From a virus: a stretch of 64,000 nt of DNA. A model generated the notes under the pieces. The model did not search any database and was not told the DNA's origin. It was given only the letters and a program-made list of their open reading frames with translations. The stretch lies in the IMG/VR virus record IMGVR_UViG_3300040786_000066; one strand, written 5' to 3'. Made by a program: the position numbers and the translations under genes. This document shows positions 1 to 64,000 of this stretch, in pieces. Positions within the stretch are counted from its first letter, which is position 1, and every line of letters begins with the position of its first letter.

Positions 1-266
1 CTTGGGTAGGTCGATCGACTATTCCACAGCTATTCAAGCAGAGAGGGGTATAGGGGATATCAAACCTTTGCTGAAATATTTTATTGCATTATATTACAGA
101 CAGGGAGGGAGTACCTACTATATGTGTATACTCCAATCACTATAGCCAGGCTTGATACCTAGTGCATACCAGGGCAGGGAGGGAGGGTGTATATAAAATA
201 AAGGGCAGCTTCGCCTAGTCTTATTATTTCATTGTACTATAAACATAAACCCTAAACACATACACG

Positions 267-473
267 ATGACACACTTACCTATGATTACTAATGATGAAG
301 CTGTAGAATTGCTAGACTACATAGCAATGAATGATCTAGAGAACGCATATGATGCTGAAAGAGATGCTATCTCAGCAGACATGTACGACAACTGCGATCC
401 TTCGGAATTTTCGGATACTCGAACTATACGAAGACGAGCTTCCTTACTAACTAATAGCCCTTCGGGGCTTTAA
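267..473 (+). CDS. small highly acidic hypothetical protein (first early gene)
   Basis: ORF follows motif copy 1 and has a D/E-rich core. The C-terminus runs into a terminator, so the true stop may be earlier. Confidence 0.55.
   Translation: MTHLPMITNDEAVELLDYIAMNDLENAYDAERDAISADMYDNCDPSEFSDTRTIRRRASLLTNSPSGL
456..469 (+). terminator. hairpin AGCCC-TTCG-GGGCT
   Basis: C(UUCG)G tetraloop stem between a gene and motif copy 2. Confidence 0.65.
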
Positions 474-549
474 GTTTAATCAATAAAAGGGCAGCTTCGG
501 TAAGTCTTATTATGTTTTTGTATTTCTCTAATGAGATACCCAATTTAAA

Positions 550-930
550 ATGAAGATTATTGAACTAAAAGGAGATATATATGATGTGTTATCTGATGGC
601 GTTGCAGGTGAAAACTGCATAGTGTACCATAATGGTACAGCTAATGTATTTAGCAACATGGAAAGAATATACCACTCTCCAAACTTTACAAATTCAGAAG
701 TGTTAGGAGAAATCCGCACACAAGAAGTTGTATCTACAGAGAATTTTGACTCTCGATATGGAGGACAAAACTCTTTAGTATCTTCGGATATGAAGAGGGT
801 GCAGGACTTCTCAAGAACCAAGGTTTTCGATGATATCGTAGGCGATCTTAAAATAGATGCTCTATATATATTTGATAAAGCCTTATTAACAACACATCAT
901 TTTGTAGTGTTGAAAGATGATAAGTTATAA
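550..930 (+). CDS. hypothetical protein
   Basis: Intact 126-aa ORF between motif copy 2 and a terminator. Confidence 0.7.
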   Translation: MKIIELKGDIYDVLSDGVAGENCIVYHNGTANVFSNMERIYHSPNFTNSEVLGEIRTQEVVSTENFDSRYGGQNSLVSSDMKRVQDFSRTKVFDDIVGDLKIDALYIFDKALLTTHHFVVLKDDKL

Positions 931-935
931 TACCA

Positions 936-960
936 AAGCCTCTGCATATTGTGGAGGCTT
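936..960 (+). terminator. intrinsic terminator-like hairpin
   Basis: AAGCCTCTGC/GTGGAGGCTT 10-bp stem directly after the stop codon. Confidence 0.65.
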
Positions 961-979
961 AATTTTAAAACAAACTGAT

Positions 980-1362
980 ATGAAAACTACAATGCTATGG
1001 TGTTCCGCACACCAACCAACTCAAGAACAAATTAACGAGCTTGAGGAAAAGGAAGATTAATTCTTCTAAAAGAGCACTCTCCAAAGATGATGGAGAGGAT
1101 ATCTAACTGTCCAAACAATAGACAGGAGATTAAAGAACTCATCTCTGATTTCAGAGATGTATTAGAAAGCTTCGATGCTTGTACTATTGTACAATTGGGA
1201 GGAAGCCCATTGTTCTTATTCATGGCAGGATCATTCATCCAAGGGGCGATGAATAAAGGGAATATACTATTCTCTCATAGCGAGAGAGTGAGCATAGACA
1301 CGCCTCAGCCTGATGGTTCTGTGGTTAAGACGAGTGTATTCAAACACTTGGGCTTTATATAA
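980..1362 (+). CDS. Csx20-like putative cyclic oligoadenylate ring nuclease (one apparent indel near 1050)
   Basis: Reconstructed MKTTMLWCSAHQPTQEQI...SNCP...IVQLGG...SHSERVSIDTPQPDGSVVKTSVFKHLGF matches the Csx20 pattern I recall (SH.LT.EQ, SNIP, LIQG, RVS.E..DG.V.K.S.FKH..F). Confidence 0.65.
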
Positions 1363-1365
1363 TCA

Positions 1366-1381
1366 TATCCCTTCGGGGATA
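1366..1381 (+). terminator. hairpin ATCCC-TTCG-GGGAT
   Basis: UUCG tetraloop stem between a stop codon and motif copy 3. Confidence 0.65.
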
Positions 1382-1455
1382 ATGGTTCTCAAAAGGGCAG
1401 CTTCGGCTAGTCTTATAATGTCTTTGTACTTGTCTAATCAGGTACCAACATAATT

Positions 1456-1617
1456 ATGATTATCAAGATATTTCTTAGTGTTATTGCAGTGTTATTCATT
1501 GCAATATCGTACGAACTTCACCAAATAGGTGATGTCAATCTGTACGCGTGGTACGGATTCGGAGGACTGATGGTTGTTTTAAGAACTATCAGAGCTGTTC
1601 AATTATCTAAACTTTAA
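1456..1617 (+). CDS. small membrane protein
   Basis: MIIKIFLSVIAVLFIAISYELHQIGDVNLYAWYGFGGLMVVLRTIRAVQLSKL, two hydrophobic segments (below the ORF-track cutoff). Confidence 0.55.
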   Translation: MIIKIFLSVIAVLFIAISYELHQIGDVNLYAWYGFGGLMVVLRTIRAVQLSKL

Positions 1618-1621
1618 ATAG

Positions 1622-1804
1622 ATGAGAGCATTGAACATTATCAGAGGAATTTCGAAGGCTTTGATGTTTGTAGTTTTGTACTTTATCTTGTACAATTACA
1701 CTCAAGGTCTTCAAACCATGGCTATTGGATTCTGCCTAGCCATGGTATTACTAATCAGCATCGTGCTGGTTATCAATTATTATGAAATAAATAAAGAGTT
1801 ATGA
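1622..1804 (+). CDS. small membrane protein
   Basis: 60-aa ORF with two hydrophobic helices, overlapping the next ATG. Confidence 0.6.
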   Translation: MRALNIIRGISKALMFVVLYFILYNYTQGLQTMAIGFCLAMVLLISIVLVINYYEINKEL

Positions 1805-2103
1805 AAAATGTATTGAGATTTATCGGCGTGATAGCTATAATAGTATCACTAAGTAATGTCATCGTATTGGCATTAAAAGGGTATAATGAAAACATTGTAC
1901 TCATTGGAGCATCTGTATTTATCACAGTAGTGGGATTTGTACTCCTTATTGCTGCTGATAATATGCAGATTAGGTTAACAGATAAGCAAATAGCAGATGC
2001 TATTACTAGCTTAGAGAGGCAAAGTCTTAGAGATAAGATGGCTCATTGGGGAGATGAACTCAATGAAGAAGAGATTGAGCGTCTATCTAGAGGAAGGTAT
2101 TAA
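1801..2103 (+). CDS. membrane protein
   Basis: Two N-terminal hydrophobic helices and a charged C-terminus. Confidence 0.65.
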   Translation: MKNVLRFIGVIAIIVSLSNVIVLALKGYNENIVLIGASVFITVVGFVLLIAADNMQIRLTDKQIADAITSLERQSLRDKMAHWGDELNEEEIERLSRGRY

Positions 2104-2548
2104 TCAAATGGTCGGGGATATTCCTCGGCCATTATTTATTAACAAATTAAATCAAGAAGTTATGTGGAGAACAGAATCAAAATTGGCATTAGTTGCAATA
2201 GCACTAATTGTCTTAGGAGGCATATATGGTATGTCAAACAAGAGTAACAATAGAAAGGCAGATGCCATCGCTGTACTCATGGAGAATGGAGAAGTTGATA
2301 GTTACAATAATGTATTGTTCTATACTGCCAATGATGAGCAGATGGATCAAAGAACATTGAGTGCATTGTCCTATCTATCAAGAGGATATGATATGGTTCA
2401 GGTATACAATAAGATGTCTGACTACAATGACAAAGAGTTATGGTCTGCTAATAAGCCAAGTTGGGATACAGTATACCAAACACCTAAGGAGAAGTATATC
2501 AGTATGCTTATAACAGAGAATGCGGCTGGAGGTATCAAGGAAGATTAG
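2054..2548 (+). CDS. membrane-anchored hypothetical protein
   Basis: Single hydrophobic helix (LALVAIALIVLGGIYG). The true start is probably downstream (2107 or 2161). Confidence 0.6.
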   Translation: MNSMKKRLSVYLEEGINQMVGDIPRPLFINKLNQEVMWRTESKLALVAIALIVLGGIYGMSNKSNNRKADAIAVLMENGEVDSYNNVLFYTANDEQMDQRTLSALSYLSRGYDMVQVYNKMSDYNDKELWSANKPSWDTVYQTPKEKYISMLITENAAGGIKED

Positions 2549-2555
2549 AAAAGAT

Positions 2556-2575
2556 GGTTGGGCTTCGGCTCAATC
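2556..2575 (+). terminator. hairpin GGTTGGGC-TTCG-GCTCAATC
   Basis: UUCG stem followed by a T-run, before motif copy 4. Confidence 0.65.
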
Positions 2576-2646
2576 ACCTCTTTTAAAAGGGCAGCTTCGT
2601 GTAGGCTTATCATGTGTTCATGCAACTGTGCATTAAACTTATAATT

Positions 2647-2925
2647 ATGGAAGAGTCTACAAAGAAAATTTTCAAACCAAAGTTCGAATTGGTTCAAGAA
2701 TGTAATGGCCTTGTTTCAATACATTTGGGTAAGCACGCTGCTGCGGCTATACTTCAAGGGACAGAAATCACTGGAACCACCCAGGAAGATCATCAAATGT
2801 TGGTGGTGTGTCGTACAATTCTTAGAGACATTGCCCTTAACGCATTGGGAGTTAGGCCTGAAGAATTGTGCCAGGACAAAGCAAGGAATCTTTTATATAA
2901 TCTATCAGATAGCCTACGTGGTTAA
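2647..2925 (+). CDS. hypothetical protein
   Basis: ORF between motif copy 4 and a terminator; start taken at MEESTKK. Confidence 0.6.
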   Translation: MEESTKKIFKPKFELVQECNGLVSIHLGKHAAAAILQGTEITGTTQEDHQMLVVCRTILRDIALNALGVRPEELCQDKARNLLYNLSDSLRG

Positions 2926-2932
2926 TATTCAA

Positions 2933-2950
2933 ACCTCTCTTCGGAGAGGT
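2933..2950 (+). terminator. hairpin ACCTCTC-TTCG-GAGAGGT
   Basis: Perfect 7-bp UUCG stem before motif copy 5. Confidence 0.65.
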
Positions 2951-3164
2951 ATGTTTATCTCAAGGAAAAGGGCAGCGTCGTTCTGTCTTATCAATTCCTC
3001 GTACTATATCTAAGTAGTACGCAAAACATATAACATGGAAAATACTATTGACTTAAGAAAGACAGGCGCTGAGAACATTATTGGTAAATTCAGTAAAAAC
3101 ATTCTTCTCAACATATTATACCTGTACGTGAGAACGGTTCGTTCATCGTGGAGCAAATATCTAC

Positions 3165-3416
3165 ATGACTGCTCGTCAAGCTGAAACTATTCTCATGCTA
3201 TCTGATTTCTTGGAAAAACGCCCAAGTGGTGATTCTAAGCATTGTGAGGATAGAGAATCAGAGGCTAATGTCATGCGTGAAAACACTGTGTTCGAACTTG
3301 CAATGCTTGTTCGTACTATGGCTAAAGGCGTTGCAGGTGTACCTTCTATGATTTCCATTAAGGACATGTCTATTGGCTACGGCCATGTATGTGATGAGCA
3401 TAATGGCAGATACTAA
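3165..3416 (+). CDS. hypothetical protein
   Basis: 83-aa ORF followed by hairpin AGCCTCTC/GAGGGGCT (3426-3447). Confidence 0.55.
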   Translation: MTARQAETILMLSDFLEKRPSGDSKHCEDRESEANVMRENTVFELAMLVRTMAKGVAGVPSMISIKDMSIGYGHVCDEHNGRY

Positions 3417-3450
3417 AGTATCAAAAGCCTCTCTTGATTGAGGGGCTATA

Positions 3451-3681
3451 CTATATCAGCGTAGAGAATATTTGATATAGTAGCAACAATGCAGGGGTAA
3501 ATGCACACGAGTATATCAGAACAGCGATATACTTGGGCGTGATTGCTGTGGTGCTTAGGCATCGGCGCTGGGTGAAGCCTGCACGTGAGAATTTAGTTTA
3601 TTGTATAGCCCGAGGTAGAAATACCTGTGACAGCATTGACTACAATAAGTGGATTCTCCAAACAACTACGATAAGGTTGTT
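3451..3681 (+). ncRNA. candidate structured RNA (unassigned)
   Basis: Nested helices CGAGTATATC/GATATACTTG, GCAGG/CCTGC, GAGAAT/ATTCTC, TTATTGTA/TACAATAA and AGGTA-GAAA-TACCT. Confidence 0.45.
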
Positions 3682-3720
3682 TAATAAAAGGGCAGCTTCG
3701 TTCGGTCTTATCAATTCTTC

Positions 3721-4265
3721 ATGAGCACACAAATTATAACTATCAGCGAAGATGTTATGAATACTGTAATCAAACCTATTTCCCTTTTCTTGAACGATAT
3801 CGAGAAGAATACTATCTTCACTCATAACCCTGCTAATGCTAAAGGCGTTAGTAATTATGACATCGTTGATAAAAGCTACCTGTCTTCTTCTACACATCAT
3901 CGAAAGGTGGTACGTATAAGTTTACTGCGTATGACTTGCGTAACTTTTCTCATAAAGGAGTACCGTTCAAGGACTCTTTTCAAGTAGAGAACGGCAAAGT
4001 TATACATGTAGCTGAAACGTTCACCATCACTAAGAAGAGCACGGCTCTACTTGTGGACGACGAGAAGGTATATCCACCGTTCTGTTATAAGAACTATGCG
4101 GAATACGCTGTCATGAAAGCCGCTCAACCAATAGGGACTTACCCTACTGCTGAGATGTTGACTTTCTTGAAAGAGGACGGAGTAAAGGAAGCAGACGTTG
4201 AAAAGTACTATCGTACTATCGACACTGACAAACCTTTATTCTTCTATAAGGCTAACGGCAAATAG
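3721..4265 (+). CDS. hypothetical protein (indel-split), paralog of 4629-5230
   Basis: Joined from ORFs 3721-3987 and 3936-4265; contains YPPFCY. Confidence 0.55.
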
Positions 4266-4359
4266 AAACGGGTTTGATTACGCATACGCATATCGCATAC
4301 AAATAACATCTTCGCGGATGTAGACCTCGAATAATAGTAAGGGTCTATATTATTGAACT

Positions 4360-4390
4360 AAGCACTCTCTTAATTGGGAGTGCTTTTTTT
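4360..4390 (+). terminator. intrinsic terminator
   Basis: AAGCACTCTC/GGGAGTGCTT stem followed by a long T-run. Confidence 0.8.
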
Positions 4391-4628
4391 ACGTCTATGT
4401 ATTGCAATAACTAACCGACTGTACTCTGCAATAGCTGACCTGACCGCAATGGCTACGGACAATATTGAGACTCTACTACCCCAAGGGCAGCTTCGTCCTG
4501 ACAAAGAAAAGGGCAGCTTCGTCTTGTCCAAATATTTCTTTGTCGCTCCCGCGTGTGGGATTGATACAACGGCTTCCCTGAGGATGTTTGTTGTCACTTA
4601 TAACACGAAATATAAAACCTATATTACA

Positions 4629-5230
4629 ATGTCAAAATCAAGCACGATTAGTTTAGATGTATTAAATGCATTAAGCCCACAAAAGGAATGTTGAACGCTT
4701 CAGTTAAGGAGCTAGAGAACCAAGTATTCACTTTTCATTCTATAGTTGCACCTGCTGAGAAACTGCGGATCTTACTGCTGTCAGCGATGACAACTCGTAT
4801 GTGAAAGCTCGTTATATCAATTCAAAAACAAAGAAGAGTTTCTTGATCCCAATCAGAGGATTATTGAATCTTGGAATTGTTCAGATGGGTACAACTAAAG
4901 TGAAAGCATTAGACCCTAAAGCAGAAGTTGCAAAGTGAATGATTATTTACTTGAGAAATCAACTGATGGTAAGGAGTGAGTCTTCCAATGTCTTTCTATG
5001 TAGTTTCTGTCAAAGATAGAATCCAAGAAAGCACTGGGAACATTATGTACCCTCCGTACTGCTACCAAGCGTTCTCTGATGAGATTGAGACGCTTAGAGC
5101 GACAGATCCTAAAGCGGATTTGGGTCCTATCTACCAAAATTATGACTTTATGCAGTCATTATATGCTGGAGAAAGATCTGCTCGCTACGCCACTGCGGAA
5201 GCAACTAAAGACATAGTTATCTCAGTTTAA
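4629..5230 (+). CDS. hypothetical protein (indel-split), paralog of 3721-4265
   Basis: MSKSSTISLDVLN... through YPPYCY to the stop at 5230; followed by a terminator at 5260-5300. Confidence 0.55.
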
Positions 5231-5708
5231 TCCCAAAGGATTTAATAATGATACTATTTACTCTCATACCAGACCATGTGTCCGGTGTGGGAGTTCTTTT
5301 GTCCTTTTCAACAATACACCACTAAAAGCACCTGACATTGCACCATTCATCCATAGGTTTATATAACATTACCGTCTTTTCAACAACAAACTACCCATTT
5401 CCTCTTAACAAACTGGATTTATACTCGATATCGAGTGTATTTATCTCCGATTTGTAATAAATAACAGGAAATAAGTGTATTTTGGTTCGTTGATAACAGG
5501 CAAAAGCGATGAGTACAAAAAATTGAATAATAACGTTAAGTATAAAAGGAGATCCTCGATTACTGAAGAAAGTAAGTAAGTCGAATGGGTTAACCCGAGT
5601 AAGAACACAACGATAAAAATATAGTTAATCAGTCCACAGCCTTCCAGGAACAAACACACTTGTTTTCCATAATTATAAGAGTCATTAATCACGTCAGACA
5701 AGACCGCG

Positions 5709-6093
5709 AAGCTTGTTTGACTGGGTTAGTTACTAAAGTACCAATCCCTGGTCGGCGAAGGGAACTGAGGTTAGAAAAACTGCGAAGCAGCAGGCTGAAT
5801 GCAATGTGATGAAGTACAGTAATCATGTTAGTAAGTCTCTCCCGAGTAGATTGAGTATAACGATTTACAATATTAGCCCCGGATATAGGTTGATTACCTT
5901 ACCCTGTATCAGATAGACACGTTTCATCGTCGGGCAATAACAAAAGTCCAGAGTGCACATAGGTATATGAAAATTAAGAACCTACCTGCATTAGATTTAT
6001 TAGAGAATCGTCTGGCAACAATAAGTCCTGAGTGGATTGCATGATACGTCATACAACCTCGAGCTCTTCATAAGTGGAGAGCTTTACAGGCTT
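5709..6093 (+). ncRNA. candidate large (~385 nt) structured RNA, unassigned
   Basis: No credible ORF. Closing helix AAGCTTGT(5709-16)/ACAGGCTT(6086-93). Internal stems GATATAGG/CCTGTATC, AGCTCTTCA/TGGAGAGCT and CTGC-GAA-GCAG. Confidence 0.5.
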
Positions 6094-6104
6094 ATAGAAA
6101 AGTC

Positions 6105-6226
6105 CGGAATTAATCTTGACGCTGATAGTATGTGCACATATAATTTCAGTTGAGGTACGAGAGATAATCATAAATTAAGTTGTACAGCTTGATTCAATGA
6201 AAGGGTTCGATTCCCGAATTTCCGCA
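6105..6226 (+). ncRNA. tRNA-like RNA (acceptor plus T-loop, non-canonical core)
   Basis: CGGAATT pairs with AATTTCCG (one bulge); GGG-TTCGATT-CCC T-arm; no canonical anticodon arm. Confidence 0.4.
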
Positions 6227-6593
6227 TAATATGGAGAACTTCAGAAGAGCTATCCAAGTTTAATAAACCATTTAATAACCAAACCATTATGAAAAGATTT
6301 TGTTTTATTCGTATTGGCTTTCAGTCTGTTTTCCTTTATGGGAGCTAGAGACTATGTGAAGCCTGTTTCAAGTCATGAAGCTGTATTTGTAGGAAGTACT
6401 AACTTTCCCTAAAGATCTACAACGGTACAATCAAAAGCCGAAGTTCCATAAGGAAAGACAAAAGAATTAGAATACTGCAGGCCTCCTTTATAGTTTGGAA
6501 CGAGCCTGAAGTTAGAATTAACATTGTGTATAATATCGTTGCAAGCACAGACTTAAAATCTGGATACTGACAACTATACTATATATAAAATAA

Positions 6594-6652
6594 AAAATAC
6601 CCTTGAGAGGCGAGTGCCGTTTAGGACTCAAGGGTATTTTATTAACATGGGG
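6594..6652 (+). terminator. long hairpin/terminator upstream of the tmRNA locus
   Basis: AAAATACCCTTGAG/CTCAAGGGTATTTT 14-bp inverted repeat. Confidence 0.6.
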
Positions 6653-6708
6653 AGGCAACTAAGCTTTCTAATATTACGAAGCCGTGTAATAATATGCATT
6701 ATAAAAGC

Positions 6709-6791
6709 GGGTAAGTACTCTAGAAAAGGCGTTATTGTTTGTCGCGGTATACAGTCGGCATACAAGATGGGTTCGATTCCCTACCTATCCA
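6709..6791 (+). ncRNA. tRNA-like RNA with Ala-type acceptor (G3:U70, A73)
   Basis: GGGTAAG/CCTATCC acceptor (one mismatch), TTCGATT T-loop, and a long hairpin instead of an anticodon arm. Confidence 0.45.
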
Positions 6792-6792
6792 C

Positions 6793-7062
6793 AAGATTGT
6801 TCATTGACGTATTATGAGTTTTGCAAGACGGGAGTTCGACTCTCCCAACTCCACAAATCGAAGACCGTGTATGTTGTCGATGGTGTAGCTAGCCGATATA
6901 CAAATAGCCGAACTTATGGGGTTGCCTGGTTTTGATTGCAATACACAAGTTTTACTGAGAATAGTCCCAACTATAACTCCAAAAGTTATACAACTTTTAG
7001 TGCAGCTGATTTAGAATTAGCAGCCTAGACGAAACTTGGGGAGCGTCAATCCCCTTATTTTT
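6793..7062 (+). ncRNA. ssrA: circularly permuted (two-piece) tmRNA
   Basis: Acceptor piece first (GACGGGAG-TTCGACT-CTCCC-AACTCC-A, 6827-6853), then a spacer, then the 5' piece GGGGTTGCCTGGTTTTGA at 6918 (G3:U70). P2 TTGCAA/TTGCAA. Tag frame ends ...FSAADLELAA-TAG (7028). Inter-piece pairing TTGACG(6804-09)/CGTCAA(7044-49). Confidence 0.88.
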
Positions 7063-7083
7063 AAACCCTAAATTTATCGATCG

Positions 7084-7425
7084 ATGAAAAACGAAACTCT
7101 AATTAATCCCAAGATTACGAGGACTCGTAATTCTGTGAACGTAAATTGGTTCTCTGTATGTAAAAGTAGCGTTGATAACGTTATTCAAATTACATCAAAA
7201 TCCGAGTTCTTTAACACTCCTCTTGTTTATAAAGTAACAGAGGATTTAATTATACTTAGAAAAGTCACTATACGAGATAACAAAAGAATAGTAGTACCTA
7301 AAAAAGGCCGCGATTCTGAGTTTTATCGCATGAGCATCATAACTAAATTTGAAATCGAAAACAACAGATACGATTTTGAATTTGATGAAGATGATGAGGA
7401 TGTAGTATCTGCTTATTATAAGTAG
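7084..7425 (+). CDS. hypothetical protein
   Basis: Intact 113-aa ORF with an acidic C-terminus inside the ncRNA island. Confidence 0.6.
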   Translation: MKNETLINPKITRTRNSVNVNWFSVCKSSVDNVIQITSKSEFFNTPLVYKVTEDLIILRKVTIRDNKRIVVPKKGRDSEFYRMSIITKFEIENNRYDFEFDEDDEDVVSAYYK

Positions 7426-7459
7426 CATATTTGTAAATTAATTGAGATCTTTGAATTGA

Positions 7460-8770
7460 AATAACGGCTTGAGCGAAACGTGGGCCGTGGTTCAAAGAAT
7501 ATACAACACTAGTCCTGGAATTCCTGGCAAGCCTATGAAGATAGGAACTTGGTAGAGGATAGAGGCACGTAATCCTTCATATTGCATCGGTACAAATAAA
7601 CAAAACCGAGCCGCACAACACCGTGATTCTTTTAGATAACGGAATATGATTGACTACAACCGGAGCACGGATTCAAACTAACTGTACTGTGTCGAACAGG
7701 ATGAAATCGATTGATGCTAGCCGTAAGGCAACTAACATCTTGTTGCATTTAAAAGGGACAAGAAATGATAGGGATTCTGCAGGATCCAGCTATTGAATAA
7801 GGGTAAGAATAATATCCCCTTAGAACCTCGCTGACACCAGCCAAGTCAGGAGAACAAATCGGGTGGCATCCCTCTAAGCATAAGGAGAACAACAATGCGC
7901 ATTAGCATAAGGTGTACAACAATGCAAGTACTGTCGGCCAGCCATGTCAGCTTGGACCCAAAGTTGGAGTTGATAACTTTGCCGGCAAGTACTTTAACCA
8001 TGCTGAAAAGCAATTGCAAGGAGACTATTAGGTACGTCTTCCCAGAGTAACGTGTGCCAACACCCTGGGTATCTTAGGTCAAGGATGCAATACTTTTCAT
8101 AAAGTCTATAATCTGCGATAACAGAATGAATACATCAACCGCGCAACAAGGCGAGTTTAGTTTTTAGTATGTGAGCGGTAGACACAACTACACACAACAA
8201 ACAAAGATTGCTACTTAAGCTAGTTTATGAACAGCGACTCTGACTCGGGCATCTAATGTACCGGCTAACCTTACAGAGAAAAGGTGTAATCCCTTGCCAG
8301 TATGATTTTAGGCAAATGCAAACTTCGTCAATGTTCCTTAGCGTTCGGGTATTAAGTATAAGATAGCATAAGCCTAAAAGTTGTTGGCATTAGGGCATCA
8401 AGGGATTGATGTGATGAGCTGTAACGGAACTCAGCAGGCAGGTTCGATTCCTGTTAGCCTCACTATTTTAACAACATCCAACGCTCAAAGGAATTAAGAG
8501 GGCAGGCGTTATAGTGACCCGCCGAGAATGAATGGTCACTGAATTTCTAAGTAGTAATGGTCATCTTAAGATACCTGAGTAGAGTGAGTAGTAAGAGTGG
8601 TGCCTATATGGTATTTCTGAAATGAACGTAGTAGCTCAAAAGGCAGATGGACTCAATAGAGAAGATTATTATTGAATTTGCGTGTTCGTTCAGTCCAGTT
8701 TGCATAGCAGGATCGCGCACGTTAAAACTAAGGTAGGAGCAGTCATCAAGTATGGTGATTGTCTCCCTTT
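7460..8770 (+). ncRNA. giant structured RNA, GOLLD-like, with an embedded tRNA-like element (~8393-8462)
   Basis: About 1.3 kb with no ORF of 60 aa or more on either strand. Many helices, e.g. AAGTACTGTCGGC/GCCGGCAAGTACTT, AAAGTT/AACTTT, CCCAG/CTGGG, AGTGACC/GGTCACT, TGGACT/AGTCCA. Ends in a terminator-like hairpin. The class assignment is from recall only. Confidence 0.55.
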
Positions 8771-8798
8771 TGTATACTAAGAACTAACAACAACTAAC

Positions 8799-9161
8799 AT
8801 GGAAGAGTATGTAGATTACCTGAAAGGGAAAATTCAAGAATGCGAGCTGGAAGATATGCACGTATCTGTGTCTGTTTACAAAGAAGTACTAAATACTTAT
8901 TTAAGTTTCCTTGATGCCGCCAAGCTGAAAGCATCGTTACATAATAAAGTAGGCATAGTTACAGCAGGCTCAAGACAATTTGGTAAAGCTGCCAGATTTG
9001 CAGAGCTCTATGGTATGATGAAACCTGCAGTTCACATCATGGTGGGCAGCAAAGAGATGCATGACAATATGGAAAAAGCACTTATTGATGCTGTAGAGCA
9101 TGTAAAGAATGCACCTATTCAAGGAAGATTTACAGACGCTTTTGAAAAGAACGCGGTATGA
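8799..9161 (+). CDS. hypothetical protein
   Basis: Intact 120-aa ORF preceded by a CAACAACTAAC leader. Confidence 0.65.
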   Translation: MEEYVDYLKGKIQECELEDMHVSVSVYKEVLNTYLSFLDAAKLKASLHNKVGIVTAGSRQFGKAARFAELYGMMKPAVHIMVGSKEMHDNMEKALIDAVEHVKNAPIQGRFTDAFEKNAV

Positions 9162-9533
9162 GCATAAACGAGTCCATGGCAAAAGACAACAGTATAATGA
9201 TTACTGCTCTTCCAAAGATGACAAAGCCTCTACTCCCGTTGGATAAATATGGCCAACCGCTTGAATTACCTAAATCCAAATACCACAAATAATCATGAAC
9301 AGCAAATTTATAGGTTACGTAGCAGGGTTGTTGGTAATAGACAGGCAAATGAAAAAATGCTTGGCTGTTGTAAGAACAGCTGGCCACCAGAAAAGAACAT
9401 CAAGCAAGTCTAAGCTGAAGCAGAGTAAGCCGGCGACTAATGCAAATTACAAGAGCACTAAACCGATGAAATCTAAGTCGACCTCGCAATTTCGAAACAA
9501 GTCAAATATCTAACAACAACTAAACTAAGAAAA

Positions 9534-9752
9534 ATGGTAAAGAAAAACACCTCAATTGAATTGGCCGTAGCGCTAATGTTAAAAGGCATGGCTTATATGT
9601 TGTGCATATTAGTTTGTGCAATGTTCCTTCCTTTTATTGTCAGCCTTATCGGAGTGACATTTGTAAAAGAGCTCACATTGGATGAAGCAGTAAGCTCTCC
9701 ATTGTTTATCGTTTTCACAGTAATTGGCGGATTTATATCCTTTTTGTGTTAA
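9534..9752 (+). CDS. membrane protein
   Basis: Two hydrophobic segments. Confidence 0.55.
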   Translation: MVKKNTSIELAVALMLKGMAYMLCILVCAMFLPFIVSLIGVTFVKELTLDEAVSSPLFIVFTVIGGFISFLC

Positions 9753-9828
9753 TGTCAGCTCTTGAAGAACAAACAAAACAAGAGCGCGCTCAAAGAATCA
9801 GTAATTCTATTAAATAGCATGTAGGAAA

Positions 9829-9859
9829 TTTGTACTAATTTATTATATTCGTAAGTTGC
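9829..9859 (+). promoter_or_regulatory. Bacteroidota sigma-A-type promoter candidate
   Basis: TTTG-N19-TAAGTTGC; one T short of the TAnnTTTG consensus, possibly a homopolymer error. Confidence 0.45.
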
Positions 9860-9883
9860 GGTACTAATCGACAAGCAATAACC

Positions 9884-10300
9884 ATGAAAGAAATAAATAA
9901 AGACATTGTAAAAGAAACATCAAATAGGCTGTTGGGATTATGTGAAAACAATCCGGCAGCCTATAAATGTATGATAGAGCTGCTGTCTTCTAATAGACGT
10001 ATCGATCCCAGTAACGGTTTTGGACCGTTAGGGGCTGTAGTAACATTACACTCCTCAGGCATAAAAGGCAACAAAATAAATCTGTTGTTCAACTCAATAT
10101 GTCAAGGCAACATTGCCAGACTAATAGCCATTTTAAGAGCTGTACAGTTGGGGTTGATCTGTAAAACAGAGGTTCACCAAGCAATGTCTATATGTGAAAA
10201 CTCCAAGGAAGAAGCTCTTGACGTAAGAAACATTTATCATAAAGTCAAAAAATACTTGGCACTCAACTTTGACATAAAGAACGAGGCCAGGTTCACCTAA
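9884..10300 (+). CDS. hypothetical protein (tandem paralog 1)
   Basis: Shares the ID-P...G..G..I..LF..IC..N.AR..A.LRA.QLG pattern with the next gene. Confidence 0.7.
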   Translation: MKEINKDIVKETSNRLLGLCENNPAAYKCMIELLSSNRRIDPSNGFGPLGAVVTLHSSGIKGNKINLLFNSICQGNIARLIAILRAVQLGLICKTEVHQAMSICENSKEEALDVRNIYHKVKKYLALNFDIKNEARFT

Positions 10301-10310
10301 AACCAAACAA

Positions 10311-10694
10311 ATGGCACACATAGAAAGAATAAACTGGACAGACAGCGTGCCCGATGCGGTAGCTAAAATAGCGGAAGGGAACATCGGGGCGGCAGTATGC
10401 ATTATGGACCTGATGAAACACTCAGAAGAAATAGACCCTTTGAGTTACCTAAAAGTAATAGGACCCGTTATGCTGTTAGACAGCCTTGGGATATATGGAC
10501 CAAACGTATGGGTAATATTCAAAGACGTCTGCGAACAGAACCATGCAAGAATGCTCGCAGTGCTGCGTGCCACACAGTTGGGCATGCTTTCAAGCGAAGC
10601 ATTGTTGGAGGTTTCAAACAGGCAGTACAGAAATGAAGGAAAAGTAAAAAATAGACGTTGCCGAATTATATTTCAAGGTGAAAGACTTTCTTGA
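10311..10694 (+). CDS. hypothetical protein (tandem paralog 2)
   Basis: Paralog of 9884-10300; the 3' end is probably shifted by an indel. Confidence 0.7.
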   Translation: MAHIERINWTDSVPDAVAKIAEGNIGAAVCIMDLMKHSEEIDPLSYLKVIGPVMLLDSLGIYGPNVWVIFKDVCEQNHARMLAVLRATQLGMLSSEALLEVSNRQYRNEGKVKNRRCRIIFQGERLS

Positions 10695-12314
10695 AGACTT
10701 CGACCCCAACAACAGGGCCGATTTACATAGATAGACCACAGGGACCTGTAACAAAGCAACTTCCAAAATTACAAGGGTCTTTAAAAGCCCTTTTTAATTT
10801 AACAACTAACCAACTATGGAAGTAGCAATTAACCATGTGATAGCGATAGCTGAAAAATCACGAGAATGGAGGTCCTTGAGAAGATTCATTAGGCCTTGGA
10901 GTACATAAAAATAATTCTGTCCTGTTTGATAAGAAAAACAGAAGCCACTATTTTTATATCGAATACAACAAGAAATTCAAAACAGCTGTAGTAGCAATAT
11001 TTATCAAAGAATCTTTAGTGCAGCAAATAGCCATCAAGGCTCATTTCTTAAGAATATCCGGATACGATATTGCAAGCAGGCTAGAGATCGTAGGCAAAGA
11101 AACTATTACTGACGAAGAAATCAGAACAAATTACATCACCCTTCCTCATTTCGTAACACTGAAGGATGAAATCATGAGAACGTTACAAAAATAAAGACCA
11201 ATAAACCCTAACAACAAAAATCATGTTAAAAAACATCAAGAATTCCGGAGCAACTAAAGTATTGACAGTTGTAGTATTATTATCATTAGGCAAAGAATCT
11301 ACTCAAAGAGAGTACAAAATTGCTTTTGCTGAAAATGCAATAGTTGACGAACATGCAGAAGCTGTTAAAGTAGCAACGGCTGCTAAGAAAAGTATACTAG
11401 TATTATACGTCTTGAGGTAACACGTCAGTGTTCACCAGCGTATTGGCAACAACAGAAGTATAATAAAACAAAATCCCCTAAGCAAAGAGCGAAGGGGTTT
11501 TATATAAATCAAGCAGTGAGCCAACGTTAAAGTAAAAGACCAATAATGCTTTAACAACAGTAATGATAAATAAACAGAGTAAATAAACAACATTTATTTT
11601 AATTACACAAGCGGATCAGCTTAAATCTTACTCCCATGGCTCATATTAATACAGAAAACAAAGTAGATGCCCTTATTTTATCTAGAAGAGCTAGCCAAAA
11701 CCAAAATTCACAAAACACTGCAACCTTAAAGGAAGCCTTACATGAATTCATAGGTACAGCTTACATAGTCCAAAAGATTGGGGATACGGAGAAATACCGA
11801 TGTACAAAGAAATGCATAAGATTACAGATATTACAGTAAAAAATGGAGTAGTCTATTTTTTATCAGAGGTAATGCTCATAGAAAATGATATCAAGACAGG
11901 GCACATCAGTGTGAGTAGAAGCTCCCAGGAAGTGTTACCAGTCGTGTATGAAAAAAGCACAGAGCTCTCAGGTATATTTTACGAGGAAATAGTTATGTAC
12001 TATAATAAATCCTTAAGTAAAATGTTCAAAGACTTGAATGACATGATTACAGATCAGCTTGTCATAGGAAGACAGAAAAGCCATCAAAAACGGAACAGTA
12101 AAATAAGTCGAAAGACTCTAAAACATACAACATGCAAGATACTTTAATAGTTATTTTGTCTTTTGTTCTACCCAATTTTCATAGGAGGTATGTTATTTTT
12201 ATTAAGTTTTCTCATTTCTAAGAATACAAAATCAAGCTTAGAAGAAGGATTTAGATTAACACAAATAATGTGGGTAGTGCTAGCAGTAGCAGTACTAATA
12301 TTTCTATTCAGCTC

Positions 12315-12485
12315 ATGATAAAATACGAGTACAAAAAAGAGACGTTAATAGAAAGCACGATAGAAAATCGATTAAACGATTTAGGAGGAAAAGGTTGGGA
12401 GCTAGTATTGCTTATGCCAATACCACTTAGAGCCAGCCTTGACGCTTTATTTACAGGATATTTTAAAAGGATCAAAGATTCTTAA
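12315..12485 (+). CDS. DUF4177-like small protein
   Basis: KYEYK...LNDLGGKGWELV motif. Confidence 0.6.
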   Translation: MIKYEYKKETLIESTIENRLNDLGGKGWELVLLMPIPLRASLDALFTGYFKRIKDS

Positions 12486-14022
12486 ACCAAACACAGTTGG
12501 GATAGCAATATCCCGTTGTCGTTGTTAGTTCAAAGGGCGGCTAGTTACCGCCCTTTTATTTTTAACCTATAAACCATAGAAAAATGGATGCAATTGAATT
12601 CAATAAAACTCTTTCTGAAGCTCATTCGATAAGCTCAAAGCTGGAGCACCAGAAAAAATGCTTACTGAATGCCGAAATATGGGCTTCGAAAAGCATACTA
12701 CTGTTAAATTACTTCACTGTAGTTTGAACTCTATAAATGAAGACGAGTATACAATACTCAAAGAAGTTTCGAAAACGTGTTGGCCTTAAGAGTTGACGTG
12801 CTGAGAAAACAGCTTAGTAAATTCACAATCAGTAAAGACACAGATGAGTAATTACAGTCTAATAGAGCTGCAGTTTTCTGATATAGAGATGATCGATTTC
12901 CTTTCAAACCACGGTGTAGTGGTACGAAAAGAAGAACGTCGTTTTGCAGACGAGCACAGCATTCAAAGACAACATAGAAAGTCAGGTACTAAGATGCCAG
13001 AACCAGAATACTTCGAAAAGAAGTGTTTGTTTTGTATGTCAACAACATAGAGATTCTTTGCGATGACGAAGAGTTCGTTTATGATAAAGAGCGTTTACTG
13101 CCCATCTTATTTACCAGGCAGTTGAAAAACAGTTATTAACCCTATAATTTTCAGCAAATGAAATACAAAGGCATCGTAGGGGCATGGAAGAAGACAGAGG
13201 TAAATACGCCTGCTGTTAAGTTACTATCCATAGTCACTGATACAAAAGAAAACACAGAAGTGATTGGTCTCATGTTTTACCCAAGCATGAAATCACCGAT
13301 AAAGAAAGAGCTACGGCTCAAATGATTGCAGCATCTCATCAAATGTACTCAGCCCTTAAAGCGCTTGTAGATTTGAAAGAATGGAAAAATGTGCATGGAA
13401 AAGACAGCACATACACTCTTAATAGAGACATTGTATGGGCAAAGGCAGAATATGCGCTCGAGCTGGCTTTAAATTTCAAAAGTAATGGTAGTCGAAGGAT
13501 TTGCGCTATATTTTTTAATAGGCATGCAATTTATGATCATAGCTACTATGAGCGCTAAAGGGTACGGTATCTTTCTAGGTATGGTAGCAGCATTGATATC
13601 TTGGTTTACTTCTCCATTATTAGTATTATTATTATGTTTATTCCTTGTTCCAGCCCGTAAAGGGAGTTTCTGGGACGCTGATTAAGTAAGGACGTCGGTG
13701 TGTTAAGGGTTTTCATACCGATATCCTTTCACAGCAACAAAAGTATTAACAACAACTAACAACAACTACCATGGAAAATTCAAAAAAGACGAGTTTACTC
13801 CAATATTATCTGATATCATAAGAATGATGGTAATGACAAGACTAGGGCTTGCAAAAGAAGAAAATAGACCGATACTTGCAATGAATATATTAACAAAAAA
13901 TAAAGGCATATCAACAGAAGATCGCTTGTCTTTGTTAATAGCAATGCCTGTAATACTTGACAAAATAAACAGGACTCTTAGTGATGAATCTATCCAAGAT
14001 TTAAAAGACGCTATAGAAGAGA

Positions 14023-14448
14023 GTGGAGAGCGCTAAAGACTTCATAAATGAAATGATGGTAGAGGAAATAGACGGCAAAGAATTTGTTGAAGCAGCCTTA
14101 GCACATAAGAACAGAATCGAAAAATTAGAGGATTTAAGAGGTCGTCTTGTAGATCAAGCAAAAAAACAAGTAGGAGACCAAGTGACTATATGCCACAAGT
14201 TACTTACTAATATGCTTGTTACTTCTGATGGAGTTCAAATGCCTAGTAAAAGCCGTGACATAGCAGCTGTACCCGAATTAATGGGGCTCAAAGCAACCGT
14301 AGTTTCTATAAACAACACAACCCATTCTTACCTATGTGGCGGATGTGCTAATAATCACCTGGCAGATGTTAGAATAGCTTTTGAAGACTTTAACATGGAG
14401 TTTTATATCGATAATGATTTCATAATAGCTGTAGAAAATGAAGATTAG
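14023..14448 (+). CDS. hypothetical protein
   Basis: 141-aa ORF with a CGGC motif. Confidence 0.55.
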   Translation: MESAKDFINEMMVEEIDGKEFVEAALAHKNRIEKLEDLRGRLVDQAKKQVGDQVTICHKLLTNMLVTSDGVQMPSKSRDIAAVPELMGLKATVVSINNTTHSYLCGGCANNHLADVRIAFEDFNMEFYIDNDFIIAVENED

Positions 14449-17349
14449 TAAAATAAAACCTCGAGAACCTAGCCTCAAATTTTTTCTGGAAGAAGATGGG
14501 AAAATAGAAATAGTTCCTCAAGATATTAATGGTATACATAGACTAGCTCAATTTTTGCTAAACAGATTTGTAAAAGCGTTCTTTTGAATCCACTCTAAAG
14601 GAAAATTTGAATTCATCAATGAAATTCTTCAAGACGATCTCAATAAAAATATGGACATAGAAGACTCAATACCGGCGCTCGCCAGTGCAATTATCAGTGT
14701 CTATGATATACGTAAAAATATTGTCAACAACGAGCTCAAAGGAAGAGACCTGAAACACGTAGAATATGGTATAATGAAGGAGCTAGAAAACGTTTGGAAT
14801 ATGTACAGCAAAAGATTGTTTCAGCTTAATAATCGAACTCAAAAGCGGTATAAGCAAATAAAACCCATATATTTGCAAAAACATATAGAAGGGTATACTT
14901 ACAAGATACTTTTCTAACTCAAGCTTAACCATTAATCTAAATAAATAAATCATGCAATTAAACCAAGAAGTTATCGTAGTTTTATCATAGCAGTATCGCT
15001 AGCAATGGCCGGAATATTTATTTTGTCTATGTATTTTCAAGCATTCATGAAAAACAAAAAAAAGAATTTAAAATAAAAGTTGTTTTAAATCCTAAACCGC
15101 TTGTAGTAGAAAATGGTATACAAAGACCACCGATTGTAGCAATAACGCCAAGCGGTGAGCCCATGGATCCATTTACTGAGCAAGCACAGTCAGACAACTA
15201 CAACAATTCTCCTGCAATAGATATGACCAGAGGAGGTGTATTTGAAAATGGACAAGAAGGAATCATAGCTATAGATATTCAAGATGGATACGACAAGTTT
15301 AACGATAACGTAAAAAATACTTTCGACAGCTCTCAAGACCTAAACATTACTATAAACGAAGATGTCTTTACTTCTAATAATGAAAGTCAAGCGCAAGCTG
15401 AGGGTAATGGACTGTTTGAAAAGATTTTGTAGCTCAACCAGACCTTACAGAAATAGGCAAAACTGGGAACAGTTTGATGTTATAGATCGTCTAGGTGCTT
15501 TCGAGATGTATTCTCCAACAGCTGACATATTCAAATGGAGGCTTGATGAAAAAAGCGGTTTAATACTTAAAAGCAATGCTAATTACCTTTCAGAACTGAC
15601 ATGTAGAAACGGCATATTATCTGCTTTGAGTAGACTAAGCAATAAAAGTCTAAAACGATCCTTTAGTTATATCCTTCACACAAGATTTCGGGTACAGAAT
15701 GCTGCTCAAAGCAGTAAATGGAAAACACCTGGCTTATGGAGAATACTTTGACAACGAGGAATCAGTGAAAGAAGCAATAGTTAAAGCTGTAATCATATTA
15801 AAAGACAACCAGTTGTTACTGAAAAATAAACTAAAGCAGCTTTAATCAGGCTGCTTTCTTATTAACTAACTTTTCCACACCTACATGGAACCATTCAAAC
15901 CACGAACTAAGATACTTCTAATAGTTGGAGCATCTAAGATCACATTCTCTGGAAACAAAGAGATGCTCAAATAGCCACACTAGCCAATGGCGCAGAGGTG
16001 AGAGCAAATAAGCTATCAACAGCATTCCGATTCAAAGCCGAAGGATACAGACCTATCGAAATAAGTTTCGACGATATCAGAGCACAAAACTTCAAATTAA
16101 CACTTCAATCTAAGTAATATGAGCCATATGATAGAAGGAATACAAGTCACAGAAGATCACATAGGGGATCCGGTAACTTACATACCAAACCATGCAAAAG
16201 GTGACGTTAATCATTCAGACGTAGAACATGGAACGATATCATCGTTCAATGAAAGCTGCCTGTTTGTGAGATACAGATCAGCATGCGGGAGAGCACTCCG
16301 ACGAACCTATTAGTATGGGGATAATACCAGCTCAAAAATAAAATACAACCTACATCAAATGAACAAAGAAATTATACATCAAGCGGCACAAGCTCACGCA
16401 GAAAAATCTTTTATACAACCATTGAACGCTCAAGGAGAAGTAATGTCTATACCTACTGGGCATACTGTTCCGTACGGCTACAGAAAGCATTGCAAATTGG
16501 CTGAAAACATTTTAAAGCCGGAGTACTTTGGTATCAAGAACAACAGCTTAAACCAGCTGCAAAGCCTTTGATTAAAAAAGAATCTAAGACGTGGTTCAGT
16601 GTAAACTGCTGGCCTCTAAAAAGAAAATAATTTATGAAATTATACGAAACAGAAAGTCTATCAGAAAAACAAAGAGACAAATTAACCAGCTATTTTAAAC
16701 TCGCAAAAAAATTAAAAGAATTTCAAAATGGTTGCACTCCTCTTGTTATGATAGCCCTATTCGGAGAAAAGAAGGAGACAGATTATGGGTATCTTTGCAG
16801 GCAAATGTGATAGAAACGCTGATATGTGGCTTACTTACTTGTGCTCAGAACAAAAGATATATTCTGGGTACAAATAGTGAAATACGAAAATCTTTGCAAA
16901 GGGATAAAAGAATATGGAGAAATATAAACAGACAACACTATGTATAATATATCAGCAAGAAGAGCAACTGAGTCAGATTATGGCTTAATCACAAAAGACA
17001 ACAAACCTTTAGAGTTTGAAACAGAGCAAGGAGCTAGAAAATGGGCATCGGCTAACATAGAAGCTAAGAAAAGTATGATTGTAAGCTGGTCTATAATAAG
17101 AGCAGAAGTAACTAACGCTGACAAGTAAAGTTATGGAGTACTGTGGGACAATAAGAATATCAAACCCTAAAACGCTGCAAAGCTGGATAGATAGGGGCTG
17201 GTATCAAAAAGTCTATCTGAAGGCTACATATTTAACGTAGGTTGCGGAAGATTCAAAACAGAGAAGTGTACCTGCTCAGCTTGTAGAACTAGAAAAGACC
17301 GGAGCTATCTAAAATAGTAAATAAATTTAATAATTTAAATATCAATAAT

Positions 17350-17623
17350 ATGGAAAATGGATTGAATTTCGGAAAGCCATTGAGGCTGCTAAGGCAGGCA
17401 AAAGAGTGGCAAGAGCAGGATGGAACGGAGCAGGAATGTTCGCATACATAGTTCCTGCATCACAATATCCTGCTATTACAGGCGTTGCAAAAGAATATTG
17501 GGAGAAGGAAACTTTGTACCTTATCGCGCATATTGGGCTCTTAAAACTGCTCAAGAAGACGTAGCAACCTGGGCTCCTTCTGGAAGCGATTCTCTCGCTG
17601 AAGACTGGTCAATACTAGACTAA
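17350..17623 (+). CDS. DUF2829 / Tad2-like anti-defence sponge candidate (two apparent indels)
   Basis: Reconstructed [26 protein letters not shown]...YWALKTAQEDVATWAPSGSDSLAEDW. Confidence 0.8.
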
Positions 17624-18382
17624 TGAGCAGAAGAGGAGAACCAGTGAAACATACCTGTCCGGACATTGACAGGTTGATCAAAACAGTGACAGAGATAGTC
17701 GCTGGTATGAATTTCTGTAAAGAAGAAGATACCATGGAAGACACGCTATCTTTAATGTCCGACTGGAAAGCAGAATTAGAAAGCTTAGGCATAGGTAAAT
17801 GGTCTGAACTTGAAACATTAAGAAACTCAAATCACTCTTTAAGAGAGTGGGGAGTTGAGATGTATGAAGATGCAGAAAATATGGAAAAGAACGGGATGAT
17901 TTCGAAAACAAATTAGCTGATCTATCAAACGAAAAGAACTTTTAGTAGAACAAATTGCTAGTAAAGAATTTGAAATTGAAAACCTACAAGAAACTATAGT
18001 TGATTTAAACGATAAATTAGTGAATAATGGATTCTAAAACATCAGCTACTGATAGCAGCAAAAGTTCTGGAATACGCTTTCCGATAAAAGCCGCACTCTT
18101 ATAAAACCGGTCACTGGGACGGTATGATGTCAGATGAGATCCTCTTCCAAGACGCTGACGGTAATAATTTCATTGGCACATGTTATCAAGGATTTATGGA
18201 CGGCAGTGAATTCTGTTGCTTCTATGATAGAAGTGACTACGATGTTTGCTCCGTAGTAGTTTGGGCAGAGATACCGGACGTAATAGAAAACAAGAAGGTT
18301 TACTCACAGGTAACAACAGACAAAGAGCATAAAAAATTGATGAAAGTATTATACCCAAAAAACAACAAATAAAACTAACAAC

Positions 18383-18750
18383 GTGAAAAAACTATTATTG
18401 CTACTGCTTGCACTAACTATGCTAAGCTCTTGCGGATCATCGAGATACGCCAAACTTAAGGAAGAGAACGAGAGACTCTCTGATGCCCAAGGTATGAGTG
18501 ATTCAGATAAAGGATATACTACTTATTCTGCTACTTATAAATCTGACGGAAATCTAGTTAGAAACATAGGCGGCAGCATCATAGCCAAAGCAGTAAACAG
18601 ACAATCAAAGGCTGTTTCTTTTACATACATCTAGATAACAATAAAGAAGTACGTTGGGGAACAAGCAGAAAAAAGTATGATGCCAAAGATATAGGCGACC
18701 GAGTCTTCTTTGATTATATAGGTAAATACAGGTTCAAAACAAATATTCTA
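18383..18750 (+). CDS. putative lipoprotein
   Basis: MKKLLLLLLALTMLSSC signal peptide and lipobox; the end is uncertain because of an indel. Confidence 0.55.
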
Positions 18751-19030
18751 AACCGGTAATGGAAAATATCATAAACAAATTAGGCCATTCTAGGTTGCTA
18801 GAATATTTCTTGATTATGTGGATAGTTACGTTAGTAGCTATTAAATTAATCGATCGATCCATGTACTACATTTTAGTACTAACTGAAAAACAAAAAGAAC
18901 TGGAAAAATACAGTGGTTTTGCTTTGGCTTTACCATAATATTAAAATTTGAGTAATAATGCTCTTCTTGATAGTATTTTATATAATGTTCAAAAAGACTT
19001 AGTTGATTTATAACTACAAACAAAAAAGAT

Positions 19031-19284
19031 ATGCCAATAGTAAAACAACCATCTAAATTAATAACTGCTTCAGGTCACAAAAGTTTTCTAAACAAGAAAC
19101 TGCAGTTTTCAAATTATTATTAGAAGAAAATAAAGCTTCAGAAATAGCTAAAATAATGAGGCTTGATGAAAACCATCGGTACCTACAAGCTACGGCTGCT
19201 TCAAAAAACAGGGCTAAAACTATTATAGGGCTGTATTTATTCAATGAAAAATACAAACTTGTCTCTTTAAAACAACCTGCATAA
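19031..19284 (+). CDS. stand-alone LuxR/GerE-type HTH protein (indel-split)
   Basis: Reconstructed SKQETAVFKLLLEENKASEIAKIMRLDEKTIGTYKLRLLQKTGAKTIIGL. Confidence 0.65.
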
Positions 19285-19710
19285 CCATGTCAGGCCATTT
19301 ATCAACAGAAGAGCTTTATTTAAAGCCGAAATAGATGCAATAAGAAGAAAGGATTATGCTTTTCATAGAGTTTTAGAGGCAAACAAAATAAAGTTCAAAA
19401 GAACAGGGGAACCATTGTGCTAGACGGTATGGTGGTATACGAAGATCTTCAAGTTTCTTTCGGCAGTCCCAAGACGTATCAATACAATCTTGAGACACTA
19501 AAAGAAAAGTAAGCTCAAATACAGTATTAAGTATAAAAGCTAAGTTTATAGGTGCAAACAGCCTAGGTTACATAACAGGTTTGAATTACATCTTAAATGT
19601 ACTTCCATCTAGTGGTATAACTATATGCAGAAAAGATGGATCAGGTAAATGCGTTTACCAATCCCTAACAGCTTTTCTTGTAAACTGGGATAGCATAGAA
19701 AAATAACAAG

Positions 19711-19806
19711 CGGGAAACCACAAGATCAAGCTAGCCTATAAACGGGGATGCGTGGGAGGATGATAAATAAACACTGTCTGATAAGGGTTCGAATCCCTTT
19801 TCCCGT
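19711..19806 (+). ncRNA. degenerate tRNA-like RNA
   Basis: CGGGAAA/TTTCCCG acceptor and AAGGG-TTCGAAT-CCCTT T-arm; no canonical D or anticodon arm. Confidence 0.5.
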
Positions 19807-20339
19807 TATTTTAACAACTAAATATATGGCACAAGAAAAGAACGTTGCCTGCATTTGTCCTAGTATTATGATCTACAACGAGTGGGTCAGAGAAAACGCA
19901 GTAAAGGAGAGCAATATATCTGGGTCTATAATGAAGACAAAATCAGAGGACTACGCTTCCATAGACTAGTTAAGTTATTTAAATATTGGACAATAAAAGA
20001 TATAGATAGAATATTGAGGTTTATTATAATAGACCCTCAAGATGTCGAGATTCAATAGTAATCTCATATAATTTAATAAGAACAATATGAAAGCGTATCA
20101 AATAAACATCGCCCCTAGAACTGGAGTCGGTATGGGATTTGTGACTGTTGGAGAAAACGAGAACCACGCTCTTGCAGAGTTCTCAAAGTCTCTTAGGGAT
20201 TCCATCAAGATAATCAACGCCAAAATAGCGTGCGGACCTGAATGTAATATATCAATACACGAAAGCCAAAAGAGCGCAATGTAGAGATCCTTAGAACACT
20301 TAGAAAACCAGGTAGGCTTGCTTTCCAAAAAACGACTTC

Positions 20340-20545
20340 TATAGGCCAAACTCTTGGCCTAAGGTTACAGTAACAGAGATTACCCGTACAATCACAACAT
20401 CGTACGTGAAAGAAGTTTGGCTCGGAAACTAGTATCTACAAGTAGGAGGGAACAAACCTACAAACCAGAACTAGTAACCTATGAGCCAAGTGCAGGTGTC
20501 GCGGTGGATTATGTCTGATAGACTAGATCGCGACCGGCCTGCTAG
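20340..20545 (+). ncRNA. candidate structured RNA (unassigned)
   Basis: TTGGCTC/GAGCCAA enclosing ACTAG/CTAGT and GTAGG/CCTAC; GCAGG/CCTGC enclosing GTCGCGGT/ATCGCGAC. Confidence 0.45.
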
Positions 20546-20763
20546 TATTCAACTAACAACTAGCAACAATGAAAACAAAGCTAATCGACTTCATCCCTTT
20601 TACGGAATACGTACGTATGGTGGAAGGCTTATAAAAGCACAAAGATCCATAACGATAAAGGAGCAACAGATAGACCAAGCTCTTATGATTTACCATGTGG
20701 TAGTTAGTATAGTACTAATAGAAATTGTCATAGAAATGGTAAAACAACTAACAACTTAACATT

Positions 20764-22428
20764 ATGAAATCACTACATTTTGGACAGATGGTGAGTCTAT
20801 GACTCGTCTGTTACTCGATTTTACCAATCAGGTGAGTTCCATAAAGTGGAGCAAATCTTAATTGATGCAGGGCTAAATGAAAATCAAATACGCATGTCTT
20901 TTGAATTAAAGCTGCAACTTACAGGAACTACAAAAACGGTGCTTTTATGGAATGTAATTTCTTAGAAAAAAGTCCGGAAGAATTTGTAGAATTATTTTAT
21001 TCCGATTGCTTTCCGCAATAGGCTGCCAAGCAGACTATGACGACACTTTCGAAGCAATAGTGATGAAAGAGCACGACAAAGACAAAAATATCCTCACAAT
21101 ACTCAAATATTTTTCTATAGATTGGATCAAGAAAACATGCTGGAAAGAAATTGTAAACCTGGCTGGGTATGAAGTGACTACCCTTATAGAAGCGGTAGAG
21201 GCAAGCGACAATTCCATATCAGGCATGCTTCTAGCAACAGGAGAATTTGTACAGTGCGGTTATCAAAGTCATATGGCATTATTTCCATTGCTTAAAACTG
21301 CAAGAGTAGCTTCAGGTGAAAACTCTTTAAGTCTGATGCTTTATCTGTATCTTCTAACTTACTTACTGGCTCTATGGCGTATTGCCTCCAGTCACAAAGT
21401 TTTTCAGAAGAGAAATACTTGCTGACCAACAGTCAAGTAGCAGAACTCTGGAAAATCAGAGAGCACAAATTTAAACACTATTCCAATACTAACAGAAATG
21501 AGAGCGTTACTGCTCAACTCCTCGGTTATTTTAGTTATAAAAAGGTTTGGGTGGAAAATTTGGTGGCCTTGAGTTTCTAGCAAATTTTATCCTGAAGTAG
21601 CATTAGCCAATTACGCAAGAACTCCAAATAAAGACTGGAAAGCTATGTTAGTCAGAACTTCGCCTAAAGAATCCATGCCCGGACTTCTCAACAGTATAAA
21701 AGCAGAAACAGAAGAAGAAACATATTCTGCAGTTTCCAAGATAATTTCAGACTTCAAAGTACACATGAACGTTATACGTAACAACGAAATTTATTGGTTT
21801 TCCAAGAATTTATAGAAGGGCAAAATGGAGTAGTCAATTGTCTTGAAAGACCTAAATGGGAGCAACCTAGAAACCTTTCTGCAGAATATACAGCCACACT
21901 CAAGTATGACATACAGATAGCCTGCTCTACAGTGCAAGGAAATATTGTTATAGGGCATACTACCAATTATGAAGTAGGACCTGAAAATGCACAGTATTTA
22001 AGAAGACTTTCAAGAAAACTGGCAGCAGACCTAAACAGCGACATTCAGCTTGAATTTGTTATAGATAAAAAAGGTACAGTAAAAATAGTACAGTTACGCG
22101 TGCTAAAAACAAAGCTGTAAGCAACTTTCAAATTAAAAGAAATTTTAGAAGATGCTTTAGTAATAGGCACAACATTCTGCAGTCCTACGTACGGCGCCAA
22201 CATACAACTAGAGCTAGACGACATTCTTATAGTGGAGCAAGATTGTTCTTCTGAAATGCTGATAAGTAAAAAAGCTTTGATTGTAGAAAACCACACTAAC
22301 TTTTCGCATATTCTTGCCCTGTCCAAAGCTTTAAACATTCCTTCAATTTACGGGACAGGCAAAATTATTCTAGGAGGAAAACCCTCTTTAGATTTAACAC
22401 AGAGTACGAAACAGGATACATAAAATAA
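20764..22428 (+). CDS. PEP-synthase/PPDK-like ATP-grasp plus swivelling phospho-His domain protein (multiple indels)
   Basis: GGKFGGL, LVRTSPKESMPGLL, VFQEFIEG and DIQLEFVID..KIVQLR (ATP-grasp); ALIVENHTNFSHILALSKALNIPSIYG (His domain). Confidence 0.7.
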
Positions 22429-23936
22429 AATAATTATGGAAGTAAAGCTAATTAAAGTAGAAGGCTGTGTAGTCGGCTGGTCTATGGAAGGAGAAAACCT
22501 TGAAGAAATGAAAAACTAGGGGCTATCAGAGACATCCAATTCTTTGGTTTTGAAGATACAGAAATAGTGTACGCAGGTAGAAAAGGCGGTGACTATGTAA
22601 CAGATCCTGGAGTGTTGTCTTGGAAACAAAAAAAGCACGACACTAGCTCCCCAAAAAAATAATGAAAAGCTAGAAGCTACAATAACAGTAGATAACTTAG
22701 TGTCGACCATGAAAACATCAATGCCATCAGAGAAGATCCTAAGAGAACGAATGAAATATTTCGTGCTGCAGGATTTTAGAGGGTATATTGTATACTAGGG
22801 AGGCTAGTACCAGGCAAACAACTTGTCTTTAAAAATATCACTTATGTGGAGATTGGATGGATAGGCCAGAAAAGAATAAAGACCAGAGAACAAACCTACA
22901 TGGAGCTGATGGTAGAAATGATGGAAGAATTCATCAAAGAACTCACTTAATAAATTGACTTATGGAAAAAGAAGTAAATGTTAGAACATACACATACGCT
23001 CAACTAGACTGTAAATATGATGCACTATGTTTAAAAGATAAAAATACAGTGCTTAGAGGAGCTTTAGAATACATGCAGCAGTACAACGGTAGGACTATAA
23101 AACATGCATTTTCATGGCTATGGGCTATGAGGATTGCGTAGGGAAGGAGAATACATAAAAGTAATAGACCATGGGTAACATACAAGAACTGGAAAACAGC
23201 TGGCTGAGGCAAAAGCTGAAGAAAAGAGAAAAGAGCTTCAAACCTTGACAGAAAACCTCATCTCTAAATACCAAGGAAAGCTTACGGGAGTCACAGTTTC
23301 GAAAGAAAAACAGATCAGCGTACGCTTCAGCTGTGTTTTATGAAAAGTTCTGGGTTACAGGCAATACGATAACAGTATTGAAATGGAACATATCCTTTTG
23401 CAGAGCAGGAAGAAATTACAAATTCTCAAGTGATAAGCTGTCTTTGACAGAAACAAAACTGAGGTATCCTCACAGGAGAACGGCTATAGTTTTGAGCACA
23501 ATTTAATAAGTTCAGGCGCCTATGGTAGGGACAAAGAAATGTCCGTAAACAAATTCATGCAACTTTGGGAGTACGGATATTTTGTGGTACAAGAACTAGA
23601 CAACGTATACACAAAACTGTGGGACAGCCGTGGGACTTGACTAGAATGGGCACAGCAACCGATGAACTAAAGTTAGATATAGCTATAAAAGCCACTGGTA
23701 TTGATGTTATAGATATAACAGAAGACTACAAGGTATTCAACGTACTCAAGTATTGTCAGTTACCGTTCTTTCAAGAACAGAAGTATCTGCCTAGAATATT
23801 CGCAGTAAAAATACTCGAATATCAGATATCCAAAATGAAGGAGGATATGGCACATCCATTCTCTACACGCACAGAACACACACGTGGAGAAATTAAAATT
23901 CTAGAAGATTTTATAAAACAATTTAACTCTTACATC

Positions 23937-24842
23937 ATGCAAGTAAAAACGATAAAGAAAATAATCAGTAAAAAAATGATCGACTGGTTAGAAACTATTC
24001 CCAACGAAAAGTTGAGATCTGACGTCAAGAAAAATATCCTCGTATCAGGAGGTTGTATCACATCATTGTTTCAAGGATTACCAGTTAACGACTACGACGT
24101 ATACATTCAGGACATGGATGTTCTGATCAGACTGGCTCAGCATTATTACCCAGGAACAACTACCACAGGTGTTGATAAAGTGCTTGACGGAAGAAAACGT
24201 GAGGACTATCTTAACAATATACAGAGCTCTTTTGAAATTGACGATAACGAATCTGAAGAAGCAGTTCGCTACAAAACACTTAAACTAGATCAAGTCAAAT
24301 TGAACATAAGTTCGATAGGAATGAAAAAAGAGCTGATTGAAGGTAAAAAATACCAGGTTGCTTTCTTTTCCCAAAATGCTATCTCCCTTACAGAAGATTT
24401 GCAGATTGTATTAAGATTCAGTGGTAACGTTACTCAAATTCACAAAACTTTCGATTTCGTGCATGCCACTAACTATTTCACCTTTGAGGAAGGATTAGTT
24501 ACAAACGTAGCAGCACTAGAAAGCATATTGACAAAGTCTTTGAGATACCAGGGATCCTTATATCCTCTTACCTCTGTAATACGTATGAAGAAATTCATAC
24601 AACGTGGTTGGACCGTAAACGCGGGAGAAATCCTTAAGATGTTGTTCCAAGTGTCTGAGTTAGACCTAAAAAACATAGAGGTGCTAGAAGAGCAGCTTAT
24701 AGGAGTTGACGTAGCTTATTTTTCGCTACTGATAACAGTGCTAAGAGATACTGAAGGAAAGCTTACCGCTCATCATTTATCTGAATTGATAGACAAGGTA
24801 TTCAATGAATACGAAGAGCCGGTTGACGAAGAAGTTAAATAA
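23937..24842 (+). CDS. phage nucleotidyltransferase (Pol-beta superfamily, poly(A) polymerase/CCA-enzyme-like head)
   Basis: ILVSGGCITSL...NDYDVY and FDFVHATNYF...R..KF..RGW motifs. The ORF track starts at 23565; the likely start is MQVKT. Confidence 0.75.
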   Translation: MQVKTIKKIISKKMIDWLETIPNEKLRSDVKKNILVSGGCITSLFQGLPVNDYDVYIQDMDVLIRLAQHYYPGTTTTGVDKVLDGRKREDYLNNIQSSFEIDDNESEEAVRYKTLKLDQVKLNISSIGMKKELIEGKKYQVAFFSQNAISLTEDLQIVLRFSGNVTQIHKTFDFVHATNYFTFEEGLVTNVAALESILTKSLRYQGSLYPLTSVIRMKKFIQRGWTVNAGEILKMLFQVSELDLKNIEVLEEQLIGVDVAYFSLLITVLRDTEGKLTAHHLSELIDKVFNEYEEPVDEEVK

Positions 24843-24857
24843 TTAAAGCATAAAAAA

Positions 24858-25615
24858 ATGAATTATTACTTAGACACGGAATTCATAGAAGGACAACAAT
24901 CTTTACGCCTTTTCGGAATACCTACAAAATCCCTTCCCACCATAGATCTGATATCGATAGGAATAGTGTCCCAAGATGGCAGAGAATATTACGCAGTTTC
25001 AAAGACTTTAATCTTAAAGAAGCGTGGAATAGAAATCAAAAGAGATCACGGAACTGCGTATAACTCGTATGGCGAAAAGCTTCAGGTAAAAGAATTCTGG
25101 ATACGGGAAAACGTGCTCAAACCGATATGGAGAGTTTGTTGCAAAAGAAACTTTAGATATTGTAAATACCGTGCTGAGCAATGGAGCCGCAGTGGCTGAT
25201 GTCAACATGGATTTTAACAGAAAAACTTTCGAAAAATTACTGCTCAAGCACGGAAAATCCAATCAGGAAATAGCAAAAGAAATAAATGACTTTTGTTCTG
25301 GTCCTAATGTACAGTTCTACTCTTACTTTGGAAGCTATGATTGGGTGGCTTTCTGTTGGTTATTTGGAAAGATGATCAATTTACCAAAACACTTGCCAAG
25401 ATATTGCAGAGACTTAAAACAGATTCTTGACGATAAAGCCGAAGCACTGGCAATGAGAATAGCTTACGAAAGTGGAAATCACACGGTATGGACCAATGAA
25501 AGATGCTTAGCAGACTTAAAAGTCATAGAGATTACCCCAAAAAACAAATGATCATATTGCTATAAGCGATGCAAAATGGAATAAAGAACTACATAAATTC
25601 CTTGAGACTAACTAA
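24858..25615 (+). CDS. DEDDh 3'-5' exoribonuclease, Rv2179c-like (indel-split)
   Basis: YYLDTEFIE, LISIGIVS.DGREYYAV, YFGSYDWVAFCWLFG.M..LP and H.AISDAKW motifs. Confidence 0.8.
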
Positions 25616-26173
25616 TTAATCAAGTGAGGTTTTCACAGGCAAAAGCGACAAACTGTAAAGCACGCTTTTACTCACTTTTAATTTAAATATTATTTATATG
25701 TCAAAAGCACTAAAAGAGAAAACACCTCTATTTTTGGACACACACATGTGTTCACAGGGTATCAGGGATCTGTACCCTATCTAAAGCCTAAGAAAGGCGC
25801 TGTAGATAATACAGGTAGACATCATGTAGGTCTATACGGAACTTGTGATGTATGCGACAAAGAATTTTATTAGCACATGTTCACATAGATGATTTGACTG
25901 GTAAATTGTTTAACTAAATAAAACCAAATACTATGGCAGATAAAAGAATACATGCTACAATTGCATACACTCCGGTGATAATGACAATATGAACTCTGCT
26001 CACATCCACTGCAAATTGTTTTGGAGAGCTGGACATAGTTCGCGTAGCGAGCAACCAAAAGGAAATGAAAACGCAATCAAAACGGGTGGTATGACTTTCC
26101 GTATAACTTCGACCCAGTATGGATGGAAGAAGATTGCAAGTATCACACAATTAAACCCTCTAAAATTTAAAAC

Positions 26174-26562
26174 ATGGAAATTACAAGAAAAGACCCTTTC
26201 ACGGGTGACATCAATACGCATAATTTGAACATCACAGGAGAAGAAATGACCCTCTGGGAAAAAGAAATACCTATATTCAAGATGCTTTTCCTAATCTTAC
26301 TGGAGACGAAAGAGAGTTTGTTAAAACAGGAATCAATATAGGAACGTTTGATGCTTTGTTTGAAGATGAAGACGAGGATGAAGATGAGGATGAAGATCTT
26401 TCTGACGACGAGTACCTTAGAATAAAATCTGGAGTAGGTAGGGATATGTACGATGAAGATGATGATGAAAATGATGATGAAGATGATGAAGACGATTGTC
26501 ATGAGTTTGACGATATGATGAGGTTGGCTAAAATACTGGCTGCAGAGTTATGTTGTGCATGA
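26174..26562 (+). CDS. protein with D/E-rich low-complexity C-terminus (indel-split)
   Basis: EDEDEDEDEDEDL...DEDDDENDDEDDEDD tract. Confidence 0.55.
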
Positions 26563-28859
26563 TGGCCATGGGAGAAAATGATCACGATTACGATATAGCG
26601 CTAGATTGGTTGATTGATAACGGGCATTATACACCTGAAAACAGCTAAGTAAATGATTAAGAAGCCGCCCCCCTTTTACCGGAAAAGAAAAGCCTAAGGA
26701 TGATAAACCAAATTTACCTATAGATTTTGGAGTTAATTACGCTATTGTAATTGCAGTTATACTTGCTTTTGTATCCATGTTTAAGCCTGAAATATCAGCT
26801 TTAAAAGAGCGTATTAAAATAAACTTTAAAAAATAAGAACATGACTAAGCAAGATCCCGCATCAACTTATACAACTGCAAAGTTCATGAGTGAGTTATCT
26901 GGTATACCAATGAACTACGAGGAGAAGTATCCTACGCTAAATTCGATGTGCTATTCTACCAAACACAAACCACCAAAAGAAAAGTAATTTTCCCAGCGGC
27001 TTATATAAAAGTGGTGACAGAATCAGGCGATATAGTAGAATACTATTCAGAGAACAGCCGCTTCGACCAGAAAGGAATTGTGGCTAAAGAGTTCATAGTA
27101 ACCAGACAAAGAGCGCTAGTTGATTTCAATGTTGAATTTGCTGTAGTTGGTAAATATAAAGACTGCGAAGGAGGGCTGGTACTCTATGGTACCGCTTTAC
27201 AAAATTAAAGATCACGATTTTTATTTCATTTAAAATATAAAACAATGGATAACACAATTAAAAAACACACACCTAAGAAAAAAGCAGAGATTTGGTCAGA
27301 TGAAGAAAAACAAAAGCTATGGTATCTTTATTTAGATAACTCTGATCTTTCTTGCTTAGATCTAGCCGAGAAAGTTAAAGGGTCTTTCATAACAGAACTG
27401 AGAACGCAATAACAGCAATGATATACAATCTTAAGCAAGCAAGCGAGCCCTCGCTCATAAAAGCAAACAATTTATCAGAAAGTGACGTTAAGAAAATAGT
27501 ACTTGAGTGGTATACTAATGGCATGTTTGCTGACATACTTCAGGACGAATACGGAAGAGATCTAGAAGAGATATTACAAGAAGAACCAAAACAGCTGAAG
27601 AACTATTAAAACAGCTATGGATATTATCACTGATTTAGAAAAGTTTGCAAACAAAAAAATTAAAAATGAGATAAAAGACTTTTGTAGACGCAGATATTTG
27701 GATCTTTAAAGAAGGAGATATATAATGGGAGGATTTGCAAAGATATGATACAAGGAAGAACATGCTCGCATTGCGGGATTATGTTTGAAAAAGAGCACGG
27801 TCATCCAGTGCTATGTAACGCCTGCTATTTTGAAGCGGACGATGAAGACAAGAAAATCTACGTGAAAGCCACGGAGAAAGAACTATAAAACAAGTACCAT
27901 GACAATAAACCTGATCACTAAAAAGAATGTAAATTTCTTTTGATTCTTATAAAAAACACCCTGCATTAACGCTGCAAAATCAAGGCTACGAAAAATAAAC
28001 AGGGATAAACTAAGTGATTTAGATAAAGCTAAGATAAAAGAAATCGAAGCTTTATTAGGTAAATCTATCGTCGGATTCAGTAGCTTTCAAAACTTTAAAC
28101 TGAGCACAAAAAATAAAGTAGGCCTAAGGTTTCAATATAATTACGATGCTGATTATGAAGGCGGTGGAAACAAAATATACTTTATAGGTGTAGGCTACAT
28201 ATTAGTAAATGAGCTCTTAGTAGGGTTCAAACCTGCTCCAAAACAAAAATTAAAAGAACCCACTAAATAAGGAATCAATGGATCAAAAGAAGATTTAATC
28301 AGCCAACACGACACTCTAAAAAAAGCGTACGACGAAGCTATAGCTCAAAACAAGCTTATATTCGAGGTAAAAGGAAACCTATTTGGTGGCATATGCTAAG
28401 TACAGACTGGAATATTACCAGACATTGATTAACCCAAAGACTAAGGAAGTTAAGGACATTGACATGGATTTCAAAAAAGAATCAGAGTAATGATAACACT
28501 TTCAGCAGGCTACGAACCAATAAAATAACACTTATGAATAAAAGCAGCTGTTCCAACATGAGGATGATAGACAGAGAAAAGACTTGCTGTAGAAAAGTGA
28601 ACCAAAGTGAAGGCAGATACGTTTATAACGTAAAAGTGTGCGGCAAAGCAGCTCCCTATACAAATAACGGTACTCACTTTTATTGTAGGCAACATTCCAA
28701 GATAGGCAGATTTGTCATCAGAAACGGAAATGTCGGTGAAATACTGGCACGCTTCAACACAGAAGAGCAGGTAAGAGCTGCTTTTCCTGATTACCCAGGC
28801 ATGCGAATGCAAAAGATTACCCTTCACACAGAAAAGATATTCACTAAAAACTAGTAAAC

Positions 28860-29589
28860 ATGAAAAACATACACGTGTTACAGACTGCCCAACCGAGCAG
28901 GCTGTTTTATTTCAATAATGAATTGAGGCTGGAACACAACACTGTTGAAAGAAAGACAAACCAGAACATCTACATCACTTCTGATGAAAAAATTAAAAAG
29001 GAGATTGTTTCATAGAAAACGGAAAGTATATTTTCAACGGAAGTTCCTCACCAGTATCAGATACTTTTATACCAAGAAGGAATCAAAAATCATCCTAACA
29101 ACAGACCAAAACTTAATCAAAGAGAGTGCAAGCCATTAATGATGAGTTTCTGGAGTGGTTCGTAAAGAATCCAAGTTGTGAGGAGGTGGAGGTACTTCAT
29201 CAAGATGTTTATTCTATGGGTAAATGGGATAGAAGAAGTAACATAATCATTCCAAAGAAACGCCTAAACAAAACCTAGAAAAGGATATGTTTGAATTAGA
29301 ACAGGAACTTGACATACCATCCCATTTAAGATTTCACAATTCTAAGCAAGAAACGCTTGAGGAAGCCGCACAATCCCACTTGTCAAAAGTAGCTGACGGT
29401 AAAAGAACAACCGGATATGCTGATGAAGACTTCATTGCGGGAGCTATATGGCAACAGCAAAGAAGCTACACAGAAGAAGAAATGAAGCTGTTTGCAAGAA
29501 GCTACTTCAGAGAAATTAAATTAGACACAACTAACACATTGTGGAGCGACCTTGCTGACAGGTGTTTTGAGGAATTTAAAAAAAAGTAA
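28860..29589 (+). CDS. hypothetical protein of a family I recall from Bacteroidota phages (indel-split)
   Basis: IILTTDQ.LI...VQAI.DEFLEWFVKNPSCEEVEV and KQETLEEAA motifs. Confidence 0.5.
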
Positions 29590-30854
29590 ATTGAAAACAA
29601 CCATACACTACCTTGTAGTCGGGGATCTGTTGGGAAATAATGCCAATTCGTATCATCCGACATATTTTACTACTATTGAAGAAGCTTTTGCTTGCTGGGA
29701 AAAGAGTATAAGTACAGAGATAAAAAAGATGGGTACGATGCTAAGTGGCATAAAGTTCCATTTAGAGTGCAACAAGTGATCACCAATAACCTTTGGGATA
29801 TAAATGGTGAGACATTAGTAACAGTAGTTAAGAAAGATAAATTCTCCTTAATCAGTTGGTTTGAACAATTCAAAAAAAATAAATATGGAAGCAGATAAAT
29901 TAGGAGGCTATACTGTAAAGGAATGGCGTCAGATGATAGAAGACAAGGTGGTGGCCGATATATCAGACGAAGTTCTTGAGTTCGTCAAGCCAAATATATT
30001 CGAAAGAAAAATGCTCAAAACAAAGAGGCCCGTAAAGAATCGGTTACTGAGGAACTATACTACGTAAGAAACGAAGGCTTTCTGGGCAACGCTTTATTGT
30101 GGTGGACAAAAGGCTGTAACGGCTATACCTGCGATATAAATGATGCCCACAAGTTTACGAGAGAACAAGCAGAAAAACTTGTAAAGACCTCAAGATTCAG
30201 CTTACCTTTGTACGTACATAGACGGACTAGAGAAAGCCAAAAAAGTGATAATAGATTCTCAATACGTAGATAAGTCAGAAAGATTATGGAACTAAAGTCA
30301 ATGATCGACTTTGTTTTCTATATAGGAAACTTAGACATAGCTCGTAAATCATCTCATAAAGAAATGGTTACCCTTATTTTTAATTATGCTCTGCTGCTTA
30401 AAGACAAACTATCCCTATGGATGTTTGTTCCCTGTGATAAAGACGGTAAAATAATGGAAGAACCGCAATCTATAAAAAACACATTTATTCAAAAAAGCGA
30501 TAATGGAGACTTCTTTAACCAAAAAGGTTTCTAGAATATATTGTAAATTATGACCAAGCAAAAGTAAATGCCTGTTTAAAGATTTCGATTTATGGAGAAG
30601 TGGTAACGGCTTTCTAGTAAGAAATGCATTTATAAAATACACGACGTAGAATTTGAAAATGTAACTATAGAATATCTATCTGTTCAAGGAGGTATCTATA
30701 GTACTACTCCAGCTTTATGAACAAAGTTGGCTTATAGAAGCTATAAACAAATTCATTATGGAAAAATTACAAGGTTATTTAACTGAAGTTCTTAATAAAC
30801 TAAAATAAAGTATCCCTGTTAACAAAAGATAAGGCTAAACATTAATCCTTTGAA

Positions 30855-31180
30855 GTGCCCATGCAAAATACTTATCGTTCGAACGAAGAAGATACAAGCA
30901 CCATAATTAAGATATCGGGCGAAATCCGGACGTGTAGCTTTCCTTGAGAAAGAAAGTAGAACAGAAGTAAAAGGTGTGCCAAGATAATTGAGCTGCACGC
31001 ACTACGCGAATGAGCAGCTATCCGTAAGGACGCTGAACTAGTAATAGTTTTCTCAGCAAGAATTAAGAAACTACGGGGAATCACTTGTGATGGCCGTGAG
31101 TGTAAAATACGTGACCCTACTCTTACGGCATTAAAGTAGATGTAAATCGAAAAGTACTGGTTGGTACGTGAGTAAGAAAG
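30855..31180 (+). ncRNA. candidate structured RNA (unassigned)
   Basis: AGCTGC/GCAGCT, TCC-GTAA-GGA, TAGTTT/AAACTA and GCCGTGAG/CTTACGGC helices; no + strand ORF. Confidence 0.4.
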
Positions 31181-31183
31181 AGG

Positions 31184-31489
31184 GTGCTAAACAATCTAAA
31201 ACTAAGCAACAATGAAAAAATATTATTATTAACAGTCTGTATTCAATTACTAGCATCTTGCGGTTATGCATGTATAGACACCAGTAAACTCGTGGTGATT
31301 ACCTCAATAGAATCTGCAGGGGCTAATAAGTGCGACTATTATGGCTACGGTAATTCCGGTATGACTTATAATATTTGGACTAGCGAATTGTTCAAAATGA
31401 GAGACATATGTGGTAAATTCCAAATAGGCGATACTATTACATTTACAAAAGTAAAAGCATACAAAAACACTTCTGTGAATACCAATTAG
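31184..31489 (+). CDS. putative lipoprotein/membrane protein
   Basis: Hydrophobic N-terminus with LLASC. Confidence 0.45.
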   Translation: MLNNLKLSNNEKILLLTVCIQLLASCGYACIDTSKLVVITSIESAGANKCDYYGYGNSGMTYNIWTSELFKMRDICGKFQIGDTITFTKVKAYKNTSVNTN

Positions 31490-31713
31490 AGGTGGTAAAT
31501 ATCCGCTAGTACAAACAAATTCACATAAGTAACCGGTTAAACTGAGGCCCCTTGAGGGATAGTGTAAGACTGTAGACAAGCCTCTGTGAAAGCAAGCTTC
31601 TTTAGTTATCGGATTAAACTTTTGATACGGGTCATGCAGCCCCGATACAAGACTGGAAGAAACCAGAGCTATTAAAAATTTATTTGATAAGTTCCCTCAC
31701 ATGAGGGCTTTGG

Positions 31714-31893
31714 GAGGTGATGTAACTGGCAGGCATGCCTGCGGTAATGCAGCAGGTGGTAAGGGCAATAATGAAAGTCATCAGGAATCAGGCCTGATTT
31801 TTAAGGTGATGGACAAGAATGACCCAAAAGTGAAAGCGGCAATTGTACATTACCCGTGAAAGCTCCGTGCAGGTTCGAGTCCTGCTCACCCCA
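31714..31893 (+). ncRNA. expanded tRNA-like RNA (180 nt)
   Basis: GAGGTGA/TCACCCC acceptor, GCAGG-TTCGAGT-CCTGC T-arm, A73, and internal helix GGTAATG/CATTACC. Confidence 0.7.
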
Positions 31894-32151
31894 CAAACTA
31901 CACATTGAAAAACAAACACAGTTATGATACATTAAACAGCAAGAGAAGTAGGGGCACTGAAAATTTTGTGATATAGGCATCATAATGCACTATCAAGATA
32001 ACCGGAAGCATAGATGAGGAAGGTTAAGTGCCAGGTTTGTTGAGTAAGATAAGCTCTTGTTACGTTGCTCCGAGTAGGACAGTACGTACTTGAAGGACTA
32101 AGTGAACCTTGTAGAGTAATATCCCTATCTTGAAGGATGGGTGGTTTATAA

Positions 32152-32351
32152 GGCCGGATGGCGTAGAGGCATACGCTAAGGTTATAGGCCTAGAATGGAT
32201 TATCAAAAGCCTATCTGTAAGACAAGTCAGGTAAATAAGCGGCAAGATAGGATAGTCCAGCAAGTTCTGTGAAAATAATAACTATTATCCCTGTAAAGGT
32301 GCTGACTAACACAGAATATAATTCATGCAGGTTCGAATCCTGCTCCGGCCA
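32152..32351 (+). tRNA. tRNA-like gene with a ~130-nt structured variable-region domain (identity uncertain)
   Basis: GGCCGGA/TCCGGCC acceptor, class II-like D arm GCG-TAGAGGCATA-CGC, weak anticodon arm (loop TTATAGG), T-arm GCAGG-TTCGAAT-CCTGC and A73. Confidence 0.75.
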
Positions 32352-32383
32352 CAAACAGTATTTTAATTAAACAACTAACAACC

Positions 32384-33271
32384 ATGCTTGAGATAAAAAA
32401 TCAAAAGACCAAAACCACGGCATGTAGAGAAAACGGCAGAAGCGCAGACTTTACAAGCGGTAATTTCATCTTAGGCTGCTCCCACAAAAAAGGAGATACT
32501 TATGATAATCCCTGCTCTTATTGCTATGTAGCAAGATTCGGCAGACAAAAATTGTACGTCAATACTAACACAGATGAGTTGTTGGCAGAGTGCGACAAAG
32601 CCATACAAGACCTGCCTTCCCTAGAGTACCTAACCAAGTAGATGAGAAATACTACTACGTTGACATCTCTTGTGATACAGATATTAATCTGCATTGGAAC
32701 GACTATGATTGATTTATGTGTTTGATTATTTCAAGAAGCATCCCAAGCTAGCAGCTACTTTTGCTACAAAATGGGTGAATACAAAACTGCTGGACTATGT
32801 TCCTGAAAACAAAATCAGAGTAAGAATGAGCTTGATGCCTGAGAAAATGAGAGCTATACTTGAAAACGGTACCAGTCCTATAATAAAAGAGTTCAGTTCC
32901 TGGAGAAGCTTTTCCAAGCAGGATACTCTACGCACATCAATTTCAGTCCAATTATTTACCACGACAAAAAACTGAGCGGGTACAAAGAACTCTTCAACAT
33001 CATTAACAACGAAGTATCAGAGGAGTTTAAAAACAAGCCGGTCTCGAATGTATTTTCCTTACTCACAATGCTAATCTTCACAAAATAAATTTGGAAAAGG
33101 CCTTTAAAGCAAGAAGAAATACTTTGGACACTAGAGAACCAAGAACAGAAAATCAGTCAGTATGGAGGCTCAAACCTGCGGTACAATCAACGTGTAAAGC
33201 CAGCTTTAATTAGAGCTTTTACAAAGTCGGTAAACCAAGACCTCAACATACCTATTAGGTATATATTTTAA
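32384..33271 (+). CDS. spore photoproduct lyase-like radical SAM protein (indel-split)
   Basis: GC...CSYCY, FATKWVN, IRVRMSLMP and E.GTSPI motifs. Confidence 0.75.
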
Positions 33272-33453
33272 AGAAGATCCAAGCAGCAAGGATGTGCAAA
33301 TAAAACTGCAGATATGGCCCTCTACATGTGGGCTCGTATAAAAGGACGCAGGCTTTTGGCTAGCAGGAATAGACTGCTTTTTTAGTTTAAATAAATATTC
33401 AATTCAAAGTAAAGCTATATGGCTTGTAAGGTCATTTCAATAAGAAAATGTAA

Positions 33454-33461
33454 TATCTTTG
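33454..33461 (+). promoter_or_regulatory. Bacteroidota -7 element TATCTTTG
   Basis: Exact TAnnTTTG after a terminator and just upstream of a structured ~100-nt region; no well-spaced -33 element. Confidence 0.4.
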
Positions 33462-36040
33462 AAAAGAATTGTTAAAAATAAATACACGTGTTGCAAAAGT
33501 CGAATGCAAGGCAAACTTAGAAGGAGTAATTACCCTCGACAGCAGCAGGTGCCTTGTGGATCCCTGGACAAGCGCAACACGTTTATTTTATAAATTACCC
33601 TGAATTTATTTACTAACCTATACATCTAACCAAAATGAAAAAATTATGCGCGTCTTTTGCTGTACTTATCCTAGTTAGCTCTTTAACTTATTCTGTAGTT
33701 TACCTATTAAGCCAGAATCCAAATGCTTTAGAGTGGGAAGCAAATATCCAAAACATATCGATTGCTATTGTTGTCAACATTACCCTTTTGTATCCTTATG
33801 GATGTTTGAACAAAATGGTTTGCAATCACTGAAAGAATTAAAGCAAAGCCAATAAAAAAAGATTTTAATGTTTTATTGACAAGATTCGAGGAGAAGAATA
33901 CATGAACGGTAATATAATAAAAACGCAGCTACAAAATTAACAATGGAAAAAAGCTATAATTTCAAAATGCAAATGGGGTGGTGTTCAGTTCTTAGCTGGG
34001 CAGCTACTCTATCTCTAGCTTTAAAGCCCCAGAGAAAATAGATGATTGGATGGTAATTCCATTCGGGGCAATAGTATTTACGATTATCCACTTCAAGATG
34101 AGTATGCTTATCTCAGAATACAAAGATAAATCAAAAAACTAGTCATGGTAGTTACAGGACCACGAACACTAGCAGATTACTTAGCCGTGCAGAAAACGAT
34201 AACAGGTATTCTAGACAGTCGTTACTGCACTTGCCAGATGAAAAAGACTTGAACGTAAAGCTCAACAGAGTTAAAGAAAAATAAAAAACCTCGGCAATGG
34301 AGATATATAAAAAAGTGGAATATATCCACAAAGATAAAGCGCAAAAAATATATAAGGATATAGCAGAAAAGCAGTTTATTATGGCTTTTTCAAGGAAATG
34401 CCCTTAGATAAATTAAAAAAGCTGATAAGCTTCAAAGAAACAGATCCAGACAAAGAAGAAGAGTGGAAAAACAAAGATCAGGTAGAGATGCTGTGCCATC
34501 TCAGAGACACAAACAGTCTGCTGCTCTGTCATTTAGAAATAGGCCCTAAGCCTGTTGATGACACCTTCACTCTAAATTTCGCAGAGTGGTTGCGAAAAGA
34601 GTCTTACGATGTTGGAGACAAGTGGTATTACCAGCAAGACAATGAATTATACACCTCGGCTGGAATGCTTTCCATTTACAGGGCAGTATTATCTGTTGAT
34701 AAAACAAAAATTAGCCATGGATCTTAATAGATTCTCTGTAAATTTTATTTGTATGTTTACACAAATAATGTGGTTTTACGTAATGGGGCTTACTACTCCG
34801 TTTCAAATAAGAAGCTATGTGACTACCTGTGGAGCAAGAATTGAACTAATGCGTTAATAAATATGAGAACAGAAAACACACACAGAAAGTAATTTTGTTG
34901 GTAATTTGGGATTACTAACAGCCGTATTACTTGCATTAAGCTGGTTTCACTTTGCCTGGCAATACCTGGGCATAACAACCGGTATCCCAAAAAACATAAC
35001 TAACAATTTTAGCTCAAGTTGGGAAGCTTATAGTTATTTTTCTCCAGAGACTACGGTACAGGAGGATTAATTTATATCACGCTATTTGGTTACTATTGGT
35101 GGCTTACTAGTAAAGCTTTCTTGTACATACTGAAAAAGCAAAAAAGAGACAGTAAAAAAAGTAAATATTATGGACACAATTAGAATAAAATGTAACGTAG
35201 CAAAATTACTAGTTACGGAAACGGTGGAGGTACAAAAGTAACGTTAATGCCTGTTACAGGTAATAGCGAAGAAAACAAACAGTTTTGGAACAATGTACCT
35301 ACTGGAAAGATAGTTCTGCACGTAGATGCTGAACCGTGTGGTTTTGAAAAGGAGAGTACTATGTAGACTTTACTAAGCTATAATGTACACTTTAATTATT
35401 GAGAAGAAAGACATACTGGCCCCAGGTACCGTTATATTAAGCGGTAATTTCAAATTGGTCAAGAAAATAGAAGATTTAAACGAGTTTTGGGCAGTGTTAA
35501 AAACACAAAATCGTTTTATGCAAGGCATAGAATGTACCCCACCTCCTTCTTTTCTTGGACATTAAGAACAATAGACGCCTGGATAAAGGCCGGTTACTTC
35601 TGGACTGTTGCACCTTGCGGGAAACCAAAGCGCGAATTTCCAGTTAAATAAATAGCCCTTAACTTACCGAGATGATAAAAAAACTAAATTAACGAAGTTT
35701 TATGTATTCTGTGGAACTTGGTAAGTAAAGTAAGCTTGCTGCTGTTTTCGGTTGAAGCCTGAGAATCAGCGAGGACGATGGACAGGCAACCGTCAAAACT
35801 CGGAGTCCTCATTACGGTAGCGAAACGGCTCTGGGCACGAAATCCAGGGCCGTTTTATATTTAATACAATTGTAAAATAATTCAGGTCATGATGCAAAAC
35901 ATGTACATTGCTTATATGAGAGGTTTTGAAAACAAACCTAAGCCTAAATATATCAAAGGAAGCCTTGTCGAAAAAGAGTACGATAAAGGCAAAAAAGACA
36001 GAGTAAATAAATTACCTAACAGGTATTTAAAGTCTTAAAT

Positions 36041-36179
36041 GGAGGCATAGCTGTTAAGATTGCATTCTAACACAGTAAGTGGGTCGCCGATGAGCTGATA
36101 TTACTGCACAACATGCGCGCTAAAGATGTAAGTGATCAGTTATGTACGCGGCAAGGAGGTTCGATTCCTCCTGTCTCTA
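36041..36179 (+). ncRNA. expanded tRNA-like RNA (139 nt)
   Basis: GGAGGCA/TGTCTCT acceptor, GGAGG-TTCGATT-CCTCC T-arm, A73, and two long hairpins replacing the D and anticodon arms. Confidence 0.72.
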
Positions 36180-36322
36180 CAAACAATTAAATAAGAAACA
36201 ATGAGAGAAAATGAAAAGAAAAGCAAGGTCATGCTCTTAAATTATCAGAGCTTGTAGTAGGTGAATGGTATGGTTGTAGCAGTTGGGAATCAAACATAAA
36301 AGCAAAATACAGTATTCATTCA

Positions 36323-36736
36323 TTGTTTGATGCAGATAAATTCGACTATACGGAGAGAACAAATAAAGACGGCAGTATTAATACTAGACCTGATTGGTTA
36401 AGAATATACAGTTATTCAAGGTTTTCTAAAACAACCATCGAAACCGGGCCTGCAGATTCAACAGAAACTCCTTGGTATGTGTACGTTCCGAACAAAAGTA
36501 GTGAATATCCGCAACTTGAATTTTGGAGAAGAGGAACTGGATTAGATAAACGAGGAAGTTGGTCTATAGGTCAGTATATAAAACACGATAGAACTGTACA
36601 TAAATTTAGACCGGATAACTGTATTGCAAGATCCTACGAATCTTTTTTAGAAGACGTCTATTTACCTTATTTAAAAGGTTTATTAGAAGTGATGCACAGA
36701 CTTACTGCTACCCTTTCAGTTAAAAGAAGGAGATAA
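36323..36736 (+). CDS. hypothetical protein
   Basis: 137-aa ORF; the true start is probably upstream across an indel. Confidence 0.5.
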   Translation: MFDADKFDYTERTNKDGSINTRPDWLRIYSYSRFSKTTIETGPADSTETPWYVYVPNKSSEYPQLEFWRRGTGLDKRGSWSIGQYIKHDRTVHKFRPDNCIARSYESFLEDVYLPYLKGLLEVMHRLTATLSVKRRR

Positions 36737-38051
36737 GTTTAAATTGACCTCTTCTATATCTGCAAAAGTTGAAGAGTTAAGGAGAATAGTGAGTATTACT
36801 CATATCGGCCTAATTTATTACACTACAGACTCTTTACTCGCTAAATCCATGAATAACTTAGTTAGTTTAAAGTTATGTAATAATACATCACTTAGCGAAA
36901 AGCCATAGATTTTCTAAAAAATACTCCAATTGAAAACTACCATGTTTTTAACCCGTATTCACCTGGAGTGTTTTGGACCTGGTATAATACCAATGATTAC
37001 AACACCTGCAGAACCAAAAGAAATAATATACCCTAAAATGCCAAACAAAGGGTTAAGAAAAATGCAGGCAAAACCACTTTTAAACATAACAAAACAATTT
37101 AAAACAAAATCATGAGCACAATTTCAAATTTCGTAAACACAGTTATTGCAATCATCAAAGGAGATGATGCTGAAGTTATCGGTTTAAAATACAAAAAAGA
37201 GCTGTTGCGGTACTTACTGCTCAAATTGCTGTAAAAGTATGCAGAACTCTTTCTTTAGAAGGAATAGAAGATCTTGCTGAAGATAACCTAAACAAAGCCA
37301 GGGTGAATAATGGTACTCTAATTGTCAACGACGATCAGTATATACAAAATTACTTGACGCTAAATTCAAGTTCGATCAAGCGGCTTCTGATCTTTCAGAC
37401 CACAAACAAGATATCGAGTTCTTGAAAAAGAGCTTGAAAACGCTAAGAAATAATGTCCAAAATAAAAGTTGAAAAGTAATATACCGCCATGGAAAAGGCC
37501 ACGCTTTAAAATGGCGGGATATAAAACACCTTGAACTAAAGGATGACGATGTAATACATGCAGCTTGGGTTGATGATGATAATTTTGATTATCAAGGATA
37601 TTGGCTAGGCAACATAACTAGGATGGTTGAAGAGTCAGATGAACAGTACGAGAAAAGAATACAAAGGGCAAAGATTTCTGTAGCTGAGTTAAAGAAACGC
37701 AGGTATGAAAATTACCTTAAACTTAAAAAAGAATTTGAAAATGACAAAAAAAGGTCTAAATCAGATCCCCGAAAGAAAAAGCAGATGAGAGCAACATTCT
37801 TAGTTACACTGTTTCAGGTACATTATATGGAACAGTTTCATCAATTCCTGCAATGCAAGCAATTGAAGTATGGAGTCCTACAGTCCAAATAAGACAGTTA
37901 CTACGAGAAGAGAAAATAAACTCTCAAGACGCTAAAATGACTTTATTTCTACAGCAAGGTTGGATAAATCTTCAAGGGAATATAAAATGGGTAGACGTTC
38001 CGATAGTCTTTAACCCATAATTAAATCATTGAAATATTACATTTAAACGCG

Positions 38052-38078
38052 TATAAGTTAATTTTAACCTATATTTGC
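38052..38078 (+). promoter_or_regulatory. Bacteroidota -7 element (TATATTTGC) overlapped by an inverted repeat
   Basis: TAnnTTTG at 38070-38077; TATAAGTTAA-tt-TTAACCTATA palindrome. Confidence 0.5.
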
Positions 38079-38121
38079 GTATGTAGAAAACCTACAGAAA
38101 TATAACTCAAACATTTAGATA

Positions 38122-38371
38122 ATGGAAAGTACAAACAAAACCCATCCTTAGGAGAAACAAGAGTAAGAGTCGATTTTAATGTTGCAAACAGTTCTGATGT
38201 AACTAAAGTTAAAATTGAATCTGCAAAAGCATAGACTTCATGCAATCTTTAAGAGTAAATAAAGATGGAGTATCAGCAAGCTCTGAAAAGCAACGTCTAA
38301 TATCAATGGCTCAAACAGCTTATGAGGAAGCAGGAATGTGGGCTGTTAAAGCAATAACTGAAGGTATATAG
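38122..38371 (+). CDS. Acb2/Tad1-hairpin-like small protein (indel-split)
   Basis: Reconstructed SLGETRVRVDFN...QRLISMAQTAYEEAGMWAVKAIT. Confidence 0.55.
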
Positions 38372-38373
38372 TT

Positions 38374-39541
38374 ATGGCGCACACAGACAAAACATATAAA
38401 ACCCTCTGTACCAAAATAAACACAGAGGGCAGGTTATATGAAGACAAGAGCAGAAATGTATCTCGTATTCAAATTACGAGTCACACACTGAGACACAACT
38501 TCAGCAATGGTTTTCCGGCTTTATCAGCAAAACAACTCCCTTACAAGTTTGTAAAGGAGAACTGATATGGTTCCTTAGAGGAGACACACATATCAAGTAC
38601 TTGTTAGATAACGGAATTCTATATGGAACAAAGATGCCTACAACCTTTATGTCAAAGTAACTTCAGCAAATCTTGACTCTGATGCAAATCATATGTACAG
38701 AAAAACTTAGATGGAAGCTTCAGTATGTTCAGCATGGAAGAATTCATTCATATAGTAATGCTGCACCCAATTGAAGTTTTGCATGAAGCATTCTCTTACG
38801 AAAGGTATACCATGGGAGATGTAGGTAGAAACTACTCTGCGCAATGGAGAAGCTATAAAGGAGAAGCTATTGCCTATAACTCTGATAATAACAGTTTCAT
38901 TTATGAAAGACATGATCAAATTAAAGAACTGATTGCAGACATGCGCGAAAACATCATGAGTACCAGATTAAAAGTTGCCTCATGGAATCCAAGCGAAATA
39001 AACAAAACAGCGCTTCCTCCATGTCACGACAATTTCCAAGTCATAGGAGTTCCTTTGTTCGATAATGAAATGATCGCTCTAGCCGGAAAGAACGGAGCAA
39101 ATATTTCAAAGCAAATGAAACGCGAAGAGTTAATAAAATGGGTATTCCAGAGTACGGATTTGAAGTGCATTGGGGACAAAGAAGCACAGATACGTTTCTT
39201 GGTTTCCCATTCAACATAGCTTCTTACGCTACACTAGCTAAGATACTTGAAGAAATTACTTTGTTTGTAGCCTTAGGAGTCGAAGGTAATCTAAAATGCG
39301 TTCATTTCTATGACAACCAATTTGAAGCAGTAGAGACCCTATTAAAAGAGATACTGATGTGCACGAAGACTGCACACTGGAGGTTTCTCAAGAATTCAAA
39401 GACCTGTGTCAATTGTTTAGAGAAAATCAAATCACCCTAGACGTATTATTTAATCTAATGAGTATCGATATGTTTAAGCTTAGCGGATACACTTCCGATA
39501 AAGCTATAAGTGTAGAAATGCTTGCACCAATAAAAATATAA
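38374..39541 (+). CDS. thyA: thymidylate synthase (indel-split)
   Basis: GELIWFL.G, G..Y..QWR, ALPPCH, QRSTD.FLGFPFNIASY and HFYDNQ motifs. Confidence 0.93.
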
Positions 39542-39834
39542 AAAATGCCAAGTCCTAAAGACAAGCTGTTATCTGTCATAAGATAGCAGCTTTAAGCTAT
39601 TTATTAGCCGAAGCTCTAGATGAGCTAAATCCAGAAGTTGCAGACTCTAATCCATTCAAAAGCAATGTGATGCCATGGCTGATAAGTGCAATGAAATTGT
39701 CAGTGATGTCTTTGGAGTACAAGAAATAGCCTCCTCTACATATCTTCAAAACATGAGTACTCAAGTGGATACTGCGATAAGAAGAAATTATGTTAGAATT
39801 CCAGGCAGTGAGTAATAACCCTTAAAAAAGACCG

Positions 39835-40483
39835 ATGAATAAACAATCGTATAAAAAAGCAGCTTTAGAGCACGGAGACTTTCAAAGCCCTGTACAAGCA
39901 ATTCAACACCACGTAGAATTGGCTATGGCACATGCATTTCTATTTATGGACGGAACCGAGCCGGACAGAATAATGCATATTTTAAATATGGCCTTAGTTG
40001 AAATACTATCTCCAAAAGCTTTGGTGCCTGAAGTTATTGCAGTACCAGAAAAGCCTCTTGTTATTGATTTATTTTCAAATGTACCAGAGCCTTCTTCAAT
40101 ACCTGAAGAAAATGTAATAGCTGAAGAGCATATCTCAACTGTAAAACTGTCATAGTAGGAGATACAGAAAAATAGTGTTCCCAGACCGTGCAGTAGCTCT
40201 AGCTACATTAATTCAAGACTCCATGTTGTCCAGCAGAGCAAAAATAATTTTCTCAAGGACTTCTTTATTAACCCTAGGAGATGTTATGAAGTATAATAAC
40301 AACGAAATAAGCGTATTTGCTGGCATTGGGTTCAATACTTTAGCTGAAATAATAGGTCGATTAAAGACTTACTATGGCCTTCACTTAACTATTTTTGAAA
40401 AAGGGCCTACATTACAAGAACAAAAAATGCCAAGAAAGCAGCAAATCAAAAAAAGCCGTCTTCTGATGATTTTGGTAGAATAA
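39835..40483 (+). CDS. protein with C-terminal RNA polymerase alpha-CTD-like domain (probable indel near 40150)
   Basis: IQDSMLSSRAKIIFSRTSLLTLGDVMKYNNNEISVFAGIGFNTLAEII resembles the alpha-CTD (LSVR..N.L....I.T.GDL......EL....N.G.KSL.EI). Confidence 0.65.
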
Positions 40484-40833
40484 GCGTTTAGTCTAATCCC
40501 CAAATAAATCTAAAATGTATACCTGCGACAAATGTAAAGGGACTTCTACAGACTCAAAGTTCTGTGAAAACCCTGCCTGCCCGTTAATGCCCTGCTGCAT
40601 GCAAGTTGAAGAAATGTGTGCCTGTGATATTGAGAGCTCTTTTACTCTCCACTGGATTCCAAAATACTCAATAAAATATTCGAAGTGTCTTTAATAAACG
40701 ATACTATGAAGTTCTTTTGAAGATCAGGAAATAACTGTCTTACACTGCTATGCTTCCCTAAGTCAAAACTAAATTAAACATAAGCCTTTGCTGCTAACGT
40801 ATCAAGGGCTTTTCTATCTAAAACTAAGCAGAA

Positions 40834-41124
40834 ATGATAAAACATAATATAGAAGAAGAGGCAAAGCTTATGGCTTTACCTGAAGGAACCTCGGTTACAG
40901 TAGAAGGAATTACAGGCAAACTTACTATTAAACCTTATCCTGCCGGCTATGAAAATACTATAAAAGTAGTTCTTGAGTACATGGGAGAAATGGATGAAGA
41001 TCTCTTTGATGATTTTGATGAAGCAGTTGGAAATACATTTGATGAACTCATTGAATTTTACAGAAAGCACGGTGGAGGATTTGTTGAAGATAAAAGTCTG
41101 TTGCATTCAGAAAGCCTACGTTAA
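40834..41124 (+). CDS. hypothetical acidic protein
   Basis: Intact 96-aa ORF after a terminator. Confidence 0.6.
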   Translation: MIKHNIEEEAKLMALPEGTSVTVEGITGKLTIKPYPAGYENTIKVVLEYMGEMDEDLFDDFDEAVGNTFDELIEFYRKHGGGFVEDKSLLHSESLR

Positions 41125-41556
41125 TAGAGATTTACGAATTTAACGCTTTTACGAATCTTATGAGTTTGGTATTGAATACGAACAAGAAGAAGACTTTAAT
41201 GTCAATCCAAGAGACATAAGTAAAGGCCTTATTAAAAGGACAGTCTGTAGTATGCTACGAGTACCCTGCATCAGCTTATCAAATAAACGTAAAAAAATAA
41301 CTGTCATGATACTAAAAAAGGAAAATTCACTGTTGACAGACAAAAGCTCGTAATTTATTCAACAGATGTAATTACAACTTTAATTGCCTGTAATGCAATA
41401 AAAGACATAGTCTTAGGAGGAGAATTCATAATTACCGCTGAAGATATTTTAGAAAAAGAAAGCACATTCCCGCATCTCTTTTAAACGAAGAGTTGCCTGA
41501 AGGCTATACCAGCGCGCATCACTCTATTATTAACATAGTTTATAAACCAAACTAAC

Positions 41557-42650
41557 ATGAAATTTTCACCTCAACTATTACCAAATAACCCTGCAGGAAT
41601 AACACCTGATTGGGAAGCATTATTAACTCAATTTCTGACTACATGGCCTCTGATAAGGCTGATGGAGGTCGTGTAGAATGCGGAGAAGACGGATCAGCAT
41701 TAGGAAGAAGCTTAAAACCTATTCCAAGTGAGCATATTAAAGCAATGACAAAAGACCTTTCGCTGTTATTACAACACGAAGGATACGTTGAAGCTGAATT
41801 GTACAGCCCCAACATGAACTTTGCTGAGATCATGCATTTCTTTCGATCGGAAGACGTTACTTCATTAAAATCTCGTAAAAAACATGAGGCAGAATGGAAA
41901 AAACAGTCGGTGGAACTATCTCCTACACTAAAAAAGTAGGTAATGTAAATGTAGATCAGCACTGGGAATATCCGGGAAGAGATGTCGACTGGTTATGTAC
42001 TTGGCAACCTTGCCTAAAGCTGTACGTTTTGACCATATTAAAGGAATTGATGACAGCCGCACCAAAGAACAGCGCTATGAATCCCTTCAAGCTATATGGG
42101 ACAACAGCAGAATAATCGATGATTTAAATGACATAGCAGTCTTAGTTAAGCAAACTCAATATACAAGTATTGACGAAGTTTTCCAAGCTTATGATCAAGC
42201 TATCATCAGTGGATACGAAGGCCTTGTAATGATGCATAAAAACTCTTCTTATAAAATGGGAAGACATAGCCTAAATTCAGGTATGGCATACAAAATCAAA
42301 GAAGACAACCTTCAATTTGATGGTGTGATTCTGTCGCTAGAAGAGGGTACAGAAGTCATAGAAGGAGTAGATAAGAAAATCAACGAGTTAGGCAGAAGTG
42401 TAACTTCAAAATTAAAAGAACACCGTACTCCAAGTGGATTATGCAAAGGCTTCAAAGTTCTTATGGACGATGGTAACGAACTTACCGTTTCTTTAAAGGA
42501 TTACCCTCACCCAGAGCGTAGGGCTATGCTTTTAGACCCTTCTCCTTATATTGGACAGACAATACGTTTCACCGGAATGGGTGCCGTAAAAGAAGGCGGA
42601 TGTCCTCGTCATGCCCATTACACAAAGGGAATATCAGGGATGAAAAGTAG
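41557..42650 (+). CDS. lig: ATP-dependent DNA ligase (indel-split)
   Basis: KADGGR (motif I), EAELY, YEGLVM (motif IV), YKIK (motif V) and OB-fold IRFTGM...PRHA. Confidence 0.88.
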
Positions 42651-43771
42651 CACTTTACAATTACTTGAAAAACTAAAATACGACGTGCTTGACATTCATT
42701 ATATCTACAGCTTTTTTTCAATAAAATGATCATAGGAGGAGTAGAAACAACATCAATGAACTCTCCTAACGGATATTGCAAACTAACTAAACTAGCTGTA
42801 GGTGGAGACAAATTCTATATAAACCAAGCTATAGAGTTTGAAGAGCAGGACTAGAATTCACTGATGTGCAATTCAGATCAAAATAATTAAACTTTAATAA
42901 CAATTAAATGAAAAATACATTACAAACCGTACTAACTATATCAAACACAGACATAGTGACAATGCTTGTAGTAAAGCAAAAGAAGAGTTAATCTTAAAAG
43001 TTCCAATTCTAAGACAACAAAAAATAGATTTATTATCAAAATACGTAGCTATTTTAGAAGCAAATTTGCAAAAAAGATGGGATGAAAATAATTCAAAAGA
43101 TGCAATACTAAGCGCTGCAAAAACAGTTGTTTCTCTTTATAACCCAGGTATAGAGTTTACTATACTTGCAGATAACACTATGCTTGAAGCTGCAACAAGA
43201 AGAGTACATAACACTTTCGGTAATAGATTAAATTATTCTGGTAATAACCTGCCTTCATATAAAACTCGTTTTCGGTAGGACCTCTTCCAATGTTATCAAC
43301 AGAGTGGGTACACGAAAAGACGAAAGATCGTTTAATGCGTTTATGTTTGCAAGTTTTTCACTTGTAGAAAAAATAAAGAGTCTGAAAAGCTTATTTCTCT
43401 AGAAAAGAAGATAACATTAAACTTGTAGAAATTGACGTAGAAATAACTAAAATCGATAGCTTTCTAAAGACGATAAGAAATTACACGACCATATCGTTGC
43501 CCAAATGACTGAAAGAGCTATTGAAAACAATCAAGAAATGAAAGTACTGCTTTCTGGAATCAAACTACTTTCTTAAATGAGCTTCGACGAGATAGAAACA
43601 ATAGTTATATTAGTACAACTTAAAATGGTTCTGCCCATCAAGTACTTACATCTAAAGAAAACAAAGAAGTAGCTTTAAGAATGATAGCTATTCAAGATGA
43701 GTCGTTGAAACTGGACAAAGAAATAATGCCAGTAGTATTCACCATTAAAAGTAACCAATAAATACGTTAAT

Positions 43772-44110
43772 ATGGATAAAATTGAACAGATTGCAAGAAT
43801 GTGCCATCAAACCAACAAAGCTTGGTGCGAGCTAAATGGAGATAATTCTCAAAAGACTGGGACGAAGCACAACAATGGCAAAGAGACAGCGCTATCAAAG
43901 GCGTAGAATTTAAACTTGACAACCCTGATGCAGGGCACGACGCGCAACACAATGCTTGGATGGCTGATAAAATAGCTGACGGCTGGGTGTATGGCGAAGA
44001 AAAGATGAGATGCTTAAGACACATCACTGTATAGTAGCGTTTGAAAACTGCCGGAATTCCAACAGAAAAAAGATGCATTATTTGTTAACATTGTAAATAC
44101 CTTAAAATAA
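43772..44110 (+). CDS. RyR-domain phage protein (indel-split)
   Basis: IARMCHQTNKAWC...GD.SQ..W...QHNAWM..KI.DGWVYG..K...K.H motif. Confidence 0.7.
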
Positions 44111-44571
44111 GATGGATTTAAGAGAAGAAATTAAAGCGTCGATCGAAAAAACTTACCTAAACAAGTAGGGGATACTTTAAGAAAACGTCTAGAGCAAGCA
44201 GATAGTTTTGAAAAGAGAATGAAGCCTTAAAAGCAGGTCTTGAGCAATCAAAACCCTTGCAGAAGTATTAAGAGGCCAAATATCTCAATTAGAAAAGCTA
44301 AAAATGGTTGTGGCAGAGTTAAACGCAAGAGAAAAGGCCCTTGAACAAAGAGAAATTGGCTTAGAAGTAACACTGCTTAAAGCAGAACTTGAGTCAGAAA
44401 AATCAAAATCTGAGTTTGGTTTCAATGTAGCACTCGGTCTTGTAAGAAACTCAGTATTTAGAAAAGCCTTATTGATAGCAAAACATTGCCTCCAATACCG
44501 GGGCAAAACGGAAACTATAATACACCTCAAAATACGTTTCAAAATTCTAATGAAACTACTACTGAAGAATA

Positions 44572-45329
44572 ATGTTAGTAGGTATAAGTGGAGACATTAA
44601 TTCCGGTAAAGATGTAGTAGGTAGGATGTTTCAATATTTGACATCAGAGTATCAAAACAAATATTCTTTCGAAAATTGGTTAGATAGAGTCGACAAGTAT
44701 AAATCAGATCCTTACAGCCCTATTGAAATCAAGAAGTTTGCTGATAAACTCAAAGACATGGTATGTGTATTACTCAGTTGTACAAGAGAAAAGTTGGAAG
44801 ACAGGGAATTCAAGAACACTCCATTAGGAGAACATTGGAGAAAATGGTATTACACAGCTGAAAGTGAAGTTTTGTAAATAATCCTACAGGAAGAAACAAG
44901 TTAGTATTTAGCTCAGAAGAAGCCTGTTTACTACATATCAGAACTAATAAATACTGGTTGTTACATTCAAAATCTGCTTACACTATACAATCTGAAATTC
45001 TTACCCCTAGGCTTCTTATGCAATTAATAGGAACCGACTGTGGAAGAGATATCATACACCCTAACATCTGGCTTAATGCTACTATGGAAAAGTATGTACC
45101 TGGCAAATCTAACTGGGTATTGACTGATACTCGATTTCCTAACGAAGGAAGTGGAATATATCAAAGAAAAGGTATTGTCCTTAGGATACAAAGACCTGAA
45201 ACAGATATCAAAGACAGAACTAATCTGCATGAGTCTGAGACGGCTTTGGATCTATTCCAGTTTACGGGTATTATTAACAATACAAAAGATCTGCCTTATT
45301 TGCTAGATCAAGTAAAAGAATACCTTTAA
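44572..45329 (+). CDS. deoxynucleoside monophosphate kinase (indel-split)
   Basis: GISG.INSGKD, FADKLK, TPR.LMQ.IGT, TD.RFPNE and HESE motifs. Confidence 0.88.
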
Positions 45330-45337
45330 TAATAAGT

Positions 45338-45366
45338 AAAGCCGGCGGTAAACACTGCCGGTTTTC
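45338..45366 (+). terminator. intrinsic terminator
   Basis: AAGCCGGCGG/CTGCCGGTTT stem after the kinase gene. Confidence 0.7.
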
Positions 45367-46790
45367 ACATAAAAACTACACCATGAAATATAAATTAAAC
45401 ATAGACACTCTGGTAATTGACGGCTATACAGGCACTGGAGATATTCAGCTTACAGAAGGAGATGACAATACTCAATAGCAATGTTTGATGATTTGCATAC
45501 TACTAAAAACATTAGGCTTCTTGGAAATTACTTAGCAAGACCAATAAGAGACCCAAAAGGACTTAATGGTGAGATGAAACGTATAATAATGCTGATGCAC
45601 CTCTCTAGAGATACTGACTGTAACGTTGATATGATATACAGCAAGGATTTCAAAAGAATTCGTACACAAACATATACGAAAGAAATATCACCTTTAAGAT
45701 ACTCCTAGGTACAAAAAACAATCAAATGAAGCTCAAAAAAGTAATTGTAAGCAACAATACTTTAGACGGTTTTGAAATCTCACTTAAAAGCCAGTTAGAG
45801 TCCGTTGACTCTATAAATAGTCAAATAAAGTCGCTAAACGCGTCAATAGAAAACACCTTTAATAAATACTAAAATGAAAGAAAAATAAAGCTTTGGTTAG
45901 TTACTATGCTGCTCTCAAAAATGGATCCTATTACAGTTGAAGACATCTACAAAAAAAGAATTAAAATAGCGCTTTCGAATTGTACAGAAATAATTTAAGT
46001 CCTCAAACAACAGACAGAGAAGTAGCAGCAATGATTTTGACGCCAAGTATACTGAAGTTCTTATAGATTTAGGCTTCAGAACTCTTAGTGGAGAAGATCC
46101 AAAACCAAGCGAGCTTTGTCAGGCTATTATCAAAAGCCAACAAAGGAGATATTTCTTTTATGAAAGGAGACTTTTATAGACACCTTGTGCAAGTAGGAGA
46201 CAATGAAGTAAGAAAGCTGCGTTACAGAATAAAAAGAAACCAATAAATTTAAAGCTATGATTAACATTAAAGAAAATGCGGTCATATGCTTAGGCTACCC
46301 TGATTACGCTTCCTTTAAGAATTCTACAGGCCTAAAATGGAGTTTAGTACTTATAATAATCACCTAAGCATCTCAAACAGTGAAGACGGTTTTATGGTAG
46401 CTACTCTAGAGGAACGTCTATGTATGTAGGTAGGCAAGCACCTGATTTCAACCCGTTTAAAAACAATAAAGAAAACGAAAAGCCCTTAAAGGAAAAGTAA
46501 GTTCTTTATTGAGACAACAAAGATCTCTAGAAGAAATCAAACAAAGGGGAATACCAAAGATAAAAGCGTTTATATCAACTTCTTTCAATGTCCCTGAAGA
46601 ATGTATAGAAACATCTGACATTGTATTTAATAAATGCTGGTCATTCACAGTAGCAAGCGTTACCTTCAACTATGAAGGAGAAATAAAAACAAAAGCTTCA
46701 ACATCCGTGAAACTTTGTACACAAGCTATAAAAATGCTTATGCAATGACCCAAGAAATAAAAAATTATTTTAACCTTAAAGAGAAAGAAT

Positions 46791-49126
46791 ATGATTCCAA
46801 ATATTAAATCATCGGAAGGTATTGGAGACGGTGTCCTGAAAAAAGTTATACATGCGGGCTCAGAGTCTATCATGTTCAGCGTGCTTCAGGAAACCCAGTA
46901 CGTATACCCGTTCAAATCATCAGTCAGAGAAATTGTATCCAACTGCCTAGATTCTGTCACTGAGAGAAACAACTCCAGAAAAATTATAAACGGAGAGCTG
47001 CTGGCCTCAGATCTGTACATTATAAAAGAAGGAACCGAGTTTTCTGGGTCCGGCTTTAACGCTGATTACTACGATCTAAATTGGCTTAGTAATAACGATA
47101 ATGTTCAGATAGTTTATGTAGATAACGATACACCTACAAGAGATAGAATCAAATTTATCGATCACGGTGTGGGGCTTGGTGGTGAAAGACTTATCAACTA
47201 CTTCTCCTTAGGATACTCTACCAAGAGACTAAGTAAAACCAGTTGGGCTCTTTCGGACTAGGCGCCAAGTCGTTGCTTGCTACAGGAGTAGATTTCTATA
47301 CTGTAACTTCTAGGTATAACGGAAGAGAGTATTCTTTCATGTGTACAAAGACCACGTAGTATCTGCAATTGCTAAGTTCGAAGACGACATAGTAAACGAA
47401 GTAGAAATTTTCTTTGAAGGCCTTGATAACGAGTATTCTGTGTACTATAGAAAACAGAAAAACTTAACGGAGTTATTATAGAAACAGAGGTAAAACGCCA
47501 TAGAAGAATGGATTTTATCAGCAGTATAGAGAACCAACTAGGGTTTATACCAAATATCGAATTGCTTATAGCAGACGGTAACATGGAATATGTATCTCCA
47601 AACAAAAGAAATATTGCAGTAAATGTGCTGTTCTCAAACGACAAATTGTTAGTTGGAGAGTCAGACTATTACGCCGTACCTCAAATTCTATTGAAGCCAG
47701 GGGACGACTCAAATATCATGATCTCGTATGGAACCATTAATTTCGAAGAGCTAGAGATGAAAAAGTACACAGGAAATGTGTCTTTCATTCTTAACATAAA
47801 CGAAGTAGATGTAACTCCTTCCAGAGAAAATGTGATTTGGAATACCAAAACTAGAGAAGCTGTAAAAGAATGTTTATCTCAGCTCAGAAAACGGTAACAG
47901 ACCTAATAGAAGATAAGATTAAGAACGAGACAAATCTTCCTGATTATCTTGCCTTACTTGCAAACTTCAAGGACAAAACACTATTTCAGGTATCAATGAG
48001 CTTTACAAGATAATTGACGTATCTCAGATAGAAAACACGTACAGAGATTTCAAAATAGGTGAGGCGGCTTTACAGATGTCAGAGCTAGATGTTAGAAAAG
48101 ATTTCATATGTACTACCACAGAAAATACAAACCAGTACGGTAGTAGAAGAATTGCCGACACTAATTATTCTAGTAATCTTTCTAAGGAGTTTGTTTCAAA
48201 GCTGAGTGTAAAAAACACAGCCTCTAATCTAACAATATACATAGGAGAGCCTAAATTAAATGGTATAGCTAGGTACATTGCAGACAAGTTTAACATCAAT
48301 GACAGGCATGTGGATATTATTTATATAAAAAAAGACATGCTGACCTAGTGCTAGAAAAGGGTTGGAAGTATACCTAGACGAATTGTATGAAGCAAAAGCT
48401 TTCCGTTCTGTACTTATTGCAGAGATAGTGAGATTTGTAACAGCTCAAGAAACAGCGCACCGCGTGCTATATCATGAAGATATAGATCTGACCAAAATGA
48501 ACAATCTTGCCAAAGTAGAAGAAGAGCAGCATAAAAACAGATACTTATCTTATGCAGAGCAACAAAAGCACAAGGAAAAGTGACGGGAATTTTCATTATA
48601 CACCCACGTCTACTACTAGAAACTACTATGATGAAGAAATCATTGACAGAGACGGTCCTTTTATCATTTACCAACTTGGAACCCAGTATGCGAAAGTATT
48701 TTCAAAACGCTGCTGACAGGTTTCCAACTGGTATCAATATTGTAGGCTTTTCACAAGAAAATTTCAAGCGCTTTTATAAGCTACCTAAAGTACGACAATT
48801 AACAGATTGTTTGTACAATGTTGCGTTTGAGATTTAAACTTTACCGACCTAGGTAAAACATGTTTACCTGAAAGTGTAAGGAAAGAAATTCAAAAGCTGT
48901 ACACTAAAGAAAAGCATCATACAAGCCTTCTTGGTACATCTTTTCACTTTTAAGTGATAAATTTAAGGATTTTAAAGTAGATAACACTATATTTGAAAAA
49001 GCTATTTTATCCAAAGAATACAGTATTAGAAATAAGCGAGATCGCTATTTAAAAGCAGAAAAACAGTGCTCCTGCGAGGAGTGCAAAACGCTATAATGGC
49101 AAACTAGAATATCAAATAACAAGTAA
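46791..49126 (+). CDS. rIIA: rIIA-like protein with N-terminal GHKL ATPase domain (multiple indels)
   Basis: Y....SSVREIVSNCLDS, FIDHGVGL and GYSTK...LG.FGLGAKS motifs; adjacent to an rIIB-like gene. Confidence 0.8.
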
Positions 49127-49157
49127 GTAATTAATTAATAAATAAACAATTAGTATT

Positions 49158-50365
49158 ATGATCACAATCAATGTAATTAAAGTAAACGAAGTAGAGTATT
49201 TAACTGGAAAAATTGGAAAAGAAGGTTACTCAGTAGAATTCTCAAAAGACCTAAGAGATGTTTTATTGGACGCTGCTAAAAGTACAGCAATTCAACTACT
49301 GTCGTAGAAGCTAACGAGGTCCTTGCAGACGCTCTAATAGCTGTAGACACTGTCAAATCAGTGAGCAACAACGCTCTTACTGAGATCCTTAAAGATGACT
49401 TAAGCTACAATCCTAAAACACATTCTTACCACATTATTAGCGATGGTAAAACAAGTGTTGAGCCAGTTCACCAATTCTTTGTCAAAAATGATTGAAGCTA
49501 GCGAAAAGGGCTTTCTCCTAAACCATGGTTAGTTTTCTGGGTACGTTTGATGAGAAACAAGCTGTACATGAAAAACAGCACTAAAGTTGAAACTTTAGTT
49601 GAGTATTTAAAAGCACAGTACCTTGATGAGGCTGCTTCAGCTAAATTAGTAGAAGAAGGGTATTCTTCTACAATGGCAAACCAATTGTCTACTTTTGATC
49701 AGATTAGCATCACAGAAGAGGGTATTCTTGCCGCATTCAAATATGTGAAATTAATTGACCAAAAATACATCGTTGAAAAGACGATAAAGGGAGCAAGTAA
49801 TCAAACGTGTGGCAATGTATGAAAGAAAATTAGAGGTTGATCCAATTACAGGAGAAGTAACTAAAGATGAACTTGAATTACCTACACACGCAGAAGACTT
49901 CACATTTGAGCCACCTATGCAAAGACAAAACAACGACCCTTTCACTTGTCAAGATATCAATGATACGACTACTGAGCCTGCAATGGCGCACGTTATTAAG
50001 ATAGGTAAAATTCACGCATTAACTGCTGGATTTGGTCAAGTAAATACTAACGACAACCAGTCTTGTGTTAAAGGCTTACACCTTGGAGGACACTATTATG
50101 TGAAATCTTACAATGGAGTTTCTTCTTACCTTGTTGATTGTCTTGTAGCTCCTGAAGATATCGGAGCTGTTTGTGATGTTAGAAGAGAAGATGGTGCTAT
50201 CAGATGTAGACGTTACATGGTAACTGGAGGTCACTTTGCTGTAAGTAAGGTATGTACCACCCATCATCTTACGCAAAAATGTTGGATGCAGAGTGGATTG
50301 AAGTAAAAGCAAAGGTAATTGCTGATTTAAATGCTGCAAAAGCTGAAATAGAAGCAAAACTCTAG
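49158..50365 (+). CDS. rIIB: rIIB-like protein (indel-split)
   Basis: RLMRN, IT.EG..AFK.V, C.KGLH.G and V.PEDI.AV...IRC.RY motifs. Confidence 0.8.
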
Positions 50366-50373
50366 TTATATTT

Positions 50374-51178
50374 GTGTACCCAATACACAAAAAACTTAAC
50401 CCATGGCTCCTACTAAACCAAAGACACTCCAGAAATACTGGAATTGATAAAAGCGCCCAGGCTGGGAATTCCCGATCTGAAGACAAACTTATATTAATTT
50501 ATGCATCTTACGTCAATTTTATGGTCAGACAATATTCCAAAAAAACAGAGATCAAAGAAGACGACGATTTACGATCGTACGTCAACCAAGGTCTCTTAGA
50601 TGGAATTAGAAAGTTCGACCCAAAACGTGGTTCTAAGTTTATCTACTTCGCCCACATATGGATGAAGAAAAATATATTTCTTGGAGAGGCGTCATACAGG
50701 TTTATTAGGATACCGGTTAATCAAAAGTATTCTACGACTCGCATGTCAAAGAACGTGCAGCAGCAGAGCTCTTGAATTCAGAGCATAGCCACAGTCACGG
50801 TCAAAAATTCATGGCGTTAGAAAATACAAAGACAGATTTTTTCACAGATTTAGTAACATTCGATGTAGAGTCTGGTTTGCAGGAGCTCCCAGAGCATCTA
50901 CTACACCAGACAAACATCAAAACCTTCAACGAAGATGAAGAGACCCTTTCGCTAGATGTATTGAAATCCAATATTCAACAAGTGTTAGCCAACTTCAATC
51001 AGAAGGAAATTTATATTATAGAGCACCTTTTGGGCTCAATGGGAGAGAGCTGTTATCTTCAGAAGAGATAGCAGCTAATCTTAAAGTTACCAAAGTAAAC
51101 ATAACATTCACAAAGACCAGAATTATCCGGATGTTAAGACACAGTTCACTTAGTAATAAAATACTTAACGGAATATAA
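50374..51178 (+). CDS. sigma-70 family RNA polymerase sigma factor (indel-split)
   Basis: Region 2 DDLRSYVNQGLLDGIRKFDPKRGSKFIYFAHIW...IRIP; region 4 KEIYIIEHL.GL...EEIAANLKVT. Confidence 0.88.
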
Positions 51179-51199
51179 ATAAACAAACCACTCAAAATT

Positions 51200-51875
51200 A
51201 TGGCTACTAAAAAAGTCACGACCGCCTCAGTAGAGGTATTTAAGGTCAAAGGAGAAACTATGAAAATAGCTTTCAATAACTTGAAACAAGAAAAGGTTTT
51301 GACAATCATCACCTAGAAATCGAAGATGACGAGTTACTAAACCAAGGCAACATTTGTAACGGAGCTATCTACAAAAAATCTAAAGATTTATATCCTGAAT
51401 ACATTAACAACAAGCTCTCTGAATACACTATCAAAGGTGCTTTGTACAATCTAAAGCCTAAACTTAAGGATGAAAGTAGATTGCTAATGCACAACATTGT
51501 AATCAAGGGAACCAAACAATGGGAAACCATAAACTCTTTCAGAACAGATAATGGAGAAACAGTTTTCGAAGATGCTAGTACTAAAGAAGATGCTATTGCA
51601 AAAGCTAGAGAACTTGCCTTAGAGAGAAATGCTACCATCAATGTTGTAGTATCAAAAGATTAGTGGGAATAGACGGAGTTATAGCTATAGCAGAGTTTAT
51701 ACCATTAGAATGTGCTGATGATACAAACATTTATGTGTTCTGGGTATTTCAAACTAAAGTAGAAGAGCAGGATGAGGATGAGCTAGCAGACGCACATACT
51801 GAAACAGATTCATACGGCCAACTTTCAATCAAAGAAGATTTGTTCGGATTTGTCGGACGTTCTTTAATATCATAA
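51200..51875 (+). CDS. hypothetical protein (indel-split)
   Basis: Joined ORFs between the sigma factor and the exonuclease. Confidence 0.5.
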
Positions 51876-51877
51876 CT

Positions 51878-52610
51878 ATGGAAAAGAAAATAACTTAGTC
51901 ATAATTGACGCTGATTCAATGATATACATCATAGGATCTGAGCTTGAGCACCTGCAACTAGAGCCTCTTGGTATCATGAAATTAGACGAGTTTATTTCAG
52001 ATATTCTTATCACTACCGGATCAAAAGATTACTTAGGATTCATAGGAGGTAAAGGAAGAAATTTCAGAAAAGATATCGCTATTACTAAGCCCTACAAAGG
52101 GACCAGGCCAGAAAACCAGAGTGGTTCGTATTTTGGCAGCCTATATTGGCCCAAAGAATGATAGAACACTGGGGATTTCAACCCTGTGACAATATTGAAG
52201 CCGACGATGCCTGCGCAATTGCCAGGGTTAAGTACGGAGACATGTACAGTAAAATTACTATAGCATCACCAGATAAGGATCTACTTCAGATTGCCGATAC
52301 TTGGTTCTATGATTATAGTAAAAGAACTACTATATTTTGTAACGAGACTGTGTCGCTTCATAAATTTTGTCATCAATTAATCACGGAGATTCTACAGACA
52401 ATATCCCAGGATGTTTCGAGCAGGAGCTGCGGCAGCTACTCTTGAAGTAAATATTATAGCCAAAGAAGGCTTAGACAAAGTCGCTGCAATCTTAAGAATA
52501 AAAGCATTCTACATAAGCTGGCATACTGTTGTCTATAAAAGAAGCAAGCTGTAAAGCAAGAAAAGAATTCTTAGAAAGCTATAAGAAAACAAATGCTATT
52601 GCCAGGTTAA
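51878..52610 (+). CDS. 5'-3' exonuclease / RNase H (FEN-like; indel-split)
   Basis: IIDADS, NFRK.IA...YKGTR, EADD, SPDKDLLQI and GDSTDNIPG motifs. Confidence 0.88.
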
Positions 52611-52893
52611 CTGCAGCTTTAAAAGCACCGCTCTTAAAGATTTTGTTGTAGACACATCTATGATAATGAGCGAAGTAGACGCTATAATTTTGTTCAAAGA
52701 GCAGTATACACTTGTCAAATTAATTGACAACGAAGAAGAAGCTGCTAAGTACAGTTTTATACTTCGAGAACCTGTAACTAATAATTCGGTCGACTGGGAT
52801 AGCATAGATATCTTCCACAATGAAATGGAGATGGTGCCTGAAGAAGAACACTTCGATTTCGAAGACGACCTTTAACCAATTAAATATGTAACA

Positions 52894-53944
52894 ATGGAGT
52901 TATTAAATCTAAGCAAATGCAAAACAAACGCGGATGTTTGTAAGCTAGTCTCAGAAAGAGTAAACTCTGTACCCTATACCGCGCTACTTTCGGAAGTAGA
53001 GAAAAGATTTATATACCAAGAACCGGCTACAAACGCTATTTACACCGGGCTTTCAGAAAACATGAACGTGTTTTAAGCGGCCCTGGCGGTTACGGTAAAA
53101 GTAACTTGATAAAATTCGTCCTTGATTTCTATAAAATTCCTTACACAGTAGTTGTAGGGTATAAAGACATGCCTGTGGACGCCTTGTTAGGTATTCCAGA
53201 TATGTCCAAATTACTTAATGAAAGCAAGTACGAAGTCAATTTCAAGGAGTCACCTTTCTATAAACCAGGGATCCTTATAGGGAAGAATTTACAGATATAT
53301 TACCTTCTACCGCAGCAGCGCTAAAGGATATACTGACCGAGAAGGGCTTCCATACAAAATCAGGAAAAGTTGAGTCATTGATCTCCTGTATGATAATTGC
53401 AGCAAATAAATCCTCCAAAGAGGTTATTGACGACGAGAGCAAGAGAGCGTTCTACGAAGAACGCTTTCCAATACAGTGCGAAGTTAACTGGGATACGCAT
53501 ACTGCACAGGATTACTTTAAACTTCTAAAGCTTTCTTTGCTGATTCTGATACGGCGTTGTTGTTTTCATGTCCAAATTGTTCGAAGACAATCATGCTAAC
53601 TTTAACAATACGCCTCCGAGAATCGCCATAGATATTACCAAAGTGTACATAAACAAGGGTATCGATTTTATAGGCAACTTTTCAATCAGCACGGCTAACA
53701 TAGCCCAAATAAAAGCTGCAGCGGCTAGGAGTATAACATCAAATCAGTATCCAAGTTGCTCAAAGAAGTTAGCTTTGTAATTTACTCAGTAAAGTCTGCT
53801 AAAGACCATAGACTAGTAGGTTTACATGCATTAAAACTACTTAACAGTATTAAGGTTACTGATGATACTATGAGTGTTGTAATGGAAGCCAAGAAGACAA
53901 TAGAAGACCAACTATCGGCCAAACCTTTTCTGATAATATGCTAA
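52894..53944 (+). CDS. MoxR-like AAA+ ATPase (indel-split)
   Basis: L.GPGGYGKS Walker A, IIAAN and ERFP motifs. Confidence 0.75.
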
Positions 53945-53977
53945 ACGACATCGATCAATTATTCAAACTAATCAACA

Positions 53978-54892
53978 ATGATTAGGAAGCATCCAAATGT
54001 AAGTGATGCCAACTTTGATATACTGATCGATATCGCCATAAAAGATGCAGAACTAACCGGGTATGTCTCAAAGACACGCTCAAGCAATTCTACAATTTGT
54101 TTTCCTGGGTTTACATCCAGGGGAACACTTATGGAGCATTCAGCAAAAACACTAAACTTGAGAAGTTTCTTTCCCGGTTTGATTTGTTTCGATTCAAGGG
54201 AGAATCAATGTGCTATTCTGCGGTATTGTTTTACCAAAAGCTAAGCAAAGTGATAAACCTTAGAGATCTGGAAACAGACCTGATACAAGGTTTAGGAACA
54301 GGCGACAATAAATTGTTTGTAAGTAATGATTTTACATATAAACAGTTGTATGATTTGTACGCAGAGAATGGAGGAGATTTGAGCACTGACTTTCTGTTAT
54401 TCAACGAGCTGTTTAAAACCAGCACAGAAAAAGAAGTCAAGAAGTTGAGCTCGTACAGTGAACTGACTAAGCTGACCAACATCACTAATTTAGTGAGACC
54501 TGACCTAGCATACAGTCTGGCCACCAACAAGCTTAACGTGAATTTTGAGAAAGAAAGCAGCAGCAAAGAAGATAAAAAATATATGTTCTTCAAGACAGCA
54601 CTTTCTCTATACAGAGATACGAAAGGGTGAAAGCTTTTATTTTAGATACCGCTTTCAAAACGACTACCAAGTAGAGTGGCTGTTTGTATCAAATAGAATA
54701 AACCACAGGGTTTCATACAATAAAGCTAACATAGCCAACATTGATATGCAATTCCATTACAGCGGAACGTTTGTAGACACGTCTTCAATACTTATAGCTG
54801 ATGAATTCATGGGGAAACAAGTCGTGATAATCACTGACGGCACCGACATGTTTGACTTTCCGTTCAACACAAAACTAAGAAGATTAGTGTAA
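53978..54892 (+). CDS. putative VWA-like partner of the AAA+ ATPase (indel-split)
   Basis: C-terminal VVIITDG motif; adjacent to the MoxR-like ATPase. Confidence 0.5.
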
Positions 54893-54936
54893 TAAGCTTT
54901 TAGACAATATTAACATCAAAGATAAAATTTCAAAAT

Positions 54937-56430
54937 ATGGAAGATTCTTTAAAATCACAACCTGATAAAGAAGGTAAAGTAAGCAAGCTCTCCTTATTTG
55001 ATATTGGAGATGAGAGTACCGGACTAAGTATAGCGGCAGTACCTGTTCATGCAAGTCTAACTGAAGAGCACTTGGTAGGACTGAACAGTGATCAAGGAAG
55101 CATGGTTATGGGAATATCTGAGTATCTAAAAGGAAAGAGCGGTAAACCTTTCTTTCTAGTTCAAGGAGGCGCTGGAACCGGTAAGTCGTTTTCGATAAAC
55201 AGAGCACTACTTGGAATAGATCCAAAACATGTTATAGCTGCTGCTCCAAGTCACTTTGCCAAAATGTGCTCCAAGATTTCCTAGGACCTAGGTACAAAGT
55301 AACTACCATTGCAGGATTGCTTGGTAAAAAAGTTACAATGATCAAGGTGACCAGATTCTGGTCAGAATAAACAAGTATGTTCCGCCGCCGATCAACTTCT
55401 ACCAAATCATACTTATAGATGAGGGGTCCATGGTGAATGATGAGACTGCAAAAGAACTTATAGGATACGTTAAAGAGGGTAATAAAGCACTAATCGTTTT
55501 AGGTGATTACTGTCAATTGCCACCTGTTAACCAGGAAACAGACTCCTATTCTTTGAAAACATTTCTTCAGAGCTTACCATACCAATGCGATTTCAAGGTC
55601 CGCTGTACTATCTCGTAAACTTAATAAGAACAGAAATCATAAAAATGCGTTCTGGGCTAGTTCCTTCGTTAAATATCATTAACATGGAAACCAATAGAGT
55701 AAGTCAACTAGATGAAACAGGTAGTGGGTACATCTTTCTTAACAACATGCCTCTGCTACTAAAAGCCGCTATCCGCCGATTCAAAAGGAAAAGGGACTGG
55801 GTATGTCAGGCTTCTGGCTTATAGAAACAAAACTATTGAAAAGCTAAACGTGCATATTAGAATAGGCTTGTATGGAGAAAACCAAAGCAGTTCGAAATAG
55901 GTGAGTTGCTCATAAATAACGGAGGATACTCTGTAGAAACTGTTACCGGCAAAGAGCAGCAGATTATCATGAACGGAGAATTGTTTAAAGTAAGATCAGC
56001 CACTCAATTATAGGCCCTTACGAGATACCTTGTGTTTCTTTGACATTCGAAGACGAAGATTTCGACGTGTCTATTATAGTAGTGGCTACTGAAGGCGAGG
56101 ATAGATACAGTAATACTCTAAAAGACTTACCGGCCTTGCAAAAGAAAACACACAGTTGTGGAGAGACGTATTTGCATTCAAAGAGTCTTTGCGTACTTCA
56201 ATTATAGCTATGCTGCATCAATACACAAAGCTCAAGGAAGTACTATAAACCATGTATTTATCATAGAAGACGACATCTTAGAAGTTAAATTAACTACTAC
56301 TAAAGAAAAGCTTCAATCTATAAATGTAGGTATATCAAGGGCTTCTTACAGAGCTTATATCTATAATAAGATATACAAGGTGGACAACTCAAACTTAGAT
56401 AAAAAATTACTTCAAATGGATGTACCATGA
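54937..56430 (+). CDS. Dda/RecD-like SF1B helicase (indel-split)
   Basis: GGAGTGKS, AAPSH, IDEGSMV, LGDYCQLPPV and YAASIHKAQGST motifs. Confidence 0.9.
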
Positions 56431-56893
56431 AAGAGGGTAGTTTAATATTCAAGCTAGAGCACCTAGATAGATATGCAATTGTAAAGAACCTTGTACGTTG
56501 ATTGTAAAAAACAACTCCAAGCTTGCAATGGATGATCTTTACACAGAAGACAACAGTCCCCGGTGGATCCTAAATCTAAAGGTTATCTCTGAGTTTAATC
56601 TTATGCTACTAAAAGAACTTAGCAAAGAAGGAGAGCGCTTAACCTACAGTGATATGGGACATCTATTAATGACTGGAGCCCTATGGGAAGATCAGATTGC
56701 AACAGACGCAGATTTACCGTCTAAAGGAGAAGAGATGATTGCTGTTTTTGGTTACGTGAGAGAAGTACTTATGTGTACTAACATCACACTTATACCCAGA
56801 AGACAGCCGGATATCTACCTTTATTCTAGTGAATCAATGGACGAGATTAATGAATTTGAACAAATTATTAAAGACATGAGAGATGAAAAATAA
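56427..56893 (+). CDS. hypothetical protein (indel-split)
   Basis: ORF between the helicase and the polymerase. Confidence 0.5.
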
Positions 56894-59019
56894 AAGAAAA
56901 GTGTATGTCTATAGCGAGACTAGAGATTATATGACTGCTGAGTATATCGATCTATTCGAATCCATGAACGCGGAGCTTGTAAAAGGAACAGAAGAAGATT
57001 TAGAAAGATTCATTACCTCTAATCCAATGCAGCAGCTGGATACAGAGACTAATGTAACCGAACACTACACTCTAAGAGAGCTGTATGTAATACAACTTGG
57101 TACTTACGCAGCAGACGAACAGCACATAATTGATGTAAAAGACATGTCAACAGGCGTTGATAAGCTATTAAGAAAGTTGTTTGCTGATAAAGAGATTGTA
57201 TTCTTAGCTCATAATGCTAAGTTCGAGTACATGGTATTATACAAACATTTCGGAATATACGTAAAGAATTTTAAGGATACTTTTCTTGCTTCCAAGCTGA
57301 TAACGGCAGGTCTTGAAGTACCTAAAGGGTATAATGGTTTGGCCAGTTTAGTACTGCATCGATTTGGTGTAGATCTTTCAAAAGCTTCTCAGACTAGTTT
57401 TACAGGAGAAATGATGACTCGGAACAGCTGCTGTATGCTGACACAGATGTGCTATATCTAGGAAAACTGCTTGAAGCTCTAATGGGCCCAATAAAAGTGG
57501 GGTCTTGTCAAGTGTTTTAATTTAGAAAACAAAGCCTTAAGACCTATTGGAGATCTTACTATCAACGGAATACATGTGGATACTGACATTTTGGATGAGA
57601 ATATTATTTCTTATGATCAGATGGCAAGTGTCACAAAGCAAGAAATGGTTGAAGCTTTCAAGAATGATGCTACACCAGGTGTTCAAGCAAGTATATCTGC
57701 TCTAAACGTTATACAAAAGAAAATGAGGTAACCATAAACTGGAATAGCTCAGTCCAAAAGAGCAATACTAAAGAGACTGTATCCTGAAGAGGACTTCACC
57801 AGCACAGCAAAGACTATTTTGTCTAAGATGGCTGACAGGCTAGATAATCCTACCAATCTTAACAAATTACTTAACGGAGATACTGAAGGACTTGAAGTGT
57901 TGTTGGCAAGTAGGCACCTTGACTTCCTTAAAGAAAGAGGAATGTTTATAGAAAAGGCGCTTTAAATATGAACTTCAACTCTCCTACACAGCTGTTAGCT
58001 TTCTTTAAGATATGGTATCCTACCTTAGGTGGTACAGGTGTTAAAGAACTAAAGAAACTGAAACACCCTGTGATAGAGTCGTTCAAAAGTTCACTAAAGC
58101 CAGCAAGCTAGTGTCCTCATTTGGAAGAAAGATGTTTAACTACATTGAAAAGAGGATGGTAGAATACACGCTGGGTTCTCTCAGCTAGTACCTACTGGGT
58201 CTAGGATGAGTAGTTCTAAACCTAATATGCAGCAAGCTCCTTCTACAGAGCAGTACAGAAAAATGTTTGTCGCTAAGCCGGGATGGAAACTTGTAGATTC
58301 AGATTACTCTTCCGCAGAGCTGTTTATAGCCGCCTATCTCTCAGGAGACAAGCAGTTACTGTTTGCAATTGAGCAAGGGTATGACCTTCACAGTTACTCT
58401 TCATTTCTAATATTTGGCCAGAAATGGTTAGATGCAGGAGGAAGTGCTGAGCCTGTTGGAAAACCACCTACTAAAGAAGCTGCAGACCTTAGAAAAGTCT
58501 AAAACCTTTCGTTCTCTCTACTTTACGGTACCGGAGTAGTTTCTTTTAGCGAGAACTCTAACGTACCAACATCAGAGGGCAAAGTATTAATGGAAACTTA
58601 TTTCAAAACATTCCCACAGTTATCCGAGTTCTTTAAGCAATCAGGACAGAATGCACTTAAGTTCAACTACGTGAGAGCCTTATTTTGAAGAGTGAGATTC
58701 TTTAACAAGCCTAAAACGGCATGGAAGCATCTCACAATAAAAATGCAGGTATGAATTACCCGCCGCAGTCAACCAACTCTTCTATTATGAAGTACGCGTT
58801 ATGCCTTATGAAAACGCATATTGAAGATAACGACCTAGACGACAAAGTCAAGTTACTTCTTTCCGTCCATGACCAGCAGGTATCAGAAGTGCGAGAAGAT
58901 TACGCTGCACAGTGGGCAATCACACAAACAGAGCTAATGGAAAAGCTGCTATGTATGTTATACCCTCGGGAGCTTTAAAAGCAGAATCAGACATCATGGA
59001 CCACTGGACCAAAGGATAA
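56883..59019 (+). CDS. polA: family A DNA polymerase with 3'-5' exonuclease domain (indel-split)
   Basis: LDTET, AHNAKFE and DTFLAS (exo); DSDYSSAELF (motif A); DLHS; K.LSF.LLYG (motif B); NYPPQST; VHD (motif C). Confidence 0.92.
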
Positions 59020-59044
59020 ATAAACAACCCTAAATTAATCAGCA

Positions 59045-59788
59045 ATGACCATACTATTAAACAACGTCTATGTTGCCTTGGAACAGGGCATCATAAACAC
59101 AGATCAAGCGCTTTACTTGATATACACCCACAGAGAAATAACTTATCCTATAAAGGTAAAAGAATTGTTTCAGCTTACACAGCTCAAATACATAGTGGGA
59201 AATAAAATAGGCAAGGAATTGCTGATTGAAGAAAACATTAAGCTTGCTCTAAAAGGTACTATCAAACCTATTTACAACACAGAAGTATCCAAGAAAATAC
59301 CTGCTAAGATATTAGCTCTTGTAGGTGTAAAAGATCCTGTTACAGAGCAGCTTAAATTTCCTTCAGGAGAGGTTACTATCCAGCACACTGCTGATAATTT
59401 CCTCCTCGGAGAGGGCTTAATAGCTTACCATTACCTTATCTTTTATTTATGTTTCCAATAGAAGGAGAAAACAACAAGAGATGGGAAAACATTTCAACAA
59501 TAATTTTCCTTACAGAGGAGTTCGATTACGCCTAAGATCCAAAGGCACAGCAGGACTGTTCAAAAGCAGTTAAAACCAAAGACATGGGTGTTTTCCTTTA
59601 CGCTACATATCTCTTTGTTAAATCCAGTGTAAGAGAAAATAAGTCCTATGTAAAATCAGTGACTAATTATCTCAAAGAATACGACGAGTGGTATATCGAA
59701 GCAGAACAAAAGTAAAAAGGCTAAAGATCTCGAAAGTTTGTTTAAAATAACCTCGGCCACTGAAGGTCGTTTAAATGTTGCAATATAA
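59045..59788 (+). CDS. hypothetical protein (indel-split)
   Basis: Joined ORFs directly upstream of the DnaB-like gene. Confidence 0.5.
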
Positions 59789-60850
59789 TGGCTAGTATAT
59801 TTTCAAAGTTCAAAGATCCCATTCTGGATTTCATTGAAGACAAGGAAAAAACAACCTTAGGTTCCCATTAAGAAAAACGGGAAATATCTTCAATAATTAC
59901 ACGAGAGGCGATTTTATTATAGTTGGTGGAAGAAAAACATCAGGAAAAGCTCTTTATTCTACATAATTATGTAATTTCACCCCTCATTCAAAAAATAAAT
60001 GCGAAGAAACAAGGAACCCCTTTGATGTAAAAGTTATCTACCTGAATACCAGGAAGAATGTCAAATCTACCATAGAAAGGATGATAGTTAACTATAATTC
60101 CCAAAAAAACAACGGTACAAAAATTGGTGTTCCATCATTGTACGGATTCGAAGGAAATCATATAAAGCTATCCACTACGAAGGCGAAGGAGATGATAACT
60201 TCTACAATGAGCACGTTCGATCAGCTATCTGACAAAGGAATTCTAAGCGCTATTAGTGCCAGAAAATCCTTGTACGAAATAGATAATCTTATACGCTCAT
60301 CCATGGAGGAATACGGGGATCTTGATGAAGAGACGGGAGAGTTTACCTATAAAGAGGAACACTCCAAACTTATCCCGATAATTGCAATAGATGACGTTAC
60401 CGGTATTTTTACTGATACAGGTAGCAATAATATTAAGAATGAGAATTCTCATCAATTAGCGATCAAACTTAAAGATTTGGCTAAGGTATACAATATGATA
60501 ATCGTATTGGCAGTGCCTTCTTCAAATACTTATATCAAAGCTACTGGGCACATGAGCTCCTTAGAGGAAGTAGCGCCTTACCATATATATGCCGACAGGG
60601 TAGTGATACTGCATAATCCAATTGAAACAGGAGATAAGCACATGCTAGGGTACGAGACCGGGGATTTTGTAAATCCACGTACTGGAATATGTTACCTAAG
60701 GACAGCATTTATTGCTGCCAATTATATGGGCCCTAGTGGTATCTATATAGGGTATTTTTATATCCAGAGAATGGCCATATCATGGAATTACCTACCTCAG
60801 AAAATATAGACGAGGTAGATATATTCGCTGATTTAGCAAGAAATAAATAA
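59788..60850 (+). CDS. DnaB-like (SF4) helicase ATPase domain, divergent (indel-split)
   Basis: IIVGGRKTSGKSSF Walker A, IAIDD, LKDLAK.YNMIIVL and ADRVVILH motifs. Confidence 0.7.
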
Positions 60851-60870
60851 ACAACTATAAAATAAGCAAA

Positions 60871-61679
60871 ATGGACAACAAAGCAGGAAAAAAGACCAAT
60901 GAGGATGACAACATCGAATTCGAAGAAATTAATGATGGTCCTAATGAGGAGGGAACTCCGGTAAATGAAAAAGCAGCACAAAAAATACTGCTAAAAAAGT
61001 AAATAAGCCAGAAGAAGGCTTAACAGTATCACAATCCCAACAGCTGGATAATACCTTTGAAAGAGCATCAACGCTTGACGAGAAGAGACTAGCTGCCGTC
61101 CAGATGATTCAATCAGGTTTATTACCTAACACCCTGGCAACAATTGATCAGCTGGATGATCCAGAAACACGTGAAAAGGCAATTGGTGGAGTAATCGCTA
61201 TTATCGAATACGGTAGAGAGATGAAAATCACACCTTGGATCGCCTTGAATGGAATGCACGTCGTGCAGGGCAAAGTTGTAATGGGTATTCATATGTATAT
61301 GGGGCTCGCTTTGAAGAACAACATATTGGTTGATGTAACGGAAGACTACAGAAAAATGTACTCTGCCTCAGACAAAACTAAGCTAGTTGATATTCAAACC
61401 ACTGTGGAGATTACAAGGAAACACGCAGAATTTGGAGGCATGGTAAAGACTTACAAATTCTCTAAGCGATGGAGCGAGATCACCAAGGCTGGTCTTGCTG
61501 AAAGGGACAACTACAAGAAACGCCCCATCTTGATGTTGCGCACCCGTTGTATAACTGAAGCGCTACGTTTGTACGCAGCAGATATCTTCATGGGAACTTA
61601 TGAGACATCGGAAATGATAGACGTTACTGAGTCATCTTATGAATTAGATGATGATGGGAACGTTTTAAGCAGAAATTAA
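60871..61679 (+). CDS. RecT/Red-beta-like ssDNA annealing protein
   Basis: GREMKITPWIALNGMHVVQGK...KAGL...NYKKRP.LML..R..TEALR.YA.D.F.G.YE.SE pattern. Confidence 0.65.
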
Positions 61680-61709
61680 ACTAATAATTAATCTATAAAT
61701 AAAGTAGTC

Positions 61710-62386
61710 ATGAGCGACAAAAATAATGATTTAGTAGGAAATGAGAATGAGGATGCGTTTGATATCTTAAACATATTTAACGAACAAGCATCGTCATCAG
61801 AATTAGGTGCAGGCGTTCACGAAAGAGTACGTCTTATCACAATAGACCCAGAAAGACGTAAGGATAACAATGGTAACCTTATCAAGAAACAGCTGTTTCT
61901 TAAGTTCAAAAAGTTCAATAAAGAAGGTGTAGATATCGGAGAAAAAGATGTATCATTCTTCTTGGTAGATCCTTCCAAGGAGTCTGCTATTGATAACTTG
62001 CATGCTTTCCTTTCACAGACAAAGGAATTACTTTCCTTATTCTTGACCAGTGAGGAAATCAGCAAAGGTTTCGACCCGTTAGCCGTTCTGTATGATTCAG
62101 ATAACGATGACAGGGAAGACGATGCTGTCGAAGAAGATTTTAAATATGATTCTTTGAAGAAAAAAGTGATGAAGAAAGAGAAAACTTCACAGATGTTGAA
62201 CTAGCAATTTGCGACCAATTCAACAAGCTTCTGTCTGATAAGATTGGATTTGATTCCAAAGCTTTCAGATTAAAACTAGAGGAAAGCAAGGATGCAAAAT
62301 ACATCCAAATTCCTAGATACGATCGATTCGTAGAAAAAGCCGGAGTAGAGAAAGAAGATTCGGTATTATACACTAACCTTAAATAA
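61710..62386 (+). CDS. hypothetical replication-module protein (tandem paralog 1)
   Basis: LGAGVHERVRL..ID...RKD.NG...KKQLFLKF. Confidence 0.6.
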
Positions 62387-62395
62387 TTTAATAAG

Positions 62396-63123
62396 ATGAG
62401 AAATTTAACAGATGTATTTTTAGATTCAGCACCTTCTAGATTCAAATTAGGTTTTGGAGTAACTAAAATGTAATGCTTAAGTCAGTTGACAACGATGTTA
62501 GACGTGACAAGAATGGAGTAAAATTCAATAAGAATTGTTATTTAACGTTTGCTGCTATTGATGCAGAAGACGGTAACAAAATTACTGCACAAAGTACTTT
62601 CAGCTATTTTAATATAGACAAGCCAGCGTTTGCTACAAAAAACTTCATTCACCAATTTAACCAGTTGATCGAAGTAGCTAAAGCGGTAATCCCTAAAGAT
62701 AACTTTAACAAAGCCATAGGTAAAATACAGAAAGTACTTATCGATGACGTGAGCTTGTTCAAAGAAATCAAAGCAGAGAAAGTGCCTACTGCCAAAGAGA
62801 CTAAAGCTATCAACGAGCTTCAAATAAAAGTAGTTGATGCGTTTGTTGATGCTATCACTCCTTACACAGGAGAAAATGGTGACCTAGTTAATATGGTTGT
62901 TGTAACAGATCCTAAAGGGATGTTCTTAGATCTTCCAAGAGAAGATAAAGGGTTTATAACTAAAGCCGAAGGAGGTAGAGAATTACATGTTGATGCTAAG
63001 TATGCTAGATGGTATGCTGACAAAGACAAAGTAGAAACTTCTACAGCAGAAGATCTTGGAGATGATAACATCATTGACGAAGACGAGATCATGGTTGATG
63101 ATGATGATTTAGACGGTATCTAA
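62396..63123 (+). CDS. hypothetical replication-module protein with acidic tail, SSB-like (tandem paralog 2)
   Basis: LGFGVTKNVMLKSVD...RRD.NG...KNCYLTF; C-terminus DEDEIMVDDDDLDGI. Confidence 0.6.
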
Positions 63124-63124
63124 G

Positions 63125-64000
63125 ATGAACCTTACTGATGTATTCCTCATGAGTAAGCGTTCTTTAATGGAACGTTTATTCGAGTGCGTCAGTTCATATG
63201 ATATATTCTGCAGCTTCATTGGAGAAGATGTAAAAGTAGGGAGGTTATTCTAAGTCCAATACGGAAAGATAACCACCCTACTTTCATTTTATTCGTTCCC
63301 GAAGACAAAGACGAGGTCTATTTTAAAGACTTTGCCTGGCAAGGAGGTAACGTATTTAAGTTTGTAAAGTTGTTTGCCTTATATCAAGAAAGCATAAATC
63401 TGAAAGAGTTCACTGATGTCGTGCACTATATCGACCAGCGAATGGGCATTGGATTGTTTGGAAACACCAAGGTAAAACCCATACAAAGAAGAGTACTGGA
63501 CAAAGCGTTTTATGCCTCTAAAAGGATCATAAAATTCAAGGCCAGAGAGTTTACAGAGAGAGACTTAGCGTATTGGAAAAGTTATCATATTTCTGAGAAA
63601 ACACTGAATTTTTTCTGTGTTAAATCAGTACATAAGATACTAAATGAGAATAGTGAAGTTGTTTGGACAGTTTCCTCAAGAACCCTTACATTTGCGTATG
63701 TGGTCTTTAACAAGATAAAACTATACAGGCCAGAAGAAGCTCCTGATTTCAAGTGGAGAAACACTTGTCCAGGGCATTATATTCAAGGACTGAAACAAAT
63801 GAATGACAGGAAATCAAACAATGATACCCTTATAATCACCAAGTCACTAAAAGATGTGATGGTGTTCTATGAGTTTATCGGAGACAGATACGATGTCATC
63901 GCGCCGCACAGCGAAACTTATATTTTACAGAGACCTTTCTAAAGTCTTTATTTGCCAAGTACACAAAAATCATAATAATATATGATTTTGATTTAGCCGG
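63125..64000 (+). CDS. DNA primase (Toprim; truncated by the window edge, indel-split)
   Basis: SPIRKDNHPTF, YFKDFA, ITKSLKDVM, APHSE and IIYDFDLAG motifs. Confidence 0.85.

Follow-up and report, generated by a model that had tools for sequence, protein, structure and literature searches.

The locus described here has its closest described counterparts among large structured RNAs of phages. GOLLD RNAs are phage-borne and lie near tRNA islands; their 3′ region is conserved, their 5′ region less so, and their variable linker sometimes contains tRNAs (10.1101/2024.12.08.627333). ROOL, likewise found near tRNA islands, is another large ornate RNA, carried by phages and prophages (10.1101/2024.12.08.627333). 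Few RNA classes are as poorly understood as the large phage RNAs of the GOLLD and ROOL type, of which no more than a handful of families is known. Stable RNAs other than tRNAs are also encoded in the tRNA cluster of phage T4, where species 1 and 2 (~120–140 nt) are freed from a common precursor by tRNA-processing enzymes. In MALAT1 and MEN-beta, the 3′ end is formed via a tRNA-like element (mascRNA), with RNase P, RNase Z and the CCA-adding enzyme taking part.

The locus lies in a 64-kb stretch of DNA from a cold-water phage, here called the window (IMG/VR record IMGVR_UViG_3300040786_000066). The original prediction was of a GOLLD-like giant RNA of ~1.3 kb, and all the features that it had named were present where it had placed them. 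The idea of a long, conserved and structured non-coding RNA locus in a phage held up, while that of one giant molecule did not, its parts being split in the related phages L013 and L019 and reordered in L013.

All long ORFs of the window were on the + strand, and many recognisable genes were fragmented, including those for an ATP-dependent ligase, a DNA polymerase exonuclease domain, a RecT-like protein and a DnaB-like protein. The ligase gene switched frame in mid-gene. Stop-codon reassignment was rejected as the cause of the short ORFs, as none opened the frames cleanly, and the fragmentation is due to indel errors. Short-read contigs from an ice metagenome (run X1) inserted GGC after position 7470, AGC after 7663, GG after 8385 and CTT after 8767, and they supplied several homopolymer bases absent from the window. 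As these contigs inserted bases at many places, the window is a long-read phage contig with indel errors. Ice metagenomes were the origin of the window and of runs X1–X3. Two joints in minor X1 contigs (7927 to 8114 and 8243 to 8428) were left out, their flanks being just 26–33 letters long.

The nearest isolate was Tenacibaculum phage Larrie, with just 51% identity in one protein, the tRNA nucleotidyltransferase-type product of 23565–24842. The host is probably of Flavobacteriia type. With the downstream protein as query, many noisy reads of the same phage were retrieved (including L003, L004 and L009), together with L001/L002, a relative that has truly diverged (59% protein identity). A 201-aa anchor gene upstream in L001 led to more distant phages, namely L013/L014 (a 163-kb contig), L015, L016, L017, L018 and L019. 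The 88%-identical read L010 was too noisy and was excluded as a lineage. A small number of metagenome assemblies (JGI, ENA and Logan) supplied the members, and the RNA family seems to be either rare or confined to poorly sampled habitats.

The region 7426–8798 is non-coding in every lineage examined. It is flanked by ORFs of 113 aa and 120 aa, the latter being the 5′ part of a ~165-aa gene shortened by a sequencing error. The longest stop-free run in the region was 75 aa, compared with 90 ± 18 aa in shuffles, and no ORF above chance was present in the homologous regions of the window, L001 or L013. The clean short-read assemblies of relatives were also without an ORF here. Between the window and L001, the substitutions lacked 3-base periodicity and 6 of the 27 indels were multiples of three. 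In L001, gene callers left the homologous 3.8 kb empty. The final 1.86 kb of this gene-free stretch is homologous to the window region; it begins directly after the terminator of the permuted tmRNA and is free of the window's 113-aa ORF. The RNA blocks were 79–92% identical between the window and L001, and the adjacent coding sequence 73%. This conservation, together with the base-pair changes described below, indicates strong selection for RNA structure across 7426–8798.

All features described below lie on the + strand. Transcription from this strand is presumed because of the way in which the terminators, the T-arm and the G-U-containing helices are oriented. Single-sequence MFE folds of the whole 1.35 kb were uninformative: when the MFE pairs of the window were mapped onto L001, 57 survived and 95 were broken for the + strand, compared with 63 and 105, respectively, for the − strand.

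The locus adjoins tRNA-like and tmRNA genes. The neighbouring tmRNA is of the two-piece (permuted) type (RF04321; 7695–7807 in L001, 42.8 bits). In the window, its unit is closed by an intrinsic-terminator-like hairpin and T-run at 7038–7062 (hairpin 7038–7054), and the same hairpin lies directly 5′ of the homologous region in L001 (7907–7925). The −7 consensus of Bacteroidota promoters is TAnnTTTG. A −7 box-like motif of this Bacteroidota type, CATATTTG, lies at 7426–7433 and is the putative promoter of the unit. Between the upstream terminator and the first RNA module, a TTTG-type motif was present in the window, in L001 (TTCTTTTG) and in L013 (TAGTTTTG, a perfect one); that of L019 was poor. 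The unit ends with an intrinsic terminator hairpin and T-run at 8739–8770 (hairpin 8739–8762). This hairpin was kept in L001 by compensatory changes, from GCAGTCA/TGATTGT to GTGGCCT/AGGCTGC, and in L013 an equivalent hairpin with T-run follows the 3′ domain. The phage also has a gene of the tRNA nucleotidyltransferase (CCA-adding)/poly(A) polymerase family (23565–24842; phrog_4400, E 6e-49), and tblastn matches of its product were annotated as tRNA nucleotidyltransferase in several phages.

Two helix-dense domains had been predicted, and covariation in both was well above that of slid-partner controls. To the first belongs module A (7440–7825), a structured RNA of ~390 nt found in four lineages (the window, L001, L013 and L019), whose parts are a 5′ hairpin (7448–7455/7491–7498), core helices (7568–7581/7645–7658 and 7506–7514/7709–7717) and 3′ hairpins at 7767–7794 and 7798–7822. 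Over its 49 consensus pairs, 95.9% of the cells were paired in the four lineages, compared with 34–46% with slid partners, and compensatory changes were seen in 18 pairs, compared with 0–2 in the slid-partner controls. The helix 7568–7581/7645–7658 was nearly all rewritten in L013 and L019, with pairing retained. A covariance model of module A (R2) scored 289–306 bits in all four lineages.

The 3′ domain (8472–8698) is a structured RNA of ~230 nt, present in seven lineages. A long closing helix (~8553–8566/8659–8672) surrounds a multi-helix core, and the motifs UCUUAAGAUACC and GGCAGAUGGACUCAAUA are invariant. Its covariance model (R1) scored 196–247 bits in the window, L001, L013, L015 and L018; scores were lower in L016 (50 bits) and in L019 (68 bits), where the contig ends within the domain. 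In the covariation alignment, which also took in four weak sub-threshold matches, 91% of the cells were paired, compared with 29–51% after sliding, and 21 pairs were compensatory, compared with 2–5 in slid controls. None of 500 shuffles reached the observed values. A pseudoknot between GGACU (8648–8652) and AGUCC (8691–8695) is suspected.

Between module A and the 3′ domain, smaller modules were recognised. Module B (7826–8090) consists of a hairpin (7829–7852), two tandem hairpins of the form GCAU-13 nt-AUGC (7878–7898 and 7905–7925) and then a variable long arm. It is kept in L001, and in L013 it is found at another locus (15317–15439, E 5e-10). Its compensations included G-C to A-U and UGAC/GUCA to CGAC/GUCG. 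Module E (8092–8203) was 92% identical to L001 and ends 3′ in a CA-rich unpaired linker; its 10 substitutions between the window and L001 included no compensatory ones. Just 5′ of module E, L001 has an insert of 123 nt by MAFFT pair alignment, or ~143 nt by BLAST block boundaries. Module C-D (8204–8383) combines a conserved 35-nt element (8204–8238) with a hairpin domain closed by the helix 8306–8313/8372–8379. This is the 8-bp linker helix of the original prediction. It reads TTTTAGGC/GCCTAAAA in the window and CACTAAAC/GTTTAGTG in L001, where pairing is kept despite changes on both sides in 5 of the 8 pairs. A third lineage (run X3) has another, largely pairing version, as read from listed differences. 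In L013, C (14949–14984) and D (15598–15667, a match of just E 1.6) are separated by B. In two-sequence alifold comparisons of the window and L001, in which broken pairs are forbidden by construction and only compensatory counts are meaningful, 6 compensatory pairs were found in module B, 7 in module C-D and 3 in the tRNA-like element that follows.

The tRNA-like element occupies 8386–8462. Once two missing G are restored, an insertion after 8385 that short-read contigs confirm, its acceptor stem is GGGG(C)/(G)CCUC with 4–5 bp, adjoining a conserved A·A/U·U internal loop. U8-A9 and a discriminator A are present, and an encoded CCA is absent; the letters after the discriminator are CTA or CAC. 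The D-like hairpin has 7 bp and a GGGA loop, and it is extended to 11 bp in L001 by matched insertions in both strands. The T-arm, GCAGG-TTCGATT-CCTGT at 8436–8454, is canonical (GGTTCGATTCC at 8441–8451), invariant in L001 and conserved in L013 and L019. Both this arm and the enlarged loop with CTGTAAC were there as predicted, and it was the assignment to tRNA-Tyr that failed. The “anticodon” arm is weak and its GTA-containing loop is not conserved, reading GTAACGG in the window and ATAGA in L001. ARAGORN found no tRNA at the region in the window, L001 or L013, and under relaxed settings it gave tRNA “identities” that were inconsistent from lineage to lineage. The cloverleaf expected of a tRNA, in which a 7-bp acceptor is combined with a D-arm and with a conserved anticodon in a 7-nt loop, was not found in 8386–8462. 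Against tmRNA and tRNA-clan models the element scored just 15–20 bits, the best clan match being tRNA-Sec (19.9 bits, threshold 47), and recognisable tag-coding or pseudoknot parts were absent. What is present is an acceptor/T-arm minihelix directly 3′ of a long non-coding RNA, with no encoded CCA, as in a handle of the mascRNA type. On these features, we regard the element as tRNA-shaped at its acceptor, T-arm and elbow end, and as neither a decoding tRNA nor “Tyr”. It is kept in L001 and L013 (11889–11983 in L013), and in L019 it is reduced to acceptor and T-arm. An acceptor/T-arm element thus lies 3′ of the A-containing RNA in all four lineages, though the intervening sequence differs. The apparent real tRNA genes of L017 and L019, which are ARAGORN-unconfirmed, also have no encoded CCA, as in the tRNA-like elements of the window.

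Membership in GOLLD, which had been raised at first beside a new class, was not supported by cmsearch: the GOLLD and ROOL covariance models gave no match in 7300–8900 even at E ≤ 10. At this threshold, Rfam 15 returned for the same interval only the tRNA-Sec match (8386–8459) and a spurious lncRNA match. No match was obtained for the whole window at Rfam 15 gathering thresholds, and at E ≤ 1 no Rfam family, GOLLD included, covered the RNA modules in the relatives' regions. By these searches, module A and the 3′ domain belong to no Rfam 15 family. A blastn search of 50,697 phage records had no match for the RNA region or the tmRNA region, and IMG/VR scans with two flanking proteins and two conserved 20–23-mers had none either. 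Two IMG/VR contigs picked up with the 17-mer GGCAGATGGACTCAATA were not accepted as members, as R1 gave them just 10–12 bits. An 18-mer scan of JGI metagenomes yielded four chance matches only, and a search of genome contigs with the anchor protein found none. Models R1 and R2 did not match Tenacibaculum phage Larrie or the IMG/VR contig of L017.

The arrangement of the RNA parts differed between lineages. They are contiguous and uninterrupted over 1.3 kb in the window and in L001. In L013, module A is followed by ~150 nt, the tRNA-like element, a 200-nt module X, three ORFs and the 3′ domain; C, a piece resembling the 3′ part of A, B and D follow in that order 2–3 kb further on, as a separate unit. 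In L019, the gene of a 70-aa membrane protein lies between the tRNA-like element and the 3′ domain, and this protein is 58% identical to a 64-aa membrane protein in the same position in L013. The genes of these two proteins, which separate the RNA parts in L013 and L019, are real. A 68-aa gene found 3′ of the 3′ domain in L001 is homologous to an 80-aa gene found 5′ of it in L013. In L015, L016 and L018 (partial contigs), the 3′ domain was present and module A was not found; X precedes the 3′ domain in two of the three. Inserts were also seen where the tRNA-like element meets the 3′ domain (8453–8471). Exactly there, L001 has X as a 263-nt insert, whose 3′ end is formed by its own terminator-like stem and T-run. 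At this joint, 475 different letters are found in run X3, and minor X1 contigs carry the 3′ domain with unrelated upstream sequence.

Because protein genes intervene in L013 and L019 and the module order differs in L013, the 5′ and 3′ domains are not parts of one obligate molecule. The reading that we favour, and hold to be rather probable, is that 7426–8798 is one promoter-to-terminator unit that encodes several new stable RNAs and in which the tRNA-like element serves as a handle for processing and CCA addition. We infer that the primary transcript would span 7440–8770, from a putative host-type promoter placed after the tmRNA terminator to the intrinsic terminator seen at 8739–8770. Its products would be a composite 5′ RNA of ~940 nt (A, B, E and C-D), the tRNA-like element of ~80 nt and a 3′ RNA of ~300 nt, made of modules that appear to fold and to be inherited independently and that have no counterpart among described families. 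Cleavage at the acceptor/T-arm minihelix would be the work of RNase P and of a 3′ nuclease (endo- or exonuclease), and the phage CCA-adding enzyme would complete the 3′ end, whereby the flanking RNAs would be released and stabilised. By analogy, we guess that the mature RNAs may be trans-acting scaffolds or decoys, stable RNAs of the general GOLLD/ROOL kind. The tRNA-like element most likely serves, on the analogy of known handles, as a punctuation mark for processing, given the acceptor/T-arm element that follows the A-containing RNA in four lineages and the phage's own enzyme of the CCA-adding type. The element's acceptor of just 4–5 pairs beside a conserved internal loop counts against this, being atypical of RNase P/Z substrates. 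The uninterrupted 1.3 kb of the window and L001 counts against several RNAs, and in these two phages the locus may yield a single functional precursor or a single mature RNA.

That the locus encodes one giant, ornate RNA of ~1.3 kb, built like GOLLD from a 5′ domain that varies, a linker that bears a tRNA and a 3′ domain that is conserved, we consider unlikely. The stretch is indeed uninterrupted and terminator-flanked in the window and L001, and its layout resembles that of GOLLD as published (10.1101/2024.12.08.627333). Module A and the 3′ domain even share a candidate 7-bp pairing (7819–7825/8545–8551) with two compensatory changes between the window and L001. Four stems of at least 7 bp with at least two compensatory changes were observed, compared with 0.6 ± 0.9 expected, and two of the four were local hairpins. 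The two long-range ones (7819–7825/8545–8551 and 8406–8413/8718–8725) were not accepted, as ~0.6 such stems are expected by chance, and the pairing 7819–7825/8545–8551 was not kept in L013. The linkage of 5′ and 3′ parts as one unit, as in GOLLD, was not found in L013 and L019, which are split by protein genes. The reordering in L013, the presence of the 3′ domain but not of module A in L015, L016 and L018, the closure of the L001 junction insert by a terminator-like stem and T-run, and the unmatched GOLLD and ROOL models all argue against one giant molecule. The same parts could instead form an ornate GOLLD/ROOL-like assembly (A, B/C-D and the 3′ domain) that is fused here, split in relatives and joined in trans, like the two-piece tmRNA next to it. 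Module A is accompanied by the 3′ domain in all four A-bearing lineages, and the 5′ and 3′ regions of GOLLD are separate 3D domains (10.1101/2024.12.08.627333). We nevertheless judge such an assembly quite improbable, given that no conserved intermolecular pairing was found, the sole candidate being at chance level and absent in L013, and that the 3′ domain was also present on (partial) contigs on which no module A was found.

There is very little probability, in our estimate, that the 3′ domain and the terminator are a cis-acting leader of the riboswitch or attenuator type. A structured element of ~230 nt, a terminator hairpin and then a protein gene do follow each other in the window, L001 and L013, but the downstream gene varies, encoding 165 aa in the window, 68 aa in L001 and others in L013, L015 and L018. 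Moreover, an alternative anti-terminator pairing was not noticed, and Rfam riboswitches and T-boxes had no matches. The least probable reading, by now largely refuted, is that the region holds no functional RNA and consists of decayed tRNA or tmRNA genes, spacer DNA, or a protein gene masked by sequencing errors. The many indel errors of the window, its visibly frameshifted protein genes and the degenerate tRNA-like element are in keeping with it; the clean short-read assemblies of relatives without an ORF here, conservation above that of neighbouring genes, dozens of compensatory base-pair changes and indel lengths that are mostly not multiples of three speak against it.

The locus adds at least two well-supported new families, the ~390-nt module A and the ~230-nt 3′ domain, as well as several smaller modules, and these families sit in phages of another host group than the known ones. 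Their occurrence in fused and in split or shuffled form is a natural “domain shuffling”, which shows which parts fold and work alone, something hard to learn for GOLLD. The recurring tRNA-like element, the phage CCA-adding enzyme and the two-piece tmRNA point to phage use of the host tRNA-processing machinery for stable non-coding RNAs.

Among known systems, the T4 species 1 and 2 RNAs are likewise stable non-tRNA RNAs in a phage tRNA region; they lie among real tRNAs, whereas here the RNAs would measure 230–940 nt and would be punctuated by an element other than a decoding tRNA. As in MALAT1 with its mascRNA, a long non-coding RNA is directly followed by an acceptor/T-arm tRNA-like element. 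That system is eukaryotic, whereas the element here has a 4–5 bp acceptor with a conserved internal loop and its cleavage is putative. With the two-piece tmRNA (RF04321), 8386–8462 shares the T-arm/acceptor design and the absence of an encoded CCA, but not recognisable tag-coding or pseudoknot parts. ROOL (RF03087) is comparable as a large ornate phage RNA near tRNA-type genes; its model is unmatched here, and the conserved motifs and helices differ. GOLLD (RF01998) is similar in being phage-borne, very long, densely structured and located beside tRNA-type genes. In both, the 3′ part is widely conserved, the 5′ part varies more and the variable middle contains a tRNA or tRNA-like element, which is an analogy of layout and not homology. 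In contrast to GOLLD, whose model is unmatched here, relatives of this phage encode the 5′ and 3′ parts in separate genes, and the phages are of Bacteroidota type, from ice and from other metagenomes of unrecorded habitat. GOLLD and ROOL form homo-oligomeric RNA-only nanocages. The RNAs of this locus are not members of the GOLLD or ROOL families; they are of the same general class, because of their size, their ornate conserved structure, their phage origin and their position by tRNA-type genes.

A conserved, RNA-like element, termed module X, was found in four related metagenomic phage contigs (L001 9198-9458, L013 11984-12195, L015 ~2800-2890 and L018 ~10300-10385), while the window was without it. 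Module X is ~200-260 nt long, and its 3' end is formed by a GGCAAAC...GTTTGCC stem followed by TTTT. The final 80 nt showed 94% identity between L001 and L013.

On the 5' side of module X, the motif ACTAGTCC(C)AGA occurred four times within ~340 nt of L018 (9900-10250), with copies spaced ~90-125 nt apart. This motif corresponds to the conserved ACUAGUCC of module A, the first module of the non-coding RNA island. The L018 region may be a separate repetitive RNA with which module A shares the motif.

A second conserved stretch, of ~640 nt, lies at the head of the island, directly 3' of the gene for a 201-aa protein that served as the anchor for finding more distant phages. It was present in the window (4508-5863), L001 (5983-6627) and L013 (10627-11254), with 72-80% conservation, and no gene was called in the L001 interval. 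The stretch may represent either a further structured RNA or a gene left uncalled.

Between the terminator of the preceding tmRNA and module A, the window has a 113-aa ORF (7084-7425), for which Pfam and PHROG searches gave no match. The ORF was limited to the lineage of the window; in L001 it was missing, and module A directly adjoined the tmRNA terminator. It looks like a small gene that was either inserted or lost.

Downstream of the island, the window has a gene (8799-9292) that was read as a 120-aa ORF. This ORF is the 5' portion of the gene, which has ~165 aa in full and is cut short in the window by a frameshift error; its full-length homologues (P0002, P0004, P0016 and P0028) have 164-183 aa. 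The ATP-dependent DNA ligase gene of the window (41100-42729) is split over two frames, one with the KxDG motif region and the other with the C-terminal part. This split is one instance of the indel errors in the contig and not a biological feature.

Many additional T-arm/acceptor elements were detected, in the window (6204, 6770, 19786, 31872, 32330 and 36158) and in the 5' parts of L017 and L019, two further related contigs. Instead of CCA, N-CAA or N-CTA comes after the acceptor, both in the window elements and in sequences of L017 and L019 that appear to be genuine tRNA genes. The missing encoded CCA is consistent with a reliance on the CCA-adding-type enzyme of the phage (23565-24842).

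Follow-up and report, generated by a model that had tools for sequence, protein, structure and literature searches.

Does the region 20764-22428 (+ strand) of this viral DNA encode a single dikinase and, if so, to which kind of molecule would the enzyme transfer phosphate? A preliminary description of the region, made from the sequence alone, proposed a phage protein in which an unknown N-terminal domain is joined to an ATP-grasp domain of the PPDK type and a phospho-histidine swivel domain, without a pyruvate TIM barrel. The whole stretch of 64,000 nucleotides that was analyzed is referred to as the window in the following. The explanation favored here, with a probability of roughly 70%, is that the region holds one intact phage gene for a three-module dikinase in which phosphate would pass from a swivel histidine to an acceptor bound by the N-terminal module.

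Gene Structure and Frame Breaks

No ORF covers all of 20764-22428, and the + strand contains fragments of 40-155 codons instead. Throughout the 64-kb window nearly all ORFs are located on the + strand and few exceed 200 codons. A three-frame translation of the region reads as one continuous protein that hops between frames, beginning at an ATG at 20764 and ending at a TAA at 22426-22428, which are exactly the start and stop assigned in the preliminary description. The whole gene comprises ∼557 codons once nine missing bases are restored. A frameshift-aware protein-to-DNA alignment with P0008, an intact metagenomic protein of 546 amino acids, is collinear over 20799-22425 (537 aligned codons, 76.5% identity) and requires eight one-base deletions (at ∼20817, 20936, 21004, 21330, 21539, 21580, 21798, and 22385), no insertions, and a single in-frame TAA (22118-22120) that lies in the linker connecting the ATP-grasp domain to the swivel domain, opposite Ser443 of P0008, and is judged to be a sequence error. 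The ninth one-base deletion (∼20778) is located 5′ of the called start of P0008, and the frame path of the gene along the window is 1>0>2>1>0>2>1>0>2>1.

The catalytic histidine and the ATP-grasp residues, the absence of which would have spoken against a dikinase, are all retained in the window copy. The ATP-grasp motifs are GLGGKFGG (Lys codon 21556-21558), VRTSPK (Arg codon 21654-21656), FQEFIEG, and QLEFV...VQLR (Glu 22052-22054, Gln 22091-22093, Arg 22097-22099), and the C-terminal motif that had been singled out earlier, NFSHILALSKALNIP, is found in the window with its His codon at 22307-22309. Approximately 256 amino acids precede the GGK motif, close to the ∼260 first estimated for the N-terminal domain, and the protein terminates ∼40 residues past the histidine, in agreement with the proposed lack of a pyruvate TIM barrel. 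Scans for promoters and terminators, tRNAs, and Rfam families over 18-24 kb returned nothing beyond chance, and the opposite strand of the gene region contains only short chance ORFs.

Origin of the Frame Breaks

The window shares synteny with the P0008-encoding contig L002 (6.6 kb, from a JGI metagenome), and its neighboring genes shift frame just as the dikinase gene does. Within two alignable blocks, the isolated one-nucleotide gaps of the window relative to L002 consist of 20 deletions and two insertions (p = 1e-4), and eight of the 20 deletions are located in L002 homopolymers of at least four bases compared with a background of 7.6% (p = 6e-5). Five-base runs occur at 2.5 per kb in the window and at 3.6-4.1 per kb in its closest relatives, and four-base runs are in excess in the window. 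The segment 23309-23907, which is 99% identical to L002, contains two gaps in all, both of them single deletions in A5 runs. All nine frame breaks of the gene are −1 shifts, and reassigning TGA, TAG, or TAA does not restore long ORFs. Based on the deletion bias, the homopolymer enrichment, and the similar breaks in the neighboring genes, the frame breaks look like homopolymer under-calling and not like gene decay. Because these homopolymer deletions are systematic, ORF-based readings of the window require frameshift-aware translation.

Nine frameshifts and one stop within 1.66 kb might also be genuine, in which case the window would hold a decaying dikinase pseudogene. This is very improbable given that all compared genes of the window are broken likewise, which would be inviable for a phage, that deletions account for all of the breaks, with an enrichment in homopolymers, and that the gene has kept all catalytic residues and 76.5% identity to P0008 without codon-level decay.

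The TAA at 22118 is also taken to be an error, with less certainty, and is not a simple homopolymer error. This assignment is based on the surrounding patch of ∼30 nt, which requires several small indels relative to L002, and on the next in-frame start after the stop (GTG 22232), which falls within the swivel fold. If the stop was genuine, the region would encode a protein consisting of the N-terminal domain and the ATP-grasp domain and a separate swivel protein of ∼100 amino acids. Such an arrangement would fit with a stop that sits exactly in the inter-domain linker, with the existence of two-component dikinases (PMC12167813), and with the short swivel-only matches that the profile search described below yields. 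It is barely credible, however, since no in-frame ATG, GTG, or TTG is present before GTG 22232, a start at this GTG would cost the first swivel strands, the stop lies within the stretch that requires several small indels, and the natural splits in the dikinase family fall between the N-terminal domain and the ATP-grasp domain instead. One swivel-only protein (P0127, 95 amino acids) was considered as a natural split and was rejected as a truncated call at a contig edge. The split into two genes that was feared in the preliminary description is thus largely removed as a concern by the ∼85-100 diverse homologs that are single chains, the homopolymer character of the breaks, and the lack of a usable start after the TAA.

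The ATP-Grasp and Swivel Core

An AlphaFold2 model was made of P0008 as a proxy for the window protein (pLDDT 88.3, pTM 0.83). The C-terminal part of the model consists of a PPDK-type ATP-grasp nucleotide-binding domain (21528-22117 on the + strand, P0008 residues ∼246-443) and a phospho-histidine swivel domain (22130-22425, + strand, residues ∼448-546) that carries the proposed carrier histidine (22307-22309) in the sequence FSHILALS. The two domains are joined by a short linker. The top three Foldseek matches of the whole model are PPDK (1dik and 1kbl) and PEP synthase (2ols). Structural alignment with VIA-align places residues 242-546 on residues 12-504 of PPDK 2dik (Z 18.3, 271 aligned) and on residues 11-864 of rifampin phosphotransferase (RPH) 5hv3 (Z 16.7), and residues 448-546 on the RPH swivel (5fbu, residues 757-864; Z 11.2, rmsd 2.2); generic ATP-grasp enzymes reach Z values of at most 10.9 against the model.

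At the level of sequence, fragments of the window match Pfam PPDK_N (E = 0.03) and PEP-utilizers (E = 0.0044) below the Pfam cutoffs, and the best three matches of the family profile among PDB sequences are the PEP synthases 8a8e, 9dae, and 2ols (E 0.028-0.66). The profile alignment to the PEP synthases places Q-x-E-F-V...V-Q-L-R on D-I-E-W...V-Q-S-R and F-S-H on T-S-H, bringing the catalytic His, Glu, Gln, and Arg of both into alignment. Further links are provided by three bridge proteins of 312-395 amino acids (P0153, P0165, and P0171) that match the family profile (E 2e-13 to 1e-8) and exceed the Pfam gathering scores for both PPDK_N and PEP-utilizers. P0153 is matched to the family profile with an hhalign probability of 98.4%, the RTSP block of the family aligns to it, and it displays weak matches to TIGR01417, PigC, and RedH. 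A fourth protein, P0172, passes PPDK_N and is linked to P0153 by a direct match, and its swivel end is missing because the contig stops there.

Conservation was assessed among 100 diverse full-length representatives at ≤50% identity. K255, R288, and E421 are present in all representatives, Q434 in 97%, and R436 in 95% (with Lys in a further 4%), and the swivel His507 is conserved in 99%. We take the family residues K255/R288/E421/Q434/R436 to be equivalent to K22/R92/E323/Q335/R337 of PPDK. The PEP synthase form of the glycine-rich swivel loop is GGxTSH. Characterized dikinases carry the motif T/S-x-x-G-G-x-x-x-H in this loop (PMC12167813), and the two glycines before the swivel histidine are absent from the phage family, for which the consensus is (I/V)V-x-N-x-x-x-F-S-H.

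The combination of an unknown N-terminal domain with a PPDK-type ATP-grasp domain and a phospho-histidine swivel domain is therefore backed by the predicted structure, the profile links, and the residue conservation. Two established groups within the superfamily can be compared with the phage proteins. The alignment with PPDK stops at residue ∼504 of 869, and the barrel that defines PPDK and PEP synthase proper is missing from the phage protein; the alignment with RPH jumps from residue ∼314 to ∼757, and no inserted rifampin-binding domain is found. The modeled structure thus supports the placement of the family in the dikinase superfamily (PPDK/PEP synthase/RPH), outside PPDK/PEP synthase proper as there is no barrel, and outside the RPH family as there is no rifampin-binding domain and the domain order is different.

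Distribution of the Family

Two cultured phages that grow on Chryseobacterium indologenes, MA9V-1 and MA9V-2, both contain intact copies of the gene. A tblastn search identified MA9V2_167 (585 amino acids, MA9V-2) and its homolog in MA9V-1 (MA9V1_106) as ∼30% identical proteins of Chryseobacterium jumbo phages, and the product is annotated as hypothetical in the phage records. A word-indexed search retrieved 25 intact proteins of 361-585 amino acids, all but one of which are 537-585 amino acids long, and none of the 25 has a Pfam domain. When 1.84 billion cluster representatives were searched exhaustively with the family profile, 239 matches at E ≤ 1e-3 were obtained, including 110 at E ≤ 1e-30, and ∼85 of the profile matches listed are full length (500-600 amino acids). 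Overall, the family comprises ∼240 clusters at 50% identity.

Matches in viral sequences are located on contigs of 434, 430, 235, 111, and 32 kb. A single match, on a MAG contig of 2.3 kb, was found among 185,579 species-representative prokaryote genomes. Based on these two observations the dikinase family is essentially restricted to phages. The phage collection gave no match when searched at the DNA level, and a scan of viral contigs with single fragments gave nothing. The intact members P0001, P0008, and P0012 have no match in Pfam, PHROGs, NCBIfam, PADLOC, or the PDB sequences, and no account of the architecture N-domain + ATP-grasp + swivel was found in the literature on phage dikinases and ATP-grasp proteins.

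The N-Terminal Module

The N-terminal module can be divided into two subdomains in the P0008 model. N1 (20764-21168 on the + strand, P0008 residues ∼1-125) consists of helices and a β-hairpin and is variable or replaceable within the family, and N2 (21169-21527, + strand, residues ∼126-245) forms an α/β core that contains the proposed acceptor site. Some members lack the first ∼135 residues or carry other N-termini in their place, yet keep N2. The N-terminal domain is conserved to the same degree as the catalytic core among the 100 representatives, with three near-invariant residues in N2 (H159, 99%, codon 21270-21272; S/T186, 98%; Y229, 95%) and further invariant positions that are clustered in the same subdomain (G143, G149, S187, and G192). 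The N2 motif is also kept by stand-alone N-domain proteins. Both subdomains are acidic (median pI 4.8 and 5.3), and the net charge of the N-terminal domain is about −12.

The N-terminal domain of P0008 (residues 1-245) was folded alone (pLDDT 89.4) and compared with known structures, a check suggested in the preliminary description. No convincing match was found in four structure libraries. The best Foldseek match in the PDB has an E value of 0.85, the best VIA-align match among 48,161 chains is to HPPK with a Z of 3.5, which is within noise, and the TM scores in the ESM Atlas do not exceed 0.37. The best match in BFVD (E = 0.014) is an uncharacterized protein of Bacillus phage SP-15 and is not convincing, and scores in a language-model atlas are ≤0.80, below lead level. 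No RPH chain is present among the Foldseek and VIA-align matches listed for the N-terminal domain, although a distant relationship could escape such lists. An HPr-like phospho-relay role for N2, in which His159 caps a helix, was considered and dropped as no HPr-like structural match was found.

Two-Gene Versions of the Dikinase

The profile search also identified stand-alone proteins of 313-372 amino acids that contain only the N-domain motifs. At four independent loci a gene for the N-terminal domain is located directly 5′ of a gene for a mini-dikinase, often overlapping it, and the gene order is the same as the order of the modules in the fused protein. In the first locus (L017), the N-only protein P0150 is encoded upstream of and overlapping with P0172, an ATP-grasp and swivel protein (PPDK_N 57 bits) that is cut at the contig end. 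In the second (L018/L019), P0173 is encoded upstream of P0153 and overlaps it, and P0173 aligns to the N-domain profile with an hhalign probability of 97% (E 1e-10). In the third (L021/L022), a 415-amino-acid protein that starts like N1 and contains the N2 motif precedes P0165, and in the fourth (L023) a 278-amino-acid protein whose match to the N2 core has a probability of 86% (E 5e-6) abuts P0171. The mini-dikinases P0172 and P0153 are only 34% identical, indicating that the pairing of the N-terminal domain with the mini-dikinase is old and conserved.

These two-gene loci are the strongest evidence that the N-terminal module and the dikinase core form one functional unit. Most simply, the N-terminal module would be the acceptor-binding and catalytic site that is visited by the swivel histidine, by analogy with other dikinases. 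The earlier suggestion that the N-terminal domain selects a new substrate gains support from the two-gene loci and stays, as before, something that we infer. A complex prediction for a stand-alone N-domain protein and the adjacent mini-dikinase gave a score of 0.18 (mark 0.32) and is neutral on binding.

Proposed Mechanism and Alternative Reactions

By analogy with PPDK, PEP synthase, RPH, and HpeHI, ATP would be bound by the ATP-grasp domain, and phosphorylation or pyrophosphorylation of the swivel histidine would be accompanied by the release of AMP and Pi. The swivel domain would then rotate to the N-terminal module, where the N2 core (His159, Ser/Thr186-Ser187, and Tyr229) may bind the acceptor and catalyze the transfer of the β-phosphate to it. 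The assignment of the N-terminal domain as the acceptor site is suggested by the architecture of the protein.

Much as PTS enzyme I passes its phosphate to HPr or phage protein kinases phosphorylate host targets, the phage dikinase could act as a phospho-relay or protein kinase that transfers the phosphate to a separate protein, with the N-terminal domain docking this protein or having a regulatory role. Several observations are consistent with such an activity: the swivel domain is shared by PTS enzyme I (PMC12167813) and P0153 displays the weak TIGR01417 match; the strongly acidic N-terminal domain (pI about 5) would suit a basic protein partner; and N1 is exchanged for other N-termini in some members, as would be expected of a targeting module. 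However, the near-invariant His, Ser/Thr, and Tyr of N2 have more the look of a site for catalysis or ligand binding than of a docking surface, the vicinity contains no conserved partner gene, and the characterized ATP-grasp and swivel enzymes without a barrel all act on small molecules or glucans (PMC12167813). Overall, transfer to a protein appears improbable.

Alternatively, phosphorylation by the swivel histidine might only activate an oxygen as the leaving group for a condensation or substitution that is carried out by the N-terminal domain, as in activating ligases of the PigC/HapC type, for example in a hypermodification of DNA or nucleotides. PigC, RedH, and HapC are built on the same ATP-grasp and swivel core, and genes associated with base modification are found in the neighborhood of some family members (Tet/JBP in L004, a weak HMUDK_hel match and a methyltransferase in L012, and glycosyltransferases in L014). 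These neighbors are, however, several genes away and differ by lineage, structure searches detected no similarity of the N-terminal domain to the PigC substrate domains, and an acidic domain is ill-suited to a DNA substrate, making a ligase of this type quite improbable.

Genomic Context and Candidate Acceptors

A BLAST clustering of the neighboring genes in eight loci identified no partner gene that is common to at least three loci, and the context of the fused genes thus gives no pointer to a pathway. The fused genes are located in replication and nucleotide-metabolism modules. The context consists of RNR, DNA and RNA ligases, Tet/JBP, and a T7-type RNA polymerase in L004; of PolB, RNR, a methyltransferase, inositol-1-P synthase, and a weak HMUDK_hel match in L012; and of a sigma factor, Fpg, and glycosyltransferases in L014. 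The neighbors of the two-gene versions include HNH-NUDIX, a nucleoside 2-deoxyribosyltransferase-like gene, a T4-type PNKP, PARP, CoaE, and a DFP/aldolase-II fusion. The acidic N-terminal module and the nucleotide-metabolism neighbors of the two-gene versions hint at a hydroxyl-bearing small molecule, possibly derived from a nucleotide, as an acceptor that might be likelier than DNA or RNA.

In the clade closest to the window, precomputed annotation places a match to Gad2 (PF26128, anti-Gabija) on a gene a few genes downstream of the dikinase gene. This proximity looks like synteny by descent.

The Gad2 neighbor, together with the NUDIX, deoxyribosyltransferase-like, PARP, and PNKP neighbors, would fit with a role in counter-defense, in which the family would be a phage-only class of enzymes that phosphorylate a host-derived or immunity-related small molecule such as a nucleotide-based defense signal, a nucleotide that acts as a chain terminator, or a natural product with anti-phage activity. 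This more specific proposal is tentative and, on balance, unlikely.

Comparison with Known Dikinases

RPH (5hv1/5hv3/5fbu; PMC4844700) resembles the phage protein in being a single chain with a PPDK-type ATP-grasp domain, a C-terminal histidine swivel domain, and no TIM barrel, and it has a dedicated acceptor domain, as is proposed here for the phage N-terminal module. In RPH this is a rifampin-binding domain of ∼430 amino acids that is inserted between the ATP-grasp and swivel domains, whereas the extra module of the phage protein measures ∼245 amino acids, is N-terminal, and has a predicted fold with no RPH chain among its listed structure matches. The ATP-grasp domain is also smaller in the phage protein (∼200 vs. 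∼315 amino acids), the swivel Gly-Gly is absent from the phage family, and the family is essentially restricted to phages.

PPDK and PEP synthase (1dik, 2dik, 2ols, and 8a8e) match residues 242-546 better than any other enzyme, in structure as well as in sequence, and have the positions of Lys, Arg, Glu, Gln, Arg, and His in common with the phage family. They carry a C-terminal PEP/pyruvate TIM barrel, whereas the phage protein has no barrel and an added N-terminal module, and the regulatory Thr of their T-S-H sequence is replaced by Phe in the F-S-H of the phage family.

In HpeHI, CreHI, and PpsAB (PMC12167813) the ATP-grasp and swivel chemistry is distributed over two adjacent genes, as in the two-gene versions of the phage dikinase. 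The split point is different: HpeHI is divided between the ATP-grasp domain and a protein with acceptor domain and swivel, whereas the phage versions are divided between the N-terminal domain and a protein with ATP-grasp and swivel. The HpeHI acceptor domain is unrelated to the phage N-terminal domain, and the genes of the present family are found in phages, not in aromatic-catabolism operons. Glucan water dikinase and PigC/HapC join the ATP-grasp and swivel core to yet other acceptor modules, as is proposed for the phage family, but have another domain order and are far larger proteins. Similarity of the phage N-terminal domain to their acceptor modules (CBM45 and the PigC substrate domain) was not detected.

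Implications for Phage Biology

The core of an ATP-grasp domain and a swivel histidine serves in central metabolism, in the phosphorylation of starch, in the inactivation of antibiotics, and in phenol catabolism and pigment synthesis, and in every case it is combined with another acceptor domain. The enzyme class is thus already known, and what is new is a phage-only version with a new putative acceptor module. The phage family adds a widespread version of this design in which the putative acceptor module has an unrecognized fold and is either fused to the core or encoded by a separate, translationally coupled gene. Since intact copies are carried by the cultured phages MA9V-1 and MA9V-2, standard biochemical and genetic methods should suffice to find the target. 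Should this be an immune signal of the host or a metabolite that acts against phages, the family would represent a new mechanism of counter-defense, with a kinase that is analogous to rifampin phosphotransferase. If it is a nucleotide or an intermediate of DNA modification, the dikinase would represent a new step in phage nucleotide metabolism.

Systematic Base Loss and an Artefactual Gene Fusion

Across the whole window, single bases are systematically lost, mainly within homopolymers, and compared with its relatives five-base runs are rarer and four-base runs are more common. Readings based on open reading frames (ORFs), leader peptides, or codons must therefore allow for lost bases. The only long ORF near the dikinase gene (23565-24842, 425 codons) is, from comparison with L002, a 6.6-kb metagenome contig syntenic with the window, an artefactual fusion of two genes. 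One base is deleted from an A5 run at approximately position 23915 and the stop between the two genes has disappeared as a result. The first part of the ORF is a homolog of the L002 gene at 2928-3689. The second part (23937-24839) shows 93.7% identity to a protein encoded by L002, for which precomputed Pfam annotation gives a match to the anti-Gabija protein Gad2 (PF26128); the window copy gave no match by hmmscan against a local Pfam database and Gad2 is used here as a putative label.

Mosaic Relation to the Syntenic Contig

The nucleotide identity between positions 20517-26640 of the window and L002 is mosaic: approximately 76% in the dikinase region and 99% at 23309-23907, dropping to 65-85% beyond. 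Approximately 590 bases at 22582-23170, which include a 59-codon ORF (22962-23141), are additional relative to L002. Two L002 genes upstream of the dikinase are missing from the window, where the resulting gap is bordered by a 33-nt exact match (20517-20549). Judged from the aligned sequences, these differences look like the gain and loss of genes by cassette among related phages.

Structural Match and Gene Neighborhoods

The best viral structural match to the dikinase N-domain in BFVD was weak (A0A127AXQ6, E = 0.014, probability 0.66). The matched protein (368 amino acids) belongs to Bacillus phage SP-15, a phage with hypermodified DNA, and is similar in size to the stand-alone N-domain proteins.

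Some loci that encode the dikinase as a single chain carry genes of DNA-modification type within approximately 5-8 kb: a weak match to the 5-hmdU DNA kinase helical domain, a methyltransferase, and an inositol-1-phosphate synthase in L012 (11903-15450), and a Tet/JBP dioxygenase in L004 (1449-2345). These neighbors are not kept across the lineages of the fused family.

Four loci encode the dikinase as an N-domain gene followed by an ATP-grasp and swivel gene (L017, 4901-8068; L018, 3738-8299; L021, 2359-4620; L023, 521-2337). Taken together, these four loci adjoin an HNH-NUDIX fusion, a nucleoside 2-deoxyribosyltransferase-like gene, a T4-type polynucleotide kinase-phosphatase, a PARP-domain protein, CoaE, and a DFP/aldolase-II fusion. 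The neighbors of the two-gene versions may hint at a pathway related to nucleotides or ADP-ribose.

What the first reader, a model, noticed from the sequence alone, without database searches (positions are those of the whole stretch)
31714..31893. 180-nt tRNA-framed RNA with a tmRNA-like topology but no tag
The acceptor and T-arm flank a long domain closed by GGTAATG(31743-49)/CATTACC(31848-54), with inner CATCA/TGATG and AATCAG/CTGATT stems. A GCAGG-CATG-CCTGC hairpin duplicates the T-stem sequence exactly, allowing an alternative long-range pairing (possible conformational switch). The insert is too short for a typical group I intron.
Basis: partly seen in the sequence, partly recalled or inferred. 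Interest (0 to 1): 0.65.

Follow-up and report, generated by a model that had tools for sequence, protein, structure and literature searches.

The report
Phage tRNA-Leu mimic with self-pairing hairpin
This is a real, conserved phage RNA gene built on a leucine-tRNA frame; it has no usable anticodon, and its extra arm has grown into a 110-base folded domain ending in a self-complementary loop that probably lets two copies pair, but its job is untested.

Summary
Real gene, wrong topology. The RNA runs 31711-31893 (+) in an ice-metagenome phage, probably of Bacteroidota. I found four full-length homologs in three other phage lineages. They show a complete class II tRNA-Leu frame: covarying acceptor, D, anticodon and T stems, with the LeuRS identity set (A15:U48, G18G19, A20a in 5/5; A73 in 4/5). 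It is not tmRNA-like: D stem present, no G3:U70. No single excision of the window copy restores a tRNA. The anticodon loop varies freely (4-12 nt), so it should not decode. The 111-138-nt insert sits in the variable arm, and its motifs are far better conserved than the stems. It ends in a covarying hairpin whose apical tetraloop switches between two palindromes, GUAC and ACGU, even between near-identical sister phages. That is the published signature of an intermolecular kissing loop. No Rfam match; nearest precedent is T5 RNA1. This scan has noted similar phage tRNA mimics on other DNA. Best guess: a stable, possibly dimeric decoy for tRNA-binding host proteins. Function, expression and dimerisation are untested.

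The parts
31711..31895 (+). Whole tRNA-Leu-like RNA gene, 183 nt to discriminator A73 (31893), followed by CA; CCA is not fully encoded
   Evidence: Parsed identically in five members; covariation
31711..31717 (+). Acceptor 5' strand, pairs 31886-31892 (5 of 7 in this copy, 7 of 7 in homologs)
   Evidence: All 7 pairs show two-sided changes
31718..31737 (+). U8 G9, class II D arm (3-bp stem, 11-nt loop with A14, A15, G18G19, A20a, G21), G26
   Evidence: D stem AU to GC change; identity positions invariant 5/5
31738..31756 (+). Anticodon-position hairpin; 9-nt loop 31743-31751 without U33 or a conserved triplet
   Evidence: Stem kept in all members; loop 4-12 nt, unrelated in sequence
31757..31759 (+). 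Base of the variable arm, pairs 31865-31867; U48 at 31868
   Evidence: G-C to A-U and U.G to C.A in L207
31760..31825 (+). Insert arm 1: invariant motif 31760-71, helix 31763-67 with 31820-25 (bulged A), and a distal structured region of variable length (52-75 nt)
   Evidence: Motifs near-invariant; helix is invariant so not proven by covariation (one G-C to G.U change); distal folds
31829..31864 (+). Insert arm 2: hairpin of 3 bp, a 4x4 purine-rich internal loop, a 4-5-bp stem (31836-39 / 31854-57) and an apex
   Evidence: Same fold predicted separately for four members; 4 two-sided changes in the stem; 0/500 shuffles
31844..31849 (+). Palindromic apex (UGUACA here, in L248 and L207; UACGUA in L099 and L073): candidate intermolecular kissing site
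31743..31749 (+). Anticodon-loop strand able to pair in cis with 31848-31854 (pseudoknot; competes with the kissing site)
   Evidence: 7 bp here; p 0.003 against the apex segment, p 0.04 against the whole insert; not significant in L099/L248
31869..31885 (+). T arm, canonical loop with U54, U55, C56, A58
   Evidence: Four of five pairs with two-sided changes

Best explanation
A mobile phage gene, descended from a class II tRNA-Leu, for a stable non-decoding RNA. SHOWN by comparison: the cloverleaf with an intact elbow; loss of the anticodon; a three-way junction in the variable arm carrying one arm of variable length and one conserved hairpin; a palindromic apical loop in two different sequence states. 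INFERRED: (1) host RNase P, 3' trimming and CCA addition cut it out and stabilise it like a tRNA (likely, about 0.8). (2) Two copies pair through the palindromic loop as a symmetric kissing dimer (about 0.55). (3) In some members the anticodon loop can pair in cis with that same apex, hiding both, so monomer and dimer may be alternatives (about 0.35). (4) It keeps the LeuRS determinants, so it binds and may be charged by LeuRS (about 0.4). (5) Its job is to act as a tRNA-shaped, possibly two-headed decoy or ligand for a host protein that reads the tRNA elbow or acceptor end (a tRNA-attacking defence enzyme, LeuRS or EF-Tu), without itself entering decoding (about 0.35-0.4). The identity as a selected tRNA-Leu mimic is about 0.9; the confidence given is for mimic plus self-pairing decoy.
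For: Five full-length members in four lineages on unlike phages; covariation of all tRNA stems. Insert motifs 27-32 of 33 identical between lineages against 2-15 of 24 for acceptor plus T stems. A covariance model of the family scores tRNA-Leu highest among ordinary tRNAs (53.6 and 45.9 bits). The Leu determinants listed in PMC9976931 (A73, A15-U48, G18G19, A20a, U54:A58; anticodon arm and variable-arm sequence dispensable) are kept. L099 and L248 share the same anticodon arm and most other letters, yet differ at all four tetraloop positions, both states palindromic; about 6% of 4-mers in the window are palindromes. Kretsch et al. (10.1101/2024.12.08.627333) use exactly this palindrome-to-palindrome switch as evidence for cross-chain pairs in OLE and GOLLD, which they saw by cryo-EM. 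tRNA is a common target of anti-phage defence and phage tRNAs counter it (titles and abstracts of PMC11464382, PMC11555353, PMC12851939).
Against: Only two loop states and four lineages, so the palindrome rests on one kind of change; the shuffle control on that segment alone is marginal (22/500). A 4-6-bp AU-rich kiss is weak (about -6 kcal/mol as a free duplex). The window copy's acceptor has two mismatches, and L207 has G73, an anti-determinant for LeuRS, so charging is not universal. Orientation of the variable arm matters for LeuRS (PMC2377443) and a 110-nt domain may clash. Published counter-defence uses working tRNAs, not mimics. No partner protein gene travels with the RNA. A sister strain has a different RNA in the same slot, and two assemblies show a 400-nt deletion removing its 5' half, so it is dispensable or exchangeable.
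Confidence: 0.4

Rival explanations
1. Natural tRNA scaffold: the tRNA frame only provides exact processing and nuclease resistance, and the conserved insert (invariant junction motifs, bulged-A helix, purine-rich internal loop, kissing loop) is the working part. It would bind a phage or host protein or build an RNA oligomer, in the manner of GOLLD, ROOL or OLE.
For: Insert motifs are much more conserved than the tRNA stems. Palindrome switch as in OLE and GOLLD. GOLLD and ROOL lie near phage tRNA islands. The same slot and neighbourhood hold other tRNA-framed RNAs with unrelated inserts.
Against: Leu-specific positions (A15:U48, A20a, mostly A73) are kept more strictly than processing alone should need. 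Only one candidate intermolecular contact, against five or more in the cage RNAs.
Confidence: 0.28
2. Leucine carrier outside the ribosome: it is charged by host LeuRS, protected from decoding and anticodon nucleases, and donates leucine to a transferase or buffers the pool of charged tRNA.
For: The LeuRS identity set is kept; E. coli variants without anticodon arm and variable arm are still charged (PMC9976931).
Against: G73 in L207; mismatched acceptor in the window copy; CCA not encoded; no transferase gene seen beside any member; does not explain the insert.
Confidence: 0.12
3. An intron-containing tRNA gene whose insert is spliced out to give a working tRNA (like the 'enigmatic introns' proposed for Lak phage tRNAs).
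For: The flanks of the insert could form a normal short variable arm. ARAGORN in intron mode forces calls (Tyr for the window at a relaxed threshold, Asn for L099). Lak phage tRNAs with conserved inserts were called introns (PMC6784885).
Against: No single excision of the window copy gives a 5-bp stem with a 7-nt U33/R37 loop (0 solutions). The aberrant anticodon loop lies outside the insert and differs in every lineage. The forced anticodons disagree. No group I or II match in Rfam at E up to 10.
Confidence: 0.05
4. A tag-less tmRNA analogue acting in ribosome rescue with SmpB.
For: tRNA-like ends around a long interior; A73.
Against: No G3:U70 in any member, D stem present, insert in the variable arm; no tmRNA call from ARAGORN or Rfam. 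The phage has a separate permuted tmRNA-like gene near 6800-7030 with a reading frame ending in LAA-stop (read by eye).
Confidence: 0.03
5. A decaying tRNA pseudogene or an assembly artefact.
For: Indel-rich window; two acceptor mismatches; no folding signal in the single sequence.
Against: Short-read contigs from two other studies; 17 pairs with two-sided changes; motif conservation across unlike phages.
Confidence: 0.04

Closest known systems
Bacterial and phage class II tRNA-Leu (Rfam RF00005)
   Same: 7-bp acceptor, U8 G9, 3-bp D stem with 11-nt loop, A14, A15:U48, G18G19, A20a, U44.G47-type base of the variable arm, T arm, mostly A73; best-scoring ordinary tRNA for the family model.
   Different: No 7-nt anticodon loop, U33 or conserved triplet; variable region 111-138 nt instead of 10-20; scores below the Rfam gathering score (13.5-14.7 bits); missed by ARAGORN.
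Phage T5 RNA1 (144 nt) and RNA2 (125 nt), annotated 'tRNA-like stable RNA with unknown functions' in AY543070; T4 rnaC and rnaD (species 1 and 2 RNA)
   Same: Phage-encoded, tRNA-framed, oversized, no clear anticodon, unknown job. T5 RNA1 has a Leu-type D arm and scores 32 bits with the family model, a frame-only score.
   Different: In T5 RNA1 and RNA2 the main extension is in the anticodon-position arm; they lack the insert motifs and the palindromic hairpin; no sequence match to the insert.
tmRNA (Rfam RF00023), including tag-less and two-piece forms
   Same: tRNA-like ends, long interior, A73.
   Different: D stem present, no G3:U70, anticodon arm present, insert in the variable arm, no tag.
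OLE, GOLLD, ROOL RNA-only multimers (Kretsch et al., 10.1101/2024.12.08.627333)
   Same: Uncharacterised structured RNAs with symmetric kissing loops that switch between palindromes; GOLLD and ROOL are phage-borne and lie near tRNAs.
   Different: No sequence or model match; far smaller; built inside a tRNA frame; one candidate contact only; multimer not shown here.
'Enigmatic introns' of Lak megaphage tRNAs (PMC6784885)
   Same: Conserved inserts in phage tRNA genes of Bacteroidota phages, never shown to be spliced in the text I read.
   Different: Those were assigned anticodons after removing the insert; here no excision restores a decoding arm. I did not compare sequences.

Membership tests
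tRNA-Leu (decoding tRNA) | Cloverleaf with 7-bp acceptor, class II D arm, T arm | tested here: met
   Covariation
tRNA-Leu (decoding tRNA) | LeuRS determinants A73, A15:U48, G18G19, A20a, U8:A14, U54:A58 | tested here: met
   5/5 for all but A73 (4/5; present in the window copy); list from PMC9976931
tRNA-Leu (decoding tRNA) | 7-nt anticodon loop with U33, a Leu triplet and purine 37 | tested here: not met
   Loops of 4-12 nt with unrelated sequences
tRNA-Leu (decoding tRNA) | Aminoacylation and use on the ribosome | not testable with these tools
   Needs charging and translation assays
tmRNA | G3:U70 alanine identity | tested here: not met
   3:70 is G-C, C-G, C-G, G-C, U-A
tmRNA | D loop without a stem; long P2 in place of the anticodon arm | tested here: not met
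   D stem and anticodon-position stem both covary
tmRNA | Match to the tmRNA models or an ARAGORN call with a tag frame | tested here: not met
Group I intron in a tRNA | P3-P7 core or RF00028 match | tested here: not met
   No match at E up to 10 in three members; insert 111-138 nt
Group I intron in a tRNA | Excision restores a canonical tRNA | tested here: not met
   0 solutions in an exhaustive single-excision test of the window copy
Phage tRNA-like stable RNAs (T5 RNA1/RNA2, T4 species 1/2): a kind, not a sequence family | Phage gene with a tRNA frame, oversized interior and no anticodon | tested here: met
Phage tRNA-like stable RNAs (T5 RNA1/RNA2, T4 species 1/2): a kind, not a sequence family | Homology of the extra domain to T5 RNA1/RNA2 or T4 rnaC/rnaD | tested here: not met
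   Profile of the family and of the insert hairpin finds neither; model score is frame-only
Phage tRNA-like stable RNAs (T5 RNA1/RNA2, T4 species 1/2): a kind, not a sequence family | Accumulates as a stable processed RNA in infection | not testable with these tools
   Needs RNA from infected cells or a matched metatranscriptome
Symmetric kissing-loop RNA homodimers (OLE L9.3, GOLLD L21a type) | Hairpin loop that switches between palindromes (covariation at adjacent bases) | tested here: met
   GUAC and ACGU in a covarying hairpin; two states only
Symmetric kissing-loop RNA homodimers (OLE L9.3, GOLLD L21a type) | Physical dimer or multimer | not testable with these tools
   Needs native gels, mass photometry or cryo-EM

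The most novel reading that the evidence does not exclude
A leucylatable tRNA mimic that switches between a monomer, in which its anticodon loop caps the palindromic hairpin, and a kissing dimer that presents two tRNA elbows and acceptor ends, used by phages as a two-headed decoy or regulator of a tRNA-binding host protein. Loop alleles (GUAC, ACGU) would pair poorly with each other, giving strain-specific pairing.
Probability: 0.17. Interest if true: 0.82.

Novelty: new variant of a known kind. Interest (0 to 1): 0.56.

Why it matters
Oversized tRNA-like RNAs have sat unexplained in T4 and T5 annotations for decades, and standard tools (ARAGORN, Rfam) miss them, so they are invisible in phage genomics. 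This family gives a small (about 200 nt) member with a covariation-backed structure and two sharp, cheap tests: does it dimerise through the palindromic loop, and is it charged with leucine. Natural allele pairs (L099 and L248) supply built-in compensatory controls. A positive result would add a tRNA-framed RNA to the short list of natural RNA homodimers, and would suggest that phages counter tRNA-directed defence or tune translation with mimics as well as with working tRNAs.

Tried and rejected
No whole genome is held. ARAGORN and Rfam at gathering score find nothing in the window; weak Rfam matches are chance. blastn of four members against cultured phages gave only T-arm or D-arm fragments. 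Pattern scans that gave only chance hits or ordinary tRNA-Leu; 60 prokaryote genome loci held no member (profile check), but that pattern would miss L207-type variants. Following the neighbouring SPL gene led to phages without the RNA in the fetched stretch. The family model found only normal-sized tRNAs in Cellulophaga phage phi4:1 and nothing in Tenacibaculum phage pT24. The default filters of the RNA-model search lost a true member (L248), so I re-screened all loci with nhmmer. Expression: no RNA holder listed; this says nothing either way. Structural ideas dropped: two 2-bp GNRA mini-hairpins in the 3' insert (no two-sided changes, 374/500 shuffles; replaced by one long hairpin); GGTAA/TTACC as the closing helix (fails in L073); a fixed-register anticodon pseudoknot (2 of 24 permutations reach the observed count, fails in L073); the 31714 acceptor register; resemblance to RNase P or c-di-GMP riboswitch motifs (recalled from memory, no Rfam support). 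No Bacteroidota-type promoter word (TAnnTTTG) lies within 1.4 kb upstream and sigma-70 matches are near chance. Five literature searches for such RNAs returned no paper; the library is partial. A phylum-wide genome search could not be started.

Full report
Setting. The window is an indel-rich long-read contig of a large phage from an ice metagenome. Its nearest protein matches are crAss-like DNA polymerases and a Tenacibaculum phage protein, so a Bacteroidota host is inferred. ARAGORN and Rfam find nothing in it, yet my scan found T arms followed by acceptor-like strands at 6830, 8438, 19783, 31869, 32327 and 36155. The finding is one of these.

Is it real? Short-read contigs from two other studies cover 31751-31896 and 31705-31771 with few differences, so the interior is not an error product. 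The single sequence has no folding signal (z +0.4), so homologs were needed. Pattern scans found L099, L073 and L207 in IMG/VR, and a neighbouring gene led to L248, a close sister of L099. That gives five full-length members in four lineages. The carriers are unlike each other: the contigs of L073 and L099 share no detectable protein with the window (the window's frames are broken, so this is weak), a gene beside L099 matches only Cellulophaga phages, and L207 lies near a terminase 54% identical to those of small Flavobacterium phages. The gene therefore appears to move between phages (inference). A sister strain of the window's phage has a different Leu-type tRNA-like RNA behind the same leader.

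Anatomy. All five parse into the same parts: 7-bp acceptor, U8 G9, 3-bp D stem with an 11-nt loop, a stem at the anticodon position, a 111-138-nt variable region, U48, T arm and discriminator. The model has 95.9% of cells paired and 17 of 34 pairs with changes on both sides; no shuffle reached this, and slid controls gave 35-48% (related sequences can beat shuffles, but the tRNA stems were not fitted to one sequence). The 5' end is 31711. The frame is leucine-type: A14, A15:U48, G18G19, A20a and U54:A58 in 5/5 and A73 in 4/5. These are the LeuRS determinants, for which the anticodon is dispensable (PMC9976931). The family model ranks tRNA-Leu first among ordinary tRNAs. The anticodon loop is 4-12 nt, with no shared U33 or triplet, so decoding is very unlikely.

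The insert. It opens from a normal class II base (31757-59 with 31865-67; compensated in L207). Its junction motifs are 27-32 of 33 identical between lineages, while acceptor plus T stems are 2-15 of 24: selection acts on the insert's letters. Arm 1 is a bulged-A helix (31763-67 with 31820-25; invariant, so not proven by covariation) carrying a distal region of 52-75 nt that folds as one hairpin here and as a two-hairpin junction in L099, L248 and L207. Arm 2 (31829-64) is predicted separately in four members as the same hairpin, with four two-sided changes in its stem; L073 has a looser version that I aligned only by eye.

The apex. The tip of arm 2 is a palindrome in every member: UGUACA in the window, L248 and L207, UACGUA in L099 and L073. 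L099 and L248 are otherwise near-identical and share the anticodon arm, so the four-letter switch is not compensation for that loop. Adjacent bases cannot pair within one chain. Kretsch et al. used the same kind of switch in OLE and GOLLD to support cross-chain kissing pairs seen by cryo-EM. About 6% of 4-mers in the window are palindromic. With two states only and a marginal shuffle control (22/500), I put dimerisation at a little better than even. The two alleles would pair poorly with each other (-2.5 against about -6 kcal/mol as free duplexes).

GGTAATG is the anticodon loop, and CATTACC is the 3' side of the arm 2 apex, which is open in this copy. The pairing is thus a pseudoknot, not a closing helix. 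Against the apex segment it is significant here (p 0.003) and in L073 (0.02), borderline in L207 (0.065) and absent in L099/L248. Against the whole insert only the window copy passes (0.04). In three of four lineages the best partner of the loop lies on this apex, in different registers, which is suggestive but was noticed after the fact. If it forms, it would compete with kissing. CATCA/TGATG is out of register, and the T-stem duplication hairpin is private to this copy.

What it is not. Not tmRNA: no G3:U70, D stem and anticodon arm present, and the phage has a separate permuted tmRNA-like gene (read by eye). Not an intron-containing tRNA: no excision of the window copy gives a canonical anticodon arm and Rfam has no intron match. 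Not a pseudogene, given the covariation.

How it most likely works. Inferred, not shown: it is processed like a tRNA, folds with an intact elbow, pairs with a second copy through the apex, and serves as a stable tRNA-shaped decoy or ligand for a host protein that reads elbow or acceptor end, without entering decoding. tRNA is a frequent target of anti-phage defence, though the published counter-measures are working tRNAs. The main rival is that the tRNA frame is only a scaffold and the insert is the working part. Charging with leucine is possible but doubtful for L207 (G73) and for this copy (two acceptor mismatches).

Relation to what is known. The kind is known: T5 RNA1 and RNA2 are annotated as tRNA-like stable RNAs of unknown function and T4 has species 1 and 2 RNA; T5 RNA1 also has a Leu-type D arm but its main extension is in the anticodon arm. 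This family, its variable-arm domain and its palindromic hairpin are not in Rfam, and I found no paper on them (partial library). Earlier notes of this scan describe similar anticodon-less phage tRNA mimics on other DNA, some with anticodon locks and some with self-pairing loops; I treated them as leads only. Verdict: new variant of a known kind; interest 0.56.

Noticed in passing
window 31520-31615 (+); L257 about 2150-2245: A separate conserved structured RNA candidate in the leader upstream: a long stem with a multi-way junction, with several compensating changes in the sister strain. No Rfam match.
   Followed up: partly
window 31694-31707: A small hairpin just before the RNA's 5' end, kept in the sister strain, after which different tRNA-like genes follow in different strains: looks like the border of a swappable cassette.
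   Followed up: partly
L257 2340-2510: In the slot of this RNA, a sister strain has another Leu-type tRNA-like gene with an unrelated long interior; cut off by the contig end.
   Followed up: no
window 32152-32352 (+): Second tRNA-framed RNA of 200 nt with a perfect acceptor and a different variable-arm insert; folds well (z -3.3); only a frame-level score with this family's model.
   Followed up: partly
L123 about 1372-1464 and 1685-1810 (inserted near window 33275): A close strain carries two more tRNA-like RNAs absent from the window; one has a palindromic loop at the anticodon position, the other a long variable insert.
   Followed up: partly
window about 6800-7030 (+): Permuted (two-piece) tmRNA-like gene, with a frame ending in LAA-stop, missed by ARAGORN and Rfam. 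L099 and L248 have a similar 3' piece just upstream of their member.
   Followed up: partly
window 8438, 19741-19808, 36041-36181, 6709-6792: Further tRNA-like ends with odd interiors.
   Followed up: no
L120 and L249: Two assemblies show the same 400-nt deletion between short similar words, removing part of the tmRNA-like region, an odd tRNA and the 5' half of this RNA; natural deletion or shared misassembly.
   Followed up: partly
L018 1468-1546 and 1835-1913 (Tenacibaculum phage pT24, 'tRNA-Undet'): Two near-identical tRNA-like genes in a cultured phage with a lengthened anticodon arm and a 3-nt loop: probable anticodon-less mimics in an experimentally accessible system.
   Followed up: no
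L001 about 5785-5895 (-): tRNA-like gene in a GC-rich phage with an anticodon arm extended by about 40 nt, missed by ARAGORN.
   Followed up: no
window 23565-24842: Nucleotidyltransferase-like gene; relatives are annotated 'putative tRNA nucleotidyltransferase', while a 71% identical protein in L112 carries Pfam Gad2. A role in CCA addition is not established.
   Followed up: partly
window 32384-33270: Spore photoproduct lyase family gene (PF20903) directly downstream; its apparent breaks are long-read indels.
   Followed up: yes

What the first reader, a model, noticed from the sequence alone, without database searches (positions are those of the whole stretch)
32152..32351. tRNA with a ~130-nt pseudoknotted domain grafted into the variable arm
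The acceptor, D arm and T arm are intact. The variable region is closed by a 9-bp helix (ATGGATTAT 32195-203/ATAATTCAT 32318-26) and branches into two 7-bp stems (CCTATCT/AGATAGG; TTCTGTG/CACAGAA). Their loops are complementary (AGTCAG 32225-30/CTGACT 32302-07), predicting a kissing-loop pseudoknot. Normal long variable arms are about 10-25 nt. The anticodon arm is weak (loop TTATAGG). I know of no described tRNA with this architecture. It could be a recoding or ribosome-modulating tRNA, a nuclease-resistant tRNA, or a tRNA-aptamer fusion.
Basis: seen in the sequence. Interest (0 to 1): 0.88.

Follow-up and report, generated by a model that had tools for sequence, protein, structure and literature searches.

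The report
Phage tRNA-Leu mimic locking its anticodon
This is a real, conserved phage RNA gene shaped like a leucine tRNA. Its variable arm has grown into a 130-base knotted domain that base-pairs with the RNA's own anticodon loop, so it almost certainly does not read codons. I found no description of it, and its job is unknown.

Summary
The element at 32152-32351 is real. Using motifs from the insert, I found 25 distinct relatives in viral and metagenomic contigs and one Flavobacterium prophage.

On that alignment my structure is 94.8% paired (shuffled 70.3%), and 45 of 58 pairs show compensatory changes.

Its 5' strand closes hairpin A instead, and the true base of the arm is a 3-bp GAA/UUC helix, the same as in a host tRNA-Leu.

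Two further tertiary helices appeared. In one of them the 'anticodon' (positions 35-37, often 34) pairs in cis with a codon-like triplet inside the insert, using all four Watson-Crick pair types.

The chassis is tRNA-Leu-like, but the loop triplets are AUA, AAC, AUC, AGC, AUG and AUU. One member has a truncated arm and one lacks the T arm. Two complete carrier phages have no ordinary tRNA.

No Rfam family matches and I found no paper. It is most likely a non-decoding tRNA-derived structured RNA of unknown function.

Earlier notes of this scan flagged the same element and a wider class of phage tRNA-Leu-like scaffolds on other DNA.

The window itself carries single-base deletion errors.

The parts
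32152..32158 (+). Acceptor stem, 5' strand (GGCCGGA)
   Evidence: Pairs with 32344-32350. All 7 pairs show compensatory changes in 25 homologs and are 97% paired.
32161..32176 (+). D arm with a 3-bp stem. In most relatives it is the Leu-type GGCGGAAuuGGUAGACGC; in this window it is more diverged.
   Evidence: The D stem is 100% paired. In a host genome, the family model's next-best hits after the element are tRNA-Leu(UAA) and tRNA-Leu(CAA).
32178..32192 (+). Anticodon-like hairpin: weak 4-bp stem (32178-81/32189-92, with an A x A mismatch at the top) and 7-nt loop UUAUAGG (32182-88)
   Evidence: Only the two inner pairs are solid and covary (CG16 GC6; GC10 AU4 GU4). The outer pairs are mostly non-canonical, so the stem as a whole is 70.7% paired.
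32184..32187 (+). PK3, 5' side: tRNA positions 34-37 (A U A G) of the 'anticodon' loop
   Evidence: Pairs with 32282-85. Column counts are CG13 GC6 AU2 UA2; UA14 AU5 GC2 GU1; GC24. Permutation p = 1.5e-5 for the best single pair. The two varying pairs jointly were never matched in 200,000 shuffles. This helix was not part of the model used to build the alignment.
32193..32195 (+). Variable-arm closing helix, 5' strand (GAA)
   Evidence: Pairs with 32322-24 (UUC). 94.5% paired, and all 3 pairs change on both sides. It matches the base of the variable arm of host tRNA-Leu(UAA), GAAC...GUUC-G-U.
32196..32259 (+). Hairpin A: outer helix 32196-202/32253-59, internal loop (one A missing after 32204), inner helix 32210-16/32245-51, and a 28-nt loop with the conserved GUAAGACAAG-PK1-GUAAAUA
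   Evidence: Outer helix 98.7% paired and inner helix 96.2% paired; 11 of 13 pairs have compensatory changes. The missing A is shown.
32225..32230 (+). PK1, 5' side (AGUCAG) in the loop of hairpin A
   Evidence: Pairs with 32302-07. 100% paired in 25 sequences. Variants include AGUCUA/UAGACU, AGUCGG/CCGACU, AGUUGC/GCAACU and AGCGGU/GCCGCU.
32235..32237 (+). PK2, 5' side (AUA) in the loop of hairpin A
   Evidence: Pairs with 32286-88 (UAU). The middle pair is UA in 19 sequences and CG in 5. The close relatives L102 and L107 differ by exactly this double change.
32265..32316 (+). Hairpin B: outer helix 32265-71/32310-16; 5' internal loop GAAAAUAAUAAC + PK3 partner + PK2 partner; inner helix B2 32290-92/32297-99 capped by GUAA; 3' internal loop GUG-PK1-UAAC
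   Evidence: Outer helix 97.1% paired, with 5 of 7 pairs compensatory. B2 second pair is UA13 CG10 GC2. B2 varies from a tetraloop-capped 3 bp to a ~40-nt extension.
32282..32288 (+). Codon-like strand C-UAU (PK3 partner, 32282-85), directly followed by UAU (PK2 partner, 32286-88)
   Evidence: See PK2 and PK3. The two short helices sit end to end on one strand.
32302..32307 (+). PK1, 3' side (CUGACU) in the 3' internal loop of hairpin B
   Evidence: helix 9.
32322..32324 (+). Variable-arm closing helix, 3' strand (UUC)
   Evidence: helix 5.
32327..32343 (+). T arm (GCAGG UUCGAAU CCUGC)
   Evidence: 99.2% paired, with 4 of 5 pairs compensatory. It is the only part the Rfam tRNA model aligns well.
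32344..32351 (+). Acceptor stem 3' strand plus discriminator A. No encoded CCA; followed by CAAAC.
   Evidence: Among the 14 first-set members that reach the 3' end, the discriminator is A in 9, U in 3 and C in 2 (read off).

Best explanation
This is a non-decoding structured RNA derived from a phage tRNA-Leu.

Shown:
- The upper half is a class II, Leu-type tRNA: acceptor, D arm, T arm, and the GAA/UUC base of the variable arm.
- The loop of the variable arm has been replaced by about 125 nt that form two hairpins.
- The two hairpins are tied to each other by two loop-loop helices, PK1 (6 bp) and PK2 (3 bp).
- The internal loop of hairpin B also pairs with positions 35-37 (often 34-37) of the former anticodon loop (PK3).
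- The lower half of the molecule is therefore a cross-linked three-helix bundle in which the 'anticodon' is occupied.

Inferred:
- The RNA is cut out of its co-directional transcript by RNase P and 3' trimming, and receives CCA, because the tRNA top half is intact.
- It cannot pair with mRNA on the ribosome.
- The conserved business end is the knotted domain, with about 35 nearly invariant unpaired nucleotides. It probably binds a host factor or small ligand that is common to many hosts.
- The tRNA part serves as a maturation and stability handle and possibly as a docking surface.
For: - Family and structure: 25 distinct homologs. The full model is 94.8% paired against 70.3% in shuffles, 45 of 58 pairs have changes on both sides, and the covariation score is 0.623 against 0.173. 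Sliding the partners by 1-3 columns gives 0.09 or less.
- PK1 covaries. PK2 and PK3 were found by an all-against-all column scan and confirmed on the larger set. They were not in the covariance model, so the alignment was not fitted to them.
- Leu origin: the family model picks host tRNA-Leu(UAA) and tRNA-Leu(CAA) as its next-best hits. The base of the arm is the same as in host tRNA-Leu.
- Against decoding: the loop triplets are AUA, AAC, AUC, AGC, AUG and AUU on a Leu chassis. L088 has a 6-nt loop, L107 and L194 have 8-nt loops, L124 has a truncated arm, and L190 has no T arm.
- The domain is the constrained part. A related strain's contig has 0 differences over 32209-32327 but 10 in 198 nt of the neighbouring gene (records 16 and 17). 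The loop blocks are nearly invariant across otherwise unrelated phages.
- Carriers share almost no genes. Two complete carrier genomes have no ordinary tRNA. The partner is therefore more likely a host factor than a phage protein.
Against: - No expression, end-mapping or binding data exist.
- Retention of Leu-type D-loop features and an A discriminator in most members may mean that charging by LeuRS matters, which would move the function to the acceptor end (rival 1).
- A 3-4-bp PK3 could open, so the lock may be conditional.
- No ligand or protein candidate was identified, and no known aptamer or ribozyme matches.
Confidence: 0.55

Rival explanations
1. It is a chargeable or decoy tRNA-Leu mimic whose working part is the acceptor end and elbow. 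It would be leucylated, or bound by enzymes that act on tRNA ends or elbows: LeuRS, the CCA-adding enzyme, or nucleotidyltransferase or pyrophosphokinase toxins of defence systems. On this view the knotted domain exists mainly to keep it off the ribosome and to protect the anticodon region from nucleases.
For: - The Leu-type D arm, U8/A14, the GG in the D loop and the canonical T loop are kept in most members. The discriminator is A in 9 of the 14 first-set members that reach the 3' end.
- Two complete phages with no other tRNA still keep it.
- The window phage and the Flavobacterium prophage encode a putative tRNA nucleotidyltransferase.
- From my own knowledge, bacterial LeuRS needs neither the anticodon nor the variable arm.
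Against: - The discriminator is U or C in 5 of those 14 members.
- The L190 type lacks the T arm altogether, and several members have non-canonical 8-9-nt T loops.
- The most conserved nucleotides are in the domain, more than a passive lock would need.
- The nucleotidyltransferase is present in only 1 of 5 carrier records.
Confidence: 0.25
2. It acts on the ribosome. Either the lock opens under some condition and the RNA decodes NNU codons as leucine, or the built-in codon-anticodon duplex lets it enter an A site without mRNA, as tmRNA-SmpB or the PKI domain of dicistrovirus IRESs do.
For: - In 7 of the first 15 members the cis strand is an exact codon for loop positions 34-36, for example UAU:AUA in the window and GCU:AGC, CAU:AUG, GAU:AUC and AAU:AUU in relatives, plus a G37-C pair.
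- PKI of IGR IRESs is a precedent for a cis codon-anticodon mimic (PMC3517527, abstract seen).
- The window and L102 also carry permuted tmRNA-like genes.
Against: - The conserved pairs are 35-37, not 34-36. The 34 pair holds in only 11 of 24.
- The loop length is not fixed and one arm is truncated.
- The 'codon' strand is buried between two other helices, which by my inference would clash with the decoding centre.
- There is no tag reading frame, and no tmRNA link in 5 carrier records.
- The Leu chassis carries six different 'anticodons', all starting with A34.
Confidence: 0.07
3. The insert is an intron or mobile insertion that is removed to give a normal tRNA.
For: ARAGORN -i gives that call. 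Group I introns do occur in tRNA-Leu anticodon loops (my knowledge).
Against: - The proposed spliced anticodon stem has a G.A mismatch and is not reproducible in homologs (my inspection of the sequences).
- The local hairpin covaries instead.
- The insert sits in the variable arm, is far below group I size, and has no Rfam intron or ribozyme match even at E up to 10.
- The insert co-evolves with the anticodon loop, and the loop never shows a Leu anticodon.
Confidence: 0.03
4. It is a decayed tRNA pseudogene, chance complementarity, or an assembly artefact.
For: The window has about one single-base deletion per 150-200 nt, and default ARAGORN finds no tRNA in it.
Against: - Independent short-read contigs from four runs carry the same element.
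- 25 homologs show compensatory changes.
- The only assembly error inside it is one A in a variable loop.
Confidence: 0.01

Closest known systems
Bacterial class II tRNA-Leu (Rfam RF00005)
   Same: 7-bp acceptor, 3-bp D stem with a GGCGGAAuuGGUAGACGC-type D arm, a GAA/UUC-G-U variable-arm base, a 5-bp T stem with UUCGAAU loop, and no encoded CCA. The family model scores host tRNA-Leu genes next best.
   Different: - The variable-arm loop is about 125 nt instead of about 6.
- The top of the anticodon stem is non-canonical.
- The loop triplet is never a Leu anticodon and is paired in cis.
- The Rfam tRNA model gives only 15.5 bits against a cut-off of 29.
- Default ARAGORN misses it.
tmRNA (SsrA), including permuted forms (RF00023, RF04321)
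   Same: A tRNA-like top half joined to a pseudoknot-rich body. Non-decoding. Also found on phages; the window and L102 carry candidates nearby.
   Different: There is no tag reading frame. A D arm and an anticodon-like arm are present. It is not detected by ARAGORN or Rfam tmRNA models. The pseudoknots are unrelated.
T-box riboswitch stem I pairing with a tRNA anticodon (Specifier codon)
   Same: A structured RNA strand reads an anticodon loop by 3-4 Watson-Crick pairs, and the pair identities co-vary.
   Different: The register is 35-37 (plus or minus 34). There are no T-box sequence motifs and no Rfam match. This resembles how a T-box works; it is not a member of that family.
PKI domain of dicistrovirus intergenic IRESs
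   Same: A cis-formed mimic of a codon-anticodon duplex (PMC3517527, abstract).
   Different: PKI is a small mimic of an anticodon stem-loop that fits the decoding site, and it is eukaryotic. This RNA keeps a whole tRNA body and buries the duplex between other helices.
Engineered tRNA-scaffold and aptamer-tagged tRNAs (e.g. PMC7590224); T4 'species 1/2' stable RNAs of the tRNA cluster
   Same: A tRNA frame carries a foreign folded module and is matured by tRNA enzymes. I cite the T4 RNAs from my own knowledge.
   Different: This one is natural, conserved and far larger. The module contacts the anticodon loop. No sequence relation was tested for the T4 RNAs.
Phage tRNA-Leu-like scaffold RNAs noted earlier in this scan (unpublished AI notes e1-5121199, e1-4035489 and others)
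   Same: The same Leu-type chassis with a large insert. Further examples with other inserts lie in this window (31711-31893) and in L097 and L190.
   Different: Those are described as lacking an anticodon arm and carrying variable inserts. This subfamily keeps the arm, has one specific, highly conserved insert placed in the variable arm, and locks the loop.

Membership tests
tRNA (RF00005), class II tRNA-Leu | Cloverleaf top half: 7-bp acceptor, D stem, 5-bp T stem with a T-loop | tested here: met
   Met in 24 of 25 members; L190 lacks the T arm.
tRNA (RF00005), class II tRNA-Leu | Reaches the curated score of the Rfam tRNA model or is detected by ARAGORN | tested here: not met
   15.5 bits against a cut-off of 29, on the 3' part only. 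ARAGORN default finds 0 genes.
tRNA (RF00005), class II tRNA-Leu | Leu-type D arm and long variable arm emerging after position 44 | tested here: met
   Host tRNA-Leu genes are the next-best hits of the family model. The aligned base of the arm is GAA/UUC-G-U.
tRNA (RF00005), class II tRNA-Leu | Free 7-nt anticodon loop with a Leu anticodon (NAG or YAA) | tested here: not met
   The triplets are AUA, AAC, AUC, AGC, AUG and AUU. The loop is paired in cis. Loops of 6 or 8 nt and a truncated arm occur.
tRNA (RF00005), class II tRNA-Leu | Aminoacylation by LeuRS and delivery to the ribosome | not testable with these tools
   Needs acid-gel or periodate assays and in vitro charging.
tmRNA | Tag-peptide reading frame with resume codon, and detection by tmRNA models | tested here: not met
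   No ARAGORN or Rfam tmRNA hit on the element. I saw no reading frame conserved between the window and L002 (inspection).
Group I intron in a tRNA-Leu gene | Insertion in the anticodon loop, a P1-P9 core of 200 nt or more, and exons that rebuild a tRNA-Leu | tested here: not met
   The insert is in the variable arm and is about 125 nt. There is no intron-model hit at E up to 10. The exons do not rebuild an anticodon stem in homologs (sequences).
Any Rfam 15 family (ribozymes, riboswitches, phage RNAs) | Match at the gathering score | tested here: not met
   0 matches in the window. Only ordinary tRNAs in 10 related loci. Nothing on the insert at E up to 10.
T-box riboswitch | Stem I with Specifier loop, T-box sequence and antiterminator, located in a 5' leader | tested here: not met
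   No Rfam T-box match. The element is a stand-alone tRNA-like gene between co-directional ORFs.
Phage tRNA-Leu-like scaffold RNAs (earlier notes of this scan) | Leu-type acceptor, D and T chassis carrying a large non-tRNA insert, on phage DNA | tested here: met
   It differs in keeping an anticodon-like arm.

The most novel reading that the evidence does not exclude
The RNA is a leucine-chargeable tRNA that carries its own codon. The built-in codon-anticodon duplex (PK3) either lets it enter a ribosomal A site independently of mRNA, or acts as a releasable lock that frees an A34-N-N anticodon on a signal. In the first case it would be a phage-made ribosome-rescue or ribosome-jamming molecule, an RNA-only analogue of tmRNA-SmpB. 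In the second it would put leucine at chosen NNU codons.
Probability: 0.06. Interest if true: 0.95.

Novelty: new variant of a known kind. Interest (0 to 1): 0.8.

Why it matters
tRNA-derived non-decoding RNAs are few, and each has taught something about how cells and viruses reuse the tRNA shape; examples are tmRNA, viral tRNA-like structures and Y-RNA-like RNAs.

This is a family with a very well-supported architecture. It has a Leu-type tRNA top half and a triple-pseudoknotted 130-nt domain. The feature I know from no natural tRNA is that its own variable arm reads and sequesters its anticodon.

It is spread among unrelated phages, including complete genomes with no other tRNA, so it must pay its way.

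It offers four things:
- a compact new RNA fold for structural work;
- a natural precedent for tRNA-scaffolded RNA modules;
- a possible new layer of phage-host conflict around tRNA enzymes;
- a culturable entry point, a prophage in Flavobacterium sp. HSC-61S13.

It also shows that standard tRNA finders and Rfam miss a whole class of phage tRNA-like genes.

Tried and rejected
- Stop-codon recoding as the cause of the short ORFs. No recoding opens the frames. The cause is single-base deletions in the window.
- BLASTN of the locus against GenBank phages: no match. At E up to 10 only T-arm-sized matches to ordinary tRNAs appear.
- An exact 25-mer of the T arm plus acceptor in IMG/VR: no match.
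- A homolog of the downstream gene (L001, 68% aa) has no element upstream.
- The first 17-mer scan gave mostly chance hits (L003-L012) and one true relative, L002.
- The ARAGORN intron model (tRNA-Val with a 124-nt intron): rejected, as its stem is not kept in homologs.
- Conserved neighbouring genes: none. Only a YqaJ-like exonuclease appears in 3 of 14 loci.
- Genes shared by carriers across four whole phage genomes plus the window: only a protein I read as a DEDD-type exonuclease from its sequence (not run against Pfam), 16-18 kb from the element.
- A link to the putative tRNA nucleotidyltransferase: found in 1 of 5 carrier records.
- A link to tmRNA: 0 of 5.
- The 255-nt spacer upstream (31895-32149) is not significantly structured (z = -0.18) and is absent in one relative.
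- Expression: no RNA run clearly holds the element.
- Literature: three full-text searches found no description.

Full report
**What is in the window**

They fold more stably than all 200 shuffles (z = -4.4). Default ARAGORN finds no tRNA in the whole window. Rfam finds nothing at gathering scores. At E up to 10 only the 3' third aligns weakly to the tRNA model, at 15.5 bits against a cut-off of 29.

**The window is error-prone, but the element is not an artefact**

ORFs in the window are short under every genetic code. A thymidylate synthase gene runs through at least four frames. I laid Logan contigs of four public metagenome runs (ice, sediment, marine) on 31600-33100. The window lacks single bases at about one site per 150-200 nt relative to the short-read contigs of what is probably its own sample. 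These sites are after 31635, 31711, 32067, 32204, 32616, 32710, 32884 and 33028.

One of these, an A after 32204, lies inside the element, in an internal loop whose length varies in relatives. Otherwise the element is reproduced exactly.

Related strains tell the same story. A 151-nt contig covering 32209-32359 differs at only one base, a C-to-U in the T stem that gives U.G. A contig from the same run over the neighbouring gene has 10 differences in 198 nt (records 16 and 17). The other listed differences in relatives are one acceptor C-to-U (again U.G) and two D-loop bases.

**Context**

The window is a phage of Bacteroidota type. Its largest ORF is 51% identical to a protein of Tenacibaculum phage Larrie, and its Vibrio-phage homologs are annotated as tRNA nucleotidyltransferase. 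Genes all run on the + strand.

**Finding relatives**

An exact 17-mer from the insert found one true relative in IMG/VR, L002. Motifs shared by the two then found more in IMG/VR and in JGI and other metagenome contigs. They also found one of 185,579 species-representative genomes, a prophage of Flavobacterium sp. HSC-61S13.

I built a covariance model from 13 members. It scores true members at 99-206 bits. I ended with 25 distinct sequences (alignment A5), plus duplicates and fragments.

Only 1 of 151 sampled genomes from the family of that Flavobacterium carries the element. Carriers share almost no genes with one another. Two complete carrier genomes, of 52.7 and 133 kb, have no ordinary tRNA at all.

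**Secondary structure**

RNAalifold on the first alignment recovered five helices, with 20 of 31 pairs compensatory:
- the acceptor;
- the D stem;
- a helix closing hairpin A;
- the helix of hairpin B;
- the T arm.

My full model on 25 sequences is 94.8% paired against 70.3% in shuffles. 45 of 58 pairs change on both sides. The covariation score is 0.623 against 0.173, and it drops to 0.09 or less when partners are slid by 1-3 columns.

The 9-bp closing helix is not: 72.6% paired against 72.8% shuffled, and covariation 0.182 against 0.189. Its 5' strand (32196-202) pairs with 32253-59. For example, A-U becomes U-A or C-G together with that partner, not with the tail. The arm is closed by G32193-A-A with U32322-U-C, which is 94.5% paired with all three pairs compensatory.

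**Tertiary helices**

In the more distant ones it changes in step: AGUCUA/UAGACU, AGUCGG/CCGACU, AGUUGC/GCAACU, AGCGGU/GCCGCU. It is 100% paired, with four of six pairs compensatory.
- PK2 came from an all-against-all scan for column pairs that stay Watson-Crick while both sides vary. It is AUA 32235-37 with UAU 32286-88. The middle pair is U-A in 19 sequences and C-G in 5, and two near-identical relatives differ by exactly that double change.
- PK3 came from the same scan. Loop positions 35, 36 and 37 of the 'anticodon' hairpin, plus position 34 in about half the members, pair with the four nucleotides after the invariant UAAC in hairpin B. In the window these are A32184-U-A-G32187 with C32282-U-A-U32285.

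For PK3, the position-36 pair is C-G 13, G-C 6, A-U 2 and U-A 2. The position-35 pair is U-A 14, A-U 5, G-C 2 and G-U 1. The G37-C pair holds in 24 of 25. Permutation gives p = 1.5e-5 for the best single pair. The two pairs jointly were never matched in 200,000 shuffles.

These helices were not in the covariance model, so the alignment could not have been fitted to them. In L124, whose arm is truncated, a shifted CGG/CCG pairing keeps the contact (my inspection).

PK3 and PK2 sit end to end on one strand. The former anticodon loop and the loop of hairpin A therefore stack on the internal loop of hairpin B.

**Origin of the chassis**

In the Flavobacterium genome, the next-best hits of the family model after the element itself are tRNA-Leu(UAA) at 38.5 bits and tRNA-Leu(CAA) at 28.7 bits. 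Aligned to them, the family shares three features:
- the D arm;
- the G-U connector before the T stem;
- the variable-arm base. The host has GAAC...GUUC and the family has GAA...UUC.

**Why I think it does not decode**

- The loop triplets on this Leu chassis are AUA, AAC, AUC, AGC, AUG and AUU, always with A34. They co-vary with their cis partner.
- The top of the anticodon stem is mostly non-canonical (U-A-A opposite G-A-G).
- Loop length is 6 nt in L088, 8 nt in L107 and L194, and L124 has a truncated arm.
- Among the 14 first-set members that reach the 3' end, the discriminator is A in 9, U in 3 and C in 2.
- Several distant members have 8-9-nt T loops.
- The L190 type, identical in three contigs, has no T arm yet keeps all three tertiary helices.

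The most conserved nucleotides are unpaired ones in the domain: ACAAG, GUAAA, GAAAAUAUUAAC, GUG and UAAC. That pattern is typical of a folded core that binds something.

I therefore read the knotted domain, including the ex-anticodon loop, as the functional core. I read the tRNA half as a handle for RNase P, 3' trimming and CCA addition, for stability, and perhaps for docking. These last points are inference; nothing here measures expression or binding.

**Rivals**

- A chargeable or decoy tRNA-Leu mimic acting through its acceptor end remains plausible (0.25). Leu identity features are kept in most members, and two carriers encode a putative tRNA nucleotidyltransferase. However, that enzyme is in only 1 of 5 carrier records.
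- A ribosome-directed role is the most exciting reading, because in 7 of the first 15 members the cis strand is an exact codon for positions 34-36. The precedent is the PKI domain of dicistrovirus IRESs (PMC3517527). The conserved register, the variable loop size and the buried position of the duplex argue against it (0.07).
- Excision as an intron is unlikely (0.03).
- An artefact is excluded.

**Comparison with what is known**

No Rfam 15 family matches the element or its relatives. Three full-text searches found no description.

The closest known things are class II tRNA-Leu, tmRNA, T-box/anticodon recognition (analogous in how it works, not the same family), IRES PKI, and engineered tRNA scaffolds.

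They had also flagged a wider class of phage tRNA-Leu-like scaffolds with other inserts (e1-5121199, e1-4035489 and others). I confirmed that such RNAs lie next to family members here, at window 31711-31893, L097:6346-6499 and L190:509-660.

**Verdict**

The decoding interpretations are disfavoured and the function is unknown. It is a new, well-supported variant among tRNA-derived structured RNAs. Interest 0.8.

Noticed in passing
window 31600-33100 and 38200-39800: The window carries single-base deletions relative to short-read contigs of the same sample, after 31635 (GC), 31711, 32067, 32204, 32616, 32710, 32884 and 33028. This frameshifts genes: thymidylate synthase at about 38.3-39.7 kb runs through at least 4 frames, and the radical-SAM-like gene at 32384-32975 through 3. 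ORF-based reading of this window is unreliable.
   Followed up: yes
window 31711-31893 (+): A second giant tRNA-like gene of about 184 nt after adding the missing G. It has a Leu-like D arm, a 9-nt loop on a CCUGC/GCAGG stem, a ~112-nt insert of different sequence, and T arm GCAGGUUCGAGUCCUGC. The family model scores it 27.9 bits (E = 4e-5). In one relative it abuts the studied element directly.
   Followed up: partly
window 31895-32149: The 255-nt spacer between the two giant tRNA-like genes is present in the window and one relative but cleanly absent in another: a contig joins 31894 to 32150. It is not significantly structured (z = -0.18).
   Followed up: partly
window 35959-36179 (+): A possible third giant tRNA-like gene. 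It has T arm GGAGGUUCGAUUCCUCC at 36155-71 followed by UGUCUCU-A-CAAAC. The model hit is weak (14 bits, E = 0.11) and the 5' end is unclear, perhaps because of deletion errors.
   Followed up: no
window 6204, 6770, 8441, 19786, 31872, 32330, 36158 (+): Seven exact GGUUCRANUCC T-loop motifs, all on the + strand. Default ARAGORN reports none as tRNA. With relaxed thresholds it gives tRNA-Thr 6709-6792, an odd tRNA at 8370-8463 and tRNA-Phe 19741-19808. These are probably ordinary tRNAs damaged by the assembly errors.
   Followed up: partly
window 6766-7028 (+); L102:1673-1898 (-): A permuted (two-piece) tmRNA candidate in the window, at 40.1 bits and below the cut-off of 47. There is a clear one at 54.8 bits on the TARA contig L102, upstream of its family member. 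No tmRNA was found in five other carrier records.
   Followed up: partly
window 23565-24842 (+): A 425-aa ORF whose homologs in Vibrio and Shewanella phages are annotated as tRNA nucleotidyltransferase. A copy 60% identical lies in the Flavobacterium prophage that also carries the element. Pfam finds no domain.
   Followed up: partly
window 193-4544: Seven copies of a ~40-nt intergenic repeat with the core AAAAGGGCAGCUUCG...GUCUUAU, spaced 0.3-1.2 kb apart. It is possibly a repeated promoter or terminator element of an early gene block.
   Followed up: no
L097:6346-6953; L190:401-2046: Other phages carry small arrays. In L097 a 154-nt Leu-like giant RNA with a different insert, a weak tRNA and the family member lie within 600 nt. 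In L190 a normal tRNA-Leu(CAA), a 152-nt Leu-like giant RNA and the T-arm-less family member lie within 1.7 kb.
   Followed up: partly
L190:1870-2046 (= L195, L213): A family member of 177 nt with no T arm at all. The acceptor 3' strand follows the arm's closing helix directly. All three tertiary helices are kept, and its record has 24 ordinary tRNAs.
   Followed up: partly
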